Program-made: the position numbers and the translations under genes
Shown: positions 1 through 64,000 of the stretch, piece after piece
Layout of the letters: the number at the start of each line of letters is the position of its first letter
How positions within the stretch are numbered: the stretch's first letter is position 1
The notes under the pieces: model-generated
What the model was told of the DNA's origin: nothing
The model's input: the letters and a program-made list of their open reading frames with translations, nothing else
Database searches by the model: none
Origin: Clostridia bacterium
GTDB lineage: Bacteria; Bacillota; Clostridia; Christensenellales; CAG-138
Length of the DNA stretch: 64,000 bases
Assembly (NCBI GenBank): GCA_017547885.1
Contig: JAFYOP010000001.1
Coordinates: forward strand, 1,500-65,499
Direction of reading: 5' to 3'

Positions 1-807
1 GCCACGGCAGACCTTGACGACGTGAACATGATCGACCCCTTCCATCTGGATGCATACGGGGTAACTACGGTAAACTACAACCGTGACGTTGAGGTTTTCC
101 CTGTGCTCAATGCCATATTCAAGCGCATATACGGAGAATCCCCGTACAAATCCCCTACGGACATGGGCGTGAATATGATAGGCAGCTGCATAACCGACGA
201 CGAGGTGTGCCGTGAGGCCTCACGGCAGGAGATAATCCGCCGCTACTATGCCGCCATGTGTACCGCCCGTCAGGGCATGAGCGACAGCCGCCCCGCGGAA
301 AAAATACATCTTCTGATGAATCAGCTGGATCTGACCTCTGCCAATCGTCCCGTTGTAGGTGCCGCCATGGCAAAGGCAGAAGAGACCGGCCAGCCTGCAG
401 CCGCCATAGAGCTGCCCAACGGCGAAATAGTTACCGGCAAGACCAGCAAGCTTTTGGGAGCATCCTCCGCGGCGCTGCTGAACGCGCTGAAAAAGCTTGG
501 GGGCATACATGACGACATGCACCTTATCTCCCCCATAGTAATAGAGCCCATACAGGACCTGAAGGTAAACCATCTGGGCAATCACAACCCAAGGCTGCAT
601 GTGGACGAGGTATTGATAGCACTGACCATATCCGCCGCCACCAACCCCACCGCCGAGATGGCAATGCGCCAGCTGGACAAGCTGAAGGGCTGTGAGGCCC
701 ACTCCAGCGTTATACTCTCCGGCGTGGATGCCAGCACCTTCCGCAAGCTGGGCCTCAACGTTACCTGTGAGCCCCGCTATCAGACCAAGAAGCTGTATCA
801 TAAATAG
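1..807 (+). CDS. DUF1846/UPF0371 family protein, C-terminal part (5' end lies outside the window)
   Basis: Reading frame is open to the window start (track ORF 22..807, same frame). Motifs PFHLDAYG..NYNRDVEVFPVL..SPTDMGVNM and QEIIRRYY match my recollection of UPF0371 proteins. Confidence 0.75.
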   Translation, partial: ATADLDDVNMIDPFHLDAYGVTTVNYNRDVEVFPVLNAIFKRIYGESPYKSPTDMGVNMIGSCITDDEVCREASRQEIIRRYYAAMCTARQGMSDSRPAEKIHLLMNQLDLTSANRPVVGAAMAKAEETGQPAAAIELPNGEIVTGKTSKLLGASSAALLNALKKLGGIHDDMHLISPIVIEPIQDLKVNHLGNHNPRLHVDEVLIALTISAATNPTAEMAMRQLDKLKGCEAHSSVILSGVDASTFRKLGLNVTCEPRYQTKKLYHK

Positions 808-910
808 CCCGTTTCTTGACAGCCAAATCGGGCCGAGGGTAAAATTAATAGGGCGGCTCTGCGGTTATGCCGCAGGGCCGCTGTTTATTTTTGCAAAGGA
901 GAATCATGGG

Positions 911-1774
911 ATGAAGAATACCGCCAAAGAAATAATGCTGCGCTATGCCGCCATAATAGCGGGCTGCCTTGTTTACGCGGCGGGCATCGCCATATTCCTT
1001 GACCCTAACGGCCTTGCTCCCGGCGGCGTTACCGGTATCGCAATAATGATATCCTACGCCGCAAAGATACCCACAGGTACCCTGGTGCTGATAATCAACA
1101 TACCTCTGCTTATTATCGGCGCATGGAAATTCGGACGTAATTTTCTCATGTATACCGCGGTGTCCACAGTCCTTTCCTCCCTTATGATAAACTGGCTGTC
1201 CGCAATATCCCTGGGAATAACGGACAAGCTCCTTTGCGGCATAGTGGGCGGCGCTCTTATGGCGGTGGGCATGGGCATAGTGTTCAAGTGCGGCGGCACA
1301 ACGGGCGGCTCGGATATACTGATTAAGCTATTGCGCCTCAGGTACCGCCACCTTCGCACGGGCACCCTTTTTGCCATTACGGATACCATAATAGTGGCGG
1401 TGTCCGCGCTGGTGTTTAAAAATATCCAAAACGCCCTCTATGCGGGCATTGCCCTTGCGGTTTCCAGCATGGTGCTGGACCTTGTGCTGTACGGTCCTGA
1501 CGAGGCCAAGTCCGTAATGATAATCAGCGACAGGTCTGAGGACGTGGCAAAGCGCATATTGGAGGAGCTGGACATAGGCGTTACCTACCTGCAGGGCAGG
1601 GGCGCATACACAGGGGCAGAAAAGCAGGTGCTGCTCTGCGCCATGCGCAAGGCCCTTTTTCCCAAGGTGCGTCAGGTGGTGCAGCAGGAGGACCCCGCCG
1701 CCTTTATGATAGTATCCAGCGCCACCGAGATATTCGGCGAGGGATTTAAGGATCACTTTACAGAAGAAATATAA
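911..1774 (+). CDS. YitT family membrane protein (DUF2179-type C-terminal domain)
   Basis: Track ORF 692..1774. Start moved to ATG 911, which is preceded by AAGGAGA. Multi-TM N-terminal region plus a soluble C-terminal domain (GVTYLQGRGAYTG) typical of the YitT family. Confidence 0.8.
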   Translation: MKNTAKEIMLRYAAIIAGCLVYAAGIAIFLDPNGLAPGGVTGIAIMISYAAKIPTGTLVLIINIPLLIIGAWKFGRNFLMYTAVSTVLSSLMINWLSAISLGITDKLLCGIVGGALMAVGMGIVFKCGGTTGGSDILIKLLRLRYRHLRTGTLFAITDTIIVAVSALVFKNIQNALYAGIALAVSSMVLDLVLYGPDEAKSVMIISDRSEDVAKRILEELDIGVTYLQGRGAYTGAEKQVLLCAMRKALFPKVRQVVQQEDPAAFMIVSSATEIFGEGFKDHFTEEI

Positions 1775-1825
1775 TCAGTTTCGAAAAAGTCCTGTTGGAA
1801 CTTTTTCGAGATAACAGCTTTTGCC

Positions 1826-1960
1826 TAAAACGCTAAAGCGTTTCCGGGCGGCAAAATCTGCAAAGTACGAAAACCTGACGGTTTTCATCCGTTTTGCCGT
1901 ACACGCCACCAAAGCCGGAATGAAAATCAAGGGGGTGCGACCCCTTGATAATCCCCGGAG
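1826..1960. repeat. Family B structured intergenic repeat, copy B1
   Basis: Alignable with 21893..22034. It has a closing helix TTCCGGG/CCCCGGA, hairpin GAAAACC-TGAC-GGTTTTC, helix CATCCG..CCGGAATG and hairpin ATCAAGGGG-loop-CCCCTTGAT. Confidence 0.7.
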
Positions 1961-2027
1961 AATAACTTTTTTAGACAGGCTTGTTATATTGTTTACCATA
2001 CAGTGAATTTTTTCAGGAGGTTTACCT

Positions 2028-3386
2028 ATGAACAGCAAAACCGATCTTTGGATAGACAGCCGCAGGGAGGAGATAATCTCTGCCCTTCAGAAGCTCATCA
2101 CCTTCAAAAGCGTAAGCTGCAGAAGCGATGTGCCCGGAGAGCCCTTTGGCCCCGAGTGCAAAAAGGCCCTGACCCATACCCTGAGCCTGTGCAAGGATAT
2201 GGGCTTTGCCCCTGTTGATATGGATGGCTACATCGGCTATGCGGACTATGGCAAGGGGGAGGAGACCCTTGGCATACTCACTCACCTTGACGTTGTTCCC
2301 GAGGGGGACGGCTGGACAAAGGCAGGCCCCTATGAGGGCAGGGTAATAGACGGATGGATGGTGGGCCGCGGCACATTGGACGACAAGGGCCCCGCAATAG
2401 CCTCTGTATACGCCCTTGCCGCCGTAAAGGAAGCGGGCTATGAATTCCGCCGCAACGTGCGCCTTATATTCGGCTGCGACGAGGAGACCGGCATGGGCTG
2501 CCTCACCCATTACATGGAGCATGAGCGCATACCCGACATCGCCTTCTCTCCGGATGCGGAATACCCTCTGGTAAATTCCGAAAAGAACATATACCACGCA
2601 AAGTTTGCCTGTGAATATCCCTCTGCCATAACATTTAAGGCGGGCACCGTGGTAAACGCAGTTCCCGGCTCCGCTGAAGCCTTTGTTCCCTGCGCCATTG
2701 AAACCGTGCAGGCCGCCATAAATGGCAAAGATGGCCTTGAAGCAAAGGCCGCAGAGAACGGCACGGTGATAACCGCCACAGGCAGCGCCGCCCACGCTTC
2801 CACCCCCGAGTGCGGCAAAAACGCCATACAGATGATGATAGCCCTGCTGTGCGAGCTGCCCCTTCCTGAGGCCGATCTCAGTGCCCTCAGCGCCATAAAG
2901 GCCGCCTACGGCATGGAGTACAACGGCGAATCCGTTGGCCTTGACAAGAGCGACGAATCCGGCCGCCTTACCCTCAACCTTGGCCTTATGGACTGGAACG
3001 ACAAGGGCTATGCCCTCAGCATAGACATCCGCGCCCCTATTTCTGTATTGGAAGATGAAATAAGCGAAAAGCTTGCCGCCTCCCTGCCTATGGCAAAGCT
3101 TGAGGACGTATCCTTCAGCCACGGCCACTATGTGCCTGAGGACAGCGAGCTGGTAAGCGGCCTGCTTAAGGTTTACCGTGAGCGCACCGGGGATATGTCC
3201 GCCCCCAAGCGCATCGGCGGCGGCACCTATGCACGCCATTTCGATACCGCCGTCGCCTTCGGCATAGAGCGTGAGTATCGTGAAAACAGGCTGCACATGG
3301 TGGATGAGGCGCTGAACATGGATGATTTTATTGAGGACGTAAAGATAATGGCGGACGCCATAGTTGAGCTGGCCTGCGTAAAGTAG
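2028..3386 (+). CDS. pepV: M20-family dipeptidase (PepV / Sapep type)
   Basis: 452-aa ORF after AGGAGG. M20 hallmarks HLDVVPEGDGW, GRGTLDDKGP and FGCDEETG. Confidence 0.85.
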   Translation: MNSKTDLWIDSRREEIISALQKLITFKSVSCRSDVPGEPFGPECKKALTHTLSLCKDMGFAPVDMDGYIGYADYGKGEETLGILTHLDVVPEGDGWTKAGPYEGRVIDGWMVGRGTLDDKGPAIASVYALAAVKEAGYEFRRNVRLIFGCDEETGMGCLTHYMEHERIPDIAFSPDAEYPLVNSEKNIYHAKFACEYPSAITFKAGTVVNAVPGSAEAFVPCAIETVQAAINGKDGLEAKAAENGTVITATGSAAHASTPECGKNAIQMMIALLCELPLPEADLSALSAIKAAYGMEYNGESVGLDKSDESGRLTLNLGLMDWNDKGYALSIDIRAPISVLEDEISEKLAASLPMAKLEDVSFSHGHYVPEDSELVSGLLKVYRERTGDMSAPKRIGGGTYARHFDTAVAFGIEREYRENRLHMVDEALNMDDFIEDVKIMADAIVELACVK

Positions 3387-3400
3387 CGGAGGAAATCAAG

Positions 3401-3598
3401 GTGAAAGTAAGGCTCAATGAGGACACCGAAGTTGTCCGCATGGTAAAGGAGGGCCTTGAGGCCCGTGGGGGCTACTGCCCCTGTGTGCGTGAGATCAGCG
3501 AGGACACAAAGTGCATGTGCAAGGAGTTCAGGGAGCAGATAGCGGATCCCGACTTTGAGGGCTACTGCCACTGCATGCTGTACTATAAGGAAAAGTAA
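3401..3598 (+). CDS. Small Cys-rich protein, ferredoxin-thioredoxin reductase catalytic-subunit-like
   Basis: 65-aa ORF with a GTG start 7 nt after GGAGG. Cysteine pattern CPC..CMC..CHC resembles FTR catalytic-domain proteins. Confidence 0.65.
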   Translation: MKVRLNEDTEVVRMVKEGLEARGGYCPCVREISEDTKCMCKEFREQIADPDFEGYCHCMLYYKEK

Positions 3599-3610
3599 AC
3601 AATAAAAGTA

Positions 3611-3645
3611 AAAGGGCTGTGGGAAACCACGGCCCTTTGATATTT
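3611..3645 (+). terminator. Intrinsic terminator after the FTR-like gene
   Basis: Stem GGGCTGTGG / CCACGGCCC with a GAAA loop, followed by TTTGATATTT. Confidence 0.7.
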
Positions 3646-3889
3646 ATCTAATCCCACCCACCACAGAACTAAAGTAATAGTGAATAGTGAAGGAGTATTT
3701 ATTATCTATACCCACCCGCCACCCTTTAAATGTATCTTCGCCTAATGGCGAAGACGGGGGAGGACGGATAAAGCTCCATTAACCGCGAATAACTCCATGG
3801 GGTGTAACCTATCCTGCCGATAGCACGTTTCGCTTCTCCCGCAGGGAGAAGCTTCCTTAAAGGGTGGAGGGTGGGTATAGATAATAAAT
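3641..3889. repeat. Family A quasi-palindromic element, copy A1 (extended variant)
   Basis: The order is a solo arm TATTTATCTAATCCCACCCACCACA, then a GTAATAGTGAATAGTGAAGGAGTATT module, then the full element 3697..3889. The element's arms are ATTTATTATCTATACCCACCCGCCACCCTTTAA and TTAAAGGGTGGAGGGTGGGTATAGATAATAAAT. Subterminal hairpins are TCTTCGCC-TAAT-GGCGAAGA and GCTTCTCCC-GCA-GGGAGAAGC. Confidence 0.85.
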
Positions 3890-3975
3890 GGTCTATCGCC
3901 AAAAAGGGAAAAACGGATTGCCACGGCAGTATGCGGACTGCCTCGCAATGACAAAAGCCAACTTGCTCATCTTAC

Positions 3976-4007
3976 ACAAAAAGCCCCATCCTTCATGGGG
4001 CTTTTTG
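3976..4007. terminator. Bidirectional intrinsic terminator (part of the C1 3'-UTR cassette)
   Basis: CAAAAA-AGCCCCAT-CCTTC-ATGGGGCT-TTTTT. An A-run lies upstream and a T-run downstream. A near-identical hairpin occurs at 35650..35679. Confidence 0.75.
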
Positions 4008-4051
4008 GGCAGCACACCTAAGCATGCTTACACTTGAATCAATTTAAAACT

Positions 4052-4122
4052 TTCGCTTTTCTTTCTCTTTTTGCTTCTTTTTCTTCTTTATTTTCGCGTC
4101 CGAAAAGAAAGAGAAAAAGAAG
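4052..4122 (+). repeat. Family C Py-Py-Pu triplex-type module, copy C1
   Basis: TTCGCTTTTCTTTCTCTTTTTGCTTCTTTTTCTTCTTTATTTTCGCGTCCGAAAAGAAAGAGAAAAAGAAG. Same tracts 1 and 3 as 35724..35794 and the reverse complement of 63642..63713. It starts 11 nt beyond the stop of minus-strand gene 4133..4783. Confidence 0.9.
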
Positions 4123-4132
4123 GTATATCAAA

Positions 4133-4783
4133 TCACTTCCTCCTCACCCGCACCCAAAAGCCGCTGCCGTCCCGGGCACGGAGGAAGCGGGTGTAGCCGG
4201 GAGGGCCGCTGCGGCCCTCTGCGGGAAGGGCGTGAATGAGATAATCCACACCCTTGTGGCGGGACTCCCCCTCAAGATAGCAGCGGTCCGTGCCGGGATA
4301 TTCCACCCGCCGCCAGCGGGAAAAGGGAAAAGCCTGAGGGAAGGGATTCAGTACCGCGTCATCCTGAGGCGGCGGGGGAAGGGGCTGGGGCTGTTCTGCG
4401 GGGAAAAGCTCCGCCGCCTTTTGCAGTATTTCAAGGAGAGCGGCGGAATTGGGCCGCTGGGGCTGCTTGGGCTGAGCTTGCGGCGGCTGCTCAGGGTGCC
4501 GGGGAGCAGGAATAGGCTTTTGAGCCGAAAGGCCCATCAGCAACGCCGTCCGTGCCTTGCCAAGGGCAGCGGAGTGCCCCGCAAGGCAGCCCTGCATGGC
4601 TATCCTGTCTCCATCCGGCACAAAGGCGCCCACCACGTCATTAGGGGCGGATTCCCGCGGGTATACCTTGCCCTGCCTGTCAATAAGGTACAGCTCCTTA
4701 CAGGGAACGGACAGCTGTATTTCCTCCCCCAGCGTAAGAAATGCCCTGCCGCCCGGGCCTGAAAGGGTAATGAGTCTTTTCAT
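4133..4783 (-). CDS. Hypothetical protein with a Pro/Gln-rich central linker
   Basis: Track ORF 4133..4918. Start moved to ATG 4783, preceded by AAAAGGAGA. No family recognised with confidence. Confidence 0.5.
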   Translation of the reverse strand: MKRLITLSGPGGRAFLTLGEEIQLSVPCKELYLIDRQGKVYPRESAPNDVVGAFVPDGDRIAMQGCLAGHSAALGKARTALLMGLSAQKPIPAPRHPEQPPQAQPKQPQRPNSAALLEILQKAAELFPAEQPQPLPPPPQDDAVLNPFPQAFPFSRWRRVEYPGTDRCYLEGESRHKGVDYLIHALPAEGRSGPPGYTRFLRARDGSGFWVRVRRK

Positions 4784-4877
4784 GCCCTGTCTCCTTTTAT
4801 GTTTGTGTTGATATAAAACTATGATATAATTTTGCTGTATAGACTTTGACCATTGCGCCAAAGAAAGGAAGAACCCC

Positions 4878-5588
4878 ATGAAAAACAAAAAGACCCTTTC
4901 GGCCCTGCTTACCGCCATAAGCTGCGTGGCATGGCTGGTGATAATAATCGCCCTGATGTTTACTTTCCTTAGGGGGGAGCTGAAAAACGAGAGCCGCTAT
5001 CTGGCCTTTTATGAGGAATACCGCATAGAGGAGCGTACAGGCCTTACCCCCAAGGGCGCCACCGATGCCCTTATGGCGCTGGTGGATTATATGGAAGGGG
5101 ACAGAGACAGCATACAGCTTACTGTTGAAGAATACGGCGTACCTGTTGAGATGTACTCTGAGGATGAGATACACCACATGGTGGATGTGTATTATCTCTA
5201 TCAGGGCTTTGCAAAGTTTCAGCCCGCGGGCATCGCATGCGCCGTGATAATACTGCTCATCGGCTGGTACGCAAAGAAAAACGCACTGCCCAATATACCC
5301 TTGCGGAGCTTTTTCCGGGGGCTGGGGCTGTTTGTGCTTATAGGGGGCGGCCTTGCCCTGTGGGCGATGCTGGATTTCACCTCCTTCTGGACGGCATTCC
5401 ACCTTGCCTTCTTCAGCAACGACCTGTGGCTGATGGACCCCAGAGTATCCCGCATGATACGCATATGCCCGGAGCACCTCTTCAGCGGCATTGCGGGCCG
5501 CATGGCCGCAAAGACCGCCGCAATGCTGGGCGTGATATGCATTGCCCTCATTACTTACAGCAGACATACCCGCAAAAAGGAAGCGTGA
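4878..5588 (+). CDS. TIGR01906/DUF1461 family integral membrane protein (Lit-like)
   Basis: 236-aa ORF after GAAAGGAAG. N-terminal TM segment, a middle domain with the EDEIHHMVDV motif, and C-terminal TM segments, as in TIGR01906 proteins. Confidence 0.7.
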   Translation: MKNKKTLSALLTAISCVAWLVIIIALMFTFLRGELKNESRYLAFYEEYRIEERTGLTPKGATDALMALVDYMEGDRDSIQLTVEEYGVPVEMYSEDEIHHMVDVYYLYQGFAKFQPAGIACAVIILLIGWYAKKNALPNIPLRSFFRGLGLFVLIGGGLALWAMLDFTSFWTAFHLAFFSNDLWLMDPRVSRMIRICPEHLFSGIAGRMAAKTAAMLGVICIALITYSRHTRKKEA

Positions 5589-5593
5589 GAACC

Positions 5594-6664
5594 ATGAGCG
5601 AAATGTATTCAGCATCCGCGGCAAAAGGACTTGCCGCATATCAGCATAATAAGGACGCACTGCTCCTTGCCATAGAAAGCTCCTGTGACGAAACGGCGGC
5701 CTCTGTGCTGCGGGGGGACAGGGAAGTGCTCAGCATGAGCGTATATACCCAGATACCCCTCCATCGTAAGTTCGGCGGGGTGGTGCCGGAGCTTGCCTCA
5801 CGCAGCCACGTGGAAAAGATAGGGGAAGTGGTAAACTATGCCCTTGAGTCCGCAAAGGTCACCATAGACGACATATCCGCCATAGCCGTCACCTGCGGCC
5901 CCGGCCTTGTGGGGGCGCTGCTGGTGGGGGTAAGCTATGCAAAGGGCCTTGCCTTTGCCAAAGGGCTGCCCCTCATCGGCGTAAACCACCTTGCGGGGCA
6001 TATCGCTGCCAACTACCTTACATATCCCGACCTTAAGCCTCCCTTTATGTGCCTTGTGGCCTCCGGCGGGCACAGCCATATTATCAAGGTGGAGGATTAT
6101 CATAAATTCACTCTCCTTGGCCGCACCCGTGACGACGCGGCAGGTGAGGCCTTTGACAAGGTTGCAAGAGCACTGGGTCTGCCATACCCCGGCGGGCCGG
6201 AGCTTGAGAAGCTGGCCCGTGAGGGAGACCCAAACAAATACCCCTTCCACTCCGCGCTGAATCAAAGCATAGAGGAAAGCGACTTCAGCTTTTCCGGCAT
6301 AAAGACAGCGGTGGTAAACCTGCTGCACAATGCAGAGCAAAAGGGCGAAAGCCTGGATCCTGCGGACATTGCCGCGTCCTTCCAGCGGGCGGTGTGCGAT
6401 GCCCTTACAATGAAATCCGTACATGCCGCAAAGGCCCACGGCATGGACACCCTTGCCCTTGCGGGGGGAGTATCCGCCAACAAGGCCCTCCGGGGCGCAC
6501 TTGAGGCAGAGTGCAGGCGTCAGGGGGTGCGGTTCTGCTGTCCGGATTTCCGCTTCTGCACCGACAACGCCGCAATGATAGCCTGCGCCGGCCACTACGG
6601 CCTTATGGCGGGGCAGCTCAGCGGCCTTGAGCTGAATGCCGTGCCGAATCTGGCGCTGTGTTAG
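5594..6664 (+). CDS. tsaD: tRNA N6-adenosine threonylcarbamoyltransferase
   Basis: Track ORF 5237..6664, start set at ATG 5594. Motifs ESSCDETAASV, GVNHLAGH, SGGHSHI and FSFSGIKTAV are classic TsaD/Kae1. Confidence 0.95.
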   Translation: MSEMYSASAAKGLAAYQHNKDALLLAIESSCDETAASVLRGDREVLSMSVYTQIPLHRKFGGVVPELASRSHVEKIGEVVNYALESAKVTIDDISAIAVTCGPGLVGALLVGVSYAKGLAFAKGLPLIGVNHLAGHIAANYLTYPDLKPPFMCLVASGGHSHIIKVEDYHKFTLLGRTRDDAAGEAFDKVARALGLPYPGGPELEKLAREGDPNKYPFHSALNQSIEESDFSFSGIKTAVVNLLHNAEQKGESLDPADIAASFQRAVCDALTMKSVHAAKAHGMDTLALAGGVSANKALRGALEAECRRQGVRFCCPDFRFCTDNAAMIACAGHYGLMAGQLSGLELNAVPNLALC

Positions 6665-6672
6665 GGGGGAGT

Positions 6673-6730
6673 GTTCTTTTCTTTAAAAGAAAAGAACCAA
6701 AAGAAGCGTACTTTCCTTAAAGGAAAGTAC
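6673..6730 (-). repeat. Family D twin Py/Pu hairpin module, copy D1 (Py-Py-Pu sense on the minus strand)
   Basis: GTTCTTTTCTTTAAAAGAAAAGAAC-CAAAAGAAGC-GTACTTTCCTTAAAGGAAAGTAC, 8 nt after the tsaD stop. Same module as the reverse complement of 62243..62314. Confidence 0.9.
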
Positions 6731-6781
6731 CAAAGGATAAATAACATAATTAAAAAAGTTTGCACAGAAGTGCTGTCAATC

Positions 6782-6809
6782 AAAAAAGCCACTCACGAGC
6801 GGCTTTTTT
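6782..6809. terminator. Bidirectional intrinsic terminator between tsaD and the AI-2E transporter gene
   Basis: AAAAAAGCCACTC-ACGA-GCGGCTTTTTT, flanked by an A-run and a T-run. Confidence 0.75.
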
Positions 6810-6817
6810 GCATATAT

Positions 6818-6860
6818 AATACTTATTCACTATTCATTCTTCACTATTACTTATCTATAT
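6818..6860. repeat. Fragment of the family A flank module plus the start of an arm
   Basis: AATACTTATTCACTATTCATTCTTCACTATTAC-TTATCTATA. This is the reverse complement of the GTAATAGTGAA..GTATT module seen beside A1 and A5, joined to TTATCTATA. It overlaps the stop codon of 6855..8000. Confidence 0.6.
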
Positions 6861-8000
6861 CTCCTGTCCTGCGGCCCGCTTTTCCTCCAGCCGCTTATTT
6901 ACCCATTCCCGCGTCATGGTGTGGATGACCGCCATAATGGGCACGCACAGCAGCGCTCCAAGGAAGCCGAACAAGCCGCCGCCCAAAAGCAGCGCTATCA
7001 ATACCCACAGGGGAGAGATGCCCACGGCGTTGCCCACAACGTGGGGGTAAATAAGGTTGCCCTCGATGGGCTGAATGGTGCATATCAGCAGTATGAACCA
7101 CAGTGCGCTGGGGGGATCCACCACAAACAGTATCACCGCGCCTATGCCTGCGGATACCCATGCGCCTACGATGGGTATCATCTGGCCCAGGCCCACCAAT
7201 ACGCTTATCAGCAGAGCAAAGGGGAACTTGAATATGCTCATGCCGATGAAGCACATGCCTCCCAGTATAAAGCACTCGGTAAGCATGCCGTATACATAAT
7301 TGTGCAGTGAGGTGTTGGTTTCGTCGCCTACGTGTATTATGTAATCTGCGGTGCGCTCATTGAACACGGCCTTGCAGAACTTGCGGGATTGACGGATAAG
7401 TGTCTCCTTGCCGGCAAGGCAGTATATGCTGATGATGAAAGCGAAGGCAAGGTCAACCAATACTCCGGCAAGCCCCATGGTGAACTTTACCGCAGCAGAG
7501 CTTACTGTGGAGATGTATTGGTATATCTCTGTAAGGATATTGTTGCCCATCTCCATCAGCTTGGCTTCCACTTCTTGGTTGAAGTTGAGGCTTTCCCAAA
7601 CGTTGGTGGCCCATTCGGTAAGGCTGGTGGCGTACTGGGTGAAGTCTGCTGCAAGGGTCTTTATGCTTTCCACCAGCTGAGGACCCACCACCAGCACAAG
7701 CGTTATGATTATTGCAAACACAAACAGCATTGCAAGCACAAGGCAGGTGCCCCGCTTTGCGCCGCAGTCCTTCCAGCGGCGGAATACCTTTGTCTCCAGA
7801 AAGTGCATGGGCATGTTTGCGATAAAGGCTATGGCAATGCCTATGAAAACAGGAGTAACAATGCTGACAAAGCCGCCGAGGGCAGAGCGCACCGCTGTCA
7901 GGTTTTCAAGTATTTCGTAAAGTATTATGCCGAAGGCCACAATGAACAGGGAACGTCGGGTGGACTTCCACAGGCTCTCCATGTTTGGTCTATCCTTCAC
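6855..8000 (-). CDS. AI-2E family transporter (PerM-like permease)
   Basis: 381-aa polytopic ORF. The C-terminal region IQPIEGNLIYPHVVGNAVGISPLWVLIALLLGG is typical of the AI-2E/UPF0118 family. Confidence 0.85.
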   Translation of the reverse strand: MKDRPNMESLWKSTRRSLFIVAFGIILYEILENLTAVRSALGGFVSIVTPVFIGIAIAFIANMPMHFLETKVFRRWKDCGAKRGTCLVLAMLFVFAIIITLVLVVGPQLVESIKTLAADFTQYATSLTEWATNVWESLNFNQEVEAKLMEMGNNILTEIYQYISTVSSAAVKFTMGLAGVLVDLAFAFIISIYCLAGKETLIRQSRKFCKAVFNERTADYIIHVGDETNTSLHNYVYGMLTECFILGGMCFIGMSIFKFPFALLISVLVGLGQMIPIVGAWVSAGIGAVILFVVDPPSALWFILLICTIQPIEGNLIYPHVVGNAVGISPLWVLIALLLGGGLFGFLGALLCVPIMAVIHTMTREWVNKRLEEKRAAGQEI

Positions 8001-8649
8001 TTGCTTTCTCCTTTGCCCGCTGATCCTGCCGGTCGAATTTCTCCGCCAGCAGCTTTGCGGAGATGTATGCTGTAATGGCGTCTATCGCTCTGGGGTTCTT
8101 GCCGCCGCCCATCACGGCAAAGTCGGCCTCTTTTATGTATTTGCTTATGTATTCCTCATACATGGGCTTTACCGTGGCAAGGTACTGCTCGGTAATGTTT
8201 TCTATGGAGCGGCCCCGCTTCATCATGTCGCGGCGGACCCGCCTCAGAAGGCATACGTCCACATCCACATGCATGTATACCTTAAGACTCATAATGTCTG
8301 TGAGCCGCTTATCCCGAAACATATGTATGCCTTCGAGTATCAGCACATCCGTGGGATAAATAAGCTCGGGACTGTCTGCCCTTCTGTGGTTGGCGTAGTC
8401 ATAGCCCTTTGTTGTGATGGGCTTGCCCTCCATCAATAGCTTTATGTCCTCATAAAGCTCGTCAAAGTCAAACACATCGGGTTCGTCATAGTTTATATGT
8501 ACCCGCTCCTCAAAGGGAAGGTGGGCATGGTCGCGATAGTAGCAGTCCAGGCCTATTATGCGGGAGGAACAGCTCAAAGACTGGGATATGAGCCTTGCCA
8601 GTGTGCTTTTTCCGCTGCCGCTTCCGCCGCATACGCCTATAACTATCAT
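7990..8649 (-). CDS. udk: Uridine kinase
   Basis: 219-aa ORF. P-loop GVCGGSGSGKST and conserved YDEPDVFDFDEL, LILEGIH and RRVRRDMMKRGRS. Confidence 0.9.
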   Translation of the reverse strand: MIVIGVCGGSGSGKSTLARLISQSLSCSSRIIGLDCYYRDHAHLPFEERVHINYDEPDVFDFDELYEDIKLLMEGKPITTKGYDYANHRRADSPELIYPTDVLILEGIHMFRDKRLTDIMSLKVYMHVDVDVCLLRRVRRDMMKRGRSIENITEQYLATVKPMYEEYISKYIKEADFAVMGGGKNPRAIDAITAYISAKLLAEKFDRQDQRAKEKASEG

Positions 8650-8860
8650 ATGATATCCCCCAAGCTTTTTTTATATTATAACCGTACCCGTGGGAAATGA
8701 ATAGCGGTTTTTACCGAATTTGCTATATTTTCACAGCTCTTTTACGATGCAGAACAGCCATTGTATTCCTGTTTACCGATTGTTTTGTTTTCATGTATAA
8801 TATCTGTGGTATAATGATTTAGCAAAAATCGGCGGCATGCCGCAGACAATAGGAGAAAAC

Positions 8861-10534
8861 ATGAAACGCAGCCGGGGAATGTCCAGCATAACATCAATAT
8901 TAAGGAGCAGCCTGCGCCGTGGGGCAATGTCCCTTCGCCGCTTTAAAAAGCGGGGCGGGATAGGCGGCTTTTTGGGCAGGATTATGCTGAACCTAAGAAA
9001 GGGAAAGCGCAGCACCATAATGGGCTGTGCCGCCTTTGGCCTTGCCCTTGTGCTGTGCATATGCCTGCCCATGATAAAGGGCGGCAGGGAGCCTGAGCCC
9101 GAGATGACCTCTGTTTATGGAGCTTCAGCCGTCAGCGAGGACGGAGTGGTGGACCTTCAGGGAGAGTTTGCGGCGCTGCAGCAAAGCCTTGCGGCGGCAG
9201 AGCCTACTCCTTCACCTACTCCTGTGCCCATTCGCCTTGAGGAGGGCTATGACGGGGATGTGATATACGACATACAGGCGCGGCTCATGGACCTGAGCTA
9301 TATGGATAACGACGAGCCCACCTACCACTTCGGCCCCGCCACAGAGGAGGCCATAGAGCTGTTCCAGCGGCGGCATAACCTTACCATAGACGGCGTAATA
9401 ACCAACGCCGTGTACGATCTGCTGTTTTCCGATGAGGCCCTTAAGTACATGGTATGCGTGGGCATATCCGGCACAGACGTAAAGGAGCTGCAGGGCAGAC
9501 TGCGCGAACTTGGCTACATGGATAAGGCCACGGGCAATTTCGGCGAGGAGACAGAGGCGGCGGTGAAGGAATTCCAGAAAAACAACAAGCTGACCACCGA
9601 CGGCAAGGTGGGGGAGCAGACCCGCGAAATGCTCTACAGCGAGGATGCAATACCCAAGTCCCTTTCCTATGGTGAAAAGAGCGACGAGGTGCGCTCCTAT
9701 CAGAAGCGGCTGCAGCGCCTTGGCTACCTTACCACAGAGCCTGACGGCACCTTTGGCCGTGATACCGTAAACGCGGTTAAGATGTTCCAGCAGCAGAACG
9801 GCCTTATAGTTGACGGCCACATAGGCCCCATGACAAAGGAACTGCTCATGAGCGACCAGGCCCAGTCCAGCGTAATAGGCATAGGCGACAAAAACTCCAC
9901 CGTAACCAAGATACAGTCCCGCCTCAGGGAGCTTGGCTATCTTGACGCAAAGGCCACGGGCTACTTTGGCTCCTCCACAGAGGCGGCGGTGCTGGGCTTC
10001 CAGAAGGAAAACGGCCTGAGCCGTGACGGCAAGGTGGGCAAATCCACCATGCGTACCCTGTTCTCCTCCTCCGCCAAAAAGGCCCCCAGCAACTATGAGG
10101 CTCCTCAGGTGGATAACAGCAGCAGCTCTTCCGCTCCTTCAGGCGGCAGCAGCGGCGGCTCCTCCGGCGGCGGCAGCCTTGACAGGTTCATTGCAGCCGC
10201 AAAGAGCAAGCTGGGCTGCAGATACGTCCGCGGGGCAAAGGGCCCGGATAAGTTTGACTGCTCAGGCTTTGTATACTGGTGCCTCAAGCAGGCGGGCGTA
10301 AATCAGAAATACCTCACCAGCTCAGGCTGGAAGAGCGTATCCGGCTACACCAAGGTCAGTTCCATCGGCTCACTCCGCCGAGGCGATATAATCGTCTTCA
10401 AGGGTCACGTTGGCATTGCCATGGGAGACGGTACCATGATAGACGCTTCCAGCGGCAACGGCAAGGTAGTACACAGAAGCTGCACAGGCGACTGGTCATA
10501 CAGGAACTTTATCTGCGCATGGAGGATATTCTAA
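8861..10534 (+). CDS. Cell-wall hydrolase: signal anchor, four peptidoglycan-binding repeats, C-terminal NlpC/P60 domain
   Basis: Track ORF 8837..10534, start set at ATG 8861 after AGGAGAAAAC. Contains repeated PG_binding_1-like units (LQxRLxELGY..DGxFG..T..AV..FQ) and the C40 motif DCSGFVYW..GHVGI. Confidence 0.85.
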   Translation: MKRSRGMSSITSILRSSLRRGAMSLRRFKKRGGIGGFLGRIMLNLRKGKRSTIMGCAAFGLALVLCICLPMIKGGREPEPEMTSVYGASAVSEDGVVDLQGEFAALQQSLAAAEPTPSPTPVPIRLEEGYDGDVIYDIQARLMDLSYMDNDEPTYHFGPATEEAIELFQRRHNLTIDGVITNAVYDLLFSDEALKYMVCVGISGTDVKELQGRLRELGYMDKATGNFGEETEAAVKEFQKNNKLTTDGKVGEQTREMLYSEDAIPKSLSYGEKSDEVRSYQKRLQRLGYLTTEPDGTFGRDTVNAVKMFQQQNGLIVDGHIGPMTKELLMSDQAQSSVIGIGDKNSTVTKIQSRLRELGYLDAKATGYFGSSTEAAVLGFQKENGLSRDGKVGKSTMRTLFSSSAKKAPSNYEAPQVDNSSSSSAPSGGSSGGSSGGGSLDRFIAAAKSKLGCRYVRGAKGPDKFDCSGFVYWCLKQAGVNQKYLTSSGWKSVSGYTKVSSIGSLRRGDIIVFKGHVGIAMGDGTMIDASSGNGKVVHRSCTGDWSYRNFICAWRIF

Positions 10535-10879
10535 GGGCGTTGCCCTTTCGCGAAAAACCATTTGGGTTTTCCGCGAGTATCCGCTGGGTTGGGGGCGGCC
10601 AAATGCTGCGCAAGTGGCCGAATACAATCCCTTTGGGGGATGCCGATTCCCTCTCGCGGCTGCGGCCGCTCCCGGGCGGGAATCGGGCAGCGGTATCCAT
10701 CCCTTGCGGGATGGTTCCGTTTTCGCCGCACATGTCGCCGAAAACGGATTGAAAGCTTTGGGCATGCTGCCGAATGCGGATTGAAAGCCTCGAAGGTCTA
10801 ATATCCTTCCGATAGCACGCCCTGTTTTTCCGCAAGGAAAAACATACCTTAAAAGGGTGGCGGGCGGGAATAGATAAAT
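10535..10879. repeat. Composite repeat A2: family B-like hairpin series fused to a family A right end
   Basis: The B-like part has TTCCCTCTCGCGG..CTCCCGGGCGGGAA, CCATCCC-TTGC-GGGATGG and CCGTTTTCGCCG-CACATGT-CGCCGAAAACGG. It ends with CCGATAGCACG, TGTTTTTCC-GCAA-GGAAAAACA and TTAAAAGGGTGGCGGGCGGGAATAGATAA. No left arm is present. Confidence 0.75.
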
Positions 10880-10964
10880 ATACCCAAACCTAACTTGCCT
10901 CAGTTGACAAAATTGCACCTGCGATTATGCGGGAGCAAAAATAAAGAACGGAAGTACACACCGT

Positions 10965-11672
10965 ATGGAAACCACACAAAAGAAGATAAAGGGCTGGGGA
11001 GAGCTGGCCTTTGTGCTGGGCACGGTACTGCTGGCCATAGGCGTATCCCTTATGGAAAAGGGCGGCTTTGGCATGTCCATGGTCACCTCCATGTCCTACA
11101 TAATCTCCCTTGGCGTAGAGGCGCTGAGCTTTGGTACGGCGGACTATCTGCTGCAGGGGCTGCTGCTGGTGTTTTATTACATCATCGTGCGGCGCTTTCG
11201 TGCGGTGCATCTGCTGTCCTTCCTGTCGGCCTTTCTCTTTGGCGTTACGCTGGACGGCGTAATGTGGCTGCTCAGGGGGGTGGAGCTCACCTCTGTATGG
11301 GCAAGGATAGCCTTCTTCGGGGTGGGCATGGCAACCAATGCTCTGGGCGTTGCGGTGTTCTTTAAGACCTATCTTCCCCTGCAGGTGTACGAGCTTTTTG
11401 TGGAGGGGCTTTGCGAAAGGTTCAAGTTTCCCCTGTCGAGGGCAAAGACCGGCTTTGATATAGCCTGCTGCCTTACGGCGGCTGCTCTATCCCTGCTGTT
11501 TTTCGGGGAACTGAGGGCACTTGGCATAGGTACTGTGATGTGCGCGCTTTTTAACGGCACCCTTATCGGCATATATCATAAAATAATGGATAAATACATA
11601 GACTTTTCTCCTGCCTGCCCAAAGCTGCATGAAATTTTTGAGGGCTGGAAAAACACGGGGGCAAAGGCTTGA
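10965..11672 (+). CDS. Polytopic membrane protein, YczE/YitT-like (DUF6198-type)
   Basis: 235-aa ORF with about 6 TM segments. The family call rests on recollected similarity only. Confidence 0.55.
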   Translation: METTQKKIKGWGELAFVLGTVLLAIGVSLMEKGGFGMSMVTSMSYIISLGVEALSFGTADYLLQGLLLVFYYIIVRRFRAVHLLSFLSAFLFGVTLDGVMWLLRGVELTSVWARIAFFGVGMATNALGVAVFFKTYLPLQVYELFVEGLCERFKFPLSRAKTGFDIACCLTAAALSLLFFGELRALGIGTVMCALFNGTLIGIYHKIMDKYIDFSPACPKLHEIFEGWKNTGAKA

Positions 11673-11682
11673 TGCGCAAAAT

Positions 11683-11711
11683 AAAAAGGCACACATAATG
11701 TGTGCCTTTTT
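11683..11711. terminator. Bidirectional intrinsic terminator
   Basis: AAAAAGGCACACA-TAA-TGTGTGCCTTTTT lies between convergent genes. Confidence 0.8.
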
Positions 11712-11722
11712 GGTTTGTCGGT

Positions 11723-11923
11723 TTACTTGCTTTCCAGATAAGCGTTGATCATGTTGATGAGTACATCAGCATCGATGCCGTGAACGGCGCAGGCCTGCTC
11801 CAGGTTTTCGCCATGGGCCATTACGCAGCCCAGGCAGTGCATGCCGGCAGAGGTGAGTATCTCGGCAATGCCGATATCGGTCTGAAGGATCTGTTCGATG
11901 GTCATATCTTTGGTAACGGACAT
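11723..11923 (-). CDS. DUF1858 domain protein (hybrid-cluster-protein-associated redox disulfide type)
   Basis: Track ORF 11723..11968, start set at ATG 11923 after GGAGCAAATACA. Motif MHCLGCVMAHGENLEQAC. Confidence 0.75.
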   Translation of the reverse strand: MSVTKDMTIEQILQTDIGIAEILTSAGMHCLGCVMAHGENLEQACAVHGIDADVLINMINAYLESK

Positions 11924-12208
11924 TGTATTTGCTCCTTTTTCGGTGGTTTTTCGGTAATAGTATACCACTTTGGTGGGAATTTTAAATACTTTTTTGGTGA
12001 ATCAAAAACAATATTTAAAAAAACAATAATCCTGCAGTACGCAAACGCTGACAAAAGAGGAGATTTATCAGGAAAACAGCTGAAAAAATCATATCCGGAA
12101 CGGTATGCAGTTTTTTTGACAGTCTATATGTTTATGGTGTAAAATATAAATACACTATATAAATATAGAAGACCTACACAATACATTTTAAAGGATATAG
12201 CTTGAGAT

Positions 12209-14113
12209 ATGGAAAATAACCTGAGAGAGACCGACCTCTACCTGTGGGGAGAGGGTACTAATACACATGCATATCTTACCTTTGGCTGCCACAGGGTAAA
12301 GCACGATGGCTACGATATGTATCGCTTTGCAGTATGGGCTCCCAATGCGGAGGCTGTAAGTGTAGTAGGCGATTTTAACGGCTGGAATACTCAGGCTGAC
12401 CCCATGACTCCCTGCGGAGATACCGGTGTATGGCAGTGCTTTATCGGTATAGTGTCCCCCGGTACCATATACAAATACGCCATCCGTACAAAGGAAGGCG
12501 AAACCATCTACAAGGCAGACCCCTTTGCCTTCCGCAGCCAGCTCAGGCCCAACACCGCTTCAGAGGTATGGGACCTTGATGACGGCTACAAGTGGAAGGA
12601 TGCCGCCTACATGAAAAAGCTGGCCAATAAGGACCACCGCACCTCTCCCATGAGCATATACGAGGTGCACCTTGGCAGCTGGATGGAGGGGCTGGATTTC
12701 CCCGCCATGGCGGAGCGCCTTGTAAAGTATGTCTCCTCCATGGGCTATACCCATGTTGAGCTTATGCCGGTATCCGAATATCCTCTGGATGACAGCTGGG
12801 GCTATCAGGTAACTGGCTATTACGCTATCACCGCCCGCTACGGCACCCCCACCCAGTTCAAGCAGCTGGTGGACAGCTTCCACAAGGCAGGCATAGGCGT
12901 AATAGTGGACTGGGTGCCTGCCCACTTTACCCGTGACGCCCAGGGTCTGCGCCGCTTTGACGGCACCGCCCTTTACGAGCATCCGGATCCCCGCAGAGGC
13001 GAGCAGCCTCAGTGGGGCACCATGCTGTTCAATTATGAAAAGAACGAAGTGCGCAGCTTCCTTATATCCAACGCCGTGTTTCTCATGAAGGAATACCACA
13101 TAGACGGCATCCGCGTGGACGCTGTAAGCTGCATGCTTTACCTTGACTATGGCAAGGAGCCGGGCCAGTGGCTGCCCAATGAATACGGCGGACACGAAAA
13201 CCTTGGCGCCATAGACTTTTTCCGCAGGCTTTCCCAGGTCGTGCATACCGAGTTTCCCGGCCGCCTGCTCTTTGCGGAAGAAAGCACAGCCTTTGCGGGG
13301 ATCACCGCCGACCCCAAGTGGGGAGGCCTGGGCTTCGACTATAAATGGAACATGGGCTGGATGAACGATACACTGGACTATATGTCCCGTGACAGCGTAT
13401 ACCGCAAGTATCATCACGACCAGATAACCTTCTCCATGTGCTATGCCTTCTCGGAGCATTATCTGCTGCCCCTCTCTCACGATGAGGTGGTGCACGGCAA
13501 AAAGAGCCTGATAAACCGCATGCCCGGCGAGTATGTTGACCAGTTCCGTCAGCTGAGGCTGCTGTACATGTATCAGTACGCCCACCCCGGCAAAAAGCTC
13601 ACCTTCATGGGCAATGAATTCGGTCAGTTTATCGAATGGAACTTCCGTCAGTCCCTTGACTGGCTGCTGCTGGAGTACCCTGCCCATGCGGAAATGCAGG
13701 AATTCGTGGCCCAGCTGAATAAATTCTATACTGCCACCCCCGCTCTGTATCAGCAGGATGACGGCTGGGAGGGCTTCCAGTGGATGCAGGTGGATGATGC
13801 GCCTCACAGCGTATTGGCATTTGTCCGCCGGGATGCCAAGGGCAAGGAGCTGCTCTGCGTATTTAACTTTACTCCTGTGGAGCATTATCCCTACCGCATA
13901 CCCATGGCAAGGGAATGCACACTGGATCAGGCCATGTCCAACGTGGACCTGAGGGACATAAAGGGCATAACCACAGAAAAGGACGAAAAAGACAATTTCT
14001 ACGTGGACATTGAGCTGTCCCCCTACGAGGCGGTATTCTACTACCTCAGCGACTCTCCCAAACCCAAAGCTAAAAGCACAAGAAGCACCAAAACAACAAA
14101 AATCAAAGAATGA
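12209..14113 (+). CDS. glgB: 1,4-alpha-glucan branching enzyme
   Basis: 634-aa ORF. GH13 branching-enzyme motifs GYTHVELMPV, DWVPAHF, GIRVDAV, AEESTA and LPLSHDEVVHGK. Confidence 0.95.
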   Translation: MENNLRETDLYLWGEGTNTHAYLTFGCHRVKHDGYDMYRFAVWAPNAEAVSVVGDFNGWNTQADPMTPCGDTGVWQCFIGIVSPGTIYKYAIRTKEGETIYKADPFAFRSQLRPNTASEVWDLDDGYKWKDAAYMKKLANKDHRTSPMSIYEVHLGSWMEGLDFPAMAERLVKYVSSMGYTHVELMPVSEYPLDDSWGYQVTGYYAITARYGTPTQFKQLVDSFHKAGIGVIVDWVPAHFTRDAQGLRRFDGTALYEHPDPRRGEQPQWGTMLFNYEKNEVRSFLISNAVFLMKEYHIDGIRVDAVSCMLYLDYGKEPGQWLPNEYGGHENLGAIDFFRRLSQVVHTEFPGRLLFAEESTAFAGITADPKWGGLGFDYKWNMGWMNDTLDYMSRDSVYRKYHHDQITFSMCYAFSEHYLLPLSHDEVVHGKKSLINRMPGEYVDQFRQLRLLYMYQYAHPGKKLTFMGNEFGQFIEWNFRQSLDWLLLEYPAHAEMQEFVAQLNKFYTATPALYQQDDGWEGFQWMQVDDAPHSVLAFVRRDAKGKELLCVFNFTPVEHYPYRIPMARECTLDQAMSNVDLRDIKGITTEKDEKDNFYVDIELSPYEAVFYYLSDSPKPKAKSTRSTKTTKIKE

Positions 14114-14123
14114 TCCCACTGCT

Positions 14124-14151
14124 GCGGGGCAGGGACGCTCCCTGTCCCCGC
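14124..14151 (+). other. Strong GC hairpin between glgB and glgC with no U-tract
   Basis: GCGGGGCAGGGA-CGC-TCCCTGTCCCCGC, followed by ACAAATCAC. Confidence 0.5.
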
Positions 14152-14249
14152 ACAAATCACATATCCTATCGAGAACGATTTTCCGCGGCAAGCGGCAATA
14201 ATAAATACATATCGTCATAAAAGCCTTTTTATTGACAGGGAGGTAACTT

Positions 14250-15488
14250 ATGGTCAGAAAGAAAGTAGTAGCCATGCTGTTGGCGGGCGGTCAGGGCAGC
14301 CGTCTCAGCGTACTTACAAACCGCGTGGCAAAGCCCGCCGTACCCTTTGGCGGTAAGTACAGGATCATCGATTTTCCGCTGTCCAATTGCGTCAATTCGG
14401 ATATCGATACCGTTGGCGTGCTTACCCAGTATGAACCGCTGGAGCTGAACGCCTACATAGGCACCGGTCAGGCATGGGATCTGGACAGAAACAGCGGCGG
14501 CGTTTTCGTTCTGCCTCCTTATCAGTCCAGCCAGGCAGGCAGGTGGTATTCCGGTACAGCCGATGCCATCTATCAGAACATAGCCTTCATCGACAGATAT
14601 AATCCCGAGTATGTGCTCATACTCTCCGGCGACCATATCTACAAGATGGACTATGCCGCTATGCTGGATGCCCACATAGCCAAAAAGGCAGACCTTACCA
14701 TAGCAGTCCGCCCCGTCCCCATGGAGGAGGCACATCGCTTCGGCATCATGAACACCGATGCCGATGAGCGCATAATCGAATTCGAAGAAAAGCCCAAGCA
14801 GCCCAAGAGCAACAAGGCTTCCATGGGTATATACATCTTCTCCTGGCCGGTACTGAGAAAGTATCTGTGCCTGGACGAGGAAAATCCCGAATCCTCCAAT
14901 GACTTCGGCAAGAACGTTATCCCCGCCATACTCAACGACGGCCTTGGGGTATACGCCTATGCCTTTGACGCCTACTGGAAGGACGTCGGTACCGTACAGA
15001 GCCTGTGGGAGGCCAACATGGACCTTATTTCCGAGGATCCCGAGATACAGCTGGATGATCCCGCATGGCGCATATACAGCAAATCTCCCTGCATGCCTCC
15101 TCACTGCGTAGGCGTTGACGCTGTGATAGAGCGCAGCTCCATTACCGAGGGCTGCTACGTGGGCGGCACGGTAAAGCACAGCGTGCTGTTTGCCGGCGTT
15201 ACCGTAGAGGATGGGGCAGAGGTGCTGGATTCCGTGATCATGCCCGGCGCATCCATACTCAGCGGCGCAAAGGTACACAGGGCCATAATCGGAGAAAACT
15301 CCGTTGTTGGCAAGGATGCCTTCGTGGGCGCAGAGCGTCTGCCCGAGGACGGAGACTACGATACCTCCCTTACCGACGATATCACCCTTATCGCCAGCGG
15401 TACCGAGATAGCCGCAGGCAGCAGGGTACCTGTGGGTATGATAGTCAACACAGGGGTGTACGGCGCAATTGAGGACGAGGAGGAATAA
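14250..15488 (+). CDS. glgC: Glucose-1-phosphate adenylyltransferase
   Basis: 412-aa ORF after GGGAGG. Motifs [24 protein letters not shown] and WYSGTADA. Confidence 0.95.
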
Positions 15489-15491
15489 GCC

Positions 15492-16616
15492 ATGAGAAAC
15501 GACGTATTCGGTCTTATCTATACCGGCGAATCCAGCATGCAGCTCAGAGACCTTACCTATTCCCGCTCCGTGGCCGCGGTGCCCTTTGCGGGCAGGTATC
15601 GCTGCATCGACTTTGTGCTGAGCAATCTGGTAAATACCGGCATATCCAACGTTGGCATAGTGGCCCAGAAGAACTATCACTCCCTGATGGATCATCTCGG
15701 CAGCGGCAAGGAATGGGAGCTCCACAGGAAGCATGACGGCCTGTTCATACTGCCTCCCTTTGTTACCCGCGACAATACCGGTATCTATCGCGGCACCATC
15801 GATGCCTATCATTCCGTAATGGGCTACATCCGCCGCAGCTCCCAGAAGTACATCATTCTGGTGGGCAGCCATACCATATACAGCACCACCTATGACGATA
15901 TGCTCAAAAAGCACATCGAGTCCGGCGCCGCCATAACCCTCATGTACAATGAGGTGGGCAAGCATCATCCCGATGACCAGTTCAACGAGCTGCGCTTTGC
16001 GCTGGAGGATGACGGACGCATAACCGACATACAGCTCAACCCCAACAACCCCGCCACCTGCTATTCCTTCTGCGATACCGCAATAATGGAAAAGACCACC
16101 TTTGAGCACCTGATAGAGGATGCATACTCCAGGGGTGAAACCGACTTTATCCGTGACGTACTCCTCAAGAAGGTAAACGAGATACCCATGTACGGCTGGC
16201 GCTATGACGGCTATGTTGGCTGCCTCAGCTCCCTCTCCAGCTACTTCAACCACAATATGAACGTGCTCAAGAGAGAGGTTCGCGACGACCTGTTCAACCC
16301 CGCCCATCCCATCTATACCAAAACAAAAGACGAGGTGCCCGCAAGGTACGTTGGGGATGCCAAGGTCAAGAATAGCCTTGTGGCAGACGGCTGCGTAATA
16401 GAGGGCGAAGTGGAAAACTGCGTGCTGTTCCGCGGCACCCACGTGGGCAAGGGTAGCAAGCTGAAGAACTGCGTAGTGCTGCAGGCCTGCCATATCGAGG
16501 AGGACTGCGAGCTGAACTACGCCATACTGGATAAGGGCTGTACCATCCGTTCCGGCAGAAAACTGGCAGGATACGACAGTTTCCCCATTATCATCCGCAA
16601 GGGAAGTGTGATATAA
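15492..16616 (+). CDS. glgD: Glucose-1-phosphate adenylyltransferase subunit GlgD
   Basis: 374-aa GlgC paralogue immediately downstream of glgC. It lacks the GGxGxRL motif and has VPFAGRYRCIDF, as in Firmicute GlgD. Confidence 0.9.
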   Translation: MRNDVFGLIYTGESSMQLRDLTYSRSVAAVPFAGRYRCIDFVLSNLVNTGISNVGIVAQKNYHSLMDHLGSGKEWELHRKHDGLFILPPFVTRDNTGIYRGTIDAYHSVMGYIRRSSQKYIILVGSHTIYSTTYDDMLKKHIESGAAITLMYNEVGKHHPDDQFNELRFALEDDGRITDIQLNPNNPATCYSFCDTAIMEKTTFEHLIEDAYSRGETDFIRDVLLKKVNEIPMYGWRYDGYVGCLSSLSSYFNHNMNVLKREVRDDLFNPAHPIYTKTKDEVPARYVGDAKVKNSLVADGCVIEGEVENCVLFRGTHVGKGSKLKNCVVLQACHIEEDCELNYAILDKGCTIRSGRKLAGYDSFPIIIRKGSVI

Positions 16617-16629
16617 TATGCATACTGAG

Positions 16630-16659
16630 GGGCGGGAGCAGGCCTCCCGCCCTTCTTTT
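16630..16659 (+). terminator. Intrinsic terminator after glgD
   Basis: GGGCGGGAG-CAGGC-CTCCCGCCC followed by TTCTTTT. Confidence 0.75.
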
Positions 16660-16709
16660 AATGAAATGGCGTATGTATATATGCCAAATATAACAAAGGA
16701 AACCGATAT

Positions 16710-18497
16710 ATGAGCACCAAGAAGACAGAAACCACCACTGCCCCAAAGACCGAGGCAAAGGCAGCCGCAAAGGCCAAGGCTCCCGCAAAGGCAAAGACCG
16801 GCACAAAGGCCAAGGCCCCCGCAAAGGCGGCCGCCAAGCCCCAGCCCGCACCCGAAAAGAAAAAAGCTGCGGCCGGTAAGGCATCATCCCCCGTGGAAGC
16901 AGCAGCGATAAAGGCGGCAGAGGAAGTAAAGATAAACGCTGAGGAGGCAGCCATGGAAATAAAGCAGGACACCGTAGAGAAGGTAAAGGACACCGCTGTA
17001 GAAGCCGCAGAAGAAATAGTTCCTCAGATACCCGTAGAGCCCCAGCGCCCCCCTCTCAAGGTGCTGTTTGTGGCGTCCGAATGTGCCCCCTTTGTAAAGA
17101 CCGGCGGCCTTGCGGACGTTGTTGGCGCGCTGCCTGCGGTGCTTAAGAAAAAGGGAGTGGATGTGCGCGTTATGCTGCCCCTGTATTCTGCAATAGGCCA
17201 GCAGTATCGCTCCCAGATGAGCTACATCACCAACTTCTACGTACCCATGGGATGGCGCAGCCAGTACTGCGGCATTATGACCATGGAAAAGGATGGAGTA
17301 ATATACTACTTCCTTGACAATGAATACTACTTCGGCCGCAGCTATATCTACGGCGAGTGCAATAACGAAGAGGGCGAGCGCTTTGCCTTCTTCTCCAAGG
17401 CGGCGCTGGATGCTCTTCGTCACCTGAATTTCTATCCCGATGTGCTGCATGCCCATGACTGGCAGGCGGCCATGACCATAGCGCTGCTGCGCATGCAGTA
17501 CAGCAATATTTGGGAATACAGGGACATTGCCACCATGTATACCATACATAACCTCAGGTATCAGGGCATATTCGGCTGGGAGCATATGAATGACATACTC
17601 AACATTGACAAGGCCAGCTTCAATTTCGATACCATAGAGTATTTTAAGGACGTAAACTTCACAAAGGGCGCCCTGTCCTTTGCCAATGCCATCACCACCG
17701 TAAGCCCCACCTATGCCAAGGAGATACAGACAGCCCAGTATGGCGAAAATCTGGACGGCCTCCTCAGAAAGCGCAGCTGGGATGTGCACGGCATACTTAA
17801 CGGCATAGACGAGGACCTTTTCAATCCCGAAACCGACAGCAACCTGCCCTTCAACTTCAGCGCGGCAGACATTTCCGGCAAGGCAAAGTGCAAGGAAGCC
17901 CTGCGCACAGAGTTCTGGCTGGATAAGGACGATTCTCCCCTTGTGGGCATAGTTACCCGCTTCACAGGGCAAAAGGGACTGGATATAATCGAATACGCCA
18001 TCGATGCCCTTATGGAAAAGGGTATTCAGCTGGCAGTTCTCGGCAGCGGCGATACCCGCTATGAGCATCTGTTCAGCTGGGCCTCCTGGAGATACGGCGG
18101 AAGGATAGCGGCGCGCCTTACCTACAGCAATTCCATTGCCAACAGGATATACGGCGGCTCTGATATGTTCCTTATGCCTTCTCAGTTTGAGCCCTGCGGC
18201 CTTGCCCAGATGATAGCCCTCCGCTACGGCACTCTGCCCATCGTTCGCGAGACCGGCGGCCTTAAGGACAGCATTACTCCATATAACAAGTTCACCGGCG
18301 AGGGCCTTGGCTTTACCTTTGCCAATTACAACCATCTGGATATGCTGGGCGCTGTGGACAGGGCCATCGAAGCCTACCGCAATAAGGACGCATGGCAGAA
18401 GCTGATACAGAACGCCATGGGCGCTCACTTTACCTGGGATATTTCCGCAGACGAATACATAAACCTTTACAACAGGATAAAGTACAGAAAGTATTAA
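16710..18497 (+). CDS. glgA: Glycogen synthase with a ~115-aa Ala/Lys/Pro-rich N-terminal extension
   Basis: 595-aa ORF. The canonical GlgA start KVLFVASECAPFVKTGGLADV appears only at residue ~117. The preceding part is AKAAAKAKAPAKAKTGTKAKAPAKAAAKP low complexity followed by an acidic segment. Confidence 0.9.
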   Translation: MSTKKTETTTAPKTEAKAAAKAKAPAKAKTGTKAKAPAKAAAKPQPAPEKKKAAAGKASSPVEAAAIKAAEEVKINAEEAAMEIKQDTVEKVKDTAVEAAEEIVPQIPVEPQRPPLKVLFVASECAPFVKTGGLADVVGALPAVLKKKGVDVRVMLPLYSAIGQQYRSQMSYITNFYVPMGWRSQYCGIMTMEKDGVIYYFLDNEYYFGRSYIYGECNNEEGERFAFFSKAALDALRHLNFYPDVLHAHDWQAAMTIALLRMQYSNIWEYRDIATMYTIHNLRYQGIFGWEHMNDILNIDKASFNFDTIEYFKDVNFTKGALSFANAITTVSPTYAKEIQTAQYGENLDGLLRKRSWDVHGILNGIDEDLFNPETDSNLPFNFSAADISGKAKCKEALRTEFWLDKDDSPLVGIVTRFTGQKGLDIIEYAIDALMEKGIQLAVLGSGDTRYEHLFSWASWRYGGRIAARLTYSNSIANRIYGGSDMFLMPSQFEPCGLAQMIALRYGTLPIVRETGGLKDSITPYNKFTGEGLGFTFANYNHLDMLGAVDRAIEAYRNKDAWQKLIQNAMGAHFTWDISADEYINLYNRIKYRKY

Positions 18498-18514
18498 TAA
18501 ACTGCCGGATAAGT

Positions 18515-18545
18515 AAAGGCGGCTGCTCCGGCAGCCGCCTTTTTC
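18515..18545 (+). terminator. Intrinsic terminator after glgA
   Basis: AAAGGCGGCTGC-TCCG-GCAGCCGCCTTTTT. Confidence 0.85.
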
Positions 18546-18677
18546 TGCGCAAAAGTTGTGAAAAACGGTAGTAAAAGTAAACTTTTAAGCAAAGCTATTC
18601 ATTTATCCGTAATATGATGATATAATCTACTTGCGTCATAGTTTGACGCTATTTTAACGAAACCTGGAGGCGGGACA

Positions 18678-19280
18678 ATGGTAAAAAACGTATGTATTTT
18701 CGGCGCATCATGCTCCAGCATAGACCCCGCCTATTTTGACGCTGCATATCGCACCGGCGCTCTCCTTGCAGAGCGGGGCATCGGTATGGTGTTTGGCGGC
18801 GGCAATACCGGCCTTATGGGGGCGGCCGCCCGTGGAGTGCACGAAAACGGCGGCAGGCTTATCGGCGTTATACCCGAAAAGCTTCACCAGCCCGGCATTG
18901 CCTATCCCCACTGTGATGAGCTTATAGTTACCCCGGATATGCATACCCGCAAGGCCACCATGGAAAAGCTGAGCCAGGGGTTTATTGCCCTTCCCGGCGG
19001 CTTTGGTACCCTTGAGGAGCTTATGGAAGTGCTGACGCTGAATCAGCTTGGTTACATTGCGTCTCCCGTGGTGATACTCAATACCCGGGGGTTTTACGAC
19101 AGGCTGATAGATCAGCTTAAGTATTGCGTATCAGAGGGTTTTACCTCTCCTGCCTGCCTTGCGATATTTGCCGTGGCAGAAACCCCGGAGCAGGCGGTTG
19201 GCATGATATCCCAGATGAAGCCTGCAGAGCTTCCCGATAAGATAAAGGACGCGGTGCGTTCTGCCCAAGGAAAGGCGTGA
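18678..19280 (+). CDS. LOG family / TIGR00730 Rossmann-fold nucleotide-binding protein
   Basis: 200-aa ORF. Motifs GGGNTGLMG and LPGGFGTLEEL. Confidence 0.85.
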   Translation: MVKNVCIFGASCSSIDPAYFDAAYRTGALLAERGIGMVFGGGNTGLMGAAARGVHENGGRLIGVIPEKLHQPGIAYPHCDELIVTPDMHTRKATMEKLSQGFIALPGGFGTLEELMEVLTLNQLGYIASPVVILNTRGFYDRLIDQLKYCVSEGFTSPACLAIFAVAETPEQAVGMISQMKPAELPDKIKDAVRSAQGKA

Positions 19281-19287
19281 TTGAAAA

Positions 19288-19665
19288 ATGGCTGAATGGA
19301 ACAACATAATGGTGTGCGTCACAGGGCAAAAAACCTGCGACAAGCTTATTGCCAGAGGTATGGAGCGCAAGGAAAACGCGGATATCCAGGTGGTACACTG
19401 CGTTGAGACAGGGCGCAACTTTATGGGCTCTCCCTTTGAGGGGGACGCTGTGGAGTATCTCTTTACGGCGGCACAGCTGGCAGGTGCGGAGCTTATACTG
19501 CTCCGTGCGGATGATGTGGAGGATGCCCTTGTAAACTACGCCGAGACCAAGCATATCAATACCATCATCATGGGGGCCAGCCCCTCAAACGGCAGCGATA
19601 AGGAATCCATGGAGGTAAGGCTGCAGCGCAGGCTTCCCAAGGTGGAGTTTGATATAGTAAGATAG
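19288..19665 (+). CDS. Universal-stress-protein-like (KdpD Usp-domain-like) protein
   Basis: 125-aa ORF. Resembles an Usp/adenine-nucleotide alpha-hydrolase fold (IMVCVTGQKTCDKLI..IIMGAS). Weak call. Confidence 0.5.
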   Translation: MAEWNNIMVCVTGQKTCDKLIARGMERKENADIQVVHCVETGRNFMGSPFEGDAVEYLFTAAQLAGAELILLRADDVEDALVNYAETKHINTIIMGASPSNGSDKESMEVRLQRRLPKVEFDIVR

Positions 19666-19729
19666 GTTTATATTGCTAACCCAAAGGGCCGTAATCGGCC
19701 CTTTATTCAAAATATTTGGAGGATACACC

Positions 19730-21514
19730 ATGGCCGCAGAGCTTAAAAGCAGAAAAGATATGGATGCCAGCTTCATGTGGGATCTAAAGGATATATTCGC
19801 CGCAAAGCAGGACTGGGAGCAGGCCTGCGCCGCCCTTCAGGCGGAGATACCCCAAATGGGGCGCTTCTCAGGCACACTGGGTACCCTTGAGGGGGTAAAG
19901 ACCGCCCTTGATTATTTTTACCGGGTGTCGGAGCAGGCTACCCTTATCTACCTGTATGCAGAGCTTCTCAAGTCCGGCGACAACGGCGATCCCGAGTATC
20001 AGGCCATGAACCAGCAGGCCATGATGCTGCTGGTGCAGATGGATTCCGCCATGAGCTACATTACCCCCGAGCTGGCCGCCCTGCCCACCGAAACGCTGGA
20101 GAACTACCTCAATGAGCCAGACCTTGCTGAATACCGCCATCAGATAGGCGACATAATACGTGTGCGCAGGTACGTTTTGAGCCCTGAGCAGGAAAAGATG
20201 CTTTCCATGCTTCAGGATGCAGCCCAGACCCCCGACAACAGCTTTACCATGCTGGAGAGCGTGGACATGACCTTCCCCGCCATAGTGGACGAAAAGGGGG
20301 AGGAGGTTCAGCTGACCCACGGCAACTTCGGAGTGTTCCGGGAAAGCGCTGACAGAAGGGTGCGCAAAGAATCCTTTGAAAAGTACTTTGGCGAGTTTAA
20401 AAAATACATCAACACCTTTGCGGCAATGTACGGCGGCAGCGTAAAGTTTGACAACTACTTTGCGGATGTCCGCGGCCATGAAAACGCCCTTGTACACGGC
20501 CTTTACGGCAACGCGGTGCCGGTCAGCGTATACGACAGCCTTATCGAGGCGGTCCACGGCGCGCTGCCCGCAATGGGCAGGTACATCGACCTTCGCAAGC
20601 GGGTGCTGAGCCTTGACGAGCTGCACATGTACGACCTGTACAACCCCATGGTGGAGCAGCAAGACGAGGTGTATACCTATGACCGCGCCAAGGCCATGGT
20701 AAAGGAAGCCCTTGCCCCATTGGGTGAGGAGTACGGCAAACTGCTGGATCGCGCCTTTGATGAGGGCTGGGTGGACGTATACGAAAACAAGGGCAAAACC
20801 ACCGGCGCTTTCTCCTGCGGCGTGTACGGCGTGCATCCCTATGTATTGCTGAACTATACCGATACTCTGGACGATGTATTCACCCTTGCCCATGAGCTGG
20901 GTCACGCAATGCACTCCTACCTTTCCGACCATGCCCAGACCTTCGCCAATCACGATTATTCCATAATGGCGGCGGAGGTGGCCTCCACGGTAAACGAGGT
21001 GCTGCTGCTGAAGCACCTTATGGCAAAGGAGACCGACGAGAAAAAGACCGCATACCTGCTCAATCACTTTATCGAGGGCTTCCGCACCACCCTTTTCCGC
21101 CAGACCCTCTTTGCGGAATTTGAAAAGCAGGCCCACCTTATGGCAAAAGAGGGCACACCTCTTACCGCCGACAGCCTCAATGCCCTTTACAGGGGGCTCA
21201 ATGAGCTTTATTATGAAGGTGCGATGATAGATGAGCTGCAGGATATCGAGTGGGCAAGGATACCCCATTTCTATCGTGCGTTTTACGTATACCAGTACGC
21301 CACGGGCTATTCCGGTGCCGTGACCATTGCGGAAAACATACTTTCAACCGGCGACCCTTCCGCATACCTTAAGTTCCTTACCACCGGCGGCAGTGATTAT
21401 CCCATTCCGGAGCTTCGCATCGCGGGGGTGGATTTTGAAAAGCCTGATGTGGTGGCCCGGGCGCTGAAGGAATTTGAAAACGCTGTGGATCGCTTAAGCG
21501 AAATACTCAAATAA
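19730..21514 (+). CDS. pepF: Oligoendopeptidase F (M3B)
   Basis: Track ORF 19673..21514, start set at ATG 19730 after GGAGGA. Contains HELGHAMH zinc motif. Confidence 0.9.
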   Translation: MAAELKSRKDMDASFMWDLKDIFAAKQDWEQACAALQAEIPQMGRFSGTLGTLEGVKTALDYFYRVSEQATLIYLYAELLKSGDNGDPEYQAMNQQAMMLLVQMDSAMSYITPELAALPTETLENYLNEPDLAEYRHQIGDIIRVRRYVLSPEQEKMLSMLQDAAQTPDNSFTMLESVDMTFPAIVDEKGEEVQLTHGNFGVFRESADRRVRKESFEKYFGEFKKYINTFAAMYGGSVKFDNYFADVRGHENALVHGLYGNAVPVSVYDSLIEAVHGALPAMGRYIDLRKRVLSLDELHMYDLYNPMVEQQDEVYTYDRAKAMVKEALAPLGEEYGKLLDRAFDEGWVDVYENKGKTTGAFSCGVYGVHPYVLLNYTDTLDDVFTLAHELGHAMHSYLSDHAQTFANHDYSIMAAEVASTVNEVLLLKHLMAKETDEKKTAYLLNHFIEGFRTTLFRQTLFAEFEKQAHLMAKEGTPLTADSLNALYRGLNELYYEGAMIDELQDIEWARIPHFYRAFYVYQYATGYSGAVTIAENILSTGDPSAYLKFLTTGGSDYPIPELRIAGVDFEKPDVVARALKEFENAVDRLSEILK

Positions 21515-21535
21515 AAACACAAAAGGAGAAAAGCT

Positions 21536-21850
21536 ATGCAGTACGATGTTGACATGAATGCCATGAAGGCCTATATAATCGAAAAGTTCAAGGCAGAGGG
21601 AGATTTTGATTTCCTCAAGGAAGGCCTGCTGGAAGAAATGGTGAGCGAGATGCTGTCCCTTGACCAGGCATACATGGCAAAGCTTTCCGAAGATGACGAA
21701 TACGACGATGACGACGTATACGATATCCTCTTTTCCGCCATGCAGAAGAAATATCCCGATTACAAGATGTTTGCAATGCGCCTTGCAGAGGACTATCTGG
21801 ACTTTGCCGAGGAGTATCTGGTAAGCGTGGACGCAATAGAGTGGGATTGA
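21536..21850 (+). CDS. Small acidic hypothetical protein
   Basis: 104-aa ORF after AAAAGGAGAAAAGC, probably co-transcribed with pepF. No family recognised. Confidence 0.5.
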   Translation: MQYDVDMNAMKAYIIEKFKAEGDFDFLKEGLLEEMVSEMLSLDQAYMAKLSEDDEYDDDDVYDILFSAMQKKYPDYKMFAMRLAEDYLDFAEEYLVSVDAIEWD

Positions 21851-21860
21851 TAAGGATGTC

Positions 21861-21886
21861 AAAAAAGCGGCGAATGCCGCTTTTTT
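21861..21886 (+). terminator. Intrinsic terminator
   Basis: AAAAAAGCGGC-GAAT-GCCGCTTTTTT. Confidence 0.85.
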
Positions 21887-21892
21887 GAGTTT

Positions 21893-22034
21893 TGCAGGAT
21901 TTCCCTCTCGCCTTGCGGCTCCCGGGCGGGAAAGCCTGTAAAGAAAGAAAACCTTATGGTTTTCATCCGTTCTGACGCACATGTCGTCAGAGCCGGAATG
22001 AAAATCAAGGGGTGCGCCCCTTGATGATCCCGGA
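21893..22034. repeat. Family B structured intergenic repeat, copy B2
   Basis: Has TTTCCCTCTCGCC..CTCCCGGGCGGGAAA, then GAAAACC-TTAT-GGTTTTC, CATCCGTTCTGACG-CACATGT-CGTCAGAGCCGGAATG and ATCAAGGGG-TGCG-CCCCTTGAT, and closes with TCCCGGA. Confidence 0.75.
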
Positions 22035-22047
22035 ATTTATGATGAAA

Positions 22048-22079
22048 TAAAGCCCCGAAGCTGCTGCTTCGGGGCTTTT
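22048..22079 (-). terminator. Intrinsic terminator of minus-strand gene 22093..22545
   Basis: AAAGCCCCGAAGC-loop-GCTTCGGGGCTTT. On the minus strand it is followed by TTTATTTC. Confidence 0.7.
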
Positions 22080-22092
22080 GTGTGCTTACGGG

Positions 22093-22545
22093 TCATTCTT
22101 TGGATTCTTTCAGACGGGCATAGGCTGCTTTGTTTGCAAAAAATAATGCTGTGCCGATCAGGACAAAGGTTCCCATCATAATTGCCGCTGCACCCCATGT
22201 CCACATGCCGAAAGCCTTTTTAATAAGGATAAGCAGCATCAGCAGCAGACTGAAAATCAATCCGCTGATAATATAGCTCAGGATGTATCTCATAAAAGGC
22301 TTGAGATTTTTTTTCTGCTCCGCAAGCTCGTCCTTTGCGCTGCGGTTGGTGTGCTGAAGGGACATTACCGCCGCTTCTATAATCAGGATGATGAGGAGGT
22401 TACCGGACAGCTTTTCGGGCAGCGGCATATATTTATTGATGAAGGCAAGGCAGGGAAGGCATAATATGAGGGACAGCACAAGGTATTCCGCAAAGCCTGT
22501 GAGAAACCTTTTGCGCTTGCTTTTTATCAGATACAGGTGCAGCAT
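22093..22545 (-). CDS. Hypothetical membrane protein (about 4 TM segments)
   Basis: 150-aa ORF after AAAGGAGG. More AT-rich than its neighbours. No family recognised. Confidence 0.5.
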   Translation of the reverse strand: MLHLYLIKSKRKRFLTGFAEYLVLSLILCLPCLAFINKYMPLPEKLSGNLLIILIIEAAVMSLQHTNRSAKDELAEQKKNLKPFMRYILSYIISGLIFSLLLMLLILIKKAFGMWTWGAAAIMMGTFVLIGTALFFANKAAYARLKESKE

Positions 22546-22590
22546 GTGGGCCTCCTTTCTGCGGGTGCCTGTGGGGCAAGAGAAATGGCG

Positions 22591-22771
22591 TATTTATCTA
22601 TACCCACCCACCACCCTTTTAATGTGCTTTTTCCCTTACGGGAAAAAGGGCAGGGTTGTTCGCAAGCCCGTTCTGATATGCAATGATTTAGATGCGTGTC
22701 ATTGACAGCACCCTCGGCTTTTCCGCAGGAAAAGCTACATTAAAAGGGTGGCGGGCGGGATTAGATAATTA
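22591..22771. repeat. Family A quasi-palindromic element, copy A3
   Basis: Arms are TATTTATCTATACCCACCCACCACCCTTTTAATG and CATTAAAAGGGTGGCGGGCGGGATTAGATAATTA. Subterminal hairpins are CTTTTTCCC-TTAC-GGGAAAAAG and GCTTTTCC-GCA-GGAAAAGC. Confidence 0.9.
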
Positions 22772-22830
22772 TCCGTAAAACAACATCGATGACGTATACC
22801 ATGTACACGTCAGCGATTTATTTATGTGTG

Positions 22831-24411
22831 TTAGATATTCAGCAGGTCGCTGTAAACCTTCAGCGCGCCGTCGGTATCGTGTGCCAGTACCCGCTTTGCC
22901 AGTACCTTGCCCAGCTGAACGCCTTCCTGGTCAAAGCTGTTCAGGTTCCATGCGAAGCCCTGGAACATGACTTTATTTTCAAAGTGGGCAAGCAGTGCGC
23001 CAAGGGCGGCAGGGGTCAGCTTATCTCCGATGATGATGCTGGAGGGGCGGCCGCCTGCAAAGTTCTTGTTGAGGTCATCGTCCTGCTTGCCGCAGGCAAA
23101 GGCGATTATCTGGGCAGCAACGTTTGCGTTGAGCTTCTGCTGGCTGGTGCTGCCCTGAATGTCTATGTCGGTGGCCATCTGGCTGTTCTTAAAGCCTACG
23201 AACTGCAGGGGAACTATATCCGTGCCCTGATGCAGCAGCTGATAGAAGGAGTGCTGGCCGTTGGTGCCGGGCTCGCCGAAGATAACGGGGCCGGTAACGT
23301 AGTCCACAGGCTGGCCGAAGCGGTTTACGCTCTTTCCGTTGGATTCCATATCCAGCTGCTGAAGGTGTGCGGGGAAGCGGCTCAGAGCCTGGGAGTAGGG
23401 CAGCACGGCGGTGGTGGGATAGCCCAGCACGTTGCGCTCATACAGGCCTATCATGGCGTCCAGCATGGCGGGGTTCTCAAGGAGATCGGGGCTGGTTGCA
23501 AGCTGGTCTGCTTCTGCTGCGCCTGCAAGGAACATATCGAATACCTCGGGGCCAAAGGCAAGGGACAGCACTGCGCCGCCTACGGAGGAGGTGGAGGAGT
23601 AGCGGCCGCCGATGTAGTCATCCATGAAGAAGGCCGCAAGGTAGTCGGGGCTCTTTGCCATGGGGGAGGTCTCGCTGGTTACCGCCAGCATATGGCGGGA
23701 GGCGTCCAGACCGGCATTCTTCAGGGCATCACGAACGAAGGACTCATTGGTGAGGGTCTCAAGGGTGGTGCCGGACTTGGATACCACGATAAACAGGGAA
23801 TGGGCCATGTCAACACGGGCAAGGACCGCCGCTGCGTCATCGGGGTCAACGTTGCTGACGAACTCAGCCTTCATCTTGCGGCAGCCGTTTACCTGCGCCC
23901 AGTTTTCAAGGGCCAGATACATCGCCCGGGGGCCAAGGTCGCTGCCGCCGATACCTACCTGAACCACGGTGGTGAAGGGCTCGCCTGCGGCGTTTGTGAT
24001 CTCGCCTGCGTGTACCCTGTTGGCAAAGTCGGCTATCTTGCTCTGCTGCTGGGTGTAGAAAGCCCTCTTGTTTGTGCCGTCGGCAATAACGTCATTGCCC
24101 AGCTGGCCGCGGGTAAGGTGATGGAGAACAAGGCGCTTTTCGCCGGTGTTGATGACGGCGCCGTTGTAAAGCTCTGCAAACTTTTCCGTGAGCTGCGCTT
24201 CTTCTGCAAGGGCAGAGAGGGCTGCAAGGATGCTGTCATCCACGGGCCTTGCGCCATAGTTGAAGGCGAGGCCTGCGCCCATGGGAACGGTATACTTCCT
24301 TACGCGCTCTGCGCCGCCTTCGCCGCTCATTGCGGTGGCAAGGCAAATGGGAGAGACCTTGGTGAGGGCCTGATAGGAGGCCAATTTATCCATGTTGGTC
24401 CAGCTGATCAT
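22831..24411 (-). CDS. pgi: Glucose-6-phosphate isomerase
   Basis: Track ORF 22831..24453, start set at ATG 24411 (MISWTNMDKL). Long-form PGI motifs VGIGGSDLGPRA, SKSGTTLET and GEPGTNGQHSFYQL. Confidence 0.9.
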   Translation of the reverse strand: MISWTNMDKLASYQALTKVSPICLATAMSGEGGAERVRKYTVPMGAGLAFNYGARPVDDSILAALSALAEEAQLTEKFAELYNGAVINTGEKRLVLHHLTRGQLGNDVIADGTNKRAFYTQQQSKIADFANRVHAGEITNAAGEPFTTVVQVGIGGSDLGPRAMYLALENWAQVNGCRKMKAEFVSNVDPDDAAAVLARVDMAHSLFIVVSKSGTTLETLTNESFVRDALKNAGLDASRHMLAVTSETSPMAKSPDYLAAFFMDDYIGGRYSSTSSVGGAVLSLAFGPEVFDMFLAGAAEADQLATSPDLLENPAMLDAMIGLYERNVLGYPTTAVLPYSQALSRFPAHLQQLDMESNGKSVNRFGQPVDYVTGPVIFGEPGTNGQHSFYQLLHQGTDIVPLQFVGFKNSQMATDIDIQGSTSQQKLNANVAAQIIAFACGKQDDDLNKNFAGGRPSSIIIGDKLTPAALGALLAHFENKVMFQGFAWNLNSFDQEGVQLGKVLAKRVLAHDTDGALKVYSDLLNI

Positions 24412-24539
24412 GGTAAAATCCTTTCTGTGATGTGGATTTGGGCATACATTCATATAATAATACTACCTCTAATATATTTAAACTGCAAGGAGCTTAAGGA
24501 GCAAAAAGAAAATTATATTCCTGAAAAAGAAAACATGAT

Positions 24540-24568
24540 AAAAGCCGCTCAGCTGCCGAGCGGCTTTT
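24540..24568 (-). terminator. Intrinsic terminator of the DUF1015 gene
   Basis: AAAAGCCGCTC-AGCTGCC-GAGCGGCTTTT. Confidence 0.8.
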
Positions 24569-24595
24569 GATATGGTATGCTGTGTTTTTGTTTTA

Positions 24596-24632
24596 CGTTA
24601 TTCTTTGGTTCTTTTCTTTTAAAGAAAAGAAC
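24596..24632 (+). repeat. Family D module, single-hairpin variant D2
   Basis: ACGTTATTCTTTG-GTTCTTTTCTTTTAAAGAAAAGAAC, 6 nt beyond the stop of minus-strand gene 24639..25973. It equals D3 with the hairpin-b segment deleted. Confidence 0.85.
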
Positions 24633-24638
24633 GTATAA

Positions 24639-25973
24639 CTACTTAGTGATGCTCCTGCACTCCAGATAGTACCTCTTCTCGTGGGCTTCGCCCATGGAGA
24701 AGGTCTTGCGGGGCAGGGCGCCGTCGAAGATAACTGTGGGGAAGAAGGCGGCCTTATCCATGGAGGGGAGCAGGAAGCCCATGTTGCCTTCCTTGCTTCC
24801 AAGGTCGTTTACAACGTCCGCGCCGTGGATGTAGTCTATGGTCGCGCCCTCGGTCTCCTTGATGAGGATATCCAGGGCGTTCTGGAGGGTGCCTACTTCC
24901 AGCTGAGCAACAGGATTTTCAACATGCAGGCAGCCCACGCCTTCCTTGCTTACGAAGGGGATGATATGTCCGGCCTTGCCGGCGGTCTCAGCCTTGAGCT
25001 CTTCGAAGGAGGAGAAGGCGTGCACTTCGCAGGAACCGTTCTGCTCTATGAGCTTATTCTTTATCCATTCAAGGGCACCGTCTCCAACGTTGAAGATTAC
25101 GCGGTGGATGGGCTCGAAAATGATGCCTTCATCGTGAACGTTTTCCAGTTCAACCAGGCAGTAGCGGGCGGGATGCTCATCGGAGGCGGACAGGCCTTCC
25201 TCTGCCTTTACCCGCTCCCAGTTTGCCTTGGCGGTGGCGAAGGAATGGTTGCCGTCGCCCATGGCGAAGAGCAGGGGAGCCTGATCGGTTTCGTACTTGG
25301 CGGCGTAGGCGTCCTTTTCAATGAGGGCCTCAAGGGCAGCGATAACGCCCTTTACCTGAGCCTCGTCCTTTACAAGGTAGCCCTCGATGTGGCCGCCCTT
25401 CTGCATAAGGTCAAAGTCATAGAGCTTTTCGGTCTTATCAAGGGCTTCGCCGATGGGCTCGATAACGGTGCGGGCGGGGTCGTCTATCAGCACCAGTATG
25501 TGGGGCATCTCAAGGGGAGCGTCCTTGCGGATGCGCAGGCGGGGAGGTATGCGCTCCACAATGGTGCCTTCGGTGGCGCGGATAAGGGTGGTGGAACCCT
25601 TGGTATAGTCGTAATTTTCAAGGTCAAGGGCCACTATAAGGCCCTTGCGGGTGCGGCCCTCAACGGTGCGCAGAACGTAGGCAAAGCCCTCGCCCTTGTT
25701 TTCCAGTACGCCGTTTTCAACGTACTGCTTCATGTGGGAGTTTATGGAGACTATGCGCTCTGCCTCGTCGGGCTTGTCAAGGTAAAGCTCGGGCAGCATT
25801 ATGCGGAGGGTGGAGGGGGCGTCCCCAACTATGGACTCGGTCTCGTTCCAGTAATCCGGCTGGGAGGTATACTGGTCGCAGGCAACAACGGCCCACTTGG
25901 TCATGTCAACGGCGGAATTGGGCAGCAGCAGTTCGGGCACCTTAACGCCTATGGAGTTAGCATACTTAGTCAT
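24639..25973 (-). CDS. DUF1015 domain-containing protein
   Basis: 444-aa ORF after ACGGAGG. The N-terminal pattern LLLPNSAVDMTKWAVVACDQYTSQPDYW and the overall length match DUF1015 proteins as I recall them. Confidence 0.8.
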   Translation of the reverse strand: MTKYANSIGVKVPELLLPNSAVDMTKWAVVACDQYTSQPDYWNETESIVGDAPSTLRIMLPELYLDKPDEAERIVSINSHMKQYVENGVLENKGEGFAYVLRTVEGRTRKGLIVALDLENYDYTKGSTTLIRATEGTIVERIPPRLRIRKDAPLEMPHILVLIDDPARTVIEPIGEALDKTEKLYDFDLMQKGGHIEGYLVKDEAQVKGVIAALEALIEKDAYAAKYETDQAPLLFAMGDGNHSFATAKANWERVKAEEGLSASDEHPARYCLVELENVHDEGIIFEPIHRVIFNVGDGALEWIKNKLIEQNGSCEVHAFSSFEELKAETAGKAGHIIPFVSKEGVGCLHVENPVAQLEVGTLQNALDILIKETEGATIDYIHGADVVNDLGSKEGNMGFLLPSMDKAAFFPTVIFDGALPRKTFSMGEAHEKRYYLECRSITK

Positions 25974-26228
25974 GAAACAGCCTCCGTTTTTAGTTTTGAT
26001 AATTTTGCTGGATAAAGTTATTTAGTGTAGATTTGCTGTGATGAAATTGCACCTAAAAAATTTTTAGGCAACATGTCTTTTTTTATATGATATAACGTTA
26101 ACCCTCTCAGGTCAATGAATCTTTTTGGCCTGAGGAATATTTTTTTAAAACTTTTTTGCATTTTATCGCTTTAATCTGCTAAAGTATGGTGGTATAATCT
26201 TTATATACTGAAAAAATGGAGGCGGCAC

Positions 26229-26516
26229 ATGTACAAAAGCAAGCTGATGACAGAGGATACCGAGGCCTTTTTCAATGCCATACTGTCCCTCAGGACTACC
26301 GAAGAATGCTGCCGCTTCTTTGAAGACGTGGCAACCATAGGAGAAGTACAGGCTATGGCACAGCGGCTGCAGGTTGCAAAGCTGCTGGCTCAGGGGCTGA
26401 AGTATTCGGACATTGCCCGGCAGACCGGCGCCTCCACCGCCACCATTTCCCGTGTCAGCCGCTGCCTTGGCTATGGCGCAGACGGCTACAAGCTGGTGCT
26501 GGAGCGCATGGAATAG
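26229..26516 (+). CDS. YerC/YecD family TrpR-related protein
   Basis: 95-aa ORF after TGGAGG. Motif RLQVAKLL..G..Y.DI...TGASTATISRV. Confidence 0.85.
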   Translation: MYKSKLMTEDTEAFFNAILSLRTTEECCRFFEDVATIGEVQAMAQRLQVAKLLAQGLKYSDIARQTGASTATISRVSRCLGYGADGYKLVLERME

Positions 26517-26530
26517 CAAAAACACATTTC

Positions 26531-26563
26531 AACAGGCAGGCTTTACAGCCTGCCTGTTGTTTA
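26531..26563. terminator. Bidirectional intrinsic terminator
   Basis: AACAGGCAGGCT-TTAC-AGCCTGCCTGTT followed by GTTT, between convergent yerC-like and spoIID genes. Confidence 0.75.
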
Positions 26564-26591
26564 GCCTGAATGGATTTAGCCATGGTTTTCT

Positions 26592-27587
26592 TTATTGTGC
26601 GGCCATAGAGCAAGGGGGCTGATCCATTTTGTCTATCTCCACCCCGGTATAGTAATGGGTCAATATCTCCCTGTAGTCTGCGCCGCCGAGTGCCATGGCC
26701 CGTGCGCCGTACTGGCTCAAGCCAACGCCGTGGCCGTAGCCCACGGTGCGTATGAGTACGGTGTCGGATATATCTATGGTGAAGTTTGCGCTGTTAAGGT
26801 TCAGCAGCTTGCGCATCTCCTTGCCGGATACAGTGATTTTGTTGAGCCTCAGCGTTTCCACCTGCCCGCTGTCATAGCGGGAGAGTATCTCCACCTGGGA
26901 AGAGAGCTTTTTGCGGTCCAGCTTGGCCTTGGGCCATTTTTTATTTACCGCCGCGGCAAATTCCCGGGGGGTGTATTGCTTTTCCCCGTGATACTTGCTG
27001 CCCTCCTCGCCGGGGCTTTCCACCCCCACAAGGTAGGGCAGAGCAGAGGAAAAAACATTCTGTGCATCTTCCGTCCGCCCGCCTGCGGAGGAATGGTACA
27101 GGGCCTCTATGGGGGAATCGTTGTAAAGTATCACTTCCCCCTCTGTGGAGTATACCGCCTCTGTCAGCTTATCCATGTAGCGGCGGGCATTATCGCCCCA
27201 GTTGGCCCTTAGCTCTTCGGGGGCGGTATACGCCTGACAGCAGGAGCTGTCGGTGCATATGTCCGCGCCATCCTTGCCGCAGCCTTTTCCGCCGTAGCAG
27301 GCCATGCGCCGTACCGCGTATGTGCGGGCAGCCACCGCCTGTGCCTTCAGCGCCTCAAGGGGGAATGAGGCAGGCATTTCGCCGCCAACCACCCCTATGA
27401 GGTATTCGTTCAATGACATCACCAGCACCTCCCCGTCGCTAAAAACGGCGATATCCGGAGAGGTGACAGGAGCATGCTGCTGTTCCCGGGATATGGCGCA
27501 TCCCCTTATGCCTGCGATCAAAAGGCACAGGGCAAATGCGGCAAGCAGCGTGCACGGATAAATACTTTTGACAGAATGGCGCTTCAT
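26592..27587 (-). CDS. spoIID: Stage II sporulation protein D (SpoIID/LytB domain)
   Basis: Track ORF 26592..27743, start set at ATG 27587 (MKRHSVK.., signal anchor). Motifs ALKAQAVAARTYA, CTDSSCQAY and GYGHGVGLSQYGA. Confidence 0.85.
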   Translation of the reverse strand: MKRHSVKSIYPCTLLAAFALCLLIAGIRGCAISREQQHAPVTSPDIAVFSDGEVLVMSLNEYLIGVVGGEMPASFPLEALKAQAVAARTYAVRRMACYGGKGCGKDGADICTDSSCCQAYTAPEELRANWGDNARRYMDKLTEAVYSTEGEVILYNDSPIEALYHSSAGGRTEDAQNVFSSALPYLVGVESPGEEGSKYHGEKQYTPREFAAAVNKKWPKAKLDRKKLSSQVEILSRYDSGQVETLRLNKITVSGKEMRKLLNLNSANFTIDISDTVLIRTVGYGHGVGLSQYGARAMALGGADYREILTHYYTGVEIDKMDQPPCSMAAQ

Positions 27588-27696
27588 AGCATATCTGTAT
27601 GCGGGGCTGCCCTGCGAAATACGTTGCGGAGCATGGCGGGGGTGGATTATAATAATATATGGAAAATGCGGTATTTTGTCACATCGGAGGAAAAAC

Positions 27697-28461
27697 ATGT
27701 CAGCTGAAAAGACAGAACTTAGGGAAATACTGGAAAACAACATAGGTGATGTATATAAAAACGCCCTTTCGGCCCTGAAGGATCAGACCGCCGCCAAGGA
27801 GGTTACCCGCCGTGTAATGGCGCTGCTGAAGCGCACATTTGAGGCGGGCCTTTCGGTGACCCCTGATACCGTAAAGCGGCTGACGGAGGACTGCTGCAAA
27901 GAGCAGCTCAGCTATAACAGCAAAAAGGCTGCCTTTCGTGACGGCGTCATCGCCGACATGCCGGACTTTGATACTGCCATAGCCTCAATAACGGGGGAGG
28001 AAGTGCGCGCAAAGGCCCGAAGCGACGCGGAGGATAAGGCCGCCGAAGCCCACAGGGCCATCCGCCAGGCAGAAGCATTGGAGGGCAGGACTATAACCGC
28101 GGCTGAGTCCGTTTGGGCTATACCTGAGCAAAGGCAGGTCAGCGCCGTGGATGAAGCAAAGGCCCGGGTGGAAAAGGTGTGGGCGGAGCTTGATCTTGAC
28201 GATGATGACGATTACGATGATGACGATTGCGACGAATATGATGACGATGACGATGAAGAGTACGAGCCTCTGTTTGAAAAGAAAGAGAGGCCTCCGGTAC
28301 TGCCCCTGATAGGTATATGGGCGCTGATAGTGCTGCTGGCCTTAGTGGCGGTTTGCCTGATGGTGATGCTGATGCAGCGCAACGTACTGCCCGGCGGATC
28401 AAGTCCCTTTGTGCAGAATTTTACCGCTTGGTTCAATTCACATCTTTTCCCACTGTTTTAA
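27697..28461 (+). CDS. Hypothetical protein with a poly-Asp tract and a C-terminal TM anchor
   Basis: Track ORF 27568..28461, start set at ATG 27697 after GGAGGAAAAAC. Contains DLDDDDDYDDDDCDEYDDDDDEEYE followed by one TM segment. Confidence 0.5.
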   Translation: MSAEKTELREILENNIGDVYKNALSALKDQTAAKEVTRRVMALLKRTFEAGLSVTPDTVKRLTEDCCKEQLSYNSKKAAFRDGVIADMPDFDTAIASITGEEVRAKARSDAEDKAAEAHRAIRQAEALEGRTITAAESVWAIPEQRQVSAVDEAKARVEKVWAELDLDDDDDYDDDDCDEYDDDDDEEYEPLFEKKERPPVLPLIGIWALIVLLALVAVCLMVMLMQRNVLPGGSSPFVQNFTAWFNSHLFPLF

Positions 28462-28543
28462 CGGTTTGTACATATTTTCTCAATTGGATTATGCTATCAT
28501 AATATTGAAGACATATCCGTACAATATAATTCGAGGTGATATT

Positions 28544-29047
28544 ATGGAATCCGTAACTCAATACATTTTAGGCTGGAACACCCCCGCTGTAATATGCCTC
28601 GTTGCAGGCATGGTGCTGATGGCCATAGAAATATTCACACCCGGCATGGGTGCGCCCGCCATATTCGGCAGCATTTCCCTGATAGCCGCAATAATACTCA
28701 GGGCAGACAGCATAGAGACTGCCCTCATCACCCTTGTGCTGATACTTATTCCCCTGCTGCTGGGTGCAGGCATTGCTATTCGTTCCTTTTCCAGGGGCGC
28801 GCTGAACCGCTCTCCCGTGGTATTGAAGGACAAGATAGAAGGCAGCTCCACCTCCCTTTCGGATGCCGAGATGCAGCAGCTGGTGGGGGCAGAGGGCGTA
28901 GCCCTTACCGCACTTCGCCCCGCAGGCAACGGAGTATTTGACGGCAGAAGGCTGGACGTTGTAACAAGCGGTGGATTTATTGCCAAGGACAGCCCTATCC
29001 GCATCGTTGCCATTGAGGGTCTTCGCATAATGGTGGAAAAGGTATGA
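28544..29047 (+). CDS. NfeD family membrane protein (short form, no protease domain)
   Basis: Track ORF 28409..29047, start set at ATG 28544 after GAGGTGAT. TM-rich N-terminus plus an NfeD-type C-terminal beta domain (GVALTALRPAGNGVFDGRRLDVVT). Lies upstream of floA. Confidence 0.75.
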   Translation: MESVTQYILGWNTPAVICLVAGMVLMAIEIFTPGMGAPAIFGSISLIAAIILRADSIETALITLVLILIPLLLGAGIAIRSFSRGALNRSPVVLKDKIEGSSTSLSDAEMQQLVGAEGVALTALRPAGNGVFDGRRLDVVTSGGFIAKDSPIRIVAIEGLRIMVEKV

Positions 29048-29289
29048 GCCTGAAATTCTGCAAAACCTGCGGCACTCTTTACGACGAGGCCAAGGTGGAA
29101 TGCCCAAAGTGCGCCGCAAAGGCGCTGGAGCCCGATTATGATGAGCTGACCTATGACCGGGAAATGGACAAGGCGGAAGCGGACAGGCTTCGCAGAAAAA
29201 GCTGGATACAGCTGATAATAGGAGTGCCCGCGTTCATAGGCGTATTGTATCTTGCGGGATACCTTATAAAGATGTTTGTTTTAAAATAG
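29044..29289 (+). CDS. Zinc-ribbon protein with a C-terminal TM helix
   Basis: 81-aa ORF overlapping the nfeD stop (ATGA). Contains CKTCG..CPKC followed by one TM segment. Confidence 0.55.
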
Positions 29290-29311
29290 TAAACATAGAG
29301 AGGAGAAAAGT

Positions 29312-30280
29312 ATGGACTTTATCGTAGTAATATTCCTTGTAGTGGCAATTATAATCTTCCTTGCGCTGTTCTTCAGCTTTGTGCCCATCGGCCTGTGGAT
29401 CTCCGCCACAGCTTCCGGCCTGAGGGTGGGCCTGTTCCAGCTGGTGGCCATGCGCATCCGCAAGGTTGTTCCCAGCCGCATAATCAACCCCGCCATCAAG
29501 GCCACCAAGGCCGGCATGGAAGTGCCCCTCAACAAGCTTGAGGCTCATTACCTTGCGGGCGGTAATGTTGACCGCGTTGTAAACGCACTTATCGCCGCAC
29601 AGCGTGCCGGCATCCCTCTGGACTTTGAGCGTGCCTGCGCAATAGACCTTGCGGGCCGCGATGTGCTCAACGCCGTGCAGATGAGCGTTAACCCCAAGGT
29701 CATCGAAACTCCCGTTATCGCAGCCATTGCAAAGGACGGCATAGAGCTTCGCGCAAAGGCAAGGGTGACCGTTCGTGCCAATATCGACCGTCTGGTTGGC
29801 GGCGCAGGCGAGGAGACCATCATCGCCCGTATCGGCGAGGGCATCGTTACCACGGTAGGTTCTTCCACCAGCCACAAGGACGTACTGGAGAACCCCGACC
29901 TTATCTCCCAGACCGTGCTGAACAAGGGCCTTGACGCAGGTACCGCCTTTGAAATTCTCTCCATCGACATTGCGGACGTGGACGTTGGCCGCAACGTTGG
30001 CGCACAGCTGCAGATAGACCAGGCAGAAGCCGACAAGCGCATCGCCCAGGCAAAGGCGGAAGAGCGCCGTGCCATGGCGGTTGCTCAGGAGCAGGAAAAC
30101 AAGGCAGAGGTACAGGGCATGCGCGCACGCGTTATCGAGGCGGAGGCAGAAGTTCCCAAGGCCATCGCCGCCGCATTCCGGGACGGCAAGCTGGGCGTAA
30201 TGGATTACTACAACATGCAGAATATAATTTCGGACACCCGTATGAGAGACTCCATTGCCGGAGAGGGCAAGAACTCCTAA
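29312..30280 (+). CDS. floA: Flotillin-like protein FloA
   Basis: 322-aa ORF after GAGAGGAGAAAAG. Start is UPF0365/FloA-typical ([30 protein letters not shown]). Confidence 0.9.
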
Positions 30281-30316
30281 TGCCCTGATTATTTCCCGGG
30301 AAAGGAGGGAGCTTAA

Positions 30317-30871
30317 GTGGATGGTTTAATATTCCTTGCCATACTTGCAGTGGCAGCCAAGTACGCCATAAAGGAAGGGCAGAAGAATGCTGACAAGCAA
30401 AAGGCAAAGCAGCGGCAGGCTCAGTGGCAGCAAAGCCATCAGGCAGAGCAGCCGCAGCCCCGTCAGTATCATCCCGCATTTGACACGGAAGAGGTACAGC
30501 CTGTAACCATGCAGGACCTTATGCGCCAGGCGAAAAACGCGGCGGGCGCCGTAAAGGAAAAGGTAACACAGCACCGCCCCGCGGCGGGCAGCATGGTCTA
30601 TGATTCCTCCGAGGGGGAGGGGCATATCGACGGCGATTACCGCTTTGAGGAGATCACTCCACATTCCGATGACCACGTGGTAAAGCCCCTAACCGAAACA
30701 AAGCACATACACACCGAAAGCACTATAATGGGCTCTGAAAAGTGTGAGCCTGCGGACAAGGACGTATACGGGCAACCTGCGGCAGTTGCAGCCGAGGCGG
30801 AAATGTCCGACATCCGCAAGGCCATCATCTGGAGCGAGATAATCGGCAAACCAAAGGCGCTGAGAAGGTAA
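30317..30871 (+). CDS. Hypothetical membrane-anchored protein
   Basis: 184-aa ORF with a GTG start 7 nt after AAAGGAGGGA. N-terminal TM segment then a Gln/Lys-rich segment. No family recognised. Confidence 0.45.
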   Translation: MDGLIFLAILAVAAKYAIKEGQKNADKQKAKQRQAQWQQSHQAEQPQPRQYHPAFDTEEVQPVTMQDLMRQAKNAAGAVKEKVTQHRPAAGSMVYDSSEGEGHIDGDYRFEEITPHSDDHVVKPLTETKHIHTESTIMGSEKCEPADKDVYGQPAAVAAEAEMSDIRKAIIWSEIIGKPKALRR

Positions 30872-30920
30872 AAGCAGCCTACCGACATCCCAAACTCAAC
30901 AGGGAGTAAAGGAGGAAGGC

Positions 30921-31655
30921 ATGAAGACAAAGCTCAAGCTGACGCCCGGGCGGATAGTGACCGCCTTGCTGTGGATAGCCGGCATTGCCTTTCTTATCTG
31001 GCGGACGGGCTGGTACAACGACTATGTGGCAAGCCTTCCGGAATTTGAGACCGAGGGCAATGTGCTGAAAAGATACAATGGAAACAGCGAGCACGTTGTT
31101 ATAGGCCATGGCATTGAGGAGATAGGCAGCGGAGCATTCGCTGACAATCGCGAAATAAAGTCCGTGGATATACCCAACAGCGTCACCTATATAGGGCGGA
31201 GTGCTTTTGATGGCTGCATATCCCTTGAAAGCGTAAGTTTTTCTGTCAATCTTAAGGAAATAGGACCCTGGGCCTTTTATGGGGCAGAATCCCTGGGGCA
31301 TGTGGAATTCCCGGAGGGGCTTGCGATTATACACTTCAGTGCCTTTGAGGACTGCAAAAGCCTCACCTTTGACAGCCTGCCTCAGTCCCTTGGGGATATG
31401 AGCGCAAATGTATTTAAGGAATGCGACAGCCTTGAAACGGTGGTGATACCTGAGGGCGTGCGGTCGATACAGGACTGGGCCTTTGGCAACTGCGACAGTC
31501 TTACGGATGTATACGTGCCGGATACGGTGCGGGAAGTGGAAGAGCTGGCTTTTGAGAACAGCCATAATGTGGTGATACACACCATAAACTCTACGGTGGC
31601 CAAGTTCGCCAAAGAGGCAGGACTGCCGCTGGATTACGACATGACGGTGGATTAA
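30921..31655 (+). CDS. Leucine-rich repeat (BspA-type) protein with an N-terminal anchor
   Basis: 244-aa ORF after AAAGGAGGAAGG. Repeated units of the form IP.SVT.IG..AF..C.SL. Confidence 0.75.
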   Translation: MKTKLKLTPGRIVTALLWIAGIAFLIWRTGWYNDYVASLPEFETEGNVLKRYNGNSEHVVIGHGIEEIGSGAFADNREIKSVDIPNSVTYIGRSAFDGCISLESVSFSVNLKEIGPWAFYGAESLGHVEFPEGLAIIHFSAFEDCKSLTFDSLPQSLGDMSANVFKECDSLETVVIPEGVRSIQDWAFGNCDSLTDVYVPDTVREVEELAFENSHNVVIHTINSTVAKFAKEAGLPLDYDMTVD

Positions 31656-31665
31656 TCACAATATT

Positions 31666-31697
31666 AAAAGCTCCGCACATTATTGTGCGGAGCTTTT
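31666..31697 (+). terminator. Intrinsic terminator after the LRR gene
   Basis: AAAAGCTCCGCACA-TTATT-GTGCGGAGCTTTTGTG. Confidence 0.85.
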
Positions 31698-31716
31698 GTG
31701 TGCTTTCATTCAAACC

Positions 31717-31820
31717 GGGAATACCTTACCCACACAGGCAACACCGGCCTTTGGACAGAGCATCCCTTTTTCCCGCAGGGAAAAAGTACATTGAAGGGCG
31801 GTGGGAGGGAATAGATAATA
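31717..31820. repeat. Family A element, truncated copy A4 (right half plus a degenerate left arm)
   Basis: GGACAGAGCATCC, then CTTTTTCCC-GCA-GGGAAAAAG, then TACATTGAAGGGCGGTGGGAGGGAATAGATAATAAG. The left side has only a TACCTTACCCACACAGG remnant. Confidence 0.7.
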
Positions 31821-31830
31821 AGCCGCAAAT

Positions 31831-31863
31831 AAAAAGCCTTCCGGTTAAACTCACAGGAAGGCC
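31831..31863 (-). terminator. Intrinsic terminator of minus-strand gene 31883..33253
   Basis: On the minus strand, GCCTTCC-loop-GGAAGGC followed by TTTTT. Confidence 0.65.
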
Positions 31864-31882
31864 TGATCCTTTGGTATGCTGC

Positions 31883-33253
31883 TTAATATATGGGATATCC
31901 GCTTATGAACATCCACAGGTAGATGAGCATGGATGCTGCAAGGAGCAGCAGCGCGGCTGCCCGCAGGAACTTTTTGCCCTTGGTAAGCTCTGCAATGCCG
32001 AAGGCCAGAGGGAAGCACACCGCAAGGTACCTTGGGCCGCTTAAGAGCCATGTGCAGCCGATGGTCACGGCAAAGTATACCAATGCGTAGCCGCTGTATG
32101 CGGGGCGCAGCTTTTTCATGGAGGGGATAAGCAGGCCAAGGAAGCCGAAGGCGCAGAGGAGATTTGGCAAAAACAGCCCGTATGCCATCTTTGCGTCCCC
32201 GGTGATAATATTCTTCAGCAGCAGGTCTGTCTGGTAGGCGGCTGTGCCGAAGAAGGGGCCCAGCTGCTGGCTCCAGTGCTCGCTCTGATATTTAAGGAAG
32301 GTAAAGGCAGAGCCTGTTACAAGATGGTTGATAAGGAGATATCCCGCGGTGCCCAGGGCTATCATGGCTGTGCCGCCCAGTCGGGAGGCTATGGCCCTGG
32401 AGGAGAGGGGCTTGTTGCGGACGTGATCCGTAAGTGCCTCTATAAATATGGGAGCTATCAGAAGCAGGCCAACCGAGCGGGTGAATGCCGCAAGGGCGCC
32501 GAATCCTCCCGAAAGGAGATACTTCTTTTTGCGGGCGCAGAACAGACAGCTCAGGGAAAGCAGCAGGAAAAGGCTTTCCGTCATGGGGGCCGCAAGGAAA
32601 AAGCTGCCGGGGAATACCGAAAGCAGGGTGGACGCAAAGAGGGCGTCCTTTCGTTCCATGTCAAGGGCAGCCAGCTCATAAGCCATAATGCCTGCGCCTA
32701 TGGCGCAAAGGTTGGAAATCACCATGGCGGAGGCAAAGTAATTGCCCACGGCAAAATTAAACAGCTTTGTCAGCAGGGGATACAGGGGAAAGAATACTAT
32801 ATGTAAGCGGGGATCCCCCTCGGTAACGTACCAGTTTTGTGCAATGCCCTGATAGTGGGGGGCATCGGTGCGGTTCCACAGCCTTGCCATGGTGTCCAGC
32901 ATGCCGCCGGAGTAGCCGTTTTTCGCAAGGTCAAAGCTGTATGCGGCGGCGTAGAGGATAATGTGCAGCAGTATTACCCTCAGGGCGATGACCGCCCAGG
33001 GATGCCGCCTGTCAAAGCGGGAGGCGCGAATGCCGGGATCCGGCAGGAGGGCTTCTTCACCGGTAAGGCCGGTGTGCAGTGCGGGAAAGAACCTTGCAAT
33101 GCAAAGGCCGAAAAGCCCTGTACTGAGGGCTGCTGCAGCTATGGCCATAGCGGAATAGCCTGCGCCAAAGGCCCAGACTCCAAACCAGCCGCCCAAGCCT
33201 ATGAGCAATATGGGCGGAGCATATTTAATAAGTATTTTTTCGATCATATTCAT
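31883..33253 (-). CDS. Polytopic membrane glycosyltransferase-like protein (mannosyltransferase / PIG-V-like)
   Basis: Track ORF 31883..33373, start set at ATG 33253 (MNMIEKI). More than 10 TM segments. The family call is by recollected resemblance only. Confidence 0.5.
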   Translation of the reverse strand: MNMIEKILIKYAPPILLIGLGGWFGVWAFGAGYSAMAIAAAALSTGLFGLCIARFFPALHTGLTGEEALLPDPGIRASRFDRRHPWAVIALRVILLHIILYAAAYSFDLAKNGYSGGMLDTMARLWNRTDAPHYQGIAQNWYVTEGDPRLHIVFFPLYPLLTKLFNFAVGNYFASAMVISNLCAIGAGIMAYELAALDMERKDALFASTLLSVFPGSFFLAAPMTESLFLLLSLSCLFCARKKKYLLSGGFGALAAFTRSVGLLLIAPIFIEALTDHVRNKPLSSRAIASRLGGTAMIALGTAGYLLINHLVTGSAFTFLKYQSEHWSQQLGPFFGTAAYQTDLLLKNIITGDAKMAYGLFLPNLLCAFGFLGLLIPSMKKLRPAYSGYALVYFAVTIGCTWLLSGPRYLAVCFPLAFGIAELTKGKKFLRAAALLLLAASMLIYLWMFISGYPIY

Positions 33254-33529
33254 GTAAGCATTATAACACGGTACATATGCTAAAGGAACAGCGAGAAAAG
33301 AAGGATAAGGAGAATAAAGATAAAATGCAGAAAAGTTCCAGTAAAAAAATATGGGACAACAGCTGCCAACCATTACAAACTCTCATGGCTGATATGAATA
33401 TACTGTGGATTGTGCAGCGCCAAAACATATGGCCCAATATATTGAAAAACCTTATGCCGTCTAAGTAAATTCCATTATTTACATGTGTGCGGCAAGCAGA
33501 TATATGCCCGTCATGAATAGGTTATAATA

Positions 33530-33558
33530 TTGACAAGCGTTCACAATGTTGTTACAAT
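33530..33558 (+). promoter_or_regulatory. Consensus sigma-A-type promoter for 33681..34580
   Basis: TTGACA, a 17-bp spacer, then TACAAT. It leaves a ~115-nt leader before the start codon. Confidence 0.65.
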
Positions 33559-33680
33559 ATTAACGTTGAATGGACTGGGAGGTCGTGTATGCTTTCCCAT
33601 AGGGGAAATGAGAAAGCAGGCATGGGCAGCCCGGAAAGTTCGGACTCTTCAAAACTATTTTTTATTGGAGGATTTCTTTA

Positions 33681-34580
33681 ATGGTACTGGCTCTTCAGAT
33701 CATTCTGGGCATCTGCTTCGTAGGCATCGCTGGCATGCTGATCGTAGACATCAACAAGAACCACAAGGGCGAGCTCAAGTCCGCTGGCGGCAAGAAGTGG
33801 GCACAGGGCATGTTCGTAGGTATTCTGTGCAACTTCCTGGATACCCTCGGCTGCGGCTCCTTCGCTCCTTCCACCTTCCTTTACAAGGTATTCAAGAATG
33901 TTGAAGACATCAACATCCCTGGTACTCTGAACGTCGGCGATACCTTCCCCGTTATCTTCGAGGCTCTGATCTTCACCACCAGCGTAGAGTGCGAACCCGT
34001 ATTCCTGGTAGCTATGTGCGTAGCCGCCATGGTCGGTGCTTATGCATTTGCTGAGATCATCACTAAGTGGGAAATCAACCAGATCCGTCTGTGGCTCGGC
34101 TGGGCAATGGTAGCTTGCGCTATCATCATGGTTTGCAAGAACCACGGCGTTGGCCCCTTCGGCGCTGTAGGCGAAGGTGCTGGCTTCCTGCCCAATCAGT
34201 GGCAGTTCTGGGTAGCTGTTATCCTGAACGTTCTCTGGGGTGCTCTCATGGACGTTGGCTTCGGTCTGTATGCTCCCTGCATGGCAACCTGCCTGCTCCT
34301 CGGCTGCTCCGGTGGTACCTGCTTCCCCGTATTCATGGGCTCCTGCGCTCTGCTGATGCCTGCTAACTCCATCGTATTCATCAAGAAGGGTCGTTACGAC
34401 GCCGTTGCCACTCTGGGCAACTTCATCGGCGGCTGCATCGGCGTATTCATCGCTTGGAAGATCATCACCAGCCTCCCCATGTACTGGCTGATCAACCTGG
34501 TATGCGTAGTTCTGCTCTGGACTGCTTACACCATCCTCAGCGCACGCTCCAAGGCCCTCAAGGAAGCAAAGGCTGCCTAA
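33681..34580 (+). CDS. Polytopic permease of uncertain family (TSUP-like two-half architecture)
   Basis: 299-aa ORF after TGGAGGA, ~8 TM segments, with repeated LGCGSFAP / LGCSGGTCFP motifs. Uses ATC rather than ATA for Ile throughout, unlike most neighbouring genes. Confidence 0.6.
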   Translation: MVLALQIILGICFVGIAGMLIVDINKNHKGELKSAGGKKWAQGMFVGILCNFLDTLGCGSFAPSTFLYKVFKNVEDINIPGTLNVGDTFPVIFEALIFTTSVECEPVFLVAMCVAAMVGAYAFAEIITKWEINQIRLWLGWAMVACAIIMVCKNHGVGPFGAVGEGAGFLPNQWQFWVAVILNVLWGALMDVGFGLYAPCMATCLLLGCSGGTCFPVFMGSCALLMPANSIVFIKKGRYDAVATLGNFIGGCIGVFIAWKIITSLPMYWLINLVCVVLLWTAYTILSARSKALKEAKAA

Positions 34581-34607
34581 TAGGGTGATCGCTTAACAAG
34601 CAAAGCA

Positions 34608-34640
34608 AAAGGACGTTCCTTCGGGAGCGTCCTTTCTTTA
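34608..34640 (+). terminator. Intrinsic terminator after the permease gene
   Basis: AAAGGACGTTCC-TTCG-GGAGCGTCCTTTCTTT. Confidence 0.8.
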
Positions 34641-34664
34641 TGTTCCGGGGGAAAGGAATGGAGG

Positions 34665-34916
34665 AAATTTATCTATACTCTGCCCGTAAATGAAGCTGCG
34701 GGTAATAATGAATGGTGAGAGAGTATTGATTATCTATTCCCACCCACCACCCTTTTAAGGTATCTTCGCCTGCCGGCGAAGACGGGACAGGTATGATAAA
34801 CCTCCGGCCTTTGCTAATAACCCAAAGGATAATGTACCGCATTATCGATGGAATGCTCGGCTTTTCCGTAGGAAAAGCTACATTAAAAGGGTGGCGGGTG
34901 GGATTAGATAATAATT
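34665..34916. repeat. Family A quasi-palindromic element, copy A5 (extended variant)
   Basis: The order is a solo arm start AATTTATCTATAC, then a GGTAATAATGAATGGTGAGAGAGTATT module, then the element. Its arms are GATTATCTATTCCCACCCACCACCCTTTTAAGG and CATTAAAAGGGTGGCGGGTGGGATTAGATAATAAT. Hairpins are TCTTCGCC-TGCC-GGCGAAGA and GCTTTTCC-GTA-GGAAAAGC. Confidence 0.85.
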
Positions 34917-35067
34917 ACCTTTTCACTGTTACCGATAACTTTGTTTGCGGGCGGGTATGGATTGGATCCTATATATAATCCCATAAGTCCTAAAATAATG
35001 GACGAAACAGCCGTATTGTGATATTATTATTGTAATTACGGCCATATGGCCATATGGAGGATATGTA

Positions 35068-35595
35068 ATGTTTGAAAATCAATATGTAATGGATATAAAG
35101 CGCTATCGCCGCTGGACTGCTCCCACCTTCTATAAGGTAAAGAGCTTCTGGCCCTGGATGGTAATATTTGCAATCGGCCTGTATGGCGCTATCTTTTTCC
35201 GCAATGAAAATACTAAGCTCAATTGGGAGTCTCTGGCATACATGCTGATGCTGGTCAGCGTATATCGTTCCGTATTCTTCCGCTACATGCTTGCAGGCAA
35301 GCAGTTCAAGATGATGCGCGTGCAGTACGGCAAAAAGCAGTGGGACTGCAAGGTGGTCGTTGGTAATACCATTCGCCTGTTCATGGACGGCGAGCCCAAC
35401 AACGAAGTATTCTGGAAGCAGGTTAAGAAATGCGTTGAGGCCAAGAGCTACTTTGACCTGAGCGTGGACAATGACTTTGTGCGCCTGGATAAGAACGGCT
35501 TTACCAAGGGCGATGCGGACAGCTTCAAGGCATGGGTACAGGCCGAACATCCCGAGATCCCCTGGGAGAAGGAACTTCCCGAATTTGATAAGTAA
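35068..35595 (+). CDS. YcxB-like family protein
   Basis: 175-aa ORF after TGGAGGA. Two N-terminal TM segments plus a C-terminal domain. Family call by recollection. Confidence 0.55.
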   Translation: MFENQYVMDIKRYRRWTAPTFYKVKSFWPWMVIFAIGLYGAIFFRNENTKLNWESLAYMLMLVSVYRSVFFRYMLAGKQFKMMRVQYGKKQWDCKVVVGNTIRLFMDGEPNNEVFWKQVKKCVEAKSYFDLSVDNDFVRLDKNGFTKGDADSFKAWVQAEHPEIPWEKELPEFDK

Positions 35596-35649
35596 CACGG
35601 TTTTGCATTCAGCCGCTGAGGAGCAATCCTCAGCGGTTTTTGCTTATAC

Positions 35650-35679
35650 AAAACGCCCCATCCTTCATGGGGCGTTTTT
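35650..35679. terminator. Bidirectional intrinsic terminator (part of the C2 3'-UTR cassette)
   Basis: AAAACGCCCCAT-CCTTC-ATGGGGCGTTTTT. Same hairpin as 3976..4007, with an A-T to C-G compensatory change at the stem base. Confidence 0.8.
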
Positions 35680-35723
35680 AGATAGCACGATCAGGCTTGC
35701 TTATTATATTTATTTGTTTAACG

Positions 35724-35794
35724 TTCGCTTTTCTTTCTCTTTTTGCTTCTTTTTCTGCTTTCTTTTCGCGTCCGAAAAGAAAGAGAAAAAGAAG
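35724..35794 (+). repeat. Family C Py-Py-Pu triplex-type module, copy C2
   Basis: TTCGCTTTTCTTTCTCTTTTTGCTTCTTTTTCTGCTTTCTTTTCGCGTCCGAAAAGAAAGAGAAAAAGAAG, 11 nt beyond the stop of minus-strand gene 35806..36750. Confidence 0.9.
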
Positions 35795-35805
35795 AATATC
35801 CTCCA

Positions 35806-36750
35806 TCAATAAAACGTTGCAACTTCCTTTTCCGGCTTTTGTGCAGGCTCAACATCTATAACGTGGAGCACAGGGCCGCGGCCGCCGTAGATGCGGTTAA
35901 AGCGTACCTCTATGGAGGCGGTGACTATAACCCACTGGCGCTGGGTCAGGGTGTCTGCCTTGTCCCACTTGCACACAAGGCCGCTGTATTCGATATCGTC
36001 CACACAGCAGGTCATAACGTGACGTCCGGCAATGAAGGTATCTTCGGGCAGGCGGGCGTTGCGGGCAACTATGCCCTTAAAGCGAACGGTTTTGCCTGCG
36101 TACTTTTTCAGCTCCTCGGACATATCCCGATACCATATGGCGTAGTCGTTGTCGCCGATTTCGATAACCGGAGCATCAACGTCAAAGGGGAGGGGGTCCT
36201 CAATATCGTCGTATTCCACATGGCCGTCGGTGTATTCGTAGGCGATGTTGGCACGGCGGGATACACCGCGGATTATCTTGTGTATCTCCTCTTTGTTGAG
36301 GGTGTCGTCCGCACGGTTCAGCACAACCAGCTCCGCCGTCATCAGCTTGTCCACCATAAGGGAGCGCATGTTGGTGTTGTAGGGAATGAAGGTTTTGGCG
36401 TCCACAAACATGAACTCCTGATACACTGTCCATTCCTTGGGGAAAACACGGGCAAGGTCGCTGAGCAGCCACATGCCGTTGTACTCTATCAGCACGCGAT
36501 CCGCCTGATATTTCTTGACCAGCTTGGTAAGGTCTTCGGAGGTGACCTCTTCGATATCCTCTATGGTTTCGATGTAAACGTATTTGCTGGGGAACTTTGA
36601 AGGATCCAGCTCCTCAATGCCCTCCTCGCACATCAGCACAAGGGTGCGCTCCCCGTCATTAAAGCGCTTATCGCACAGGGTCTCCTGCATAAAGCGGGTC
36701 TTGCCGCCCTCCAGAAACCCCGTGAACATATATACAGGAATCTGTTTCAT
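35806..36750 (-). CDS. G3E-family GTPase-like N-terminal domain fused to a DUF1980/TIGR03943-like C-terminal domain
   Basis: 314-aa ORF. N-terminus VYMFTGFLEGGKT (P-loop-like). The C-terminal segment GRHVMTCCVDDIEYSGLVC resembles YcgQ/DUF1980. Confidence 0.65.
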   Translation of the reverse strand: MKQIPVYMFTGFLEGGKTRFMQETLCDKRFNDGERTLVLMCEEGIEELDPSKFPSKYVYIETIEDIEEVTSEDLTKLVKKYQADRVLIEYNGMWLLSDLARVFPKEWTVYQEFMFVDAKTFIPYNTNMRSLMVDKLMTAELVVLNRADDTLNKEEIHKIIRGVSRRANIAYEYTDGHVEYDDIEDPLPFDVDAPVIEIGDNDYAIWYRDMSEELKKYAGKTVRFKGIVARNARLPEDTFIAGRHVMTCCVDDIEYSGLVCKWDKADTLTQRQWVIVTASIEVRFNRIYGGRGPVLHVIDVEPAQKPEKEVATFY

Positions 36751-36753
36751 GTA

Positions 36754-37902
36754 CTATACTCCAAACAGCTCCATAAGGGCGGATTCATTCAGCTTTGCGC
36801 CGATTACGCACAGCCTGCCGGTAACGCCTGCGCTGCCTTCGCGAACGTTTATCTCGCCGGGTACAAAGTCAAAGTGTATCCAGGCATTTTCGCCCTTCAG
36901 TATGCCCTTTGCCCTGAGTACCGCGCCGTACTTTTCCTCGTCCTCAAGGGCGGCAAGGGCAGCGGCGATACCTTCCGCAGAGAAGGCCTTGGCAGTTTCA
37001 ACGCCCCAGCTGGTGAATACTTCGTCAGCGTGATGATGGTGATGATGTCCGCACTCGCACTCGTGGTCATGCTCGTGATGATGGCCGCATTCGCACTCAT
37101 GGTCATGCTCGTGATGATGGCCGCATTCGCACTCGTGGTCATGCTCGTGATGATGGCCGCATTCGCACTCATGGTCGTGTTCGTGATGGCCGCACTCGCA
37201 CTCGTGGTCATGCTCGTGATGATGTCCGCACTCGCACTCGTGCTCGTGATGGTGGTGGTGATGATGCTCGCTTTCTGCCTTCAGGTGTGCAAGCTCCTCA
37301 TCAAGGGTGTCGCGGCGCTCCATGGCGGTGAGTATCTGTGCGCCGGTCAGCTCATCCCAGGGGGTAGTGATGAGGGTGGCATCGGCGTTGTGCTGACGGA
37401 TAAGCTCAACGGTGGCGGTGAGCTTGTCCTCGGATATGCCTGCGGTGCGGGAGAGGACTATGGAATTGGCGTGCTCTATCTGGTCGTTGAAGAATTCACC
37501 AAAGTTCTTCATGTACATCCTGCACTTGTTGGCGTCAACGATGGCGGTAAAGCTGTTGAGCTGCAGCTCCTCTGCTCCCACGTCCTGTACGGCGCGGATA
37601 ACGTCGCTGAGCTTGCCTACGCCGGAGGGCTCTATCAGTATACGGTCGGGGGAGTACTGCTCCAGCACCTTCTTGAGGGCCTCGCCAAAATCGCCCACCA
37701 GGCTGCAGCAGATGCAGCCGGAGTTCATTTCGGTAACCTCAATTCCGGCTTCCTCAAGGAAACCGCCGTCAATGCCTATTTCACCGAATTCGTTTTCTAT
37801 AAGTACCAGCTTTTCCCCGCCAAATGCCTCGGGGATGAGCTTCTTGATGAGAGTAGTCTTGCCTGCGCCCAGGAAGCCGGAAAAAATATCTACCTTTGTC
37901 AT
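36754..37902 (-). CDS. CobW/COG0523 family GTP-dependent metallochaperone with a long His/Cys repeat insert
   Basis: Track ORF 36754..38055, start set at ATG 37902 (MTKVDIFSGFLGAGKTT); ATG 37914 is an alternative. Has the CICCS motif (CxCC), the ILIEPSGVG switch and a CobW C-terminal domain. The insert is (HDHECECGHHHE)n. Confidence 0.85.
   Translation of the reverse strand: MTKVDIFSGFLGAGKTTLIKKLIPEAFGGEKLVLIENEFGEIGIDGGFLEEAGIEVTEMNSGCICCSLVGDFGEALKKVLEQYSPDRILIEPSGVGKLSDVIRAVQDVGAEELQLNSFTAIVDANKCRMYMKNFGEFFNDQIEHANSIVLSRTAGISEDKLTATVELIRQHNADATLITTPWDELTGAQILTAMERRDTLDEELAHLKAESEHHHHHHHEHECECGHHHEHDHECECGHHEHDHECECGHHHEHDHECECGHHHEHDHECECGHHHEHDHECECGHHHHHHADEVFTSWGVETAKAFSAEGIAAALAALEDEEKYGAVLRAKGILKGENAWIHFDFVPGEINVREGSAGVTGRLCVIGAKLNESALMELFGV
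37030..37268 (-). repeat. Coding tandem repeat, 36-bp unit x about 5.5, inside the COG0523 gene
   Basis: Units GCCGCATTCGCACTC(A/G)TGGTCATGCTCGTGATGATG begin at 37048, 37084, 37120, 37156 (33 bp) and 37189. They encode HHHEHDHECECG repeats flanked by His runs. Confidence 0.9.
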
Positions 37903-38113
37903 GGTTTGATGCATCTCTTTTCGTTGTATTTTGAGAAGGAAGACTGCAAAAGGCCATCCCTCCACAACTGTATTATAGTCAGACAGAAGCGGATATACAA
38001 GGGCACACGGGCATTTTCTTGCTATGTTCACAGGTAAGGAGGAATTTCGCCACAAATTATGAACAAATGCGTATTATAGGTGAACTGAATAAAAAATATG
38101 GTATAATAGGCCT

Positions 38114-38857
38114 ATGGAAAAGCGGGATAGAAAAGAAAGAAAGAACGCAAAGGTCATACGTCGTATTTTGACGGGCATTATCTGCGCCGCGCTGATATTT
38201 ATCGGGGCGTTTTTATGGTTCTTTGTGTTTGAGGTTACCCCGCTGCCCAAGGCAATAAAGCAGGAAGCTGTGGAAACCACTTCTGCGCCGACTGCAGCGC
38301 CTGAGCCTGCACCTGAGCCTGTGCCCACGCTGTACATACCCAAGCCGGAGGTGAACACATACACCGCAAAGCTGTGGGCAAAAGAGGAGACCATTAAAGG
38401 AAGCATGCGCCTCCACTACATAAACAACGGAGCGGATACCCTGTATTCCGTGCCTTTCCATCTCTATCCCAATACCGTTACCCCCGATGCCATTACGGTG
38501 GATAGGCTGTCCCTTGACGGCAAAGAAGCCTATTACGTGGTGGATAATGATAAGCTGAACGTACCCCTTGCGGTGGAGCTGATGCCGGGAGAGGATTGCG
38601 TGATATTTGTGGAGTTTACTGTGAACCTGTATAAGGGGCAATACGGCTCTGACGGTAAGCTCATGTATCTGCTGCCTGCCGCGGCGGTGTATGAGCATGA
38701 CTGGCTGCTGGATGCCCGGCCTGAGGATGTGAATTATACCGCACCTGCTACATACAGCATAATAATAGAGGGAGAAGCCTCCTGCGGCATGCCACAGAGC
38801 GAGGAAGGTCACTATTACGGCGAAAATATGCAGGGCCTGACCGTAATATTGCATTAA
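38114..38857 (+). CDS. Hypothetical membrane-anchored extracytoplasmic protein
   Basis: 247-aa ORF. Basic N-terminus, one TM segment, a Pro/Ala linker and a beta-rich domain. No family recognised with confidence. Confidence 0.5.
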   Translation: MEKRDRKERKNAKVIRRILTGIICAALIFIGAFLWFFVFEVTPLPKAIKQEAVETTSAPTAAPEPAPEPVPTLYIPKPEVNTYTAKLWAKEETIKGSMRLHYINNGADTLYSVPFHLYPNTVTPDAITVDRLSLDGKEAYYVVDNDKLNVPLAVELMPGEDCVIFVEFTVNLYKGQYGSDGKLMYLLPAAAVYEHDWLLDARPEDVNYTAPATYSIIIEGEASCGMPQSEEGHYYGENMQGLTVILH

Positions 38858-38863
38858 AAAATC

Positions 38864-38890
38864 GAGAACCCGCAAGGGTTCTTTTTATTT
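38864..38890 (+). terminator. Intrinsic terminator
   Basis: AGAACCC-GCAA-GGGTTCT followed by TTTTATTT. Confidence 0.8.
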
Positions 38891-39017
38891 GTAAAAATAT
38901 GGAATTGCGTCCATGTTTTTGATGCTGTCCTTTATGAAGAATAAACTTATATGTGCTGGGAATACTAAACCTCAAACACCGCATACGCGGAAAAATCAAG
39001 GAGGAAATATCCACAGC

Positions 39018-39515
39018 ATGAAGAAAAGAGTATCTTTGGCCGTGATGGCCATGCTTGTCGTGGCAGCTATGCTGATGGCGGTGGGCTGCGCAAATAACAC
39101 ACCTGAACCTGCACCCAGCCCCTCACCCATGGCTACCGTAAGCCCCAGCCCCGATGCGCCCATGGTAGAAGTAAATCCCAGCGCCGGGCAGCCCCCCATG
39201 GCGGGCGGAGTGATCCAGAACTTTGTGGAGGGTGCGGTTATCGAGCTGACCCAGCTGCCCGCAGAGATCTCTGACGCAATCAAGAAGGAATACGCCGACG
39301 CAACCGTTAAGAGCGCATCCTATGCCACCTATGAAAATCAGCAGATGTACAAGGTGACCATCCAGCGGGCCGAAGATGACGCCACCGAGGACGTATATGT
39401 TACCTCCGAGGGCAGGATCATCCCCGCCAAGGCCACCGCGGCATCACCATCACCCACTGCAGGCGGCTCCGGCAGCACCGAAACCCCTGCCGGCGGAGTG
39501 GAAAGCGGCAAATAG
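39018..39515 (+). CDS. Lipoprotein with a PepSY-like C-terminal domain
   Basis: Track ORF 38913..39515, start set at ATG 39018 (MKKRVSLAVMAMLVVAAMLMAVGC, a lipobox). A Pro/Ser linker follows, then a YKVTIQ..VYVTSEGRII segment. Confidence 0.6.
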   Translation: MKKRVSLAVMAMLVVAAMLMAVGCANNTPEPAPSPSPMATVSPSPDAPMVEVNPSAGQPPMAGGVIQNFVEGAVIELTQLPAEISDAIKKEYADATVKSASYATYENQQMYKVTIQRAEDDATEDVYVTSEGRIIPAKATAASPSPTAGGSGSTETPAGGVESGK

Positions 39516-39534
39516 CAGAATACATTCAAAGGGA

Positions 39535-39567
39535 ATCGATAACGGAAAAAACCGTTATCGATTTTTT
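39535..39567 (+). terminator. Intrinsic terminator after the lipoprotein gene
   Basis: AATCGATAACGG-AAAAAA-CCGTTATCGATTTTTTG. Confidence 0.85.
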
Positions 39568-39600
39568 GAATAATAGAATAATTGGATTAGGGATATGAAT

Positions 39601-39782
39601 TTAACAAATGGGCAGCCCTGTGCTATTATAGACACAAGACATAGTAATGATGCTGCCTTTGGCAGGGCAGTACAAAGAATACCTCCTCTTAAATAAATGG
39701 ATTCGGTTCGGGCGAAGGGATAGCGCCCGAAAAACAGCGGGAAAATCAGCATTATCGGAAAGTTCGATAATGCTGATTTTTT
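39601..39782 (+). promoter_or_regulatory. Promoter plus a ~150-nt terminated leader or small RNA upstream of sdaAB
   Basis: TTAACA, a 17-bp spacer, then TATTAT (39601..39629). Internal hairpins are CTGCC-TTTG-GCAG and TTCGGGCG-AAGGGATA-CGCCCGAA. A strong terminator AAAATCAGCATTATCG-GAAAGTT-CGATAATGCTGATTTTTT lies at 39742..39782. Upstream GTAATGATGCTG can pair with the terminator 5' arm CAGCATTAT. Confidence 0.45.
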
Positions 39783-39881
39783 GTGCGGGCAGGTGCGCGG
39801 AGATGCTGTGGATTTTTGTTATATTTGGCTGTATAATTACATTACCAAAATGCGGCTTGGCCGCTGAAAGGATGACCGGCG

Positions 39882-40565
39882 ATGGCTGATATTTTTGATA
39901 TTCTGGGGCCCATAATGGTTGGCCCGTCCAGTTCACATACGGCAGGCGCTGTGCGTATAGGCAGCATGGCCCGCACCCTGCTTGGGGAAAGGGTGGTCAG
40001 CGCGGATATACTGCTGCACGGCTCCTTTGCGGACACCGGCCACGGCCACGGTACAGACAGGGCGCTGCTGGCAGGCCTTCTTGGCATGGATCCCGCAGAC
40101 CTTCGCATACCAAATGCCTTTGAGGAGGCAGACAAAGTGGGGCTGAAGTATACCTTTGGCGAAATAGAGCTTATGGATGCCCACCCAAACTCCGTGGTGA
40201 TGGACATAGTGGGGGAATCCGGACTTAGGCTCAGCATAAGGGCGTCCTCCATAGGAGGGGGCCGCATAATGGTAAATGAGCTGGATGGCATTGAGGTGGC
40301 CTTTGACGGCAGCTTCAATACCCTTGTGATACACCATGTGGATGAGTTTGGCACCATTGCCGAGGTATCAAGGCTGCTGTCAAATTATCGCATAAACATA
40401 GCAAATATGCGCTTGTCCCGCCATCGCAGGGGCGGAGAGGCACTTATGATAATAGAAACGGACCAGACCGTGGAACGCAAGATAATAGACTGGATACGGG
40501 AATTCCACGGCATAGCAAAGGTGACCTATTACGATAAAAACAAGGAGGCCGAATATGAGGCTTGA
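39882..40565 (+). CDS. sdaAB: L-serine dehydratase, iron-sulfur-dependent, beta subunit
   Basis: 227-aa ORF. Starts IFDILGPIMVGPSSSHTAGA and has a C-terminal ACT-like domain. Confidence 0.9.
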   Translation: MADIFDILGPIMVGPSSSHTAGAVRIGSMARTLLGERVVSADILLHGSFADTGHGHGTDRALLAGLLGMDPADLRIPNAFEEADKVGLKYTFGEIELMDAHPNSVVMDIVGESGLRLSIRASSIGGGRIMVNELDGIEVAFDGSFNTLVIHHVDEFGTIAEVSRLLSNYRINIANMRLSRHRRGGEALMIIETDQTVERKIIDWIREFHGIAKVTYYDKNKEAEYEA

Positions 40566-41430
40566 TTCCATGGAGGCCATTTGCCTGGGGGCAAAAGAAG
40601 CCGGTGCGCAGTTCTGGGAGGCTGTGCTCCTTTATGATATGGAAGAGCGTCAGTGCATCCGTGAGGAGTCTATGGCAAAGATGCTGACCGTGTGGACGGC
40701 TATGGTAGAGGCCTCCGACAGCTATACGGGACAGCGCCGCTCTGTAAGCGGCCTTGTGGGGGGCGATGGCCTTAAGATGCGCATGTACAATCGCCGGGGA
40801 GAATCTCTTTGCGGAGATTACGTGGGCCGCGTAATAGCAGAGGCTTTGTCCATGGCGGAATCCAATGCCTGCATGCGCCGCATAGTGGCTGCTCCCACGG
40901 CAGGCTCCTGCGGCGTATTGCCTGCGGTGCTTATCCCCCTGTGGAATCAGCAGAAACTGACCCAGCGTCAGGTTATAGAGGCCCTGTATACCGCCAGCGG
41001 CATAGGGGCTGTGATAGCCTCCAAGGCCGGCATATCCGGTGCGTCCGGCGGCTGTCAGGCGGAGATAGGTTCTGCTGCGGCAATGGCTGCCGGAGCCCTT
41101 GTGCATATACAGGGGGGGGATATGGATATGATATGCAACGCTGTCGCAATAGCGCTGAAAAACCTTATGGGTCTCATATGTGATCCCGTGGCGGGCCTTG
41201 TAGAGGTGCCCTGCGTAAAGCGCAACGTGGCGGGAGCCATGACGGCGGTAAGCGCTGCGGATATGGCCCTTGCAGGCATAGAGAGCCGGGTACCTGTGGA
41301 TCAGGTAATACAGGCCATGGGCGAGGTGGGGCGGCACATGCCCCTTGAATTCCGGGAAACTGCCCTTGGAGGCCTTGCGGCCACCCCCTTTGGCAAGGAG
41401 ATAAAGCAGAGACAAAAGGAAAGGGAATAA
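40555..41430 (+). CDS. sdaAA: L-serine dehydratase, iron-sulfur-dependent, alpha subunit
   Basis: 291-aa ORF overlapping sdaAB by 11 nt. Motifs AAPTAGSCGVLPA, SGASGGCQAEIGSAAAMAA and LICDPVAGLVEVPC. Confidence 0.9.
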   Translation: MRLDSMEAICLGAKEAGAQFWEAVLLYDMEERQCIREESMAKMLTVWTAMVEASDSYTGQRRSVSGLVGGDGLKMRMYNRRGESLCGDYVGRVIAEALSMAESNACMRRIVAAPTAGSCGVLPAVLIPLWNQQKLTQRQVIEALYTASGIGAVIASKAGISGASGGCQAEIGSAAAMAAGALVHIQGGDMDMICNAVAIALKNLMGLICDPVAGLVEVPCVKRNVAGAMTAVSAADMALAGIESRVPVDQVIQAMGEVGRHMPLEFRETALGGLAATPFGKEIKQRQKERE

Positions 41431-41445
41431 ATGCATATCGATTAT

Positions 41446-41472
41446 AAAAACCGCGGCATGACCGCGGTTTTT
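41446..41472 (+). terminator. Intrinsic terminator after sdaAA
   Basis: AAAAACCGCGG-CATGA-CCGCGGTTTTT. Confidence 0.85.
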
Positions 41473-41616
41473 ATATTGTTTGCCGTATAATTGATAAAAT
41501 CGATATATGACCGAACAATATCGTATTTTTGAATTGGACTGCATAGACAGTGAGTATTTATACTTTGAATAATACTGGGGTGTTATGCGGCTGTGTCGAC
41601 CGCGGGAGGAACAGTA

Positions 41617-42360
41617 ATGGAAGATCTGATTCTGCGCGTAACGGATATTCGGAAAGATTACGGACATATACAGGCGCTGCAAGGCGCTTCTTTAAGTGTG
41701 AAAAGGGGAAGTATAACCGCAGTTGTTGGCGACAATGGCTCGGGAAAATCCACCCTTATAAAGATACTGTCCGGCAACATAAAGCCCGATGGCGGCAGCA
41801 TACAGGTGGGACAGGAAAGCTATGGCAGCCTCAGCATCAAGAATGCAATGGAGCTGGGCATACGCACGGTCTATCAGGATCTGTCGCTGGATAATTATAA
41901 AAACAGCTTTGAAAACATATTTCTTGGGGCAGAGCTTACCAGGGGGCCGTTCCTTGATCGCAGAGCCATGAAGGAGGAGGCCGGGGCCATACTTGAGCGC
42001 ATCAATGTGGCTATACCTGACCTGGAGGAGCCGGTGGGAAACCTTTCGGGAGGTCAGCGTCAGGGGGTGGCTATAGCAAGGGCACTAAGGACCCCGGGAA
42101 AGATACTTCTGCTGGATGAGCCCACCGCTGCCATGGGTATACATGAGAGCCACAGCGCCATGAACATACTGCGCAGCCTCAAAGAGCAGGGAATGAGCCA
42201 GCTTATAATAAGCCATAACATACATCAGGTATTTGACATTGCAGACTACATATGGGTCATGCGTCTGGGGCGCTGTATCGCGGGAGTAGCCACTGCGGAT
42301 ACCACACCTCAGCAGCTGCAGGAGCTTATCCTCAGCAGAGAAAATCAGGAGGTACAGTAA
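41617..42360 (+). CDS. ABC transporter ATP-binding protein (single NBD, sugar/CUT2-like)
   Basis: Track ORF 41593..42360, start set at ATG 41617 after GGGAGGAACAGTA. Walker A GDNGSGKST, signature LSGGQRQ, Walker B LLLDEPT. Confidence 0.85.
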   Translation: MEDLILRVTDIRKDYGHIQALQGASLSVKRGSITAVVGDNGSGKSTLIKILSGNIKPDGGSIQVGQESYGSLSIKNAMELGIRTVYQDLSLDNYKNSFENIFLGAELTRGPFLDRRAMKEEAGAILERINVAIPDLEEPVGNLSGGQRQGVAIARALRTPGKILLLDEPTAAMGIHESHSAMNILRSLKEQGMSQLIISHNIHQVFDIADYIWVMRLGRCIAGVATADTTPQQLQELILSRENQEVQ

Positions 42361-43317
42361 ATGAGCTCCTTTAAAAGATGGTGCGTAAAGCAGTCCACCG
42401 CGCTGCTGCTCATACTGGTATGCCTGCTGATGATGGCGTTTTTATCGGTTGAAACCAGGTCGTTTTTTTCGGTAAAGAATGTTGTAAATATACTGGAGGC
42501 GAACTCCTATCGCCTGATATTGGCCGTGGGAATGATGTGCGCCATAGCCTCGGGAGCAATAGACTTGTCCATGGGCTCAATACTTTCCTTCAGCGCCATA
42601 TGCATGGCAAAGGCAATGAAGGCAGAGTGGTCTGTAGCGGGAAGCATAATGCTTTCTCTGGCGCTGGGCATGCTTATGGGCGCCGTAAACGGCTCGGTAA
42701 TACACCTTACCCGCATAAACGCTTTTATAATTACCCTTGCAACATCCATGCTGTACAGAGGATTGTCCCTTATAGCCACTCAGGGCATACCTATAACCAA
42801 GCTGCCCCAGCTGTTCAGAGAAATCGGCTGCGGAGATATATTTGGGATGGAGTCCGGCGTTACAATGGCGATAGTCATTACTGTGCTGCTGATACCATTG
42901 TTTTATCACACCAAGTGGGGCAGTTACGTAATGTCACTGGGCGGAAATCCCGAGGCGCTGAAGCGCAGCGGCGTGCCCATAGGATTGTATAGAGTATCCG
43001 TATTTGTGCTGACAGGGCTGCTGTCCGCTGTTGCCGGAATAATAGTGACCGCAAGGCTGAATTCCGCAGAGGCTAACGCAGGGCTCAGCATGGAGATGGA
43101 CGCAATATGCGCCGTTGTTATGGGAGGCACCGCCATGAGAGGCGGCAGCGGAAGCCTCTTGGGCACAGTTGTTGCGGTGTTTTTGATGGGCCTTATACGA
43201 AATGGCCTTACGATAATGAGCGTTTCTTCCTATTATCAGCAGTTCATTACCGGTGCCATGATGCTGTGCGCGGTAATAATTGCCGAAATGAGGGAACGCC
43301 GTACCCGTATAGGGTAA
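42361..43317 (+). CDS. ABC transporter permease (RbsC/branched sugar type)
   Basis: 318-aa polytopic ORF starting at the stop of the ATPase gene. Motif GGNPEALKRSGVP typical of the RbsC family. Confidence 0.85.
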   Translation: MSSFKRWCVKQSTALLLILVCLLMMAFLSVETRSFFSVKNVVNILEANSYRLILAVGMMCAIASGAIDLSMGSILSFSAICMAKAMKAEWSVAGSIMLSLALGMLMGAVNGSVIHLTRINAFIITLATSMLYRGLSLIATQGIPITKLPQLFREIGCGDIFGMESGVTMAIVITVLLIPLFYHTKWGSYVMSLGGNPEALKRSGVPIGLYRVSVFVLTGLLSAVAGIIVTARLNSAEANAGLSMEMDAICAVVMGGTAMRGGSGSLLGTVVAVFLMGLIRNGLTIMSVSSYYQQFITGAMMLCAVIIAEMRERRTRIG

Positions 43318-43381
43318 ATATTTTTTGCATATAAGGTACATTTCCTTATAAATAAAATCATTTTAACTGGAGGAATTTCCA

Positions 43382-44503
43382 ATGAAGAAGATCATGGCAT
43401 TTGCACTGGCTCTTGTTATGGCTATGTCCATGGCAGCCTGCGCTAAGCCCGCCGAAGCTCCCGTTGCTCCCGTTGAGGAAGCCCCCGTTGCTCCCGCTGA
43501 GGAAGCCCCCGTCGCTCCTGCTGAAGAAGCTCCCGCCGCTCCCGCAGTATCTGCCACCGTACAGAAGCTGTATGACGAGTTTGACGCCGCTATGGCTGAG
43601 CAGCTGGGCGCAATGCCCGAAAGCTTTGCTGAGCTGAAGGTCGGTGCTGTTGTTATCTCCCTCACCAATCCCTTCTGGGCAAACATGAAGGACTGCTATG
43701 AGGCAGCCGGCGCTGAGATGGGCGTTGCCATTGACGTTCAGACAGGTACCACCGAAGGCGATACCGCTTCCCAGCTGGATGTTCTCATGACCATGGCCGA
43801 TATGGATTACGATGTGATCATCGTTTCCCCCATTGACGGCACCAACCTGATCCCCGGCATCGTAAAGTGCAACGAAAATGGCGTTAAGGTTATCAACCTT
43901 GGCCCCGGCGTTGATACAGCCGCTCTGGAAGAGGCAGGCGGACATCTGGATGCCAAGATCACCGTTGACTTTGCCGAGCAGGGCGAAACCTGCGCTAACG
44001 ACATGATCGCACGTCTGCCCGAAGGCGGTCAGGTGGCTATCATCTCCGGTCTTGCAGGCGCAGGCCAGAGCGAAGGCCGTACCGCCGGCGCTAAGGAAGT
44101 TCTGGAAGCCGCAGAAGGCTTTGAGCTGGTAGCTGTACAGAACTGCGACTGGGATGCCACTCTGGCATACGATGCCGCAAAGGCTCTCATCACCGAGTAT
44201 CCCGAGCTGAAGGGCGTATTCTGCTGCAATGACACCATGGCTCTTGCCGTTAAGGAAGCTATGGCAGCCGAAGGCAAGGAAGGCGTTCTCATCTATGGCG
44301 TAGACCTTACCGATGACGCCCGCGCAGCCATCTCCGAAGGCACCATGACCGGCTCCATGTCTTACTCCAGCCAGCGTTACACCAAGGCCGCTCTCCAGAT
44401 GGCCGTAATGCTCAACGAGGGTCATGTATTTGAAAGCTTCGTATACCTCCCCCTGACTCTCGTTCACGTTGACAACGTAAACGACATGGAAGGCTGGAAG
44501 TAA
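43382..44503 (+). CDS. ABC transporter substrate-binding lipoprotein (RbsB/periplasmic-binding-protein type I)
   Basis: 373-aa ORF after TGGAGGA. Lipobox MSMAAC, a linker with (EEAPVAPA)x3 repeats, then a PBP type-I fold (VISLTNPFW..IIVSPIDG..FCCNDTMALA). Confidence 0.85.
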   Translation: MKKIMAFALALVMAMSMAACAKPAEAPVAPVEEAPVAPAEEAPVAPAEEAPAAPAVSATVQKLYDEFDAAMAEQLGAMPESFAELKVGAVVISLTNPFWANMKDCYEAAGAEMGVAIDVQTGTTEGDTASQLDVLMTMADMDYDVIIVSPIDGTNLIPGIVKCNENGVKVINLGPGVDTAALEEAGGHLDAKITVDFAEQGETCANDMIARLPEGGQVAIISGLAGAGQSEGRTAGAKEVLEAAEGFELVAVQNCDWDATLAYDAAKALITEYPELKGVFCCNDTMALAVKEAMAAEGKEGVLIYGVDLTDDARAAISEGTMTGSMSYSSQRYTKAALQMAVMLNEGHVFESFVYLPLTLVHVDNVNDMEGWK

Positions 44504-44505
44504 AG

Positions 44506-45279
44506 ATGAAATTCCTTGTGGAAACCTGCCTGCTTACTCATGGGCTCAAGTCTGTTACGGACGAGCTGCTCCTTGCGGAATGGCCCAAGGATATTGACTG
44601 TATAGCATGGGTAGATAGAGGCAGGGCCCGCATAGGCGGCGTTGAGGAATATATACCCTTTCGCAGCAGAGAGGACATAATCCGTATAGACAGGGACAAG
44701 CTGCCCATGGCCCTCTCCCAGGGCATGTCCGGCCCCCTTACCGCCTCAGGCACAATGGCCCTGGCTGAGAGCATGGGAATATCCCTTGCGGTCAGCTGCG
44801 GCATAGGCGGCCTGTGCGATATAAGGGGCGAAGAGCTTTGTCCTGACCTTCCCGCCATTGCAGAGATGCCGGTAACGCTGCTTGCCACCGCCTTTAAGGA
44901 TATGCTGGATATATCCGGTTCGGTGGAATGGCTGCGTAGCCACGGCGCAAAGGTGCTGGGCGTAAACAGCGGCCGCTGCACAGGATATCTGTTCAGCAGT
45001 GCTGATGTTCAGCTGGACGGTGTGCTGGAAAATGATACTCTCCCTCAGTGTGGCGGTATGCTTGTGCTGAATCCTATTCCCGAAAAGGACAGGATTCAGG
45101 ATATATCCCTGCTTCAGCAGGGCATAGCTGCCGGCAAGGCTGAGGAGGCCAGAGGAGGATACTATCATCCTGCTGCCAATGCAGAGTTTGACAGGCTGAC
45201 TGATGGGGAAATATCCCGCATACAGCTTCGCTCTATTATTGCAAACGCACAGCTTGCGGGCAAGCTTATTCAAGGATAA
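44506..45279 (+). CDS. Divergent, shortened pseudouridine-5'-phosphate glycosidase (PsuG/IndA) family protein
   Basis: 257-aa ORF. Alignable by eye to E. coli YeiN blocks: VETCLLTHG vs LESTIISHG, SCGIGGL vs TGGIGGV, LLATAFKDMLD vs VVCAGAKSILD, GGMLVLNPIPEK vs GGLVVANPIPEQ. Confidence 0.6.
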   Translation: MKFLVETCLLTHGLKSVTDELLLAEWPKDIDCIAWVDRGRARIGGVEEYIPFRSREDIIRIDRDKLPMALSQGMSGPLTASGTMALAESMGISLAVSCGIGGLCDIRGEELCPDLPAIAEMPVTLLATAFKDMLDISGSVEWLRSHGAKVLGVNSGRCTGYLFSSADVQLDGVLENDTLPQCGGMLVLNPIPEKDRIQDISLLQQGIAAGKAEEARGGYYHPAANAEFDRLTDGEISRIQLRSIIANAQLAGKLIQG

Positions 45280-45298
45280 CGCTTAACAGCAATCGCGG

Positions 45299-45331
45299 CG
45301 CCCCTGCCCAAAATGGCAGGGGCGTTATATT
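45299..45331 (+). terminator. Intrinsic terminator after the ABC/PsuG-like operon
   Basis: CGCCCCTGCC-CAAAAT-GGCAGGGGCG followed by TTATATT. Confidence 0.7.
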
Positions 45332-45473
45332 GTAAGGGGGATCCTCTGCGTGATAAAATTCCCTGTCAAAATATCGCAGAAAATACTTGCTTTTTCTCTG
45401 CTGCTGTTGTATTATATTTAAGTCCGCAATGCGGAAAACAAAATAGCAAATATCCTTAGACCTAGGAAATCGT

Positions 45474-45564
45474 GGAGAGATGGCTGAGTTGGTCGAAGGC
45501 GCACGACTGGAAATCGTGTAGTGCAGGAATGTACTCAAGGGTTCGAATCCCTTTCTCTCCGCCA
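45474..45564 (+). tRNA. tRNA-Ser (anticodon GGA), class II with a long variable arm, CCA encoded
   Basis: GGAGAGA acceptor pairs with TCTCTCC. The anticodon loop is CTGGAAA. The T-arm is AAGGGTTCGAATCCCTT, and the 3' end is GCCA. A possible promoter TTGCTT-17-TATTAT lies at 45387..45415. Confidence 0.9.
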
Positions 45565-45568
45565 AACA

Positions 45569-45598
45569 AAAAAGACACTACAAGAGAGTGTCTTTTTT
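45569..45598 (+). terminator. Intrinsic terminator after tRNA-Ser
   Basis: AAAAAGACACTC-TACAA-GAGTGTCTTTTTT. Confidence 0.85.
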
Positions 45599-45626
45599 GT
45601 ATGTAAAGAGCAATATTCAAGAAAAC

Positions 45627-45658
45627 TAAAACACCCTGCTGTGGGCAGGGTGTTTTTT
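45627..45658 (-). terminator. Intrinsic terminator ending the pur-guaB-fhs gene string
   Basis: AAAACACCCTGC-TGTG-GCAGGGTGTTTTTT, usable in both directions. Confidence 0.8.
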
Positions 45659-45672
45659 GAGTATGTACGGCT

Positions 45673-47340
45673 TTAGAACAGGCCGGTGATGGTGCCGAAT
45701 TCGTCCACGTCTATCTTTTCTGCGGCGGGCACCTTGGGAAGACCGGGCATGGTCATAATATCGCCTGTGAGGGCCACAAGGAAGCCCGCGCCGGCGGATA
45801 CCTTAATGTTGCGTACGGTAACGGTAAAGCCCTCGGGAGCGCCCAGAAGGGTCTGATCATCGGAGAAGGAGTACTGGGTCTTTGCCATGCAGATAGGCAG
45901 CCTGCCAAAGCCCTGAGCCTCCAGCTGAGCCATCTGCTTCTTTGCGTTGGCGATCAGCTGTACGCCATCCGCCCTGTATACGCGGGTGCAGATGTCGTTA
46001 AGCTTCTTTTCAATGGGATCCTCCGCATCGTAGGCAAAGCGGAAATCATTGGGCTGCTCACAAAGGCGTACCACTTCCTCTGCAAGGGCAATGCCGCCCT
46101 CGCCGCCCTTTGCCCATACTTCGGACAGGGCAACGTTTACGCCCAGCTCACGGCACTTATCCTCCACCAGCTTAAGCTCGGCGGCGGTGTCGGTGGGGAA
46201 TGCGTTTATGGCTACTACGCAGGGCAGGCCGTATACATCCTTGATGTTGGATACATGGCGCAGCAGGTTTGGCATGCCGGCTTCCAGAGCTCGGAGGTTT
46301 TCATTGTTCAGCTCAGCCTTGGGTACGCCGCCGTGATTCTTAAGGGCGCGCACAGTGGCAACTATAACTACCGCGTCAGGCTTGAGCCCTGCAAGGCGAC
46401 ACTTGATGTCCAGGAATTTTTCAGCGCCAAGGTCAGCGCCAAAGCCGGCTTCGGTAACGGTGTAATCCGCAAGACGCATCGCGATGCGGGTGGCCATTAC
46501 GGAGTTGCAGCCGTGGGCTATATTGGCAAAGGGGCCGCCGTGTACAAGGGCGGGAGTGCCCTCAAGGGTCTGAACAAGGTTGGGCTTAAGGGCATCCTTG
46601 AGCAATGCTGTCATTGCGCCGTCTGCCTTAAGGTCCTTTGCGGTTACGGGCTTATCCTCAAAGGTATAAGCCACCACCATGCGGCCCAGACGTGCCTTCA
46701 GATCCATAATGTCAGAAGCAAGGCAAAGCACTGCCATTACCTCGGAGGCAACGGTAATATCAAAGCCGTCCTCACGGGGAACGCCCTGCATCCTGCCGCC
46801 AAGGCCGTCTATAACGTTTCTCAGCTGTCTGTCGTTCATATCCACGCAGCGCTTCCATACTATGCGCTTTACGTCGATGCCAAGCTGATTACCCTGCTGA
46901 ATGTGGTTGTCCAGCATTGCGGCAAGGAGGTTGTTGGCTGCGCCTATGGCGTGGAAGTCACCGGTGAAGTGCAGGTTGATATCCTCCATGGGAACGACCT
47001 GAGCGTAGCCGCCGCCGGCCGCGCCGCCCTTAACGCCGAATACGGGGCCAAGGGAGGGCTCGCGGAGGGCTACCATTACGTTTTTATTCAGCTTCTTCAG
47101 GCCGTCTGCAAGGCCAACGGTGGTGGTGGTCTTGCCTTCCCCTGCGGGGGTGGGGTTGATGGCGGTAACAAGTATCAACTTGCCGTCGGCGTTGGTGTTT
47201 TCACGGAGCAGACGGTAGTCTATCTTTGCCTTGTGGTTGCCGTACAGCTCAATGTACTCGGGAGCAATGCCCGCGGTCTCTGCTATCTGGGTAATATGAC
47301 GGGGCTTACATGCCTGTGCTATCTGGATATCGGTCAACAT
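45673..47340 (-). CDS. fhs: Formate--tetrahydrofolate ligase
   Basis: Track ORF 45673..47493, start set at ATG 47340 (MLTDIQIAQ). Motifs [15 protein letters not shown] and [24 protein letters not shown]. Confidence 0.95.
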
Positions 47341-47360
47341 GCGATGGTTCCTCCTTATAT

Positions 47361-48869
47361 TTAAGACTGGCTGCCGGTGGTGGTGCGCAGTGTTACGTCG
47401 TGATAGCCGCCCTCTACGATGGAGGTGGCGGATACACGGGTTATGCGGGCCTCTGCCTGCAGCTGAGGTATGGAGGTAACGCCGCAGTTGCACATGGTGG
47501 ACTTTACCTTGTAAAGGCTCTTTTCAACGTTATCGTGGAGGGAGCCTGCATAGGTAACGTAGGAGTCAACGCCCTCTTCAAAGGCCAGCTTGTTTTTGCC
47601 GCCCAGATCGTAGCGCTGCCAGTTGCGGGCGCGGTTGGAGCCCTCTCCCCAGTATTCCTTAACGTATACGCCGTTTACAAGGAGCTTGTTGGTGGGGGAT
47701 TCGTCAAAGCGGGCAAAGTAGCGGCCCAGCATCAGGAAGTCAGCACCCATTGCAAGGGCAAGGGTCATGTGATAATCATGTACGATACCGCCGTCGGAGC
47801 AGATGGGTACGTAAATGCCGGTCTCCTTGAAGTATTCGTCACGGGCAGCGGCAACCTCTATTACAGAGGTGGCCTGACCGCGGCCGATGCCTTTGGTTTC
47901 GCGGGTTATGCAAATGGAACCGCCGCCGATGCCAACCTTTACAAAGTCTGCGCCTGCTTCTGCAAGGAAGCGGAAACCATCCTTATCAACAACGTTGCCT
48001 GCGCCGATCTTAACGGAATCGCCGTACTTTTCACGGACGAAGTCGATGGTCTTCTTCTGCCAGAAGGAGTAGCCCTCGGAGGAATCGATGCACAGCACGT
48101 CAGCTCCGGCCTCAACCAATGCGGGGATACGCTCTGCAAAGTCGCGGGAGTTTACGCCTGCGCCGACAAGATAGCGCTTGTCCGCATCCTGCAGGCTGAG
48201 GGGGCGCTCCTTATGCTCGGAGTAGTCCTTGCGGAATACGAAATACATAAGGCAGTCGTTTTCATCCACTATGGGCAGGGAATTGAGCTTGTTATCCCAG
48301 ATGATATCGTTTGCTTCCTTAAGGGAGGTGCCTGCGGGGGCAACGATAAGCTTCTCACGGGGAGTCATGAACTCGCGGACGGGCACATCGGTGCTCATGC
48401 GGGATACGCGGTAATCACGGCCGGTAACGATGCCTAAAAGCTTGCCGTTGGGCTCTGCGTTTTCGGTTATGGCTACGGTGGAGAAGCCCTTTTCTTCCTT
48501 AAGCTTCAGCACGTCCGCAAGGGTATGGTCGGGGGTAAGGTTGGATGCGCTTACAACAAAGCCTGCCTTGTGGCTCTTTACCCTGCGAACCATAGCAGCC
48601 TGAGACTCTATGGACTGGGAACCGAATATAAAGGAGATACCGCCTTCCTTGGCAAGGGCTATCGCAAGAGTGTCGTTGGACACGGACTGCATTATGGCGG
48701 ATACCATGGGGATATTAAGGCTGATGGGGCATTCCTCCTGACCCTTGCGGTACTTTACCAGAGGGGTCTTAAGGGATACCTTATCAGGTACGCAGTTTTC
48801 ATCGGTATAACCGGGCACCAGCAGATACTCGCTGAAAGTATGGGATGGTTCGGGATAGTAGTATGCCAT
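47361..48869 (-). CDS. guaB: IMP dehydrogenase (CBS-pair containing form)
   Basis: 502-aa ORF after AAGGAGGAG. Motifs [22 protein letters not shown] and CSDGGI. Confidence 0.8.
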
Positions 48870-48885
48870 TTAATGTATCTCCTCC

Positions 48886-51800
48886 TTATTTAAAGTATTT
48901 TACGGCGGAAGCAAACAGCTTCATATCAAATTCGCCGGGTACATTTTTGTAAAGGTTTGCGCCAATGCGCTCGGAATGGCCCATCTTGCCCAGTACTCGT
49001 CCGTCGGGAGAGGTGATGCCTTCAATGGCGCATACAGAGCCGTTGGGATTGTAGGCGGTCAGCATGGAGGGCTTGCCTTCCATGTCCACATACTGGGTGG
49101 CTATCTGGCCGTTGGCCTCAAGCTGCTTCACCAGTTCATCGGAGGCGATGAACCTGCCCTCGCCGTGGGAAATGGGTATGGTGTAAACTTCGCCCACATT
49201 CAGGCTGCTGAACCAGGGGGACTTGGCGGAGCATACGCGGGTACGCACAAGGCCGGACTGGTGGCGGCCGATGGTGTTATAGGTAAGTGTGGGGAAGGAA
49301 GCATCGGTATCCAAAATCTTTCCGAAAGGCACGAGACCCAGCTTGATAAGGGCCTGGAAACCGTTGCAGATGCCCAGCATAAGGCCATCACGCTGATCCA
49401 GCAGAGTCTGTACCTGTTCCTTTACAGCGGGGCTCCTGAGGAATGCGGTGATGAATTTGGCAGAGCCGTCGGGCTCGTCGCCGCCGGAGAAACCACCGGG
49501 CAGTATCAGCATCTGGGATGCCTTAAGGGCTTTTGCAAAGTCCTCTACGCTGCTGCTTACATCGGATGCGGTAAGGTTGCGTATTACGAATATCTCAGCC
49601 TCGCCGCCTGCTTCCATAAGGGCACGGGCGGTGTCGAATTCGCAGTTTGTGCCGGGGAATACAGGGATAAGGGCCTTGGGCTTTGCAAGCTTCACATTGG
49701 AAGAAATTGCGCAGGGCTTGTCATATGCAAAGGCGGGTACTTCGCCTTCGTCCTTTGTCCTGGTGGGGTATACGTCCTCCAGCACTGCCTCGTTGATGGC
49801 AAGCAGCTCCTCTGCCTTTGCGCTGTCATTGCCGATAGTGATCACGCTGTCATCGGCGGTAACGCCCAGCAGGGATGCGCAGGGTACGGATACTTCTTCG
49901 GCAAGCTCTGCTATGATGGCGCCGGGCATGGGAGCGTACCAGTCAAGGTCAGCCTTGGCGGCAAAGCCTATGCCGTTGCCGAATGACATTTTCATAATGC
50001 CTTCGCTTACGCTCTGCTCAACAGCCCATGCGGACTTTACCTTGCCGGCCTTGCAGAGCTCATGGAAAGCTTCCCATGCAGCCTTGGTGTCTTCGCCTGC
50101 AAAGAGGTATACGGGATGGCCCGCATCTTTAAACTCGGGGCTGATCACATCCTCAGCCAGCACAGGACATACCGCAAAGGAGATAAGCGTGGGAGGAACA
50201 TCCATATCCATAAAGGAACCGGACATGGAATCCTTGCCGCCGATGGCAGCTGCGCCCAGTTCCAGCTGAGCATCCAGAGCGCCAAGGAGTGCGGCAAAGG
50301 GCTTGCCCCAACGCTCAGGCTTATCCTTCAGCCGCTCAAAGAACTCCTGGAAGGAAAGGTATGCCTTGGTATAGTCTGCGCCTGCGGCAACCAGCTTTGC
50401 CATGGAGGTGTAAACTGCGCCGTGTGCTCCGTCATAGGGAGATGTGGAAAGGGTCTCGGGATCACAGCCCCATGCCATCAGGCTGCCCTGAGAGGTATGC
50501 CTGCCGGGGAGCACGGGCAGCAATGCTGCCATTGCCTGGGTGGGGGTGCGCTGGGTCTTGCCGCCAAAGGGCATAAGCAGAGAGCCCGCGCCTATGGTGC
50601 TGTCAAAGCGCTCCATAAGGCCTCTGCGGCCTGCACAGGCGAGGCTGCCCGCCATGTCACGGAGGGAGGTGAACCTGGGGGCGGTAAGGCCGCTGCGCTC
50701 TACTGCGGCAACAGCTACGTTTGCATGTTTTACTGCGCCATTGGTGCTGAGGAATTCGCGGGAAAGGTCTGCAATGGTGCTGCCCTTCCACTTCATCACC
50801 ATGCGCTCCTCTTCGGTAACGGTGGCTACAACGTATGCCTCAAGGTTTTCCTTCTGTGCGGCAGCTATGAATGCATCCACATTCTCGGGAGCCACTACAA
50901 CAGCCATGCGCTCCTGGGATTCTGAAATAGCCAGCTCGGTGCCGTCAAGGCCCTCGTACTTTTTGCGCACGGCATCAAGGTCGATGGTAAGACCGTCTGC
51001 CAGCTCGCCTATGGCAACGCTTACGCCGCCGGCGCCAAAGTCGTTGCAGCGCTTTATAAGGCGGGTAACATCGCCATCGCGGAACAGGCGCTGTATCTTT
51101 CGTTCTTCGGGGGCGTTGCCCTTCTGAACTTCGCTGGCCATGGTGGTCAGGGACTTTTTATTGTGGGATTTGGAGGAGCCGGTGGCGCCGCCAATGCCGT
51201 CACGGCCGGTGCGGCCGCCCAGCAGTATAACAACATCGCCGGGGGCGGGGCGTTCACGCACTACGTTTTCCGCGGGGGCTGCGGCAACTACCGCGCCGCA
51301 TTCAAGGCGCTTTGCCACATAGCCGGGATGATATACTTCCGCAACGTGGCCGGTAGCAAGGCCTATCTGGTTGCCGTAGGAGGAGTAGCCCGCCGCGGCA
51401 GTCTGGGCCAGCCTGCGCTGGGGCAGCTTACCCTCAAGGGTATCCTGCAGCGCGGTGCGGGGGTCGCCGCCGCCGGTAAAGCGCATTGCCTGATGCACAT
51501 ATGCTCGGCCGGAGAGGGGATCACGAATGCAGCCGCCGATGCAGGTGGCCGCTCCGCCAAAGGGCTCTATCTCTGTGGGGTGGTTATGGGTCTCGTTTTT
51601 GAACATCAGCAGCCAGTCTTCATCCACGCCGTCAACCTTGGCGTTTACGCGGATGGAGCAGGCGTTTATCTCTTCGCTCTCGTCCAGCTCAGGCAGCATG
51701 CCCCTCTTCTTGAGGGTCTTTGCGCCTATGGTTGCGATGTCCATAAGGGTCTGGGGGCGCTTTGCGGCCTTCTCCTCACCGTATACCTCTATCCTTGCGT

Positions 51801-52554
51801 CAAGATAGCGCTGATATGCGGCCTTAACAGCCTCATCCTCAATGGAAATGCTGTCCAGATGGGTGGAGAAGGTGGTATGGCGGCAGTGATCAGACCAGTA
51901 GGTATCCACCAGACGTATCTCGGTAATGGTGGGATCACGGCGCTCGGTGTCACGGAAATAGCCCTGCAGGAAGCGCAGGTCGTCAATATCCATGGCAAGG
52001 CCAAGGGTGCTGAGCAGCTCGGCAAGGCCGTTGTCATCAAGGGCGGTAAAGCCTTCAACGGTCATAACGGAATCCGGCTGAACATAGTCCACATGCAGGG
52101 TCTCGGGCTTGTCCAGAGAGGCCTCACGGGATTCTACGGGGTTTATCATGTGGCGGCGTACAGCATCCAGCTCCTGCTGAGAAAGCTCGCCATAGAGGGC
52201 GTATACCTTTGCGCAGCGCACTGCGGGGCGCTCGCCCTGGCTCAGCAGCTGTATGCACTGGGCGGCAGAGTCTGCACGCTGATCAAACTGACCGGGCAGT
52301 GCTTCCACCGCAAACACGGCAGCCGCATCGGAAAGGTCCATTTCTTCAGAACATACATCCACAGGAGGCTCGGAAAAAACGGTGGTTTTAGCATAGTCAA
52401 ACAGCTCCTTATCAATGCCCTCTACGTCATAGCGGTTGAGAACACGGATAGAAGTTAGGCCGGATATGCCCAGAAATCCACGGCACTCGTTCAGAAGGCC
52501 TGAGGCTTCTGCGGATATTCCGGGCTTCTTTTCTACAAATACTCTGAATACCAT
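48886..52554 (-). CDS. purL: Phosphoribosylformylglycinamidine synthase, single-chain large form
   Basis: Track ORF 48886..52575, start set at ATG 52554 (MVFRVFVEKKPG). About 1220 aa with a C-terminal glutaminase domain (GICNGFQ..HSER). Confidence 0.95.
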   Translation of the reverse strand: MVFRVFVEKKPGISAEASGLLNECRGFLGISGLTSIRVLNRYDVEGIDKELFDYAKTTVFSEPPVDVCSEEMDLSDAAAVFAVEALPGQFDQRADSAAQCIQLLSQGERPAVRCAKVYALYGELSQQELDAVRRHMINPVESREASLDKPETLHVDYVQPDSVMTVEGFTALDDNGLAELLSTLGLAMDIDDLRFLQGYFRDTERRDPTITEIRLVDTYWSDHCRHTTFSTHLDSISIEDEAVKAAYQRYLDARIEVYGEEKAAKRPQTLMDIATIGAKTLKKRGMLPELDESEEINACSIRVNAKVDGVDEDWLLMFKNETHNHPTEIEPFGGAATCIGGCIRDPLSGRAYVHQAMRFTGGGDPRTALQDTLEGKLPQRRLAQTAAAGYSSYGNQIGLATGHVAEVYHPGYVAKRLECGAVVAAAPAENVVRERPAPGDVVILLGGRTGRDGIGGATGSSKSHNKKSLTTMASEVQKGNAPEERKIQRLFRDGDVTRLIKRCNDFGAGGVSVAIGELADGLTIDLDAVRKKYEGLDGTELAISESQERMAVVVAPENVDAFIAAAQKENLEAYVVATVTEEERMVMKWKGSTIADLSREFLSTNGAVKHANVAVAAVERSGLTAPRFTSLRDMAGSLACAGRRGLMERFDSTIGAGSLLMPFGGKTQRTPTQAMAALLPVLPGRHTSQGSLMAWGCDPETLSTSPYDGAHGAVYTSMAKLVAAGADYTKAYLSFQEFFERLKDKPERWGKPFAALLGALDAQLELGAAAIGGKDSMSGSFMDMDVPPTLISFAVCPVLAEDVISPEFKDAGHPVYLFAGEDTKAAWEAFHELCKAGKVKSAWAVEQSVSEGIMKMSFGNGIGFAAKADLDWYAPMPGAIIAELAEEVSVPCASLLGVTADDSVITIGNDSAKAEELLAINEAVLEDVYPTRTKDEGEVPAFAYDKPCAISSNVKLAKPKALIPVFPGTNCEFDTARALMEAGGEAEIFVIRNLTASDVSSSVEDFAKALKASQMLILPGGFSGGDEPDGSAKFITAFLRSPAVKEQVQTLLDQRDGLMLGICNGFQALIKLGLVPFGKILDTDASFPTLTYNTIGRHQSGLVRTRVCSAKSPWFSSLNVGEVYTIPISHGEGRFIASDELVKQLEANGQIATQYVDMEGKPSMLTAYNPNGSVCAIEGITSPDGRVLGKMGHSERIGANLYKNVPGEFDMKLFASAVKYFK

Positions 52555-52555
52555 A

Positions 52556-53824
52556 TTACTTCTCCAATTCTGCAAGTGCTCTGTGTCCTATATCGCGGCG
52601 GAAATACGCGCCTTCAAAGCTGATATTCCCAACCATCCTGTACGCTTCTGCCACGGCCCTGTCAAGGGTGGGGGCGGTTGCCGTTACGCCCAGCACTCTG
52701 CCGCCGCCTGTTACAAGGCCATCCTCTGTGACCTTTGCGCCGGCCACATAGGTGTGTGCCCTGGCCTCGTCATCCATGCGAATGGCAAAGCCTGTGGGGT
52801 ATTTACCGGGATAGCCGCCGGAGGCCATTACCACGCAGCAGGCACACTCATCGCTGAACTCAACCACGGTGTCCTTAAGGGTGCCGTTGGTCACGGCCTG
52901 CATAACTGTGAGCAGGTCGCTCTTAAGCAAGGGCAGTACTACCTGAGTCTCGGGATCACCGAAACGGCAATTATACTCGATAACCTTGGGGCCGTCCTTG
53001 GTTATCATAAGGCCAAAGTACAGACAGCCCTTGAAGGTGCGTCCTTCAGCCTTCATTGCCCTGATGGTGGGCAGGAATATCTCATCCATGCAGCGGGCGG
53101 CAACCTCATGGGTATAGAAGGGATTGGGGGCTATGGTGCCCATACCGCCGGTGTTGAGGCCGGTGTCTCCCTCCCCTGCCCGCTTGTGATCCATGGAGGA
53201 TACCATGGGAACTACTGTTTCGCCATCCGTAAAGCTAAGGACAGATACCTCGGGTCCGGTGAGGAACTCCTCGATTACAACGCGGCTGCCGCTTTCGCCG
53301 AATATCTTGTCCTGCATCATGGAGGATACAGCCTCCATGGCCTCCTCACGGGTCTCGGCGATTATAACGCCCTTGCCAAGGGCAAGACCGTCCGCCTTTA
53401 TTACCACGGGAATAGGGCTGGTCTTAAGGTATTCCTTGGCGGATTCAGCGTCGGTGAATATCTCGTATGCGGCGGTGGGGATATTGTATTTTTTCATAAG
53501 GTTCTTGGCAAAGGCCTTGCTGCTCTCTATAATGGCAGCTGCCTTGTCAGGGCCAAAGCAGGGTATGCCGGCCTGTGTCAGGGCGTCAACGGCGCCCATC
53601 GCCAGGGGATCGTCAGGGGCTACCACGGCGTAGTCTATTGCATTCGCCTTGGCAAATTCCACCTGAGCCGGGATATCCTTCGCGCCAATGGCAACACACT
53701 CAGCGTCCATGGCAATGCCGCCGTTGCCGGGCAGGCAGTATATCTTTTCAACAGTGGGATTCTTTTTCAGCGCCTTGACGAGGGCGTGTTCCCTTCCGCC
53801 GCCGCCAATTACCATTATTCGCAC
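52556..53824 (-). CDS. purD: Phosphoribosylamine--glycine ligase
   Basis: Track ORF 52556..53884. Start set at GTG 53824, 8 nt after GGAGG (VRIMVIGGGGREHA). ATG 53815 is the alternative. Confidence 0.9.
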   Translation of the reverse strand: MRIMVIGGGGREHALVKALKKNPTVEKIYCLPGNGGIAMDAECVAIGAKDIPAQVEFAKANAIDYAVVAPDDPLAMGAVDALTQAGIPCFGPDKAAAIIESSKAFAKNLMKKYNIPTAAYEIFTDAESAKEYLKTSPIPVVIKADGLALGKGVIIAETREEAMEAVSSMMQDKIFGESGSRVVIEEFLTGPEVSVLSFTDGETVVPMVSSMDHKRAGEGDTGLNTGGMGTIAPNPFYTHEVAARCMDEIFLPTIRAMKAEGRTFKGCLYFGLMITKDGPKVIEYNCRFGDPETQVVLPLLKSDLLTVMQAVTNGTLKDTVVEFSDECACCVVMASGGYPGKYPTGFAIRMDDEARAHTYVAGAKVTEDGLVTGGGRVLGVTATAPTLDRAVAEAYRMVGNISFEGAYFRRDIGHRALAELEK

Positions 53825-53850
53825 TTTTGTTTCCTCCCGTATATTGATCT

Positions 53851-55029
53851 TTAGTGGTGGAACAGACGCATGCCGGTAAAGCACATTGCCATATCGTACT
53901 TGTTGGCGGTCTCTATAACGTTATCGTCACGGATGGAGCCGCCGGGCTGTGCGATGTACTTAACGCCGCTCTTCCTTGCCCGCTCTACGTTATCGCCAAA
54001 GGGGAAGAATGCATCGCTGCCAACGGTTACGCCGCTCTGGGTGGCTATCCATGCCTTCTTTTCCTCAGCGGTGAGGGGCTCGGGGCGGAACTTGAATACG
54101 TTCTGCCATGCGCCGTCGGCAAGTATGTCTTCATATTCGTCGGAAATGTAGATGTCTATGGCGTTGTCCCTGTCGGGGCGGCGAACGTCATCCACGAAGG
54201 GCAGTGCCAATACCTTGGGATTCTGGCGGAGATACCAGTTATCCGCCTTGCCGCCTGCGAGACGGGTGCAGTGTATGCGACTCTGCTGGCCTGCGCCGAT
54301 GCCTATGGCCTGTCCGTCCTTAACGTAGCAAACGGAATTGGACTGAGTGTACTTAAGGGTGATGAGAGACACGATCATGTCGATCTTTGCCTCGGGGGAA
54401 AGCTCCTTGTTTTCGGTTACGATGTTTTCAAGGAGGGATTCGTCTATTTTGAAGTTGTTATGACCCTGCTCAAAGGTGATGCCGAATACATCCTTGCACT
54501 CCTGCTCGGCGGGTACATAGTTGGGGTCTATCCGGACGATATTGTATGCGCCCTTCTTTTTGGTCTTGAGAATCTCAAGGGCTTCGTCGGTATAACCGGC
54601 GGCGATAACGCCGTCGGATACTTCAAGCTTAAGGTAGTTGGCGGTATCCGCATCGCATACGTCGGAAAGGGCTGCCCAGTCACCAAAGGAGCAGAGCCTA
54701 TCGGCGCCTCTTGCCTTGATGTAGGCGCAGGCTATGGGAGAAAGCTCCTTGTCGCTTTCTACGAAGTAAATCTTCTTTTCCACATCGCTTAAGGGAGTGC
54801 CCACTGCGGCGCCTGCGGGGGATACGTGCTTGAAGGAAGCTGCGGAAGGAATGCCGGTGGCTTCCTTAAGCTCCTTTACCAGCTGATAGGAGTTGAATGC
54901 GTCCAGAAAGTTGATGAAGCCGGGCTTGCCGTTGAGCACCTCTATGGGCAGCTCGCTTCCGTCCTTCATGTATATGCTTGCAGGCTTCTGATTGGGGTTG
55001 CAGCCGTATTTAAGTTCGAATTTTTCCAT
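53851..55029 (-). CDS. purH: AICAR formyltransferase (stand-alone AICARFT domain, no MGS/IMPCH domain)
   Basis: 392-aa ORF starting LKYGCNPNQ. Motifs SFKHVSPAGAA, GIGAGQQSRI and VGSDAFFPF. Confidence 0.85.
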   Translation of the reverse strand: MEKFELKYGCNPNQKPASIYMKDGSELPIEVLNGKPGFINFLDAFNSYQLVKELKEATGIPSAASFKHVSPAGAAVGTPLSDVEKKIYFVESDKELSPIACAYIKARGADRLCSFGDWAALSDVCDADTANYLKLEVSDGVIAAGYTDEALEILKTKKKGAYNIVRIDPNYVPAEQECKDVFGITFEQGHNNFKIDESLLENIVTENKELSPEAKIDMIVSLITLKYTQSNSVCYVKDGQAIGIGAGQQSRIHCTRLAGGKADNWYLRQNPKVLALPFVDDVRRPDRDNAIDIYISDEYEDILADGAWQNVFKFRPEPLTAEEKKAWIATQSGVTVGSDAFFPFGDNVERARKSGVKYIAQPGGSIRDDNVIETANKYDMAMCFTGMRLFHH

Positions 55030-55041
55030 TGTGCTTCTCCT

Positions 55042-55752
55042 TTAGCGGTTCTTGTTGAGTATGCGCTGCTGAGTTTCGCCGGTCTTAAGGTTGGTATAGC
55101 GCACAAAGAGGGAGATCTTGTTATCCTGATTCAGATTGTCCCACAGCAGGGCGGTAAATTCATCGATATCGCCGCTGATGGCTACCCGCTCAGGCTCACC
55201 GGTGAAGGTGGGGATGGGATCGCCGTCGCATACGTAGGTATGCAGGAAACGGCCCTGACCCTTGATGGCGGGATACTCAAAGAAAATGCGGGCACATGCG
55301 CTGCCTTCGGGATCTGCGGACTTGAGGATGGACATTTTATAGCTTCCATCGGGACACAGCAGGCCGGAAATGCGGGGGGTCCAGTTGGGGCCGTCCGGCT
55401 CAAACTCGCGGGTTCTGAGAGCCTGCTCCAGAGTTTCGCCCCGCTCCATAAAGTCACGGATGGTATCGGTCTGGTCGCCGTTGGTCACGATAAGGCTGCG
55501 GCCCATCTCACGTACGGGATGATAGATGATGAGGCTGGGGTCAGACAGCTTGGAAGGGTCGAATGCCTCGGTGCGGATACCGTCGGGTTCTTCCACAAAT
55601 ACGCGGTTGCGGCTGTTTACGCTGCGGCCCATGATAAAGTAGGCGGCAACTGCGGTTTCGCCGTCCTCAGAGGTGCCGAGGATTATGCCGCGGCCGGGAT
55701 AGGTGTTGTCCTTGAGAAGGAATGCTATATCATAAGTTTCATATACGTTCAT
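55042..55752 (-). CDS. IMP cyclohydrolase, PurO-like family
   Basis: Track ORF 55042..55776, start set at ATG 55752 after AAGAGG. Start YPGRGIILGTSEDG..AAYFIMGRS matches the PurO-type IMP cyclohydrolase family. Confidence 0.75.
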   Translation of the reverse strand: MNVYETYDIAFLLKDNTYPGRGIILGTSEDGETAVAAYFIMGRSVNSRNRVFVEEPDGIRTEAFDPSKLSDPSLIIYHPVREMGRSLIVTNGDQTDTIRDFMERGETLEQALRTREFEPDGPNWTPRISGLLCPDGSYKMSILKSADPEGSACARIFFEYPAIKGQGRFLHTYVCDGDPIPTFTGEPERVAISGDIDEFTALLWDNLNQDNKISLFVRYTNLKTGETQQRILNKNR

Positions 55753-55756
55753 TGGT

Positions 55757-56371
55757 TTAACCTCTTTCTTCTGCAATGCTGCGGCTCACAAGCTCTGCCG
55801 CCCTGGGCAGCAGTATCCATTCCGCCTGCTCCATAACACGCCTCTGCAAAGTCTGAGGTGTGTCGTCGTCCATTACTTCCACGACCTTCTGGAATATTAT
55901 CCTGCCGCCGTCGGGTATCTCGTTTACAAAGTGTACGGTGGCGCCTGTCACCTTTACGCCCCGCTCAAGGGCAGCCTCATGGACCTTAAGGCCGTAATAG
56001 CCCTTGCCGGCAAAGGCGGGAATAAGGGCGGGATGCACGTTGATGATGCGCTCCGGCCAGCGGGAAGTAAAGCTTTCGCTGAGAATGCTCATAAAGCCCG
56101 CAAGTATGATAAAGTCGATATTATACTCACTGAGCAGTGCGGATATGCCCGCTTCAAATGCTTCCTGAGAGCCTGCTTCTTTGCGGTTTACCACCCTGCC
56201 GTCCACCCCGGCGTTTTTGGCCCGCTCAAGGGCATAAGCGCCATGCTGAGAGGAGATAACAAGGCATATTTCACCATGGGCAAGCTCCCCGCGGCTCTGA
56301 CTGTCGAGCAATGCCTGAAGGTTGGTGCCGCCGCCGGATACCAGCACCGCTATGCGAGCCTTCTTTAGCAT
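55757..56371 (-). CDS. purN: Phosphoribosylglycinamide formyltransferase
   Basis: 204-aa ORF. Motifs IAVLVSGGGTNLQAL, LAGFM and NVHPALIP. Confidence 0.9.
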   Translation of the reverse strand: MLKKARIAVLVSGGGTNLQALLDSQSRGELAHGEICLVISSQHGAYALERAKNAGVDGRVVNRKEAGSQEAFEAGISALLSEYNIDFIILAGFMSILSESFTSRWPERIINVHPALIPAFAGKGYYGLKVHEAALERGVKVTGATVHFVNEIPDGGRIIFQKVVEVMDDDTPQTLQRRVMEQAEWILLPRAAELVSRSIAEERG

Positions 56372-57408
56372 AATTCCACCTTTTCCTCGCCCTTGACCAC
56401 TTCGCCAAGAACATATGCGTCAATGCCGTTTGCCTTGAAGGAAGCGATTGCCTTATCACAGTCTTCCTTTGCGGCAACAACAGCCATGCCAACGCCCATG
56501 TTGTAGGTGTTGAACATATCCCTCTCGGGTATATTGCCGAGGCGCTCTATCATATCGAATATGGGCAGGGTGCGGATAGCGGCCTTGTCCACCTTTGCGC
56601 AGAGGCCGTCAGGCATGCAGCGGGGAATGTTTTCGTAAAAACCGCCGCCGGTGATATGGCTTACGGCGCTTATGCGAGCCTCCTTCATGGCGGCCAGCAC
56701 AGGCTTTACATACAGCTCGGTGGGGGTTAGCAGTGCTTCGCCAAGGGTCATGCCCAGCTCAGCGTGATATACATCCAGTCCGCCGTTTTCCACATCGAAC
56801 ACCTTGCGTACAAGGGAGAAGCCGTTGGAATGTACGCCGGAGGAGGGCAGAGCGATTATGACATCGCCTTCGCACATGGACTCGGGGTCGATGATATCCG
56901 CCTTGTCCACGATACCTACGGAGAAGCCCGCAAGGTCGTAATCGTCAGCGGCCATAACGCCGGGGTGCTCTGCGGTCTCGCCGCCGATAAGGGCACATCC
57001 GGAGCGCACGCAGCCTTCGGCTACGCCGGATACTATATCCGCTACCTTTACGGGGTCATTTTTGCCGATGGCGATGTAATCCAGGAAAAACAGGGGCTTT
57101 GCGCCGCAGCAGATAATATCGTTTACGCACATGGCAACGCAGTCGATACCGATGGTGTCGTGCTTGTCCAGCAGCTGGGCAATGCGGATCTTGGTGCCCA
57201 CGCCGTCGGTGCCGGATACCAGCACAGGCTCCTTCATGCCGGCGATGTCAGGCTGAAACAGGCCGCCAAAGCCGCCTATGCCGGACACTACGCCGGGGAT
57301 AACGGTGCGTTTAACGTGCTTCTGCATGAGCTTTACGCCTTCATAGCCTGCGGTGATGTCAACGCCGGCTGCGGCGTAGGAAGCGGAGTAGGATTTATCT
57401 TTATTCAT
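56365..57408 (-). CDS. purM: Phosphoribosylformylglycinamidine cyclo-ligase
   Basis: Track ORF 56365..57462, start set at ATG 57408 (MNKDKSYSASYAAAGVDI). Motifs DGVGTK, GGETAEHPG and HSNGFSL. Confidence 0.95.
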   Translation of the reverse strand: MNKDKSYSASYAAAGVDITAGYEGVKLMQKHVKRTVIPGVVSGIGGFGGLFQPDIAGMKEPVLVSGTDGVGTKIRIAQLLDKHDTIGIDCVAMCVNDIICCGAKPLFFLDYIAIGKNDPVKVADIVSGVAEGCVRSGCALIGGETAEHPGVMAADDYDLAGFSVGIVDKADIIDPESMCEGDVIIALPSSGVHSNGFSLVRKVFDVENGGLDVYHAELGMTLGEALLTPTELYVKPVLAAMKEARISAVSHITGGGFYENIPRCMPDGLCAKVDKAAIRTLPIFDMIERLGNIPERDMFNTYNMGVGMAVVAAKEDCDKAIASFKANGIDAYVLGEVVKGEEKVELC

Positions 57409-57415
57409 GGCTTGG

Positions 57416-58840
57416 TTATTCCTTTCCGGTCCAGCAGTAGGTGCAGACCTTGTCCGGGTCAATGCCTATGGCCTTGAGCAGGCCGTCCAGGGACTGATAA
57501 ACAAGGGTATTGAATCCAAGTTTTTCGCAGATGGCCTTGCGCATGCACTTTCCTCGCTCGGTGGAGGGGTCCGCGTATTCGTCCACATGTTCCTGGCCCA
57601 TGTTGCCCTCAAGCTCCTGTATTACCCTGCGGGACAGCAGATCCATATCGGAATTGCTGCGGGAGAAGTTAAGGTACTTGCAGGCATACATTATAGGAGG
57701 GCAGGCGGAGCGCATATGAACTTCCTTTGCGCCGCTGTCGTAGAGAAACTCTACGGTGCCCTGAAGCTGTGTGCCGCGCACTATGGAGTCGTCAAGGAAC
57801 AGCAGTTTTCTGTCCTTTATAAGGGCACTTACGGGTATCTGCTTCATCTTGGCAACCTGGCTGCGCACGTCCTGATTGGCGGACATAAAGGAACGAGGCC
57901 AGGTGGGGGTGTATTTTATGAAGGGGCGGGCAAAGGGCTTGCCGCTGCGGTTGGCGTAGCCTATTGCGTGGGGGAGACCGGAATCCGGCATGCCTGCCAC
58001 CCAGTCCACATCCGGAATAGTACCTTGCTCCATTTCCATTTCTGCCATTATGGAGCCGTTTTTGTAGCGCATTACTTCTACGTTTATGCCTTCATAGCAG
58101 GAATTGGGATAGCCAAAGTAGCTCCAAAGGAAGGAACATATACGCATTTCCTTGCCTGCAGGGGCGAGACTTTGATAGCCATCAGCCGTCAGTTTTACTA
58201 TTTCGCCGGGGCCCAGCTCATAGGCATCGGCGTAGCCCAGCTTTTGATAGGCAAAGGATTCGAAGGATACACAGCATCCCTCGTCGTTTTGGCCGATGAG
58301 CACAGGCAGCCTGCCTACCTTGTCGCGGGCGGCGATTATTTCGCCTTTGTCATTGAGTATCAGCAGGGTAAGGGAGCCTTTTATCAACTCCTGCGCGTTG
58401 TGTATGCCGGATACTATGTCGTCCTTAAGGTTTATCAGCGCCGCAACCAGCTCGGTAGCGTTTACTGCGCCTGAGCTCATTGCCATAAACTGGCGGCCGT
58501 GGTCTGAGAAGTATTCTTTTATCAGTTCCTCGGCATTGTTTATGATGCCTACGGTGGTTATGGCATACAACCCCAGATGGGAACGCACCAGAAGGGGCTG
58601 GGGGTCGGTATCGCTTATGCAGCCTATGCCGCTCATGCCGCGGAAGTCGCTCAGGTCGTTTTCAAACTTGGTGCGGAAGGGAGTGCTCTCGATGTTGTGT
58701 ATCTGGCGCTTGAAGCCTGCTTCCTGATCGTATATGACCATTCCGCCCCGGCGTGCGCCCAGGTGAGAGTGATAGTCCACACCAAAGAAAATATCAAGCA
58801 CACAGTCCCTTTTGGAGACTGCTCCGAAGAAGCCGCCCAT
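57416..58840 (-). CDS. purF: Amidophosphoribosyltransferase
   Basis: 474-aa ORF. Ntn-type start MGGFFG. PRTase motif LLFLDDSIVRGTQ and a C-terminal Cys cluster. Confidence 0.9.
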   Translation of the reverse strand: MGGFFGAVSKRDCVLDIFFGVDYHSHLGARRGGMVIYDQEAGFKRQIHNIESTPFRTKFENDLSDFRGMSGIGCISDTDPQPLLVRSHLGLYAITTVGIINNAEELIKEYFSDHGRQFMAMSSGAVNATELVAALINLKDDIVSGIHNAQELIKGSLTLLILNDKGEIIAARDKVGRLPVLIGQNDEGCCVSFESFAYQKLGYADAYELGPGEIVKLTADGYQSLAPAGKEMRICSFLWSYFGYPNSCYEGINVEVMRYKNGSIMAEMEMEQGTIPDVDWVAGMPDSGLPHAIGYANRSGKPFARPFIKYTPTWPRSFMSANQDVRSQVAKMKQIPVSALIKDRKLLFLDDSIVRGTQLQGTVEFLYDSGAKEVHMRSACPPIMYACKYLNFSRSNSDMDLLSRRVIQELEGNMGQEHVDEYADPSTERGKCMRKAICEKLGFNTLVYQSLDGLLKAIGIDPDKVCTYCWTGKE

Positions 58841-59520
58841 TACGCAAAGAACAGCTTGGACAGAGTCATGGGATCTACGTATTCGCCGTCCTTGTAGACC
58901 CTCATATTGCCGGAAGCGATCTCGTCTATGAGCATAACGTTGCCTTCAGCATCGTAGCCGTACTCAAACTTGATATCGTAAAGCACAAGGCCCTTCTCAA
59001 GGAGGTCGTCAGCAACTATCTTGGTGATCTGCTGGGTCATGAGCTTCATGTCCTCATACTGCTCATCGCTCATAACGCCCAGAGCCACAAGGCCGTCCTT
59101 GGTTACAAGGGGATCGCCCAGTTCGTCGTTCTTGAAGGTGGTTTCAACGTAGGCGGGCAGGTCTGCGCCGGCTTCAATATACTGGCCATAGCGGCGGATA
59201 AAGCTGCCGACTGCCTTGTGGCGGCAGATGACCTCCAGACCCTGACCGAATACCTTGGCAGGGAGAACTTCCATGGTGGTGTTGTTCAGGTCTGCGCTGA
59301 CATAGTGGGTGCGGATACCTGCGGCGTTGATCTTCTCAAAGAAGTAGATGGACATGCGAAGGTTTACGTCGCCAACTCCGTCGATGGTGAGACCTACAGA
59401 GTTCTCGCCGGGATCGAATACGCCATCCTTGCCGGTGCAGTCGTCCTTGAACTTGAGCAGGTAGTTGCCGTTGTCCAGTGCATAAACGTCCTTGGTTTTT
59501 CCGGTGTAAACGTGTTTCAT
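58840..59520 (-). CDS. purC: Phosphoribosylaminoimidazole-succinocarboxamide synthase
   Basis: 226-aa ORF. Start YTGKTKDVY and motif LYDIKFEYG. Confidence 0.9.
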
Positions 59521-59564
59521 AATATAAATTTGACCTCCATTAAGGTTTTTAACGTGATTGGTGA

Positions 59565-60053
59565 TTAGTTGAAGCGTGCCATGGTCTCGGCGTCTGCCTT
59601 AAGCACGGCGGCGCGGCCCTCTTCACGGGCCCTGTTGAGCTTGTCCGCAAGGACGGGATCTGTGATTGCAAGCATTTCTATTGCAAGGAGGGCGGCGTTC
59701 TTTGCGCCGTCTACAGCCACGGTGGCAACGGGTATGCCTGAGGGCATCATAACGGTGGAAAGCAGAGCGTCCATGCCGTCAAAATTGGCGGATCTGCAGG
59801 GAATGCCGATTACAGGCAGGGTGGTGTTTGCGGCGAGAGCGCCTGCAAGATGGGCGGCCATGCCTGCGGCAGCTATGAGCACGCCAAAGCCCCTTTCCCG
59901 GGCAGCGGCGGCAAATTCCCTTGCCTCATCGGGGCAACGATGTGCGGACAATACCCGCACCTCGGTTTCCACGCCGTATTCTTTCAGCACCGCAATGGCT
60001 TTTTCCACTACGGGAAGATCGCTGGTGCTTCCCATGATGACTCCAACTTTCAT
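59565..60053 (-). CDS. purE: 5-(carboxyamino)imidazole ribonucleotide mutase
   Basis: 162-aa ORF after AAGGAGG. Motifs [24 protein letters not shown] and IGIP. Confidence 0.95.
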
Positions 60054-60083
60054 GTACTAACCTCCTTGAAGATTAAAAATTAA

Positions 60084-60203
60084 CAAACAAAAGGGCAACC
60101 CGATTCACATACTCAAATGAGAATCAGCTTGCCCAGGCGGTCGGCTTATTGCGTACGGTTCCCTTGTGGTAAGCCACTTCCGCCAGTAGCCGTACGAGTA
60201 GTA
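60084..60203 (-). promoter_or_regulatory. ZTP (pfl motif) riboswitch with a terminator expression platform, upstream of purE
   Basis: The minus strand reads CGUACGG-CUACUGGCGGAAGUGGCUUACCACAAGGGAA-CCGUACG-CAAUAAG-CCGACCGCCUGGGCA. This contains the conserved ACUGGCGGA, GUGG/CCAC and CCGACCGCCUGGGCA pseudoknot blocks. The GGGCA overlaps the 5' arm of terminator GGGCAAGCUGAUUC..GAAUCGGGUUGCCC-UUUUGUUUG. Confidence 0.9.
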
Positions 60204-60216
60204 TTCATCTGTAAAA

Positions 60217-60245
60217 ATTGTAGCAAAAACGGCACATTTAGTCAA
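60217..60245 (-). promoter_or_regulatory. Sigma-A-type promoter of the pur operon
   Basis: On the minus strand, TTGACT, a 17-bp spacer, then TACAAT, about 15 nt upstream of the riboswitch P1. Confidence 0.65.
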
Positions 60246-60323
60246 TGTGGCAGGGGACGATTTTGCGATATTGCGATATATTTTAAGGATTTTCACCAAA
60301 ACCAGCAGGGGCGGGAGACGGCA

Positions 60324-60359
60324 AAAAGAAAAAAAGGCCCTCCGCAAGAAGGGCCTTTT
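60324..60359 (-). terminator. Intrinsic terminator of the uracil permease gene
   Basis: On the minus strand, AAGGCCCT-TCTTGCGG-AGGGCCTT followed by TTTTTTCTTTTT. Confidence 0.8.
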
Positions 60360-60378
60360 GCAGTAATCCGCGCTTTGA

Positions 60379-61704
60379 TTATACCTTGAAGTTTACAGAG
60401 GTGGAGCCCTGCTCTTCCTGAGCAAAGTCATAGTCCTTGCCGGGCAGGATGGCGTTGAGCATGATGCCTACGATGGAGGCAACAGCCAGACCGGACAGGG
60501 AGGCGATGCCGATGGAGATGGAGCCGGCGGCGGAGTTTGCAATACCAAGGGCCAGCACCATGATGAGGGCGGCGATGATAACATTGCGGGAGGAGGTGAA
60601 GTCCACCTTGTTTTCAACGATGTTGCGTACGCCAACGGCGGAGATCATGCCGTAAAGCACAAGGGATACGCCGCCGATGGTGGCGGTGGGCATTACGGAG
60701 ATGAGGGCCGCAAACTTGGGGCTGAAGGAGAATACGATGGCAAGAACCGCGGCAATGCGGATCACGCGGGGGTCATATACCTTGGACAGGGCCAGAACGC
60801 CGGTGTTTTCGCCATAGGTGGTGTTGGCGGGGGCGCCGAAGAGGGATGCAAGAGCGGTGGCAAGGCCGTCGCCCAGCAGGGTGCGGTGGAAACCGGGATC
60901 CTCCATGAAGTTCTTTTCGCAGGTGGAGCTTATGGCGCAGATGTCGCCGATATGCTCTACCATGGTGGCGATGGAGAGGGGAGCGATGGTCAGAACCGCG
61001 GTGAGCAGCAGAGAGGTGTCAACTTCGCCTGCAAACAGGCCGAATACGGTGTTTTCAAACTGGAAGGGAGCGCCGATCCATGCGGCTTCCTTAACGGCGG
61101 TGAAATCAACCAGACCGCATACGGCAGCAACTACGTAGGATACTACAAAGCCCATCAGTATGGGGATGATCTTTATCATGCCCTTGCCCCAGATGTTGCA
61201 TACGATAACTACGGCTATTGCCAGTATGGCTATCCACCAGTTGGCAGCGCAGTTATTGATGGCGGAGGAGGACAGGGTCAGGCCGATGCAGATGATGATG
61301 GGGCCGGTAACGATGGGAGGGAAGAAGCGCATTACCTTCTTCATGCCGAATACCTTGAAGCAGGCTGCAAGGATTACGTACATGAGGCCGGCGATCATAA
61401 CGCCAAAGCAGGCATAGGGCAGCAGGTGAGCCTCGCCATTGGGGGCGATGGCAGCATAGCCGCCGATAAAGGCGAAGGAAGAGCCCAGGAATGCGGGAAC
61501 CTTGCCCTTGGCCAGGAAGTGGAACAGCAGAGTGCCGAGGCCTGCAAAGAGCAGTGTGGCGGAAACGCTGAGGCCGGTGAGGGCGGGAACCAGTACCGTT
61601 GCGCCGAACATGGCGAACATGTGCTGGAAGCCCAGTACGAACATTCTGGACTTGCCCAGAGTACGGGCGTCGTAAATGGCGCCGTTTACGGAGTTGTTGG
61701 ACAT
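60379..61704 (-). CDS. uraA: Uracil permease (NCS2 / uracil-xanthine permease family)
   Basis: 441-aa ORF after CAGGAGG. Close block-wise match to E. coli UraA: QHMFAMFGATVLVP, GKVPAFLGSSFAF and NTTYGENTGVLA. Confidence 0.8.
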   Translation of the reverse strand: MSNNSVNGAIYDARTLGKSRMFVLGFQHMFAMFGATVLVPALTGLSVSATLLFAGLGTLLFHFLAKGKVPAFLGSSFAFIGGYAAIAPNGEAHLLPYACFGVMIAGLMYVILAACFKVFGMKKVMRFFPPIVTGPIIICIGLTLSSSAINNCAANWWIAILAIAVVIVCNIWGKGMIKIIPILMGFVVSYVVAAVCGLVDFTAVKEAAWIGAPFQFENTVFGLFAGEVDTSLLLTAVLTIAPLSIATMVEHIGDICAISSTCEKNFMEDPGFHRTLLGDGLATALASLFGAPANTTYGENTGVLALSKVYDPRVIRIAAVLAIVFSFSPKFAALISVMPTATIGGVSLVLYGMISAVGVRNIVENKVDFTSSRNVIIAALIMVLALGIANSAAGSISIGIASLSGLAVASIVGIMLNAILPGKDYDFAQEEQGSTSVNFKV

Positions 61705-61967
61705 TGGGTAACCTCCTGTGAATGAATAATGTATAATTTATCTCCCCGAGCATGCATCGGGATACGATGCAGTCCGACAAAATTACGGACAAATCTTCAT
61801 TATACTACCACGGCAAGGGGGGATTCGCAACAATAAATTGAAGCTTTTTTATGGCATCAGCCCCTTAATTTACGCATGAATGACAGTACAAAATCCGATG
61901 GAAAAAATGGAATGGGAAGGGAGGGCAAACCTGTTGAAATAATAGAAAAAGACGGGCGGCAAAGGAG

Positions 61968-62153
61968 TAATTATCTATCCCCACCCGTCACCCTTTTAAT
62001 GTATATTCGCCTTACGGAGAAGAAAAAGGAGTATAAATTATATGTAAACCTGAAAAGCATGCACTGACATTATCCGGTGTCAGCGTAAGCTTATCCTTTT
62101 TTCCCGTAAGGGAAAAAGTACATTGAAGGGTGGAGGGAGGGAATAGATAATTA
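61968..62153. repeat. Family A quasi-palindromic element, copy A6
   Basis: Arms are TAATTATCTATCCCCACCCGTCACCCTTTTAATG and CATTGAAGGGTGGAGGGAGGGAATAGATAATTA. The right subterminal hairpin is CTTTTTTCCC-GTAA-GGGAAAAAG. Confidence 0.85.
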
Positions 62154-62179
62154 AAAAGCTCACTTTTTGCCAAAACCAC

Positions 62180-62208
62180 AAATTCGGCCTCCCATCGAGG
62201 CCGAATTT
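62180..62208 (-). terminator. Intrinsic terminator of serS
   Basis: AAATTCGGCCTC-CCATC-GAGGCCGAATTT. On the minus strand it is followed by TTTGTGGTTTTGG. Confidence 0.75.
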
Positions 62209-62242
62209 GGATAGCATATGTATGGTTTTTAATAGGTTATTT

Positions 62243-62314
62243 TACGCTATTCTTTGGTACTTTCTTTTAAAGAAAGTACGCTTCTTTTGGTTCTTTTCTT
62301 TTAAAGAAAAGAAC
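62243..62314 (+). repeat. Family D twin Py/Pu hairpin module, copy D3 (Py-Py-Pu sense on the plus strand)
   Basis: TACGCTATTCTTTG-GTACTTTCTTTTAAAGAAAGTAC-GCTTCTTTTG-GTTCTTTTCTTTTAAAGAAAAGAAC, ending 8 nt from the serS stop codon. Confidence 0.9.
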
Positions 62315-62322
62315 ATACAAAA

Positions 62323-63591
62323 CTACTTAATGTACTCACAGCCCATATACTTCACCAGCGCATCCGGCACCTTAACGGAGCCGTCGGGCTGCTGATAGTT
62401 TTCAAGGATAGCGGCAACGGTGCGGCCCACAGCCACGCCGGAGCCGTTGAGGGTGTGAACCAGCTCGGGCTTTGCGCCCTTTTCGCGGCGGAAGCGTATC
62501 TGGGCGCGGCGTGCCTGGAAGTCCTCAAAGTTGGAGCAGGAGCTTATTTCAACGTAGCGGTTGTAGCTGGGCATCCATACCTCGATATCGTAGGTTTTGG
62601 CGCTGGAGAAGCCCAGATCGCCGGTGGACAGGGTAACCACACGATAGGGAAGGCCAAGGCCCTGCAGCACACGCTCTGCGTCGGCGGTGAGGGACTCAAG
62701 CTCTGCGTAGGAATCCTCGGGCTTTGCAAACTTTACCAGCTCTACCTTGTTGAACTGATGCTGGCGGATAAGGCCGCGGGTGTCACGTCCTGCGCTGCCT
62801 GCCTCGCTGCGGAAGCATGCGCTGTATGCGCAGTACTTGATGGGCAGCATATCGCCGTCAACTATTTCGCCGCGAAGCATGTTGGTTACGGGTACCTCTG
62901 CGGTGGGGATGAGGAAGTAATCGGTATTGGTCACCTTGAAAGCATCCTCCTCAAACTTGGGCAGCTGACCGGTGCCTGTCATGGAGGCGCGGTTTACCAT
63001 GTAGGGAGGCAGAATCTCGGTGTAGCCGTTTTCGCTGTGGGTATCCAGGAAATAGCTGATGATAGCACGCTCCAGCCTTGCGCCAAGGCCGCGGTATACG
63101 GTAAAGCGTGCGCCGGTTATTTTGCCTGCGGTGGCAAAGTCCAGTATGTTCAGGCCTTCGCCGATGTCCCAGTGTGCCTTGGGCTCGAAATCAAAGGATG
63201 GCACTTCGCCCCAGCGGCGCATTTCAACGTTGTCCTGATCGTCTGCGCCTTCGGGTACGGATTCGTGGGGGATGTTGGGAATGGACAGCAGCATGCCGTT
63301 CATTTCCTCGTCCATGGCGGCAATCTGATCGTCCAGCTCCTTTATCTGAGCGCCGACCTTTTTCATTTCCGCCATCAGCTCGGTGGTGTCCTGACCTGCC
63401 TTCTTCATGGCAGGGACCTTGGCGGATTCTTCGTTGCGGCGGGCCTTGAGCTGCTCTGCCTCCTGCATGAGCTCACGGCGCTTTGCATCCATTTGGATAA
63501 GGCCGGATACGTCCGCGCCCTTGCTGCGGCGCTTTCTCATGGCCTCGGTCAGTGCTTCGGGGTTCTGGCGTATGCGTTTGATGTCCAGCAT
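62323..63591 (-). CDS. serS: Serine--tRNA ligase
   Basis: Track ORF 62323..63693, start set at ATG 63591 after AGGAGGAAAACAATA ([12 protein letters not shown]). Class II motifs [21 protein letters not shown] and GSGVAVGRT. Confidence 0.95.
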
Positions 63592-63641
63592 TATTGTTTT
63601 CCTCCTGATAGAGTGTGAAGTTCGATTTTTTGTTTTATTCT

Positions 63642-63713
63642 CTTCTTTTTCTCTTTCTTTTCGGACGCGAAAAGAAATGAGAAAAAGAAGCAAAAAGAGA
63701 AAGAAAAGCGAAA
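63642..63713 (-). repeat. Family C Py-Py-Pu triplex-type module, copy C3 (sense on the minus strand)
   Basis: The reverse complement reads TTCGCTTTTCTTTCTCTTTTTGCTTCTTTTTCTCATTTCTTTTCGCGTCCGAAAAGAAAGAGAAAAAGAAG. It lies between the stop of 63745.. and the serS start. Confidence 0.9.
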
Positions 63714-63744
63714 GGTTGAAAATGGATGATGTATTAAGGGAACT

Positions 63745-64000
63745 TTAGCTGATCTTTGAAAGCTCTGCGCCCATATCCGCAAAGAAGGCGGTAAGGGCTG
63801 CCTCGTCAGACCAGTCAACTTCATTATAGAGAAGGAACAGCCCAGATGCGGAAACCGCATTATCCTCGCCCGGGGTGAAGGTAATGGCGGCAGAAGGGCA
63901 GTTGTCGAATACGTAGAGATATATTACGCTTTCTGTCAGCGATTCGTCAACAAAGGTCTTTCCTGCGGCGCAGACGGCGGAGGCGGCCAAATTCTGCGCC
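63745..64000 (-). CDS. Hypothetical protein, C-terminal part (gene continues beyond the window end)
   Basis: The frame of track ORF 63745..63990 stays open to the window edge. No family recognised. Confidence 0.4.
   Translation of the reverse strand, partial: AQNLAASAVCAAGKTFVDESLTESVIYLYVFDNCPSAAITFTPGEDNAVSASGLFLLYNEVDWSDEAALTAFFADMGAELSKIS

Follow-up and report, generated by a model that had tools for sequence, protein, structure and literature searches.

Downstream of pgi, between the stop codon of this gene and the start of a 150-aa ORF, the analysed stretch of 64 kb (in the following, the window) carries A3, a full copy of an intergenic repeat that we call family A. The six copies proposed in the first-pass annotation are all real (Table 1): four are full doublets, which span 175 to 183 bp from arm to arm, and two are right halves. 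The whole quasi-palindromes measure approximately 175 to 190 bp. All window copies are intergenic and adjoin housekeeping genes; copies are located just past gene ends and terminator-like hairpins. The motif GGGNGGNGGGNGGG matches exactly nine times in the window, whereas 100 shuffles averaged 0.11 matches and never exceeded 2. Family A is confirmed as a real family of palindrome-like intergenic repeats of about 180 bp, and its earlier description as dispersed, non-coding and equipped with inverted arms has been borne out.

Table 1. Coordinates of family A copies, fragments and sub-features in the window.
Feature	Position	Strand	Remarks
Truncated additional arm TTATCTAATCCCACCCACCAC	3644..3664	-	direct repeat of A1 left arm
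Spacer between truncated arm and A1	3665..3696		carries tract AATAGTGAATAGTGAAGGAG, about 3672-3691
A1, full doublet	3697..3889		left hairpin 3735-3754, right hairpin 3832-3852, G-run 3862-3875
Probable element stump	6800..6857		CACTATT-type tract, then TTATCTATA; 3' end of a gene
A2, right half only	10800..10879	+	CCGATAGCAC, hairpin, linker, G-run, TAGATAA
A3, focal full doublet	22591..22771		flanks: pgi stop (22831, -), 150-aa ORF start (22545, -)
A3 left arm	22594..22626	- (G-rich read strand)	plus strand: TTATCTATA, CCCACCCACCACCC, TTTTAATGTG
A3 left sub-terminal hairpin	22627..22648		CTTTTTCCC-TTAC-GGGAAAAAG; G-strand loop GTAA
A3 variable core	22649..22716		88% identity to JAZUMK orthologue only if flipped
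A3 right sub-terminal hairpin	22717..22735	+	GCTTTTCC-GCA-GGAAAAGC
A3 right-arm conserved 33-mer	22736..22768	+	TACATTAAAA, GGGTGGCGGGCGGG, ATTAGATAA
A4, right half, possibly with decayed left part	31717..31820	+	between two convergent genes
A5, full doublet	34729..34912		TTATCTATA remnant at about 34668-34685
A6, full doublet, degenerate left arm GGGTGACGGGTGGG	61968..62153		orthologous site in L099 also occupied

The arms of the doublets (33 to 57 nt) are 70 to 97% complementary and form terminal inverted repeats that bound a short non-coding element; the 33-nt arms of A1 mark the upper end with 97%. Inverted arms of about 33 bp had been described before. Such arms are present, but the inverted repeat is longer, as the sub-terminal hairpins belong to it too and, in some copies, so does an outer extension with the tract CACTATTCACTATT. 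The flanks of the window copies carry on the palindrome (ATTA...TAAT), and no separate direct repeat was seen there. The six G-rich 14-mers quoted in the first pass are exact as written. The attached statement that the G-runs never vary holds for the right arms, but not for the left arm of A6, where one G is exchanged for A. When arms were anchored by TAGATAA only in 150 kb of this lineage, 28 arms had all 11 G, and nine degenerate arms had 6 to 10. Concerning the proposed solo arm fragments, 3641-3665 is a convincing truncated arm, while 34665-34680 and 6851-6860 are weak and keep only TTATCTATA. The stump at 6800..6857 coincides with a break of synteny to JAZUMK.

From a structural point of view, the functional unit is the single arm with its own hairpin and not the arm pair. 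Read on the G-rich strand, an arm comprises a hairpin of 6 to 10 bp, TACMTTAAA(A), GGGYGGNGGGYGGG and WWTAGATAA, i.e., a building block of about 60 nt in which a small hairpin is joined to a G-rich 33-mer that hardly varies. In the 185-bp elements of the window, two of these modules are placed in inverted orientation, with a variable core between them. Within 45 nt upstream, 89 of 125 arms have a perfect hairpin with a stem of 5 bp or more, compared with 18.75 in shuffles; it ends 9 to 10 nt before the G-run in 54 of the 89, and 57 different stems were counted. The stem sequence varies while pairing is kept. In a gap-free alignment, which is a subset of pre-selected copies, all 96 cells pair, all eight pairs show double changes, and the score is 1.197 versus 0.251 for shuffled data (MAFFT, applied to 53 units, aligned the hairpins out of register). 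The excess over shuffles, the fixed distance to the G-run and the double changes in the stem suggest that the hairpin is selected as a structure. Its loop, closed by C-G, is mostly GNA or GNNA: on the G strand, the triloops are GNA in 32 cases and TNC in one, and 14 of 19 tetraloops are of the type G..A. This bias argues for a strand-specific constraint.

At the foot of the hairpin, the stem is followed by TAC on the G strand; on the C strand this corresponds to GTA with G, T or A next to it, which agrees with GTAG only in part. Within the G-run the single-base spacers change, and spacers 4 and 11 are almost always pyrimidines. Beyond TAGATAA, the point at which conservation stops depends on the lineage: Dehalococcoidia have AATCGGGGTGGGG there, and this lineage has CACTATT tracts. 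One sub-family has a 56-nt insert within a hairpin loop. A resemblance to the DnaA box, pairing with the 16S anti-SD, a purine-motif triplex and an alternative hairpin were all considered on the basis of the sequence and dropped, being inconsistent between lineages.

Among the matches listed, the module is found in multiple copies in at least five phyla, as assigned by the titles of the MAG records. The carriers among these matches comprise at least about 24 Dehalococcoidia, 5 Cloacimonadota and about 12 Firmicutes MAGs, and further ones are labelled as Deltaproteobacteria and Nitrospirae. Sub-families carry lineage-specific stems, and the core is identical in several phyla. Arms occur as singlets, as inverted doublets of about 150 to 250 bp and in tandem arrays; in other phyla they stand alone or face a diverged partner, which agrees well with the earlier proposal that the G-runs and not the arm complementarity are conserved. 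The single-arm unit and the span across phyla had both been missed in the first pass. Two doublets are located on a phage contig (L123) with portal and terminase genes, and a BLAST search of the element against plasmids and phages gave no match. Rfam 15, applied with gathering and with permissive thresholds to 35 related loci as well as to the window and the element region, produced no match on the elements; away from them, the window matches one tRNA and one ZTP riboswitch. A literature search by exact sequence and by topic returned only aptamer or eukaryotic G4 papers and no match to the element. The patchy presence of the module is more in keeping with a mobile element than with a site common to all hosts.

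The site downstream of pgi allows a comparison between relatives. The element is present in three related species and missing in three others. Orthologues of A3 are found in L214 and L218, and A3 is identical in three other metagenome contigs. In the orthologous copies, whose interior diverged by 12 to 25%, the G and TAGATAA positions show 0 of 36 and 1 of 36 changes, while 4 of 10 and 6 of 10 free positions changed; at the divergence of the interior, the probability of such conservation is P = 0.012 and P = 0.0004. The claim that only the spacers vary in the G-run proved correct in these copies, and the constraint on G-runs and TAGATAA persists past speciation. Host function or gene conversion between copies could account for this equally. 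Neither a clean empty site nor a clean target-site duplication was obtained; L219 retains a stump, TTATCCAAACCC.

Implementing these observations, family A is probably mobile or once-mobile DNA. We see about an even chance that it is a non-autonomous repeat of the REPIN/MITE kind, with arms that serve as single-strand recognition modules for a trans-acting enzyme. RAYT-like Y1 transposases work on hairpins that are flanked by a tag (PMC3733652, PMC6006769). The REP/REPIN-RAYT systems of Proteobacteria (PMC3116915, PMC3733652, PMC3479197) resemble family A in several respects. Both have a short hairpin unit, and the conserved tag at the foot of the REP unit has a partial counterpart in family A, GTA(G/T/A) directly 5' of the stem on the C strand. 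Both occur as singlets, clusters and inverted doublets that fold into long hairpins, and both are dense, mainly intergenic, located beside housekeeping genes and persistent at orthologous sites. Unlike REPs, family A has a near-invariant tail of 33 nt with a G-run, and one core is shared by several phyla, whereas REP families are lineage-specific.

Against this reading, no enzyme has been linked to family A and no autonomous element was seen. A further likeness to REP-RAYT is that tblastn with E. coli RayT uncovered one RAYT-like Y1 transposase gene in a sister genome (L031 6897-7397); its score for NF047646, 71 bits, does not reach the cutoff of 80. In contrast to a REP-RAYT pair, this gene is flanked by other repeat families and not by family A arms, and its homologues lack the motif: 349 kb (80 loci) of other bacteria that carry them contain zero family A copies. 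A weaker RayT match in L104 is spurious. The first-pass statement that no transposase is present holds for the surroundings of the copies, according to Pfam on the flanking genes and tblastn with RayT, and neither tnpA nor tnpB nor TIRYT genes were found next to copies. Likewise, no autonomous IS with family A ends lies beside the approximately 130 arms (128 loci plus the window). Four loci were rejected as candidates: the only wide arm pair (L070) merely flanks uvrB, L035 has an rsmG-like methyltransferase and a HEPN-like ORF and L050 sugar-epimerase-like and transporter-like ORFs (both named by eye), and L123 has the phage genes mentioned above.

Other known repeats share only part of the picture. 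TIRYT/TIRtron repeats of Y1 transposases have G-run inverted repeats and occur as dispersed singles, dimers and groups, as does family A, and they are found in species without classical REPs (PMC3733652, PMC6006769); their motif is GGGGWSAS, compared with GGGYGGNGGGYGGG in family A, and no TIRYT gene is near any copy. Correia (CREE), ERIC/IRU, RUP and BOX elements (PMC3184786, PMC2229807) are also quasi-palindromic, intergenic, 100 to 200 bp long and bounded by inverted arms, with an unknown or trans-acting transposase, promoter-like ends and likely co-transcription with neighbours; unlike family A, they are confined to a genus or family and have neither the G-run nor the hairpin module. The ends of IS200/IS605 and PATEs resemble family A in their sub-terminal hairpins about 10 nt from the functional boundary and in their strand-specific reading; moreover, IS200/IS605 and family A alike show no obvious target-site duplication. 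However, inverted repeats are lacking at IS200/IS605 ends, where the conserved flank measures only 4 to 5 nt, while the ends of family A are inverted and tnpA/tnpB are absent beside the copies. REP/RAYT and IS200/IS605 ends are lineage-specific, and to our knowledge none of them matches the 33-nt tail, which does not vary across phyla, in length and conservation; this unusual pattern counts against the REPIN/MITE-like reading.

Unlikely, yet worth serious consideration, is a structural element retained by the host, i.e., a G-quadruplex or i-motif, or the target of a conserved nucleoid, topoisomerase or RNA-binding protein. Its copies would help to structure the genome, form barriers at transcript ends or serve as recombination sites, roles that have been proposed for REP/BIME. 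It would fit the nearly constant 11 G between varying spacers with pyrimidines at 4 and 11, the purifying selection in orthologous copies, the common core in several phyla and the position of window copies after gene ends and terminator-like hairpins. The G-run of Neisseria pilE is a bacterial example of a G-quadruplex. In family A the 11 G are arranged in runs of 3-2-3-3, with no more than 2 G in the second tract of any copy, whereas the canonical motif (G3+ N1-7) comprises four tracts of at least three G. A canonical three-tetrad quadruplex is therefore excluded, and a two-tier or vacancy-type fold is all that remains. When G-quadruplex terms are included, ViennaRNA folds a solo arm into a predicted two-tier quadruplex (-9.9 kcal/mol for the 14-mer), but for doublets it pairs the arms together and predicts no quadruplex. 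An interlocked G-quadruplex was the in vitro design goal of a 16-mer containing GGGTGGTGGGTGGG (PMC3575790), and dispersed G4-forming repeats occur in Xanthomonas and Nostoc (GGGNATC repeats; PMC4692102). The latter, like family A, are intergenic G-tracts with very short loops; in contrast to them, family A has its 3-2-3-3 run tied to a hairpin and TAGATAA, and this run usually faces a complementary C-run. A quadruplex would leave TAGATAA, the linker and the hairpin at fixed distance unexplained, and the patchy distribution, with the 349 kb devoid of copies, speaks against a host element. So does the orientation of the arms, which are almost all intergenic. The four gene-orientation classes are similar (25, 24, 19 and 19); for 132 arms, 43 downstream genes point the same way as the arm and 44 the opposite way; and a bias relative to GC skew or replication strand (36/91, p = 0.06) is not significant. 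In these respects family A behaves like REP and MITE repeats.

An ordinary DDE-type MITE, with duplex terminal inverted repeats bound by a classical transposase encoded elsewhere in the genome, appears improbable to us. Inverted arms of 33 to 45 bp, the dispersed non-coding elements of about 180 bp, their presence or absence among related species and ends of the form ATTA-TCTAT...ATAGA-TAAT, compatible with a TA or TTAA-like target, would suit such a MITE. However, there are no direct repeats distinct from the palindromic ends, conservation past TAGATAA stops at lineage-dependent points, solo and tandem arms are common and no transposase adjoins the roughly 130 arms. Strand-asymmetric loops together with compensatory stems indicate a single-stranded form, which also counts against it. 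The inner part as a transposon within a palindromic C-run/G-run target was rejected, since no empty sites were found.

Compared with the JAZUMK orthologue, the interior of A3 matches by 88.4% when flipped and by 56.7% in the same orientation; the element is flipped in place in one species. Together with promoter-like hexamers at the ends, this flip between two species would be expected of an inverton, in which a site-specific recombinase turns the inter-arm segment and alters expression of neighbouring genes. We regard this as very improbable: near-identical ends would remain outside any flip, the core is short (40 to 70 bp) and variable with no promoter found inside, inspection of neighbouring ORFs brought no recombinase to notice, the orientation is identical in four contigs of the same species, and half elements are common. 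Passive inversion by recombination between the inverted arms could explain the flip too.

The fold predicted for A3 consists of the paired arms and two local hairpins, with -44.6 kcal/mol (z = -7.0) as DNA and -88.2 and -84.9 kcal/mol on the two strands as RNA. That the element acts on adjacent genes, be it as a small RNA gene, as a cis-regulatory RNA or as an outward promoter module, is scarcely credible: the strong folds (z about -8.7 as RNA), a TTAAAA-18-GATAAT match and a locus (L089) with the motif 19 nt before an RBS and start codon would favour it, but there is no Rfam match even at permissive thresholds, no terminator-like site in the region around the focal copy, no covariation in the basal-stem spacers, a random orientation towards flanking genes, and neighbours that are mutually unrelated (all-against-all clustering of 772 ORFs revealed no recurring neighbour protein). 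The outward promoter suggested in the first pass did not hold up, with only 9 of 12 consensus positions and the random orientation of downstream genes, and a promoter or terminator role was rejected on the orientation statistics. The hint at a minus-strand transcript, taken from arm mismatches that are A/C on the plus strand and would be G-U on the other, found no support: it is arithmetically true for A3 and A5 (-88.2 versus -84.9 kcal/mol), but the direction is reversed in L214; the asymmetry arises because spacers 4 and 11 are pyrimidines in both arms.

Returning to the repeat with a trans-acting enzyme, each module would be the recognition and processing site of a protein that binds the folded hairpin and the adjoining single-stranded 33-mer. 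A candidate is an HUH/Y1-type transposase or another single-strand DNA enzyme, present as one gene per genome or lost. Copies may be made or reshuffled while the G strand is single-stranded, with doublets as the presumed stable, replicating form, and they may spread among co-habiting anaerobes, e.g., via phages. The G-runs would be kept because the protein, or a G-rich fold needed by it, requires them. More tentatively, and with clearly less confidence, the combination of GNA hairpin, linker of 9 to 10 nt, 3-2-3-3 G-run and TAGATAA may represent the ssDNA site of an unrecognised, horizontally mobile enzyme, in a partnership like REPIN-RAYT that, in contrast to every known one, crosses phyla. 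A transposase of a new kind would be one option for this enzyme, and a domesticated HUH or other ssDNA enzyme another; the fold that it recognises might include a vacancy-type G-quadruplex.

In the usual view, a bacterial REP or MITE family belongs to one lineage and co-evolves with a single transposase. In family A the hairpin drifts by compensatory change, yet Chloroflexota, Cloacimonadota, Firmicutes and other phyla have the adjoining 33-mer in common. This combination points either to a very mobile pair of element and enzyme among anaerobes or to a strict structural requirement, possibly a G-rich fold. In practical terms, family A repeats mark rearrangement breakpoints and variable intergenic regions, produce spurious ORFs and could serve as a strain-typing marker in uncultured Clostridia of gut and digester.

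Family A is a real family of repeats. Its motif GGGNGGNGGGNGGG has nine matches in the 64-kb window, against a mean of 0.11 and a maximum of 2 in dinucleotide shuffles, and a repeat finder run on the window recovered the same families as direct (D2-D4) and inverted (I5-I23) repeats. This run, together with a reading of all six sites, bears out the six copies named in the first-pass annotation, whose six quoted 14-mers are letter-exact. Copy A1 is preceded by a truncated arm, a direct repeat 58 nt ahead of it. The G-runs had been said never to vary, which is nearly but not absolutely so: with anchoring on TAGATAA only, over 150 kb of the window lineage, 28 arms have 11/11 G and nine are degenerate, and the left arm at 61971-61993 reads GGGTGACGGGTGGG, with one G-to-A change. 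The predicted fold of the focal copy, A3, comprises the paired arms and two local hairpins, with a predicted folding energy of -44.6 kcal/mol (z = -7.0) as DNA, and of -88.2 (minus strand) and -84.9 (plus strand) as RNA.

The copies sit between ordinary genes of the window (among them M20 peptidase, NlpC/P60 hydrolase, DUF6198, PGI, LRR protein, PMT_2 glycosyltransferase, TauE-like exporter, xanthine/uracil permease, SerRS), usually with a terminator-like hairpin just ahead, as judged by eye. The PGI is 84% identical to that of an 'Aristaeellaceae bacterium' MAG, and the MAG JAZUMK01 ('Clostridia bacterium SGB_3278') shares large DNA blocks of 82-87% identity with the window. Synteny with JAZUMK (locus L025) breaks at 6707-6856, where the alignment switches from reverse (4137-6707) to forward (6856-8746). 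That this breakpoint coincides exactly with a repeat cluster including a family A stump suggests a repeat-mediated rearrangement. Rfam gave no matches in the window beyond a ZTP (pfl) riboswitch (53.4 bits), upstream of a minus-strand operon, and a tRNA gene. Within a long ORF, seven tandem 36-nt (once 33-nt) repeats encode a His/Cys/Glu-rich tract on the minus strand; the adjoining CobW/DUF1980 GTPase gene suggests a metal-chaperone locus.

Coordinates of family A copies and of features met alongside (L-numbers: loci from other genomes or contigs)
Feature	Position	Remark
Family A, full quasi-palindromes (4)	window 3697-3889, 22591-22771, 34729-34912, 61968-62153	arm-to-arm spans 175-183 bp
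Family A, right halves (2)	window 10800-10879, 31717-31820	sites read directly
Dehalococcoidia doublet	L104 4160-4350	about 186 bp; left arm TTTTTCTTCCCACACCAGCCCGCCC...GGGGGGCGAAGCCCCCC
Phage doublets (2)	L123 1208-1230, 3339-3361	either side of portal gene
56-nt loop insert	L218 3275-3330; L050 about 5430-5490; L027 about 920-980; L123 about 1130-1190
23-mer in larger hairpin	L047 4298-4320, 5201-5223; L076 6772-6794; L030 3892-3914	Peptococcaceae MAG
Near-identical ~110-nt stretch	L015 1100-1200; L042 2000-2100	MAGs labelled Falkowbacteria and Nitrospirae
RAYT-like gene	L031 6897-7397	166 aa
D5	window 4048-4122, 35720-35794, 63616-63690; L215 and L217 just after pgi; L031 about 7480-7550
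D6/D8	window 6669-6740, 24588-24638, 62237-62320; L059 3130-3300, 3780-3940
D7/D12	window 1844-1934, 21922-22012, 10727-10786; L031 6640-6760
Outer tandem tracts	window 3672-3691, 6800-6845; L099 about 7640-7690; L059 2775-2805, 2860-2935
Small palindromic repeat	window 3914-3952; L025 about 5380-5420; L071 about 1890-1930
Tandem 36-nt repeats	window 37007-37296
CobW/DUF1980 GTPase gene	window 35806-36750
ZTP (pfl) riboswitch	window 60124-60200 (-)
tRNA gene	window 45474-45561 (+)

The unit of family A is the single arm. Comparison of the flanks between lineages gives a shared module on the G strand that consists of a hairpin, TACMTTAAA(A), GGGYGGNGGGYGGG and WWTAGATAA. In 89 out of 125 arms, the 45 nt upstream contain a perfect hairpin (5 bp or more), compared to 18.75 in shuffles and 35 in the downstream control, and in 54 of these 89 the stem ends 9-10 nt from the G-run. 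The hairpin arms carry 57 different stems. Stems differ between lineages, with GCTTTTCC/GGAAAAGC or TCTTCGCC/GGCGAAGA in the window lineage, GAAAGGGGGC/GCCCCCTTTC in Dehalococcoidia and ATGGGGC/GCCCCAT in Cloacimonadota. When 12 copies from four lineages are aligned without gaps, 96/96 cells pair, 8/8 pairs show double changes and the covariation score is 1.197 versus 0.251 for shuffles (0/500 as high); these copies were pre-chosen for the hairpin, and the unbiased figure is the 89/125 against shuffles. The triloops on the G strand read GNA 32 times and TNC once, and 14 of 19 tetraloops are of the type G..A, with C-G as the closing pair. Such strand-asymmetric loops suggest that each arm is read on the G-rich strand, in single-stranded form. 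What is new in family A is a co-varying hairpin with a GNA loop, set at a constant distance from a 33-mer common to several phyla and conserved in orthologous copies. In a Peptococcaceae MAG, the loop that contains the 23-mer belongs to another, larger hairpin (TTTCAATCAAGGCTG...CAGCCTTGATTGAAA), so the core can be embedded in other scaffolds.

Three more metagenome contigs of the same species carry the focal element, downstream of pgi, in identical form. At the corresponding site of related species it is present in L214 (PGI 91% identical) and in L218 of JAZUMK (88%), absent from L215 and L216 (both 90%) and L217 (89%), where other repeat families are found, and reduced to a TTATCCAAACCCTGCC stump in L219 (87%). 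Two orthologue comparisons show 0 and 1 change in the 36 G and TAGATAA positions, and 4 and 6 in the 10 free positions; given interior divergences of 11.6% and 25%, this yields P = 0.012 and 0.0004 for the conserved positions. Judged from these alignments, the conservation after speciation is due to purifying selection or gene conversion. Some family A hairpin loops contain a 56-nt insert, CTAGGCCCGCAGGCC...GCAAGTCTAGGCGCGTA, flanked by GCA and GTA and absent from the orthologous window copy, which may be a nested mini-insertion targeting the loop or a sub-family variant.

On sequence grounds, the module extends beyond the window lineage, with taxa as labelled in MAG record titles. A scan of one representative genome per species with GGGNGGNGGGNGGGNNTAGATAA gave at least 110 loci, where we estimate about 17 chance matches in 596 Gb, assuming equal base frequencies. 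Among the matches listed, three are poly-G artefacts and the remaining ones are multi-copy in many MAGs: at least about 24 of Dehalococcoidia, at least about 12 of Firmicutes (JAZUMK, Faecalibacterium, Sporobacter, Christensenellaceae, Peptococcaceae, Oscillospiraceae), and at least five of Cloacimonadota, three of Deltaproteobacteria and two of Nitrospirae. Single matches in other taxa may be due to chance. The stem types are particular to each lineage, and this speaks against contamination. Pairs of the exact motif at 173-187 bp are found in the window, JAZUMK and Faecalibacterium, and the Dehalococcoidia copies are solo in appearance only, as their left arm has diverged. Smith-Waterman alignment found an inverted partner upstream of 22/125 arms versus 3/125 in the downstream control, with spans clustering at 150-200 bp and matches in Dehalococcoidia, a Deltaproteobacterium, a Nitrospira-group MAG and a phage contig, among others. 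Cloacimonadota also have the motif in tandem arrays, repeated every 38 nt.

Among viral contigs, the motif is present in only 18. One of them, L123 (IMGVR_UViG_3300029305_011003), comes from the same sample as the related-species contig L215, and its two doublets adjoin the large terminase gene; such a phage might act as a vehicle of horizontal spread. The near-identity of L015 and L042 around the motif could reflect a recent transfer or a mis-binned contig.

A structural or G4 element retained by its host is an unlikely account of family A. As for quadruplex formation as such, the 3-2-3-3 pattern of G-runs rules out a canonical quadruplex of three tetrads. Under RNA parameters, a solo arm is predicted to form a two-tier quadruplex next to the hairpin, whereas in the full doublet the arms pair in its place. 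An in vitro design for an interlocked quadruplex used a 16-mer that includes GGGTGGTGGGTGGG (PMC3575790). The pyrimidine spacers 4 and 11 are compatible with single-base loops, and could equally be what a protein tolerates. Still less probable is a plain DDE-type MITE; no transposase was seen beside any window copy, as anticipated from the first reading. In the window, tblastn with E. coli RayT found nothing. No recurrent neighbouring protein was found beside the arms in the loci listed, and wide arm pairs enclose ordinary genes. A search for 'empty' C-run|G-run sites found none, and plasmid and phage BLAST with the element gave no match.

An RNA or promoter element is very improbable. The outward promoter that had been proposed is not supported, as TTAAAA-18-GATAAT matches the consensus at only 9/12 positions and orientation to flanking genes is even over four classes (25, 24, 19, 19), which makes a general promoter or terminator role unlikely. 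The arms show no significant GC-skew bias (36/91), and no Rfam family matches the elements, permissive thresholds included. The arm mismatches of A3 and A5 are indeed A/C on the plus strand and G-U on the minus strand, but they do not point to a consistent transcript strand: the asymmetry arises because both arms carry T or C at the same spacer, the L214 orthologue has the arm types exchanged and the mismatch direction reversed, and A6 has G-T on the other strand. An inverton is highly doubtful as well. The interior of L218 does match that of the window better when flipped (88.4%) than in the same orientation (56.7%); since the arms move together with the interior, the element was inverted or re-inserted in place.

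Read on the C strand, family A shows a tail, GTA(G/T/A) and a hairpin, and thereby resembles the GTAG-tagged REPs that are substrates of RAYT Y1 transposases (PMC3733652, PMC3479197); its G-runs recall the G-run inverted repeats of TIRYT genes (PMC3733652, PMC6006769). With E. coli RayT, tblastn identified a RAYT-like gene in JAZUMK, the closest relative of the window (JAZUMK010000050.1; E = 8e-20 and 71 bits against NF047646, cutoff 80; Y1_Tnp 22.9 bits), a Y1 transposase whose HUH motif reads HIH. It was rejected as the partner of family A: its flanks carry other repeat families, and the family A motif is lacking from the 80 metagenome loci in which homologues of the gene occur, 349 kb altogether, so the enzyme is not tied to the family.

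Several other repeats were met alongside. D5, a long pyrimidine/purine hairpin (CTTTTCTTTCTCTTTTTGCTTC...GAAAAGAAAGAGAAAAAGAAG), occupies the pgi-downstream site instead of family A in related species. D6/D8 is built of Y/R hairpins in tandem, GGTTCTTTTCTTTTAAAGAAAAGAACC being one example. In Cloacimonadota, hairpins closely resembling these come after the G-run motif, so several families of repeats may be common to phyla. The CTGACG...CGTCAG hairpin of D7/D12 has one copy directly upstream of the L031 RAYT-like gene and is absent from the 80 loci where that gene has homologues. In two phyla, the arms are bordered on their outer side by short tandem tracts of 7-8-nt units: (AATAGTG)n/(CACTATT)n in the window lineage, (TAGTGAG)n as well as (GGTGACAA)n in Cloacimonadota. 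A small palindromic repeat reads CGGATTGCCACGGCAGT...ACTGCCTCGCAATGAC, and a GTCATTGCGAG...type sequence is also present in a Dehalococcoidia locus.

Family A is a real family of REPIN/MITE-like structured intergenic repeats, apparently undescribed so far. As the most likely mechanism we infer, with about even confidence, that each arm would be recognised in single-stranded form by a trans-acting enzyme, which would copy or rearrange the elements, and that these may spread horizontally among anaerobes, their carriage by phage being documented.

Follow-up and report, generated by a model that had tools for sequence, protein, structure and literature searches.

The window analysed here, a stretch of 64,000 nucleotides of Clostridia DNA, contains at positions 35724-35794 an intergenic module whose three tracts, all on one strand, are related by mirror and by inverted symmetry at once. 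This layout raises the question of what kind of element the module is and on which nucleic acid, DNA or RNA, its fold might be selected. With roughly even confidence, and from sequence comparison, we conclude that the module is a copy of a dispersed, REP/BIME-like intrastrand triplex (PIT) repeat whose fold would be selected mainly on transient single-stranded DNA.

Architecture of the module and its relatives in the window

Between 35728 and 35794 the module runs, in order, T1, a single G, CTTC, T2 with a bulged G, a CGTC loop, T3 and GAAG. Its parts are as follows.

35724-35727, plus strand: 5' lead TTCG, conserved among aligned copies
35728-35744, plus strand: T1, pyrimidine tract CTTTTCTTTCTCTTTTT, candidate Hoogsteen third strand, matching T3 at 17/17
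35745, plus strand: single-G linker, the same base in all family members examined
35746-35749, plus strand: outer stem 5' strand CTTC, partner of GAAG at 35791-35794 (folds and covariation)
35750-35767, plus strand: T2, Watson-Crick pyrimidine arm TTTTTCT(G)CTTTCTTTTC, bulged G at 35757
35768-35773, plus strand: closing G-C pair (35768/35773) around loop CGTC (35769-35772), read from the sequence; the pair covaries
35774-35790, plus strand: T3, purine arm GAAAAGAAAGAGAAAAA, central strand of the proposed triplex (fold and symmetry)
35791-35794, plus strand: outer stem 3' strand GAAG, pairs with CTTC

Without its bulge, T2 is the reverse complement of T3, and the two tracts form a 22-bp hairpin with a folding energy of -26.5 kcal/mol as RNA (z = -3.8) and -20.3 kcal/mol as DNA (z = -4.6). 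T1 is related to T3 as a same-direction complement at 17/17 positions, both in this copy (C2) and in two further copies in the window (C1 and C3). The best antiparallel pairing of T1 with T3 yields only 14/17 Watson-Crick pairs, inferior to the 17/17 of the parallel register, and was rejected as the conserved relation. All asymmetric tracts fit the parallel (Hoogsteen) register exactly. This register implies 13 T*A-T and 4 isolated C+*G-C triplets in C2, and the latter require protonated cytosine, so that a triplex of this composition would depend on pH. The three-way symmetry had been described in the first-pass annotation of this DNA, and it holds in full. That annotation also took GCTTC to be a free 5-nt turn between the pyrimidine tracts. 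This part does not stand, since CTTC pairs with GAAG in the hairpin and the pairing covaries in relatives.

Two other copies are present in the window.

4052-4122, plus strand: copy C1, T2 with a bulged T and one C-to-A change
63642-63712, minus strand: copy C3, T2 with a bulged A

As had been noted before, T1 and T3 are identical among the three copies and T2 alone differs. The 3' end of C2 lies 11 nt before the stop codon (35806-35808) of a convergent CobW-like/DUF1980 gene, and C1 ends 10 nt short of the stop codon of another convergent gene, at 4133-4918. The co-directional ORF upstream of C3 ends 31 nt before it, and the serS start codon (63591) follows 50 nt after it. C1 and C2 form direct repeats 31.7 kb apart.

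The window also holds three loci of a cousin family.

62245-62314, plus strand: two tandem modules, ending 8 nt before the serS stop codon
6673-6737, minus strand: two modules, ending 8 nt after the tsaD stop codon
24601-24632, plus strand: a single recombinant module, combining T1 from module 1 with the hairpin from module 2

The cousins are unlike the main copies in sequence and follow the same 3'-anchored T1/T3 rule on the same scaffold. The modules at 62245-62314 read TTCTTT-G-GTAC..AAAGAAA-GTAC and TTCTTTT-G-GTTC..AAAGAAAA-GAAC. Relative to the copy at 62250, module 1 of the 6673-6737 locus carries a coordinated change in all three tracts: T1 goes from TTCTTT to TCCTTT, T2 from TTTCTTT to TTTCCTT, and T3 from AAAGAAA to AAGGAAA. 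The T1/T3 register is broken in the recombinant (3/6). As a negative control, the opposite strand of base-family hairpins had a T1-like flank in 0 of 4 cases.

In the window the T1 17-mer is found three times without mismatch, and the T1 pattern with up to 3 mismatches has 7 matches where 0.2 are expected. We counted pyrimidine-to-purine tract pairs of at least 10 nt within 90 nt of each other that are parallel complements in 100 third-order Markov replicas of the window; they averaged 0.04 per replica, and none exceeded 10 nt. The figure of 2^-17 given in the first-pass annotation is too optimistic because the tracts are 76% T; 0.64^17 (about 5e-4 per alignment) is fairer.

Upstream of C2 lie two further shared features.

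35650-35679, strand not assigned: A-tract, GC hairpin (CGCCCCATCCTTCATGGGGCG) and T-tract, read from the sequence (repeat D15)
35680-35723, plus strand: spacer ..AGCAC..GCTTGCTTATTAT..TTTAAC, common to a subfamily of copies (comparison with C1, L030 and orthologs)

The first is a likely bidirectional terminator, to judge by its layout. It is common to C1 (3971-4006) and to orthologous loci, and the consensus terminator scan did not call it. The spacer contains a weak promoter-like pair, TAGATA-17-TATTAT, and might conceivably serve as a promoter. A promoter-like TTGnnn-17/18-TAttAT in the common spacer is a weak lead.

Several other identities were considered and rejected. No Rfam family reached the gathering threshold for the window or for 11 related loci, and in E-value mode Rfam gave only generic hairpin noise (miRNA precursor models) far below threshold. 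The module is not an intrinsic terminator, as no T-run follows the hairpin on either strand; terminator and promoter scans of the three window copies found nothing convincing at the module and reported only a separate upstream terminator. A small ORF is not supported either: copies do not agree in reading frame, and the ORFs that span the module are artefacts of the T and A tracts. The attL/attR sites of an integrated element are excluded by the many further copies in unrelated contexts and by the inverted orientation of C3. A scan of a viral collection gave 0 matches.

Coordinated variation across the family

A 21-nt loop anchor was found in 9 places only, in 3 Clostridia MAGs among the GTDB species genomes. 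An 18-nt anchor was found at 75 metagenome loci, including long copies from a camel metagenome and an abundant rumen-type base family. Within the databases searched, the repeat is confined to Christensenellales-like Clostridia MAGs and to metagenomes from camel and of rumen type, and a homologue of a neighbouring protein is named Christensenellales. The hosts are uncultured Clostridia of gut and rumen, probably Christensenellales-like. Copies are dense: three copies and three cousin loci share the 64-kb window, and contigs of about 9-10 kb carry 2-4 copies each (L030, L059 and L013). All copies, in the window and on single contigs, are located between genes, and one pair (L005a/L005b) is arranged head to head.

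We compared 33 related loci, which fall into about 10 sequence types with T1 lengths of 5 to 17 nt. All share one scaffold: T1, one G, a 4-bp outer stem, T2, the loop, T3 and the second strand of the outer stem. T1, T2 and T3 change together through substitutions, one-base changes in run length, and modules of 4 and 8 nt. With each tract written as the lengths of its T or A runs, the types (4,3,1,5), (4,3,1,4), (4,5,4), (5,3,1,5), (4,3) and (4) are each matched in all three tracts. The question of whether substitutions preserve the three tracts together, raised by the first-pass annotation, is thereby answered positively, by several types and at two orthologous loci.

The match between T1 and T3 is perfect in 25 of 29 curated copies, in 27 of 31 when two C1-locus orthologs are included, and at 27 of 33 loci overall. 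Of 23 long copies, just 1 has a perfect Watson-Crick match between T2 and T3; the other 22 have a bulge, a mismatch or a missing base in T2. Position 10 is C/G in 16 loci, T/A in 7 and discordant in 3 (Fisher's exact test, p = 4e-4, uncorrected for kinship among the loci). In the asymmetric types (n = 6, from two families) the parallel register is perfect in every one and the antiparallel register in none. The coordinated variation and the perfection of T1/T3 support selection for a putative third strand of the pyrimidine motif. This covariation, together with a third-strand match that is better kept than the Watson-Crick match, is hard to explain without selection for a three-stranded fold.

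The hairpin covaries as well. The outer stem appears in relatives as CTAC/GTAG, CTGC/GCAG, GTTC/GAAC, TTGC/GCAA and GTAC/GTAC; at one pair position UA, AU, GC and CG are all seen. The closing pair covaries from CG..CG to CC..GG, around loops such as CGTT, TGCT, ATA, TCGT, TCCT and TCTT. The T2 bulge is conserved in position and variable in base (T, G, A or C).

Uncompensated changes occur in four copies (L079, L063, I3 and I5), and two orthologs are decayed (L096 and L098). In five insert-type copies a GC-rich insert replaces T2 while T1 and T3 are kept; either T2 is dispensable for whatever maintains these copies, or the copies are young. In the base family, which looks ancestral, CGCTT takes the place of T1 and has a predicted pairing partner in an AAGCG further downstream.

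Orthologous loci exhibit the same coordination. The C2 locus retains the element in relatives with 95% and 86% identity in the adjacent protein; there the last run is one base shorter (5 to 4) in all three tracts, with CTAC/GTAG as outer stem, CC..GG as closing pair and new loops. At the C1 locus, one relative has type a and another has type c. Where the element is missing, in relatives at 83% and 69% protein identity, the intergenic DNA cannot be aligned, and no clean empty site or duplication can be read from it; terminal inverted repeats, another feature of MITEs, are absent from the module. Deletion derivatives are represented by L096, at an orthologous locus, and by the recombinant at 24601.

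Common descent links the types, and matched tracts could travel together by gene conversion, so that the independent coordinated events are few, roughly 6-8. No form of templated copying yields a same-direction complement, and descent alone therefore makes no new matched types.

Relation to described repeats and triplexes

Hoyne and Maher reportedly described the PIT, BoxC and TMECO triplex repeats of E. coli and other bacteria in 2000 and 2002. The first-pass annotation knew of no bacterial repeat family with the layout of our module, and this was wrong in kind: BoxC/TMECO are intrastrand triplex repeats, which are divided into classes I-IV (Holder et al. 2015, PMC4666352). In class IV the Hoogsteen, pyrimidine and purine blocks follow one another on one strand, and the third strand runs parallel to the purine block in T*A-T and C+*G-C triplets (PMC4666352). 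All three window copies have this layout, at 17/17 positions. By tract order, the element is class IV on the pyrimidine-sense strand and class II on the other, where the order is pyrimidine, purine, purine. The module falls outside the limits of the ITxF search (stems of 6-15 nt, at most 1 mismatch and loops of 1-6 nt; PMC4666352), as its stem is 16-17 nt and its pyrimidine block is bulged; on ITxF terms its loops are 5 nt (GCTTC) and 6 nt (GCGTCC). Such limits belong to the search tool and not to the concept.

BoxC/TMECO resemble our element in many ways. Both are short, multi-copy, strictly intergenic repeats with three successive blocks on a single strand that follow triplex pairing rules, two of them being the arms of a hairpin. 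In both, the complementary strand holds the partner class, orientation to genes or strand is not fixed, head-to-head pairs occur, and deleted or mutated copies are found at orthologous loci. The consensus of BoxC/TMECO is CCCTCNCCC N3-6 GGGNGAGGG N3 GGGNGAGGG, in proteobacterial or cyanobacterial hosts (PMC4666352), and direct reading of the module found no similarity to it. Whereas BoxC/TMECO are G/C-rich, the module has A/T-rich tracts and a Clostridia host; it belongs to the same kind of repeat and to another family. The perfect relation in BoxC/TMECO is the purine motif (class II) over 9 triplets, but in the module it is the pyrimidine motif (class IV) over 16-17, about twice the length. 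Two features of the module have no counterpart in BoxC/TMECO: the 4-bp outer stem, which covaries, and the bulge conserved in mid-stem. Its putative third strand is also backed by coordinated variation, which the accounts of BoxC/TMECO consulted do not mention. For BoxC/TMECO, the triplex has been observed on isolated single strands only, with no function found in vivo, and Holder et al. linked such motifs to genome instability (PMC4666352).

The in vivo meaning of the PIT/BoxC triplex potential has been an open question since 2000. The present family adds a new kind of evidence, in that a third strand co-varies with its hairpin in two sequence-unrelated families on one scaffold. It also provides natural compensatory "triple mutants": types (4,3,1,5), (4,5,4) and (5,3,1,5), and the TTCTTT and TCCTTT cousins.

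The element is also, like REP/BIME sequences, a short, multi-copy, extragenic imperfect palindrome, dispersed between convergent genes and within operons, and a mosaic, here of terminator, spacer, hairpin and insert-variant modules. What REPs lack is a third tract in register with the hairpin arms. REP/BIME sequences are also associated with a RAYT (Y1) transposase that recognises a conserved 5' tetranucleotide. In E. coli, many REP hairpins are found no more than 15 nt from a stop codon (Liang et al. 2015, cited in PMC12306157).

Among RNA triplexes, the MALAT1 and PAN ENE and the telomerase pseudoknot share with the module the order Hoogsteen U-rich, Watson-Crick U-rich, A-rich, and consist mostly of U*A-U with isolated C+*G-C. 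They differ from it in being eukaryotic or viral (the ENEs), or 3-10 triplets long inside larger folds. An ENE has its two U-rich strands on opposite sides of an internal loop, where they clamp a downstream A-rich 3' tail of the same RNA, whereas T1 of the module is not opposite T2; and ENEs are transcribed, with the 3' end at the A-rich tract, whereas for most copies of the module it is doubtful that the required strand is transcribed. The reviews of RNA triplexes consulted list no long bacterial ones of this kind, the bacterial examples being riboswitches and group II introns.

Gene context and the nucleic acid on which the fold may act

Copies occur in both orientations relative to genes. 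At about two-thirds of loci the module starts 8-16 nt past a convergent stop codon. At the remaining third, approximately, it lies 24-50 nt upstream of a start codon, on the coding strand and roughly 10 nt before the Shine-Dalgarno sequence. Automatic gene-context calls were confounded by shadow ORFs in this 54% GC genome, and ambiguous contexts were settled by eye from Shine-Dalgarno and ATG positions.

Because both orientations relative to transcription are found, we infer that the fold is selected mainly on transient single-stranded DNA. While the pyrimidine-sense strand is single-stranded, T1 could occupy the hairpin's major groove as a Hoogsteen strand in parallel orientation. Such a three-stranded fold may be selected in replication or transcription bubbles, or in the repeat's own propagation or gene conversion. 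Many E. coli REP hairpins near stop codons stall terminating ribosomes and block 3' exonucleases. The hairpin part of the module probably also acts in mRNA, just past stop codons. Judged by geometry, the outer helix and the complete fold of 17 triplets are probably mutually exclusive, at least in B-form DNA; the full register appears to need an open outer stem because a single G joins T1 to that stem.

A tentative alternative, which we think somewhat unlikely, is that the fold works as RNA: the pyrimidine-sense transcript would form U*A-U and C+*G-C triplets and protect an RNA end or gate a ribosome-binding site. The third of loci that precede start codons on the coding strand fit this reading, as does the isolation of the C+ triplets, an arrangement reported as tolerated in cells. 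The U*G-C triplets of L079 and I5 are a tolerated non-canonical triple. In A-form pseudoknots a short loop crosses the deep groove, and the constant one-base linker and 4-bp outer helix of the module resemble that arrangement. Base-family copies often have an A/T-rich -10-like box 0-7 nt upstream, together with G-U pairs in the pyrimidine sense. Against these points, about two-thirds of loci place the module past the stop codon of an opposite-strand gene and behind the terminators of the co-directional gene, and at convergent loci there is probably little or no transcription of the pyrimidine sense; even so, T1/T3 is kept at the C2 locus down to 86% protein identity. In one subfamily (L005c, L009, I1 and I5) transcripts of the upstream gene are predicted to end within T1. 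The lack of any Rfam match at threshold and the unconvincing promoter scan at the three window copies likewise count against this reading. It is doubtful that pyrimidine-sense RNA, arising by read-through or from the promoter-like spacer, folds into a major-groove triple helix of 16-17 triplets with the conserved bulge inside it. If it did, no natural RNA triplex would come near it in length, and it would be the first one in the style of MALAT1 or telomerase to serve as a modular, dispersed bacterial mRNA element. It would then protect RNA ends or gate nearby ribosome-binding sites, and would extend long triple helices to bacterial gene expression.

That the module is a plain REP-like hairpin appears unlikely. 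Here only T2/T3 would matter, as a structure near mRNA 3' ends or termination sites or as a transposase site; T1 would be a U- or A-rich flank (a terminator tract) or an alternative Watson-Crick and G-U partner of T3, and the T1/T2 mirror a product of low complexity and common descent. The hairpin does start 8-16 nt from stop codons at most loci, as do the E. coli REPs that affect translation, and in one subfamily T1 doubles as the U-tract of an adjacent bidirectional terminator. T1 is predicted to pair antiparallel with T3 in an insert-type copy, the antiparallel match rises to 16/17 when G-U pairs are counted, and type (4,5,4) is its own mirror image. Yet the six asymmetric types, from two families, are perfect in the parallel and not in the antiparallel register, T1/T3 is perfect at far more loci than the hairpin (27/33 against 1/23), templated copying cannot yield a same-direction complement, and the opposite strand of the base family lacks such a flank.

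The least probable reading, which we regard as quite improbable, is duplex H-DNA, in which the T1/T2 mirror would fold under negative supercoiling with G+CTTC as the central loop and act as a barrier to transcription or replication or as an intergenic recombination hotspot. The first-pass annotation was right that T1 and T2 form a homopyrimidine mirror repeat with a 5-nt centre, as in H-DNA, and T1 is anchored there in all families; the case is weaker than it claimed because T2 is imperfect in almost every long copy (22 of 23), T1/T3 being the perfect relation. T3, which enables the single-strand fold, has no counterpart in H-DNA, insert-type copies lack T2, and most copies lie between convergent genes, where positive supercoiling would be expected to dominate. 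The deletion derivatives (L096 and the 24601 recombinant) fit an unstable non-B DNA.

Architecture of the C2 module

Re-reading of its parts and coordinates confirmed the sequence and layout that the first-pass annotation gave for the module copy C2. The module contains three tracts: T1, a pyrimidine tract and candidate Hoogsteen strand, and T2 and T3, the pyrimidine and purine arms of a hairpin.

Parts of C2, and the other two window copies
35724-35727, +: lead, TTCG
35728-35744, +: T1, CTTTTCTTTCTCTTTTT
35745, +: linker, G
35746-35749, +: outer stem, 5' strand, CTTC
35750-35767, +: T2, TTTTTCT(G)CTTTCTTTTC, bulged G at 35757
35768-35773, +: closing pair and loop, G CGTC C
35774-35790, +: T3, GAAAAGAAAGAGAAAAA
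35791-35794, +: outer stem, 3' strand, GAAG
4052-4122, +: copy C1, differing from C2 within T2 only
63642-63712, -: copy C3, differing from C2 within T2 only

The predicted fold of C2 is a 22-bp hairpin with one bulge, formed by T2/T3 plus CTTC/GAAG, with folding energies of -26.5 kcal/mol as RNA (z = -3.8) and -20.3 kcal/mol as DNA (z = -4.6). T3 is the same-direction complement of T1 at 17/17 positions and, as the annotation had stated, both tracts are identical in the three window copies, which vary only within T2. The window contains three exact occurrences of the T1 17-mer, and the T1 pattern with at most 3 mismatches gives 7 matches there against 0.2 expected. A third-order Markov model of the window was used to make 100 replicas; pyrimidine/purine pairs in parallel-complement register, at least 10 nt long and within 90 nt, had a mean of 0.04 per replica, and none was longer than 10 nt. 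With tracts that are 76% T, the odds of 2^-17 first placed on the match were overgenerous; chance is nonetheless excluded as the source of the three-tract match.

Coordinated change of the three tracts

Copies, including loci from other MAGs and metagenomes (L- and I-numbers), were typed by the lengths of successive T (or A) runs in each tract. Each type listed is matched in T1, T2 and T3.

Run-length types
(4,3,1,5): window copies and many others
(4,3,1,4): L005c, L087-L090
(4,5,4): L003a, L005a, L030d, L013a, I4, L095; position 10 changes from C,C,G to T,T,A
(5,3,1,5): L005b; position 1 changed in like manner
(4,3), short form: L004, L008, L010, L006; an 8-nt module missing from all three tracts
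(4): base family

T1/T3 matching was perfect in 25/29 copies of the curated table and in 27/31 after addition of the orthologs L095 and L097, with two decayed loci (L096, L098) beyond that. The match is imperfect in L079 and I5, where T stands opposite G at position 10, and in L063 and I3. These counts and the matched types answer a question raised by the first-pass annotation: substitutions do preserve all three tracts together. Antiparallel Watson-Crick pairing of T1 with T3 reaches at best 14/17 in the asymmetric types, or 16/17 with G-U pairs; the two registers are indistinguishable only in the self-mirror type (4,5,4). Since a same-direction complement cannot arise by any templated copying, new matched types need selection.

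Five insert-type copies have, in place of T2, a GC-rich insert of ~52 nt that carries two hairpins (GGAGCCGGGAGACGGCTCC and CTGCCTGCGGGCAG). T1 and T3 remain, still perfectly matched in 3/5, and antiparallel T1:T3 pairing is predicted to close a multi-branch junction.

Insert-type copies
L013:5137-5250
L083:1824-1942
L030:~5990-6101 (-)
L059:5475-5588
L059:8192-8305 (-)

At the level of sequence, a cousin family with the same scaffold obeys the same T1/T3 rule.

Cousin modules in the window (same scaffold, other sequences)
62245-62314, +
6673-6737, -
24601-24632, +

Their T1/T3 pairs are TTCTTT/AAGAAA, TTCTTTT/AAGAAAA and TCCTTT/AGGAAA, and the copies at 62250 and 6737 differ by coordinated changes of T to C in T1, T to C in T2 and A to G in T3. 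The L006 pair TTTTCCTTT/AAAAGGAAA is matched at 9/9 positions. A generic scan (pyrimidine run, one base, 4-bp outer stem, hairpin with a purine 3' arm) found the T1 3' end anchored to the last purine before the outer stem in ~10 sequence types. Base-family hairpins read on the opposite strand, which have the same scaffold and a CCCC flank, scored 0/4 and serve as a built-in negative control.

The C2 locus, downstream of a CobW-like/DUF1980 gene, keeps the element where the neighbouring protein is 95% and 86% identical; the element is absent from relatives at 83% and 69% identity. Where kept, its final run has gone from 5 to 4 in all three tracts, with outer stem CTAC/GTAG, closing pair CC..GG and new loops CGTT and TGCT. 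At the C1 locus, one relative has the identical type (4,3,1,5), a second has type (4,5,4) within the same flanking spacer, a third retains T1 alone as a deletion derivative, and the copy in a fourth has degenerated. Whole-module swaps of this sort could come from gene conversion between copies, so the orthologous loci show persistence of the matched state and not independent events.

Family extent and gene context

The conserved unit of the repeat is ~75-83 nt. A 21-nt loop anchor, searched against one genome for each GTDB species, was found in only 9 places, all of them in three MAGs labelled 'Clostridia bacterium'; a homologue of a neighbouring protein carries the label Christensenellales. 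An 18-nt anchor search of metagenomes returned 75 loci: about two dozen chance matches, long copies from a camel co-assembly, and ~40 members of an abundant base family in rumen-type metagenomes. A profile search of fetched DNA added copies with other loops. Copy density is high (3 copies and 3 cousin loci in the 64-kb window; 2-4 copies on single contigs of about 9-10 kb). No Rfam family matched the repeat in the window or related loci, and no Rfam entry matched the base family.

The base-family layout is GCGAAGCnnnnnCGCTTTTGCTT-CTTTTCG-CGTC-CGAAAAG-AAGC-GGGG..CCCC..CTCAAGCGCAGCGAC. RNAalifold predicts a three-way junction of P1 (CGCTT paired with downstream AAGCG), the hairpin P2, in which one hypervariable pair covaries, and P3, which also shows covariation. 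The family spans loci L012-L082 (e.g. L070:3958-4044 -, L077:8480-8600 +) and has the same loop and scaffold as the window element. In most copies, an A/T-rich box that looks like a -10 element lies 0-7 nt upstream, and tandem copies of CTCAAGCG[A/C]AGCGAC often follow.

Every copy is intergenic. At ~2/3 of loci an opposite-strand gene has its stop codon 6-23 nt (mostly 8-14) from the purine end of the module (C1 10 nt, C2 11 nt, cousins 8 nt), so that gene's mRNA has a purine-sense hairpin right after its stop, upstream of a separate bidirectional terminator. According to Liang et al. 2015, as cited in PMC12306157, many E. coli REP hairpins have a like position, no more than 15 nt from a stop codon, where they stall ribosomes at termination. 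At ~1/3 of loci the module lies 24-50 nt before a same-strand start codon, ~10 nt ahead of the Shine-Dalgarno sequence (C3 before serS, L003a/b, L005b, L007, L030a, I4). Orientation is thus mixed for both transcription and strand. In the L005c, L009, I1 and I5 subfamily, T1 doubles as the U-tract of an adjoining bidirectional terminator. At L005:2479-2668, (4,5,4) and (5,3,1,5) modules stand head to head, 57 nt apart, between two co-directional genes, recalling the inverted pairs described for TMECO in E. coli.

Known triplex repeats and candidate readings

The first-pass annotation knew of no described bacterial family with this layout; that claim does not hold, as the kind is covered by Holder et al. 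2015 (PMC4666352), whose account defines four intrastrand triplex motif classes. One strand of the module falls into class IV (Hoogsteen, pyrimidine, purine), the complement into class II. As described there, BoxC/PIT/TMECO is a repeat that occurs in many copies, always between genes, and has no preferred orientation; TMECO forms a triplex when its strand is isolated, is linked with local genome instability, and is reported in that account to lack promoter and terminator activity and to leave no clear footprint in vivo. Though of the same layout kind, the module is by sequence outside the BoxC family: it is A/T-rich with no similarity to BoxC, possesses a conserved bulge and an additional outer stem, and is hosted by Clostridia. 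Its 16-17 predicted triplets also fall outside the 6-15 that ITxF searches.

We favour, at roughly even confidence, the reading that the module would be a new REP-like intergenic repeat of the PIT (potential intrastrand triplex) type, constrained in sequence so that its hairpin retains a pyrimidine-motif third strand. The mixed orientation makes it most likely that selection would act on single-stranded DNA or on the repeat's own propagation; the hairpin is also present in mRNA, beside gene ends.

Between T1 and the 5' end of the outer stem, a helix of 4 covarying base pairs, there is a single G. One nucleotide would be too short, in B-form DNA, to span from the last triplet to the far stem end, so a full triplex would need GCTTC looped and GAAG unpaired. 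The module would then take up either the triplex or the hairpin-only state. Among A-form RNAs, H-type pseudoknots have short loops that pass across the deep groove of a short helix, and the constant spacing of one base and 4 bp may be a crossing of that kind. An RNA triple helix would be unlikely; two RNA triple-helix reviews list bacterial triplexes only for riboswitches and group II introns. A plain hairpin with T1 as an incidental flank is quite improbable: selection is needed for the matched types, and the hairpin itself is perfect in only 1/23 long copies. T2 almost always has a missing T, a C-to-A mismatch or a 1-nt bulge, the bulge being conserved in place but variable in base (T, G, A or C). 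Triplex formation within duplex DNA (H-DNA) appears very unlikely.

Other elements in the window
3634-3888, 22584-22772, 34702-34926, 61943-62154: second, MITE-like repeat family
10822-10881, 31763-31822: single arms of that family
60124-60200, -: ZMP/ZTP riboswitch (53 bits; gathering score 39)
45474-45561, +: long-arm tRNA
1844-1934, 21922-22012: 91-nt direct repeat, 82% identity
37007-37296: seven 33-36-nt tandem repeats within gene 36754-38055 (-)

The MITE-like family, which had no Rfam match in the window scan, has ~30-nt terminal inverted repeats (TTATCTATnCCCACCCnCCACCCTTTTAA ... TTAAAAGGGTGGnGGGnGGGnATAGATAA) flanking a ~130-nt core and is tandemly duplicated in the ortholog L097. The first 91-nt copy lies just upstream of an M20 peptidase gene (2028-3386), so the repeat may be an undescribed leader or regulatory element. 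The tandem repeats code for a stretch rich in His, Cys and Glu (HEHDHECECGHH...) within a CobW/COG0523-type GTPase, and the adjoining second CobW-like/DUF1980 gene flanks C2.

Follow-up and report, generated by a model that had tools for sequence, protein, structure and literature searches.

What lies between the stop codon of serS and the terminator of the gene in this Clostridia bacterium: a stray A-rich flank, or a short member of a dispersed family of structured elements? An earlier note on this DNA had placed two hairpins there, each with a mirror tract (the copy termed D3), and had proposed that family D and the longer cassettes of family C are size variants of one system. We analysed D3 within the whole 64,000-nt stretch that contains it (the window), in related genomes and against known repeat and triplex systems. 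We are highly confident that D3 genuinely belongs to a dispersed set of intergenic modules, as the short form of a family of clamped hairpins with mirror tracts that includes C.

Anatomy of the serS 3' end

D3 occupies the first part of the region between serS and its terminator. The serS coding sequence, defined by its open reading frame and translation, runs over 62323..63591 on the - strand, with its TAG stop at 62323-62325; a protein identical to its product is annotated as serine--tRNA ligase and carries Pfam domains PF02403 and PF00587. An 8-nt spacer (62315..62322, - strand) leads to hairpin 1, which reads GTTCTTTTCTTTAAAAGAAAAGAAC in the serS sense (62290..62314, - strand), is closed by the clamp GTTC/GAAC at 62311-62314 and 62290-62293, and has a stem predicted on both strands. 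Identical or variant copies of this hairpin stand at 6673-6697 and 24608-24632 and in related genomes. Its third tract, CAAAAGAAGC in the sense direction (C-AAAAGAAG-C; gcttcttttg on the + strand), lies at 62280..62289 on the - strand. Hairpin 2 (GTACTTTCTTTAAAAGAAAGTAC, 62257..62279, - strand), a predicted fold with the clamp GTAC/GTAC, is followed at 62247..62256 (- strand) by its own third tract, CAAAGAATAG (C-AAAGAA-TAG; ctattctttg on the + strand).

The remainder of the region is an AT-rich spacer, a short box and a terminator. The spacer (62218..62246, - strand) includes the flank CGTAAAA at 62240-62246; the flank ACGTAAAA is found again after D2 and after the copies in two relatives (L008 and L254), and the flank of C2 is similar. 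The box, ATGCTATCC in the sense direction and GGATAGCAT on the + strand (62209..62217, - strand), abuts the A-run of the bidirectional intrinsic terminator of serS (62179..62209, - strand; stem 62182-62206, flanked by A/T runs). The module lies inside the transcribed region, between the serS stop and the serS terminator.

Structure prediction and mirror symmetry both single out this stretch. On either strand the predicted minimum-energy fold consists of both D3 hairpins and the terminator, and D3 plus terminator folds at -53.9 kcal/mol (z = -7.8; 0 of 200 shuffles as good), with z = -7.4 for the other strand. The hairpin motif has nine matches in the window against 0.04 expected, counting overlapping matches on both strands that belong to five hairpins. 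A single register, in which the 4-bp clamp and one C are skipped and the arm is then mirrored, gives 7 of 8 matches for hairpin 1 and 6 of 6 for hairpin 2. Two other derivations of the tracts, a mirror register at offset 0 and a direct repeat of the 3' end of the arm, fit less well than this skip-the-clamp register.

These coordinates, the fold and the mirror matches confirm the two hairpins with mirror tracts 8 nt past the stop, and the six to seven triples that had been predicted for each D hairpin hold as sequence potential. Two details change. The tracts had been called pyrimidine tracts, which is true of the + strand, antisense to serS; in the RNA of the serS 3' UTR they are purine tracts 3' of the hairpins. 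The AT-rich stretch before the box is present but measures 29 nt, not about 35. Nor do the D hairpins serve as terminators in the serS sense: they are A/U-rich and are followed by purine tracts, not a U tract, and termination is assigned to the separate hairpin at 62179-62209. A loose terminator scan does accept hairpin 2 together with GCTTCTTTTG on the antisense strand.

A three-block architecture shared by C and D

Three D and three C copies lie within the 64 kb, all of them intergenic; one more, the seventh, follows argS just beyond the window (L001). D1 (6673..6740, + strand) has two hairpins, begins 8 nt after the stop of a TsaD-domain gene, and is followed by a box at 6770-6777 and a terminator at 6785-6806. 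D2 (24596..24632, - strand) has one hairpin, 10 nt after the stop of a DUF1015 gene, and its third tract is mismatched (4/6). The C1 cassette (3981..4122, - strand) comprises a module at 4048-4122, 10 nt after the stop at 4133, then a spacer, a box at 4007-4015 and a terminator at 3981-4003. C2 (35653..35794, - strand) has its module at 35720-35794, 11 nt after the stop of a CobW-like gene, its box at 35680-35688 and its terminator at 35653-35675. The C3 module (63641..63715, - strand) has the opposite orientation, with the third tract first in the serS sense, and sits 49 nt upstream of the serS ATG. The genes that host modules share no function.

One plan underlies all of these copies. On the strand that carries the purine tracts 3' of the stem, the order is a 4-nt clamp strand, a homopyrimidine arm, a loop, a homopurine arm, the complementary clamp strand, a linker and the mirror tract. 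The linker is one base, almost always C, and the mirror relation starts from the first pair above the clamp. Clamps are Watson-Crick paired and co-vary as GTTC/GAAC, GTAC/GTAC, CTTC/GAAG and CTGC/GCAG. Family C offers 16-17 potential triples (17 positions with one bulge in C1-C3) and D offers 2 x 6-8; in most C modules the middle of the stem is interrupted by one bulged base, which can be any of the four.

Since C cores lack mirror symmetry of their own, the mirror is unambiguous in this family. Its T-run patterns read, for example, 4,3,1,5|5,1,3,4; 5,3,1,4|4,1,3,5; 4,1,3,4|4,3,1,4; and 5,3,4|4,3,5, and one module matches at 25 of 25 positions. The mirror alignment beats the direct one in 15 of 16 C modules, and in 13 of the 16 the module's own third tract is its best mirror partner when 12 distinct tracts are compared.

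Could the D tracts nevertheless be chance products of low-complexity, A-rich flanks, so that only the hairpins matter and the likeness to C is superficial? They are short (6-8 nt) and 80% A, and by hand comparison most D arm cores are mirror-symmetric themselves, which blurs the mirror and direct readings and makes them coincide in several copies. Where a D core is asymmetric, counting by hand favours the mirror; GAAGAAAA and its tract AAAAGAAG, for instance, score 8/8 as a mirror and 4/8 as a direct repeat. Across 19 distinct D modules, all in the same register, the third tract matches the stem at 125 of 132 positions. That score is reached by none of 50,000 permutations of tracts among modules and by none of 50,000 trials with random purine tracts of the same composition; because the copies are related by descent, the permutation p-values overstate their independence. 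Arm and tract also change together: A4G occurs with A4G, A3G with A3G and A6G with A6G, through shifts of A4G to A3G, A4GA2G to A6G and A to G. Between D1 and D3, hairpin 2 differs by a compensatory U-A to C-G pair (D1 6708-6730) and a matching A to G in the third tract. With clamp, linker and register common to D and C, and intermediates between them at hand (below), a chance origin is highly improbable, and this reading of the mirror tracts is largely refuted.

Comparison across the copies demonstrates, at the level of sequence, that stems, clamps and third tracts are under concerted constraint. Three D modules have mismatched, recombinant-looking third tracts with 4-5 of 6 matches (D2, hairpin 2 of the L006 copy and the argS copy of L008), so the third tract is not indispensable. 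G-U wobble asymmetry, inspected by hand as a guide to which strand acts as RNA, was set aside: the mismatches are too few and point both ways.

Turnover at the serS locus

The site behind serS forms an orthologous series in which modules turn over while three-way complementarity is kept. At eight further loci, with SerS 93-99% identical, a module stands 7-12 nt past the stop. It has two hairpins in L008, L253, L254 and L256 and one in L009, L255 and L257; in L010 there is at least one, the contig ending just past the first. Hairpin number, clamp (GTTC, GTAC or CTTC) and core vary along the series, and the three-way match stays at 6/6 to 8/8. The terminator of the locus is conserved in L009, L253, L254, L255 and L257. 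In more distant relatives (L011 and L012, 88% and 84% identity) no module follows serS, only a simple terminator or sequence that is unrelated. Upstream of serS, variants of C3 are kept in L008, L009, L253, L254, L255 and L257, and a C3-type module is absent in L010, L256, L011 and L012.

The same site yielded the intermediates between C and D for which the earlier note had suggested a search. Hairpin 2 of L253 and the module of L255 are D-sized and carry the C-type clamp and linker, CTTC...GAAG-C, at the orthologous serS 3' position. D3 alone is a modest member of the series; the value of the locus lies in the series itself and in these D-to-C forms. The reading of C and D as one system in two sizes is largely right: the families share their architecture, occur in the same genomes, occupy the same site a few nucleotides after stops and are bridged by intermediates. 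C also occurs inverted in 5' UTRs, and D does not.

Position and polarity relative to genes

Modules are oriented by the genes they adjoin. All D copies examined (about nine loci, at serS, argS, gyrB, the TsaD-domain gene, the DUF1015 gene and others) start 5-16 nt after a stop codon with their purine tracts downstream; the spacer between stop and module is not conserved in sequence among them. C modules of the same polarity stand 6-13 nt after stops at C1, at C2, behind a sigma-70 gene in L008, L009, L253 and L257, and in other lineages (L015 and L033). In the inverted polarity, C modules precede start codons by 22-49 nt, at serS in seven genomes, at gyrB and gyrA in L004, and at one gene in L005. 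Unlike C, D was not seen inverted in 5' UTRs among the copies examined. In either C setting the hairpin abuts the open reading frame and the third tract is distal.

Replication does not set this orientation. GC skew in the window is non-negative in 15 of 16 bins and shows no sustained change of sign, and D1 lies on the + strand with D2 and D3 on the -. Copies on both strands without a sustained skew change indicate that polarity follows genes, not replication.

The box, the terminator and a possible promoter

Box and terminator accompany the modules in this genome and are dispensable elsewhere. The strict box RTGCTRYC occurs within 30 nt upstream of 4 of the 45 oriented terminators in the window, and these are exactly those of C1, C2, D1 and D3. 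The loose box GRKAGCAY shows no enrichment in the window as a whole (15 matches against 17.9 expected), so it is special only by its place beside the terminators of C and D cassettes. Among C cassettes of several genomes, spacer and box are held in common, and in many cases the GCCCCATC..GATGGGGC type of terminator is too. In relatives the arrangement loosens: the serS 3' module of L008 has neither box nor terminator, the box after serS is reduced to ATGC/ACGC in L009, L255 and L257, the intercistronic copies between argS and geneX lack both, and in L004 the box is replaced by a different repeat element that bears the same box. Such loss and reduction mean that D can do without box and terminator. 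The parallel with C cassettes that had been drawn for D3 therefore stands for the four cassettes of the window and does not extend to all relatives; the link is real in the source genome and facultative. We propose that box and terminator are units of the cassette in their own right, each of which can be exchanged. The idea that the box pairs with the flank of the module was considered and dropped: by hand, D3 allows 8 of 9 pairs, and D1, C1 and C2 offer nothing comparable.

Read on the opposite strand, the cassette might be a promoter with a structured leader. The box would then be a -35 element, the AT-rich spacer would hold a -10, and the module would form a 5' leader in the order third strand, pyrimidine arm, purine arm, in which a U.A-U/C+.G-C RNA triple helix could cap the 5' end. 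It would be the gene's own leader at serS, gyrA and gyrB, and D3 would be a past or present driver of antisense RNA or a relic copy. The box does read as xxGAYA on that strand, matching TTGACA at 4-6 of 6 positions, and it keeps a near-constant distance from the module (43-45 nt in C, 38-39 nt in D). More often than in shuffled spacers, the box is followed after 16-18 nt by a -10-like hexamer (p = 0.0016), a comparison among homologous cassettes and hence not a test of function. Copies of C in 5' UTRs (L008, L253 and gyrA) show hairpin, box, spacer and module in this order in the sense direction, and pyrimidine-motif triplexes do form in RNA (PMC4666352). At D3 itself the -10 is weak (TAATAG, 3/6) and no promoter emerged from a consensus scan. 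The T that is conserved at the last -10 position is missing in several cassettes, the 5' copy of L005 leaves no room for a promoter, and the placement of D always next to a stop codon goes unexplained. We consider the promoter-leader reading of D3 unlikely.

Distribution and mobility

D is restricted to a clade. The junction pattern of the D hairpins, searched in 185,579 species genomes (one per species), matched in only three other Clostridia MAGs. A metagenome scan, filtered by hand because most hits were Lys/Glu-coding noise, placed C-type modules in several further lineages, with 13 to 25 mirrored positions. Association with phages was not apparent: in viral contigs the D junction pattern gave one coding chance match, and a single true module stood among 124 matches for C. 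Rfam 15, at gathering and at permissive thresholds, assigned no family to D3, to the C modules or to a neighbouring inverted-repeat element; best local scores were 15-20 bits, far below thresholds, and the only families above threshold in the window were a tRNA and a ZTP riboswitch, both elsewhere.

Much of this pattern would suit a selfish or neutral repeat of the REP or MITE kind, spread or gene-converted and persisting where it is tolerated between stops and terminators, with a three-block symmetry that serves its own mobilisation (for example through recognition of folded single-stranded DNA) or was inherited from a founder. Copies are many (six per 64 kb and one just outside), their hosts are functionally unrelated, and form and presence vary among close relatives: copies have one or two hairpins, C is absent upstream of serS in L010 and L256, and four genomes lack the argS copy, namely L009, L255 and, with argS abutting serS, L010 and L256. 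Recombinant modules occur (D2 and the argS copy of L008), L006 shows a partial duplication, L253 has a C-plus-RBS block in duplicate, one C module holds a nested insertion, and in another lineage a C-like motif lies within an element of about 290 bp with 28-nt terminal inverted repeats. Yet neither a transposase nor a target duplication was found beside the copies, and just one of the 124 viral matches is a true module. Founder inheritance does not account for at least 12 distinct C cores and at least 5 distinct D cores that each have their own mirror partner, and the serS 3' module is kept in all relatives with at least 93% serS identity. A purely selfish or neutral origin seems to us quite unlikely.

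Kinship to known elements

Formally, C and D modules are intrastrand-triplex motifs by sequence potential: the coding strand has the class II order, the complementary strand that of class IV. The ITxF/PIT definition asks for a pyrimidine block, its Watson-Crick purine partner and a mirror block, with a stem of 6-15 nt, at most one mismatch and loops of 1-6 nt. D3 fits classes II and IV with 7/8 and 6/6 matches, a hairpin loop of 3-5 nt and a second loop of 5 nt (clamp strand plus C), and, like PIT elements, the modules are multi-copy, intergenic and over-represented.

Such repeats are known in bacteria as PIT elements, the BoxC/TM_ECO repeats of E. coli and relatives (Hoyne et al. 2000, as cited in PMC4666352; Holder et al. 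2015, PMC4666352). C and D share with them three blocks on one strand (pyrimidine arm, purine arm and mirror purine tract; class II, with a complement of class IV or III), short loops, multiple copies, strictly intergenic location, loops less conserved than stems and variability between close strains. The differences are equally clear. BoxC is G/C-rich with fixed 9-nt blocks (CCCTCNCCC...), whereas C and D are A/G-rich, span 6-25 positions and have a 4-bp clamp and a 1-nt linker; C, unlike BoxC, usually has a 1-nt mid-stem bulge, and C and D also come with box and terminator. Membership in BoxC/TM_ECO was rejected, the modules GAAAAGAAC and CAAAAGAAG being unlike the consensus CCCTCNCCC N3-6 GGGNGAGGG N3 GGGNGAGGG. 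TM_ECO has no orientation bias and no preferred distance from open reading frames, in contrast to the gene-directed C and D, 5-16 nt past stops or 22-49 nt before starts. By the mirror-repeat definition of H-DNA (arms of about 10 nt or more with a short spacer), D3 falls short with mirrored arms of 6-8 nt, and family C qualifies with arms of 16-17 nt and the 5-nt spacer GAAGC.

Does the module then act as DNA? An intrastrand triplex, or H-DNA or a cruciform like those of BoxC/TM_ECO, might form transiently on the non-template strand or under transcription supercoiling and hold back RNA polymerase before it terminates, take up supercoils or favour rearrangement; the RNA hairpins would then be a by-product. 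Watson-Crick pairing gives no reason for mirror symmetry, which triplex and H-DNA formation require by definition, and each strand of the element fits a triplex class simultaneously. Two of the host genes, gyrA and gyrB, are supercoiling-sensitive. Purine-motif triplexes are stable as DNA at neutral pH and reported not to form in RNA, and synteny breaks right after the module in L008 or after its terminator in L009, reminiscent of the genomic instability reported for TM_ECO (PMC4666352). For TM_ECO itself, no sign of a triplex was obtained in vivo, and it acted neither as a terminator nor as a promoter (PMC4666352). A DNA-level element predicts neither the gene-directed orientation nor the strict polarity, with the hairpin by the reading frame, the tract distal and 5-16 nt from stops, and a 1-nt linker over a 4-bp clamp would be hard to reconcile with the wide major groove of B-DNA. 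Action at the DNA level is, to our minds, a minority possibility to be taken seriously.

RNA-level relatives offer partial likenesses. REP/BIME palindromes are imperfect, 20-40 nt long, extragenic and present in many copies, as are the D hairpins of 23-25 nt; both are short dispersed hairpins in 3' UTRs or intercistronic regions, often behind stops and before terminators. The REP foot is of GTAG type and is recognised by RAYT transposases, and REPs lack a mirror third tract and homopurine/homopyrimidine arms; the foot of C and D is GTTC, GTAC or CTTC and is base-paired as a clamp, and neither a GTAG-type foot nor, short of a systematic search, a RAYT was seen. REP elements stabilise upstream mRNA against 3' exonucleases, and REPs within about 15 nt of stop codons reportedly stall terminating ribosomes (Liang, Rudd and Deutscher, in 2015, are said to have found this). 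Pneumococcal BOX and Neisseria Correia elements are likewise modular multi-copy intergenic cassettes in which hairpins are joined to signals resembling promoters or terminators and the number of modules varies; set beside C and D by description, with no sequence similarity expected, they differ in having terminal inverted repeats and target-site duplications and no triplex symmetry.

Triple helices of the ENE/MALAT1 type, which are eukaryotic or viral, are transcript-end structures that guard against exonucleolytic decay and offer the RNA readings a functional parallel. Their U-rich internal loop clamps an A-rich 3' tail between two U-rich strands (U.A-U), and long triplexes are broken by a 'reset', to which the mid-stem bulge of C might be likened. 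D3 is not of this type: serS-sense RNA has one U-rich arm and two A-rich tracts, and there is no Rfam match. We know of no bacterial ENE-type example, and our literature search found no described RNA triple helix in a bacterial UTR and no description of the C/D repeat.

A possible structured block behind serS

The best overall explanation, which we hold as possible though short of probable, is that D3 is a short triplex-type module acting as a structured 3' UTR block behind serS. The mechanistic part is inferred with low confidence, and any particular mechanism for D3 ranks between unlikely and, at best, possible. The module would be transcribed as the first part of the serS 3' UTR, where the clamp-closed hairpins would make a structured block right behind the stop codon, within reach of a terminating ribosome. 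By analogy with REP elements, this block may guard the coding part from 3'-to-5' exonucleases. Each tract might fold back on its stem to give a short triple-stranded cap, with just one linker base to span the groove at the 4-bp clamp. An RNA barrier fits better than a helper of termination, given the copies between argS and geneX that have no terminator. A pure 3'-barrier role does not explain family C, which also stands inverted in the 5' UTRs of serS, gyrA and gyrB.

The third strand might make its contact in the mRNA, in the non-template DNA displaced during transcription, or in the complementary pyrimidine-motif strand. On chemical grounds, a purine-motif triplex within the serS mRNA is itself open to doubt, and since such triplexes are reported not to form in RNA, the contact at D3 may arise on DNA or in RNA of the opposite strand. 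Judged by the order of its blocks, opposite-strand RNA presents a chemically sound pyrimidine motif, and the same order is found in the 5' leaders of serS, gyrA and gyrB. In spanning a 4-bp clamp, the 1-nt linker recalls the way in which loop 1 of an H-type pseudoknot crosses the narrow deep groove of A-form RNA; this analogy would favour an RNA helix.

Implications

C and D are a known kind of element, the intrastrand triplex repeat, in a new A/G-rich variant locked to gene boundaries. The best-studied family of that kind, BoxC/TM_ECO, has no functional read-out beyond genomic instability, and a 2026 review still terms triplex function in bacteria unresolved (PMC13463272). C and D offer more to work with: many variants in which all three strands shift jointly, a fixed geometry (4-bp clamp, 1-nt linker, mid-stem bulge), and strict position and polarity at the stop and start codons of housekeeping genes.

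In every case the third strand points away from the reading frame, which fits triple-helical end caps. A broader claim builds on this: that selection maintains triple-helix-forming modules at gene boundaries in this Clostridia clade and in several metagenomic lineages, where the caps would hide mRNA ends from exonucleases, as a pyrimidine-motif RNA triplex at 5' leaders and, behind stops, as a purine-motif RNA triplex or a transcription-coupled DNA triplex. Taken as one claim, this is unlikely though not negligible. The variants, the geometry and the polarity make an RNA-end cap, a transcription-coupled DNA triplex and a promoter-leader cassette testable by oligonucleotides and reporters. If the broader claim is true, these modules would be the first case in which comparison of sequences, through covariation, gives evidence of a functional bacterial triple helix of this type.

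C and D modules at gyrase, serS and other loci

Family C modules (the long form of a clamped hairpin with a mirror third tract) also occupy the 5' UTRs of gyrase genes. At locus L004, from a related MAG, gyrA and gyrB each carry one (the two at 2821-2925 and 5211-5320), placed 22-30 nt upstream of the RBS and ATG, and gyrB has an additional module of the short form, family D, 5 nt past its stop. Gyrase genes are supercoiling-sensitive, and the presence of modules at such genes may or may not be coincidental.

C modules are split or duplicated in relatives around serS. In the interval between serS and a sigma-70 gene, the C module downstream of the latter is interrupted immediately past GCTTCTTT by a hairpin-rich insertion (L253, ~7450-7650; L254, ~2450-2650; L255, ~4480-4660). 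The insertion contains the hairpins CCCCGAAAATCC..GATTTTCGGG and GTCAAAGC..GCTTTGAC and is a small element nested within the pyrimidine tract; it spans ~85 nt in both L253 and L254, whereas the L255 version is longer. L253 also has a duplicated block (4885-6001) of hairpin, ACAGCAC box, spacer, C module and RBS, with copy 1 lying 5' of geneX and copy 2 5' of serS.

The D module behind serS has its own neighborhood in L008. Directly 3' of it stands a consensus promoter (TTGACA-18 nt-TATAAT, ~6870-6920), exactly where synteny with the window ends, followed by a G+C-rich structured stretch that is possibly an unannotated small RNA gene. In another D copy, in L006 (1099-1130, minus strand), hairpin 1 has its 5' half partly duplicated in tandem (CACTTGTTCTTTTCTTTAGACTGCACTTGTTCTTTTCTTT...), and the stop codon of the upstream ORF falls within the duplicated fragment.

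A C-like module in a digester lineage

An AT-rich lineage from digester metagenomes carries a C-like module at the center of a ~290-bp element (L044, 3285-3575; also L048, L060, L095, L106 and L129). Its T-run lengths are mirrored as 5,3,4|4,3,5 or 5,4,4|4,4,5. Terminal inverted repeats of 28 nt (TTACATAAAAAATATTATCGGTC) delimit the element, which sits between divergent genes.

Other features and dispersed repeats of the window

A ZMP/ZTP riboswitch (60124-60200, minus strand; 53 bits, above the gathering threshold) precedes the purE/purC genes. Elsewhere, minus-strand ORF 36754..38055 contains seven tandem copies of a 36-nt repeat (37007-37296), whose many CAT/CAC/GAG/TGC codons give a His/Glu/Cys-rich stretch. 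It adjoins a CobW-like GTPase gene, and its predicted product is likely a metal-binding or metallochaperone partner.

A separate family, without a match in Rfam, consists of long inverted repeats ATTATCTATWCCCACCCRCCACCCTTTWAAWGT ... ACATTAAAAGGGTGGCGGGYGGGAWTAGATAAT enclosing ~100 nt, with one CTTTTTCCC..GGGAAAAAG hairpin per half and a G-rich arm that is G-quadruplex-like. Full copies lie at 3692-3888, 22584-22772, 34720-34915 and 61961-62154, and half copies at 3634-3675, 10822-10881 and 31763-31822. These elements frequently stand immediately 3' of C/D cassettes, as they do in L004 and L257, and the cassette box (GTGCTATC or GTGCTGTC) occurs 4-5 nt past their hairpin (3819-3826, 10811-10818, 22704-22711).

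Further intergenic families, with an additional site in L009 (~3060-3100), comprise CGCACATGTCGCCGAAAACGGATTGAAA units (1898-1925, 10727-10786, 21976-22003) and a 91-nt repeat with a terminal hairpin ATCAAGGGG..CCCCTTGAT (1844-1934, 21922-22012). Dispersed structured repeats are unusually abundant in the intergenic DNA of the source genome.
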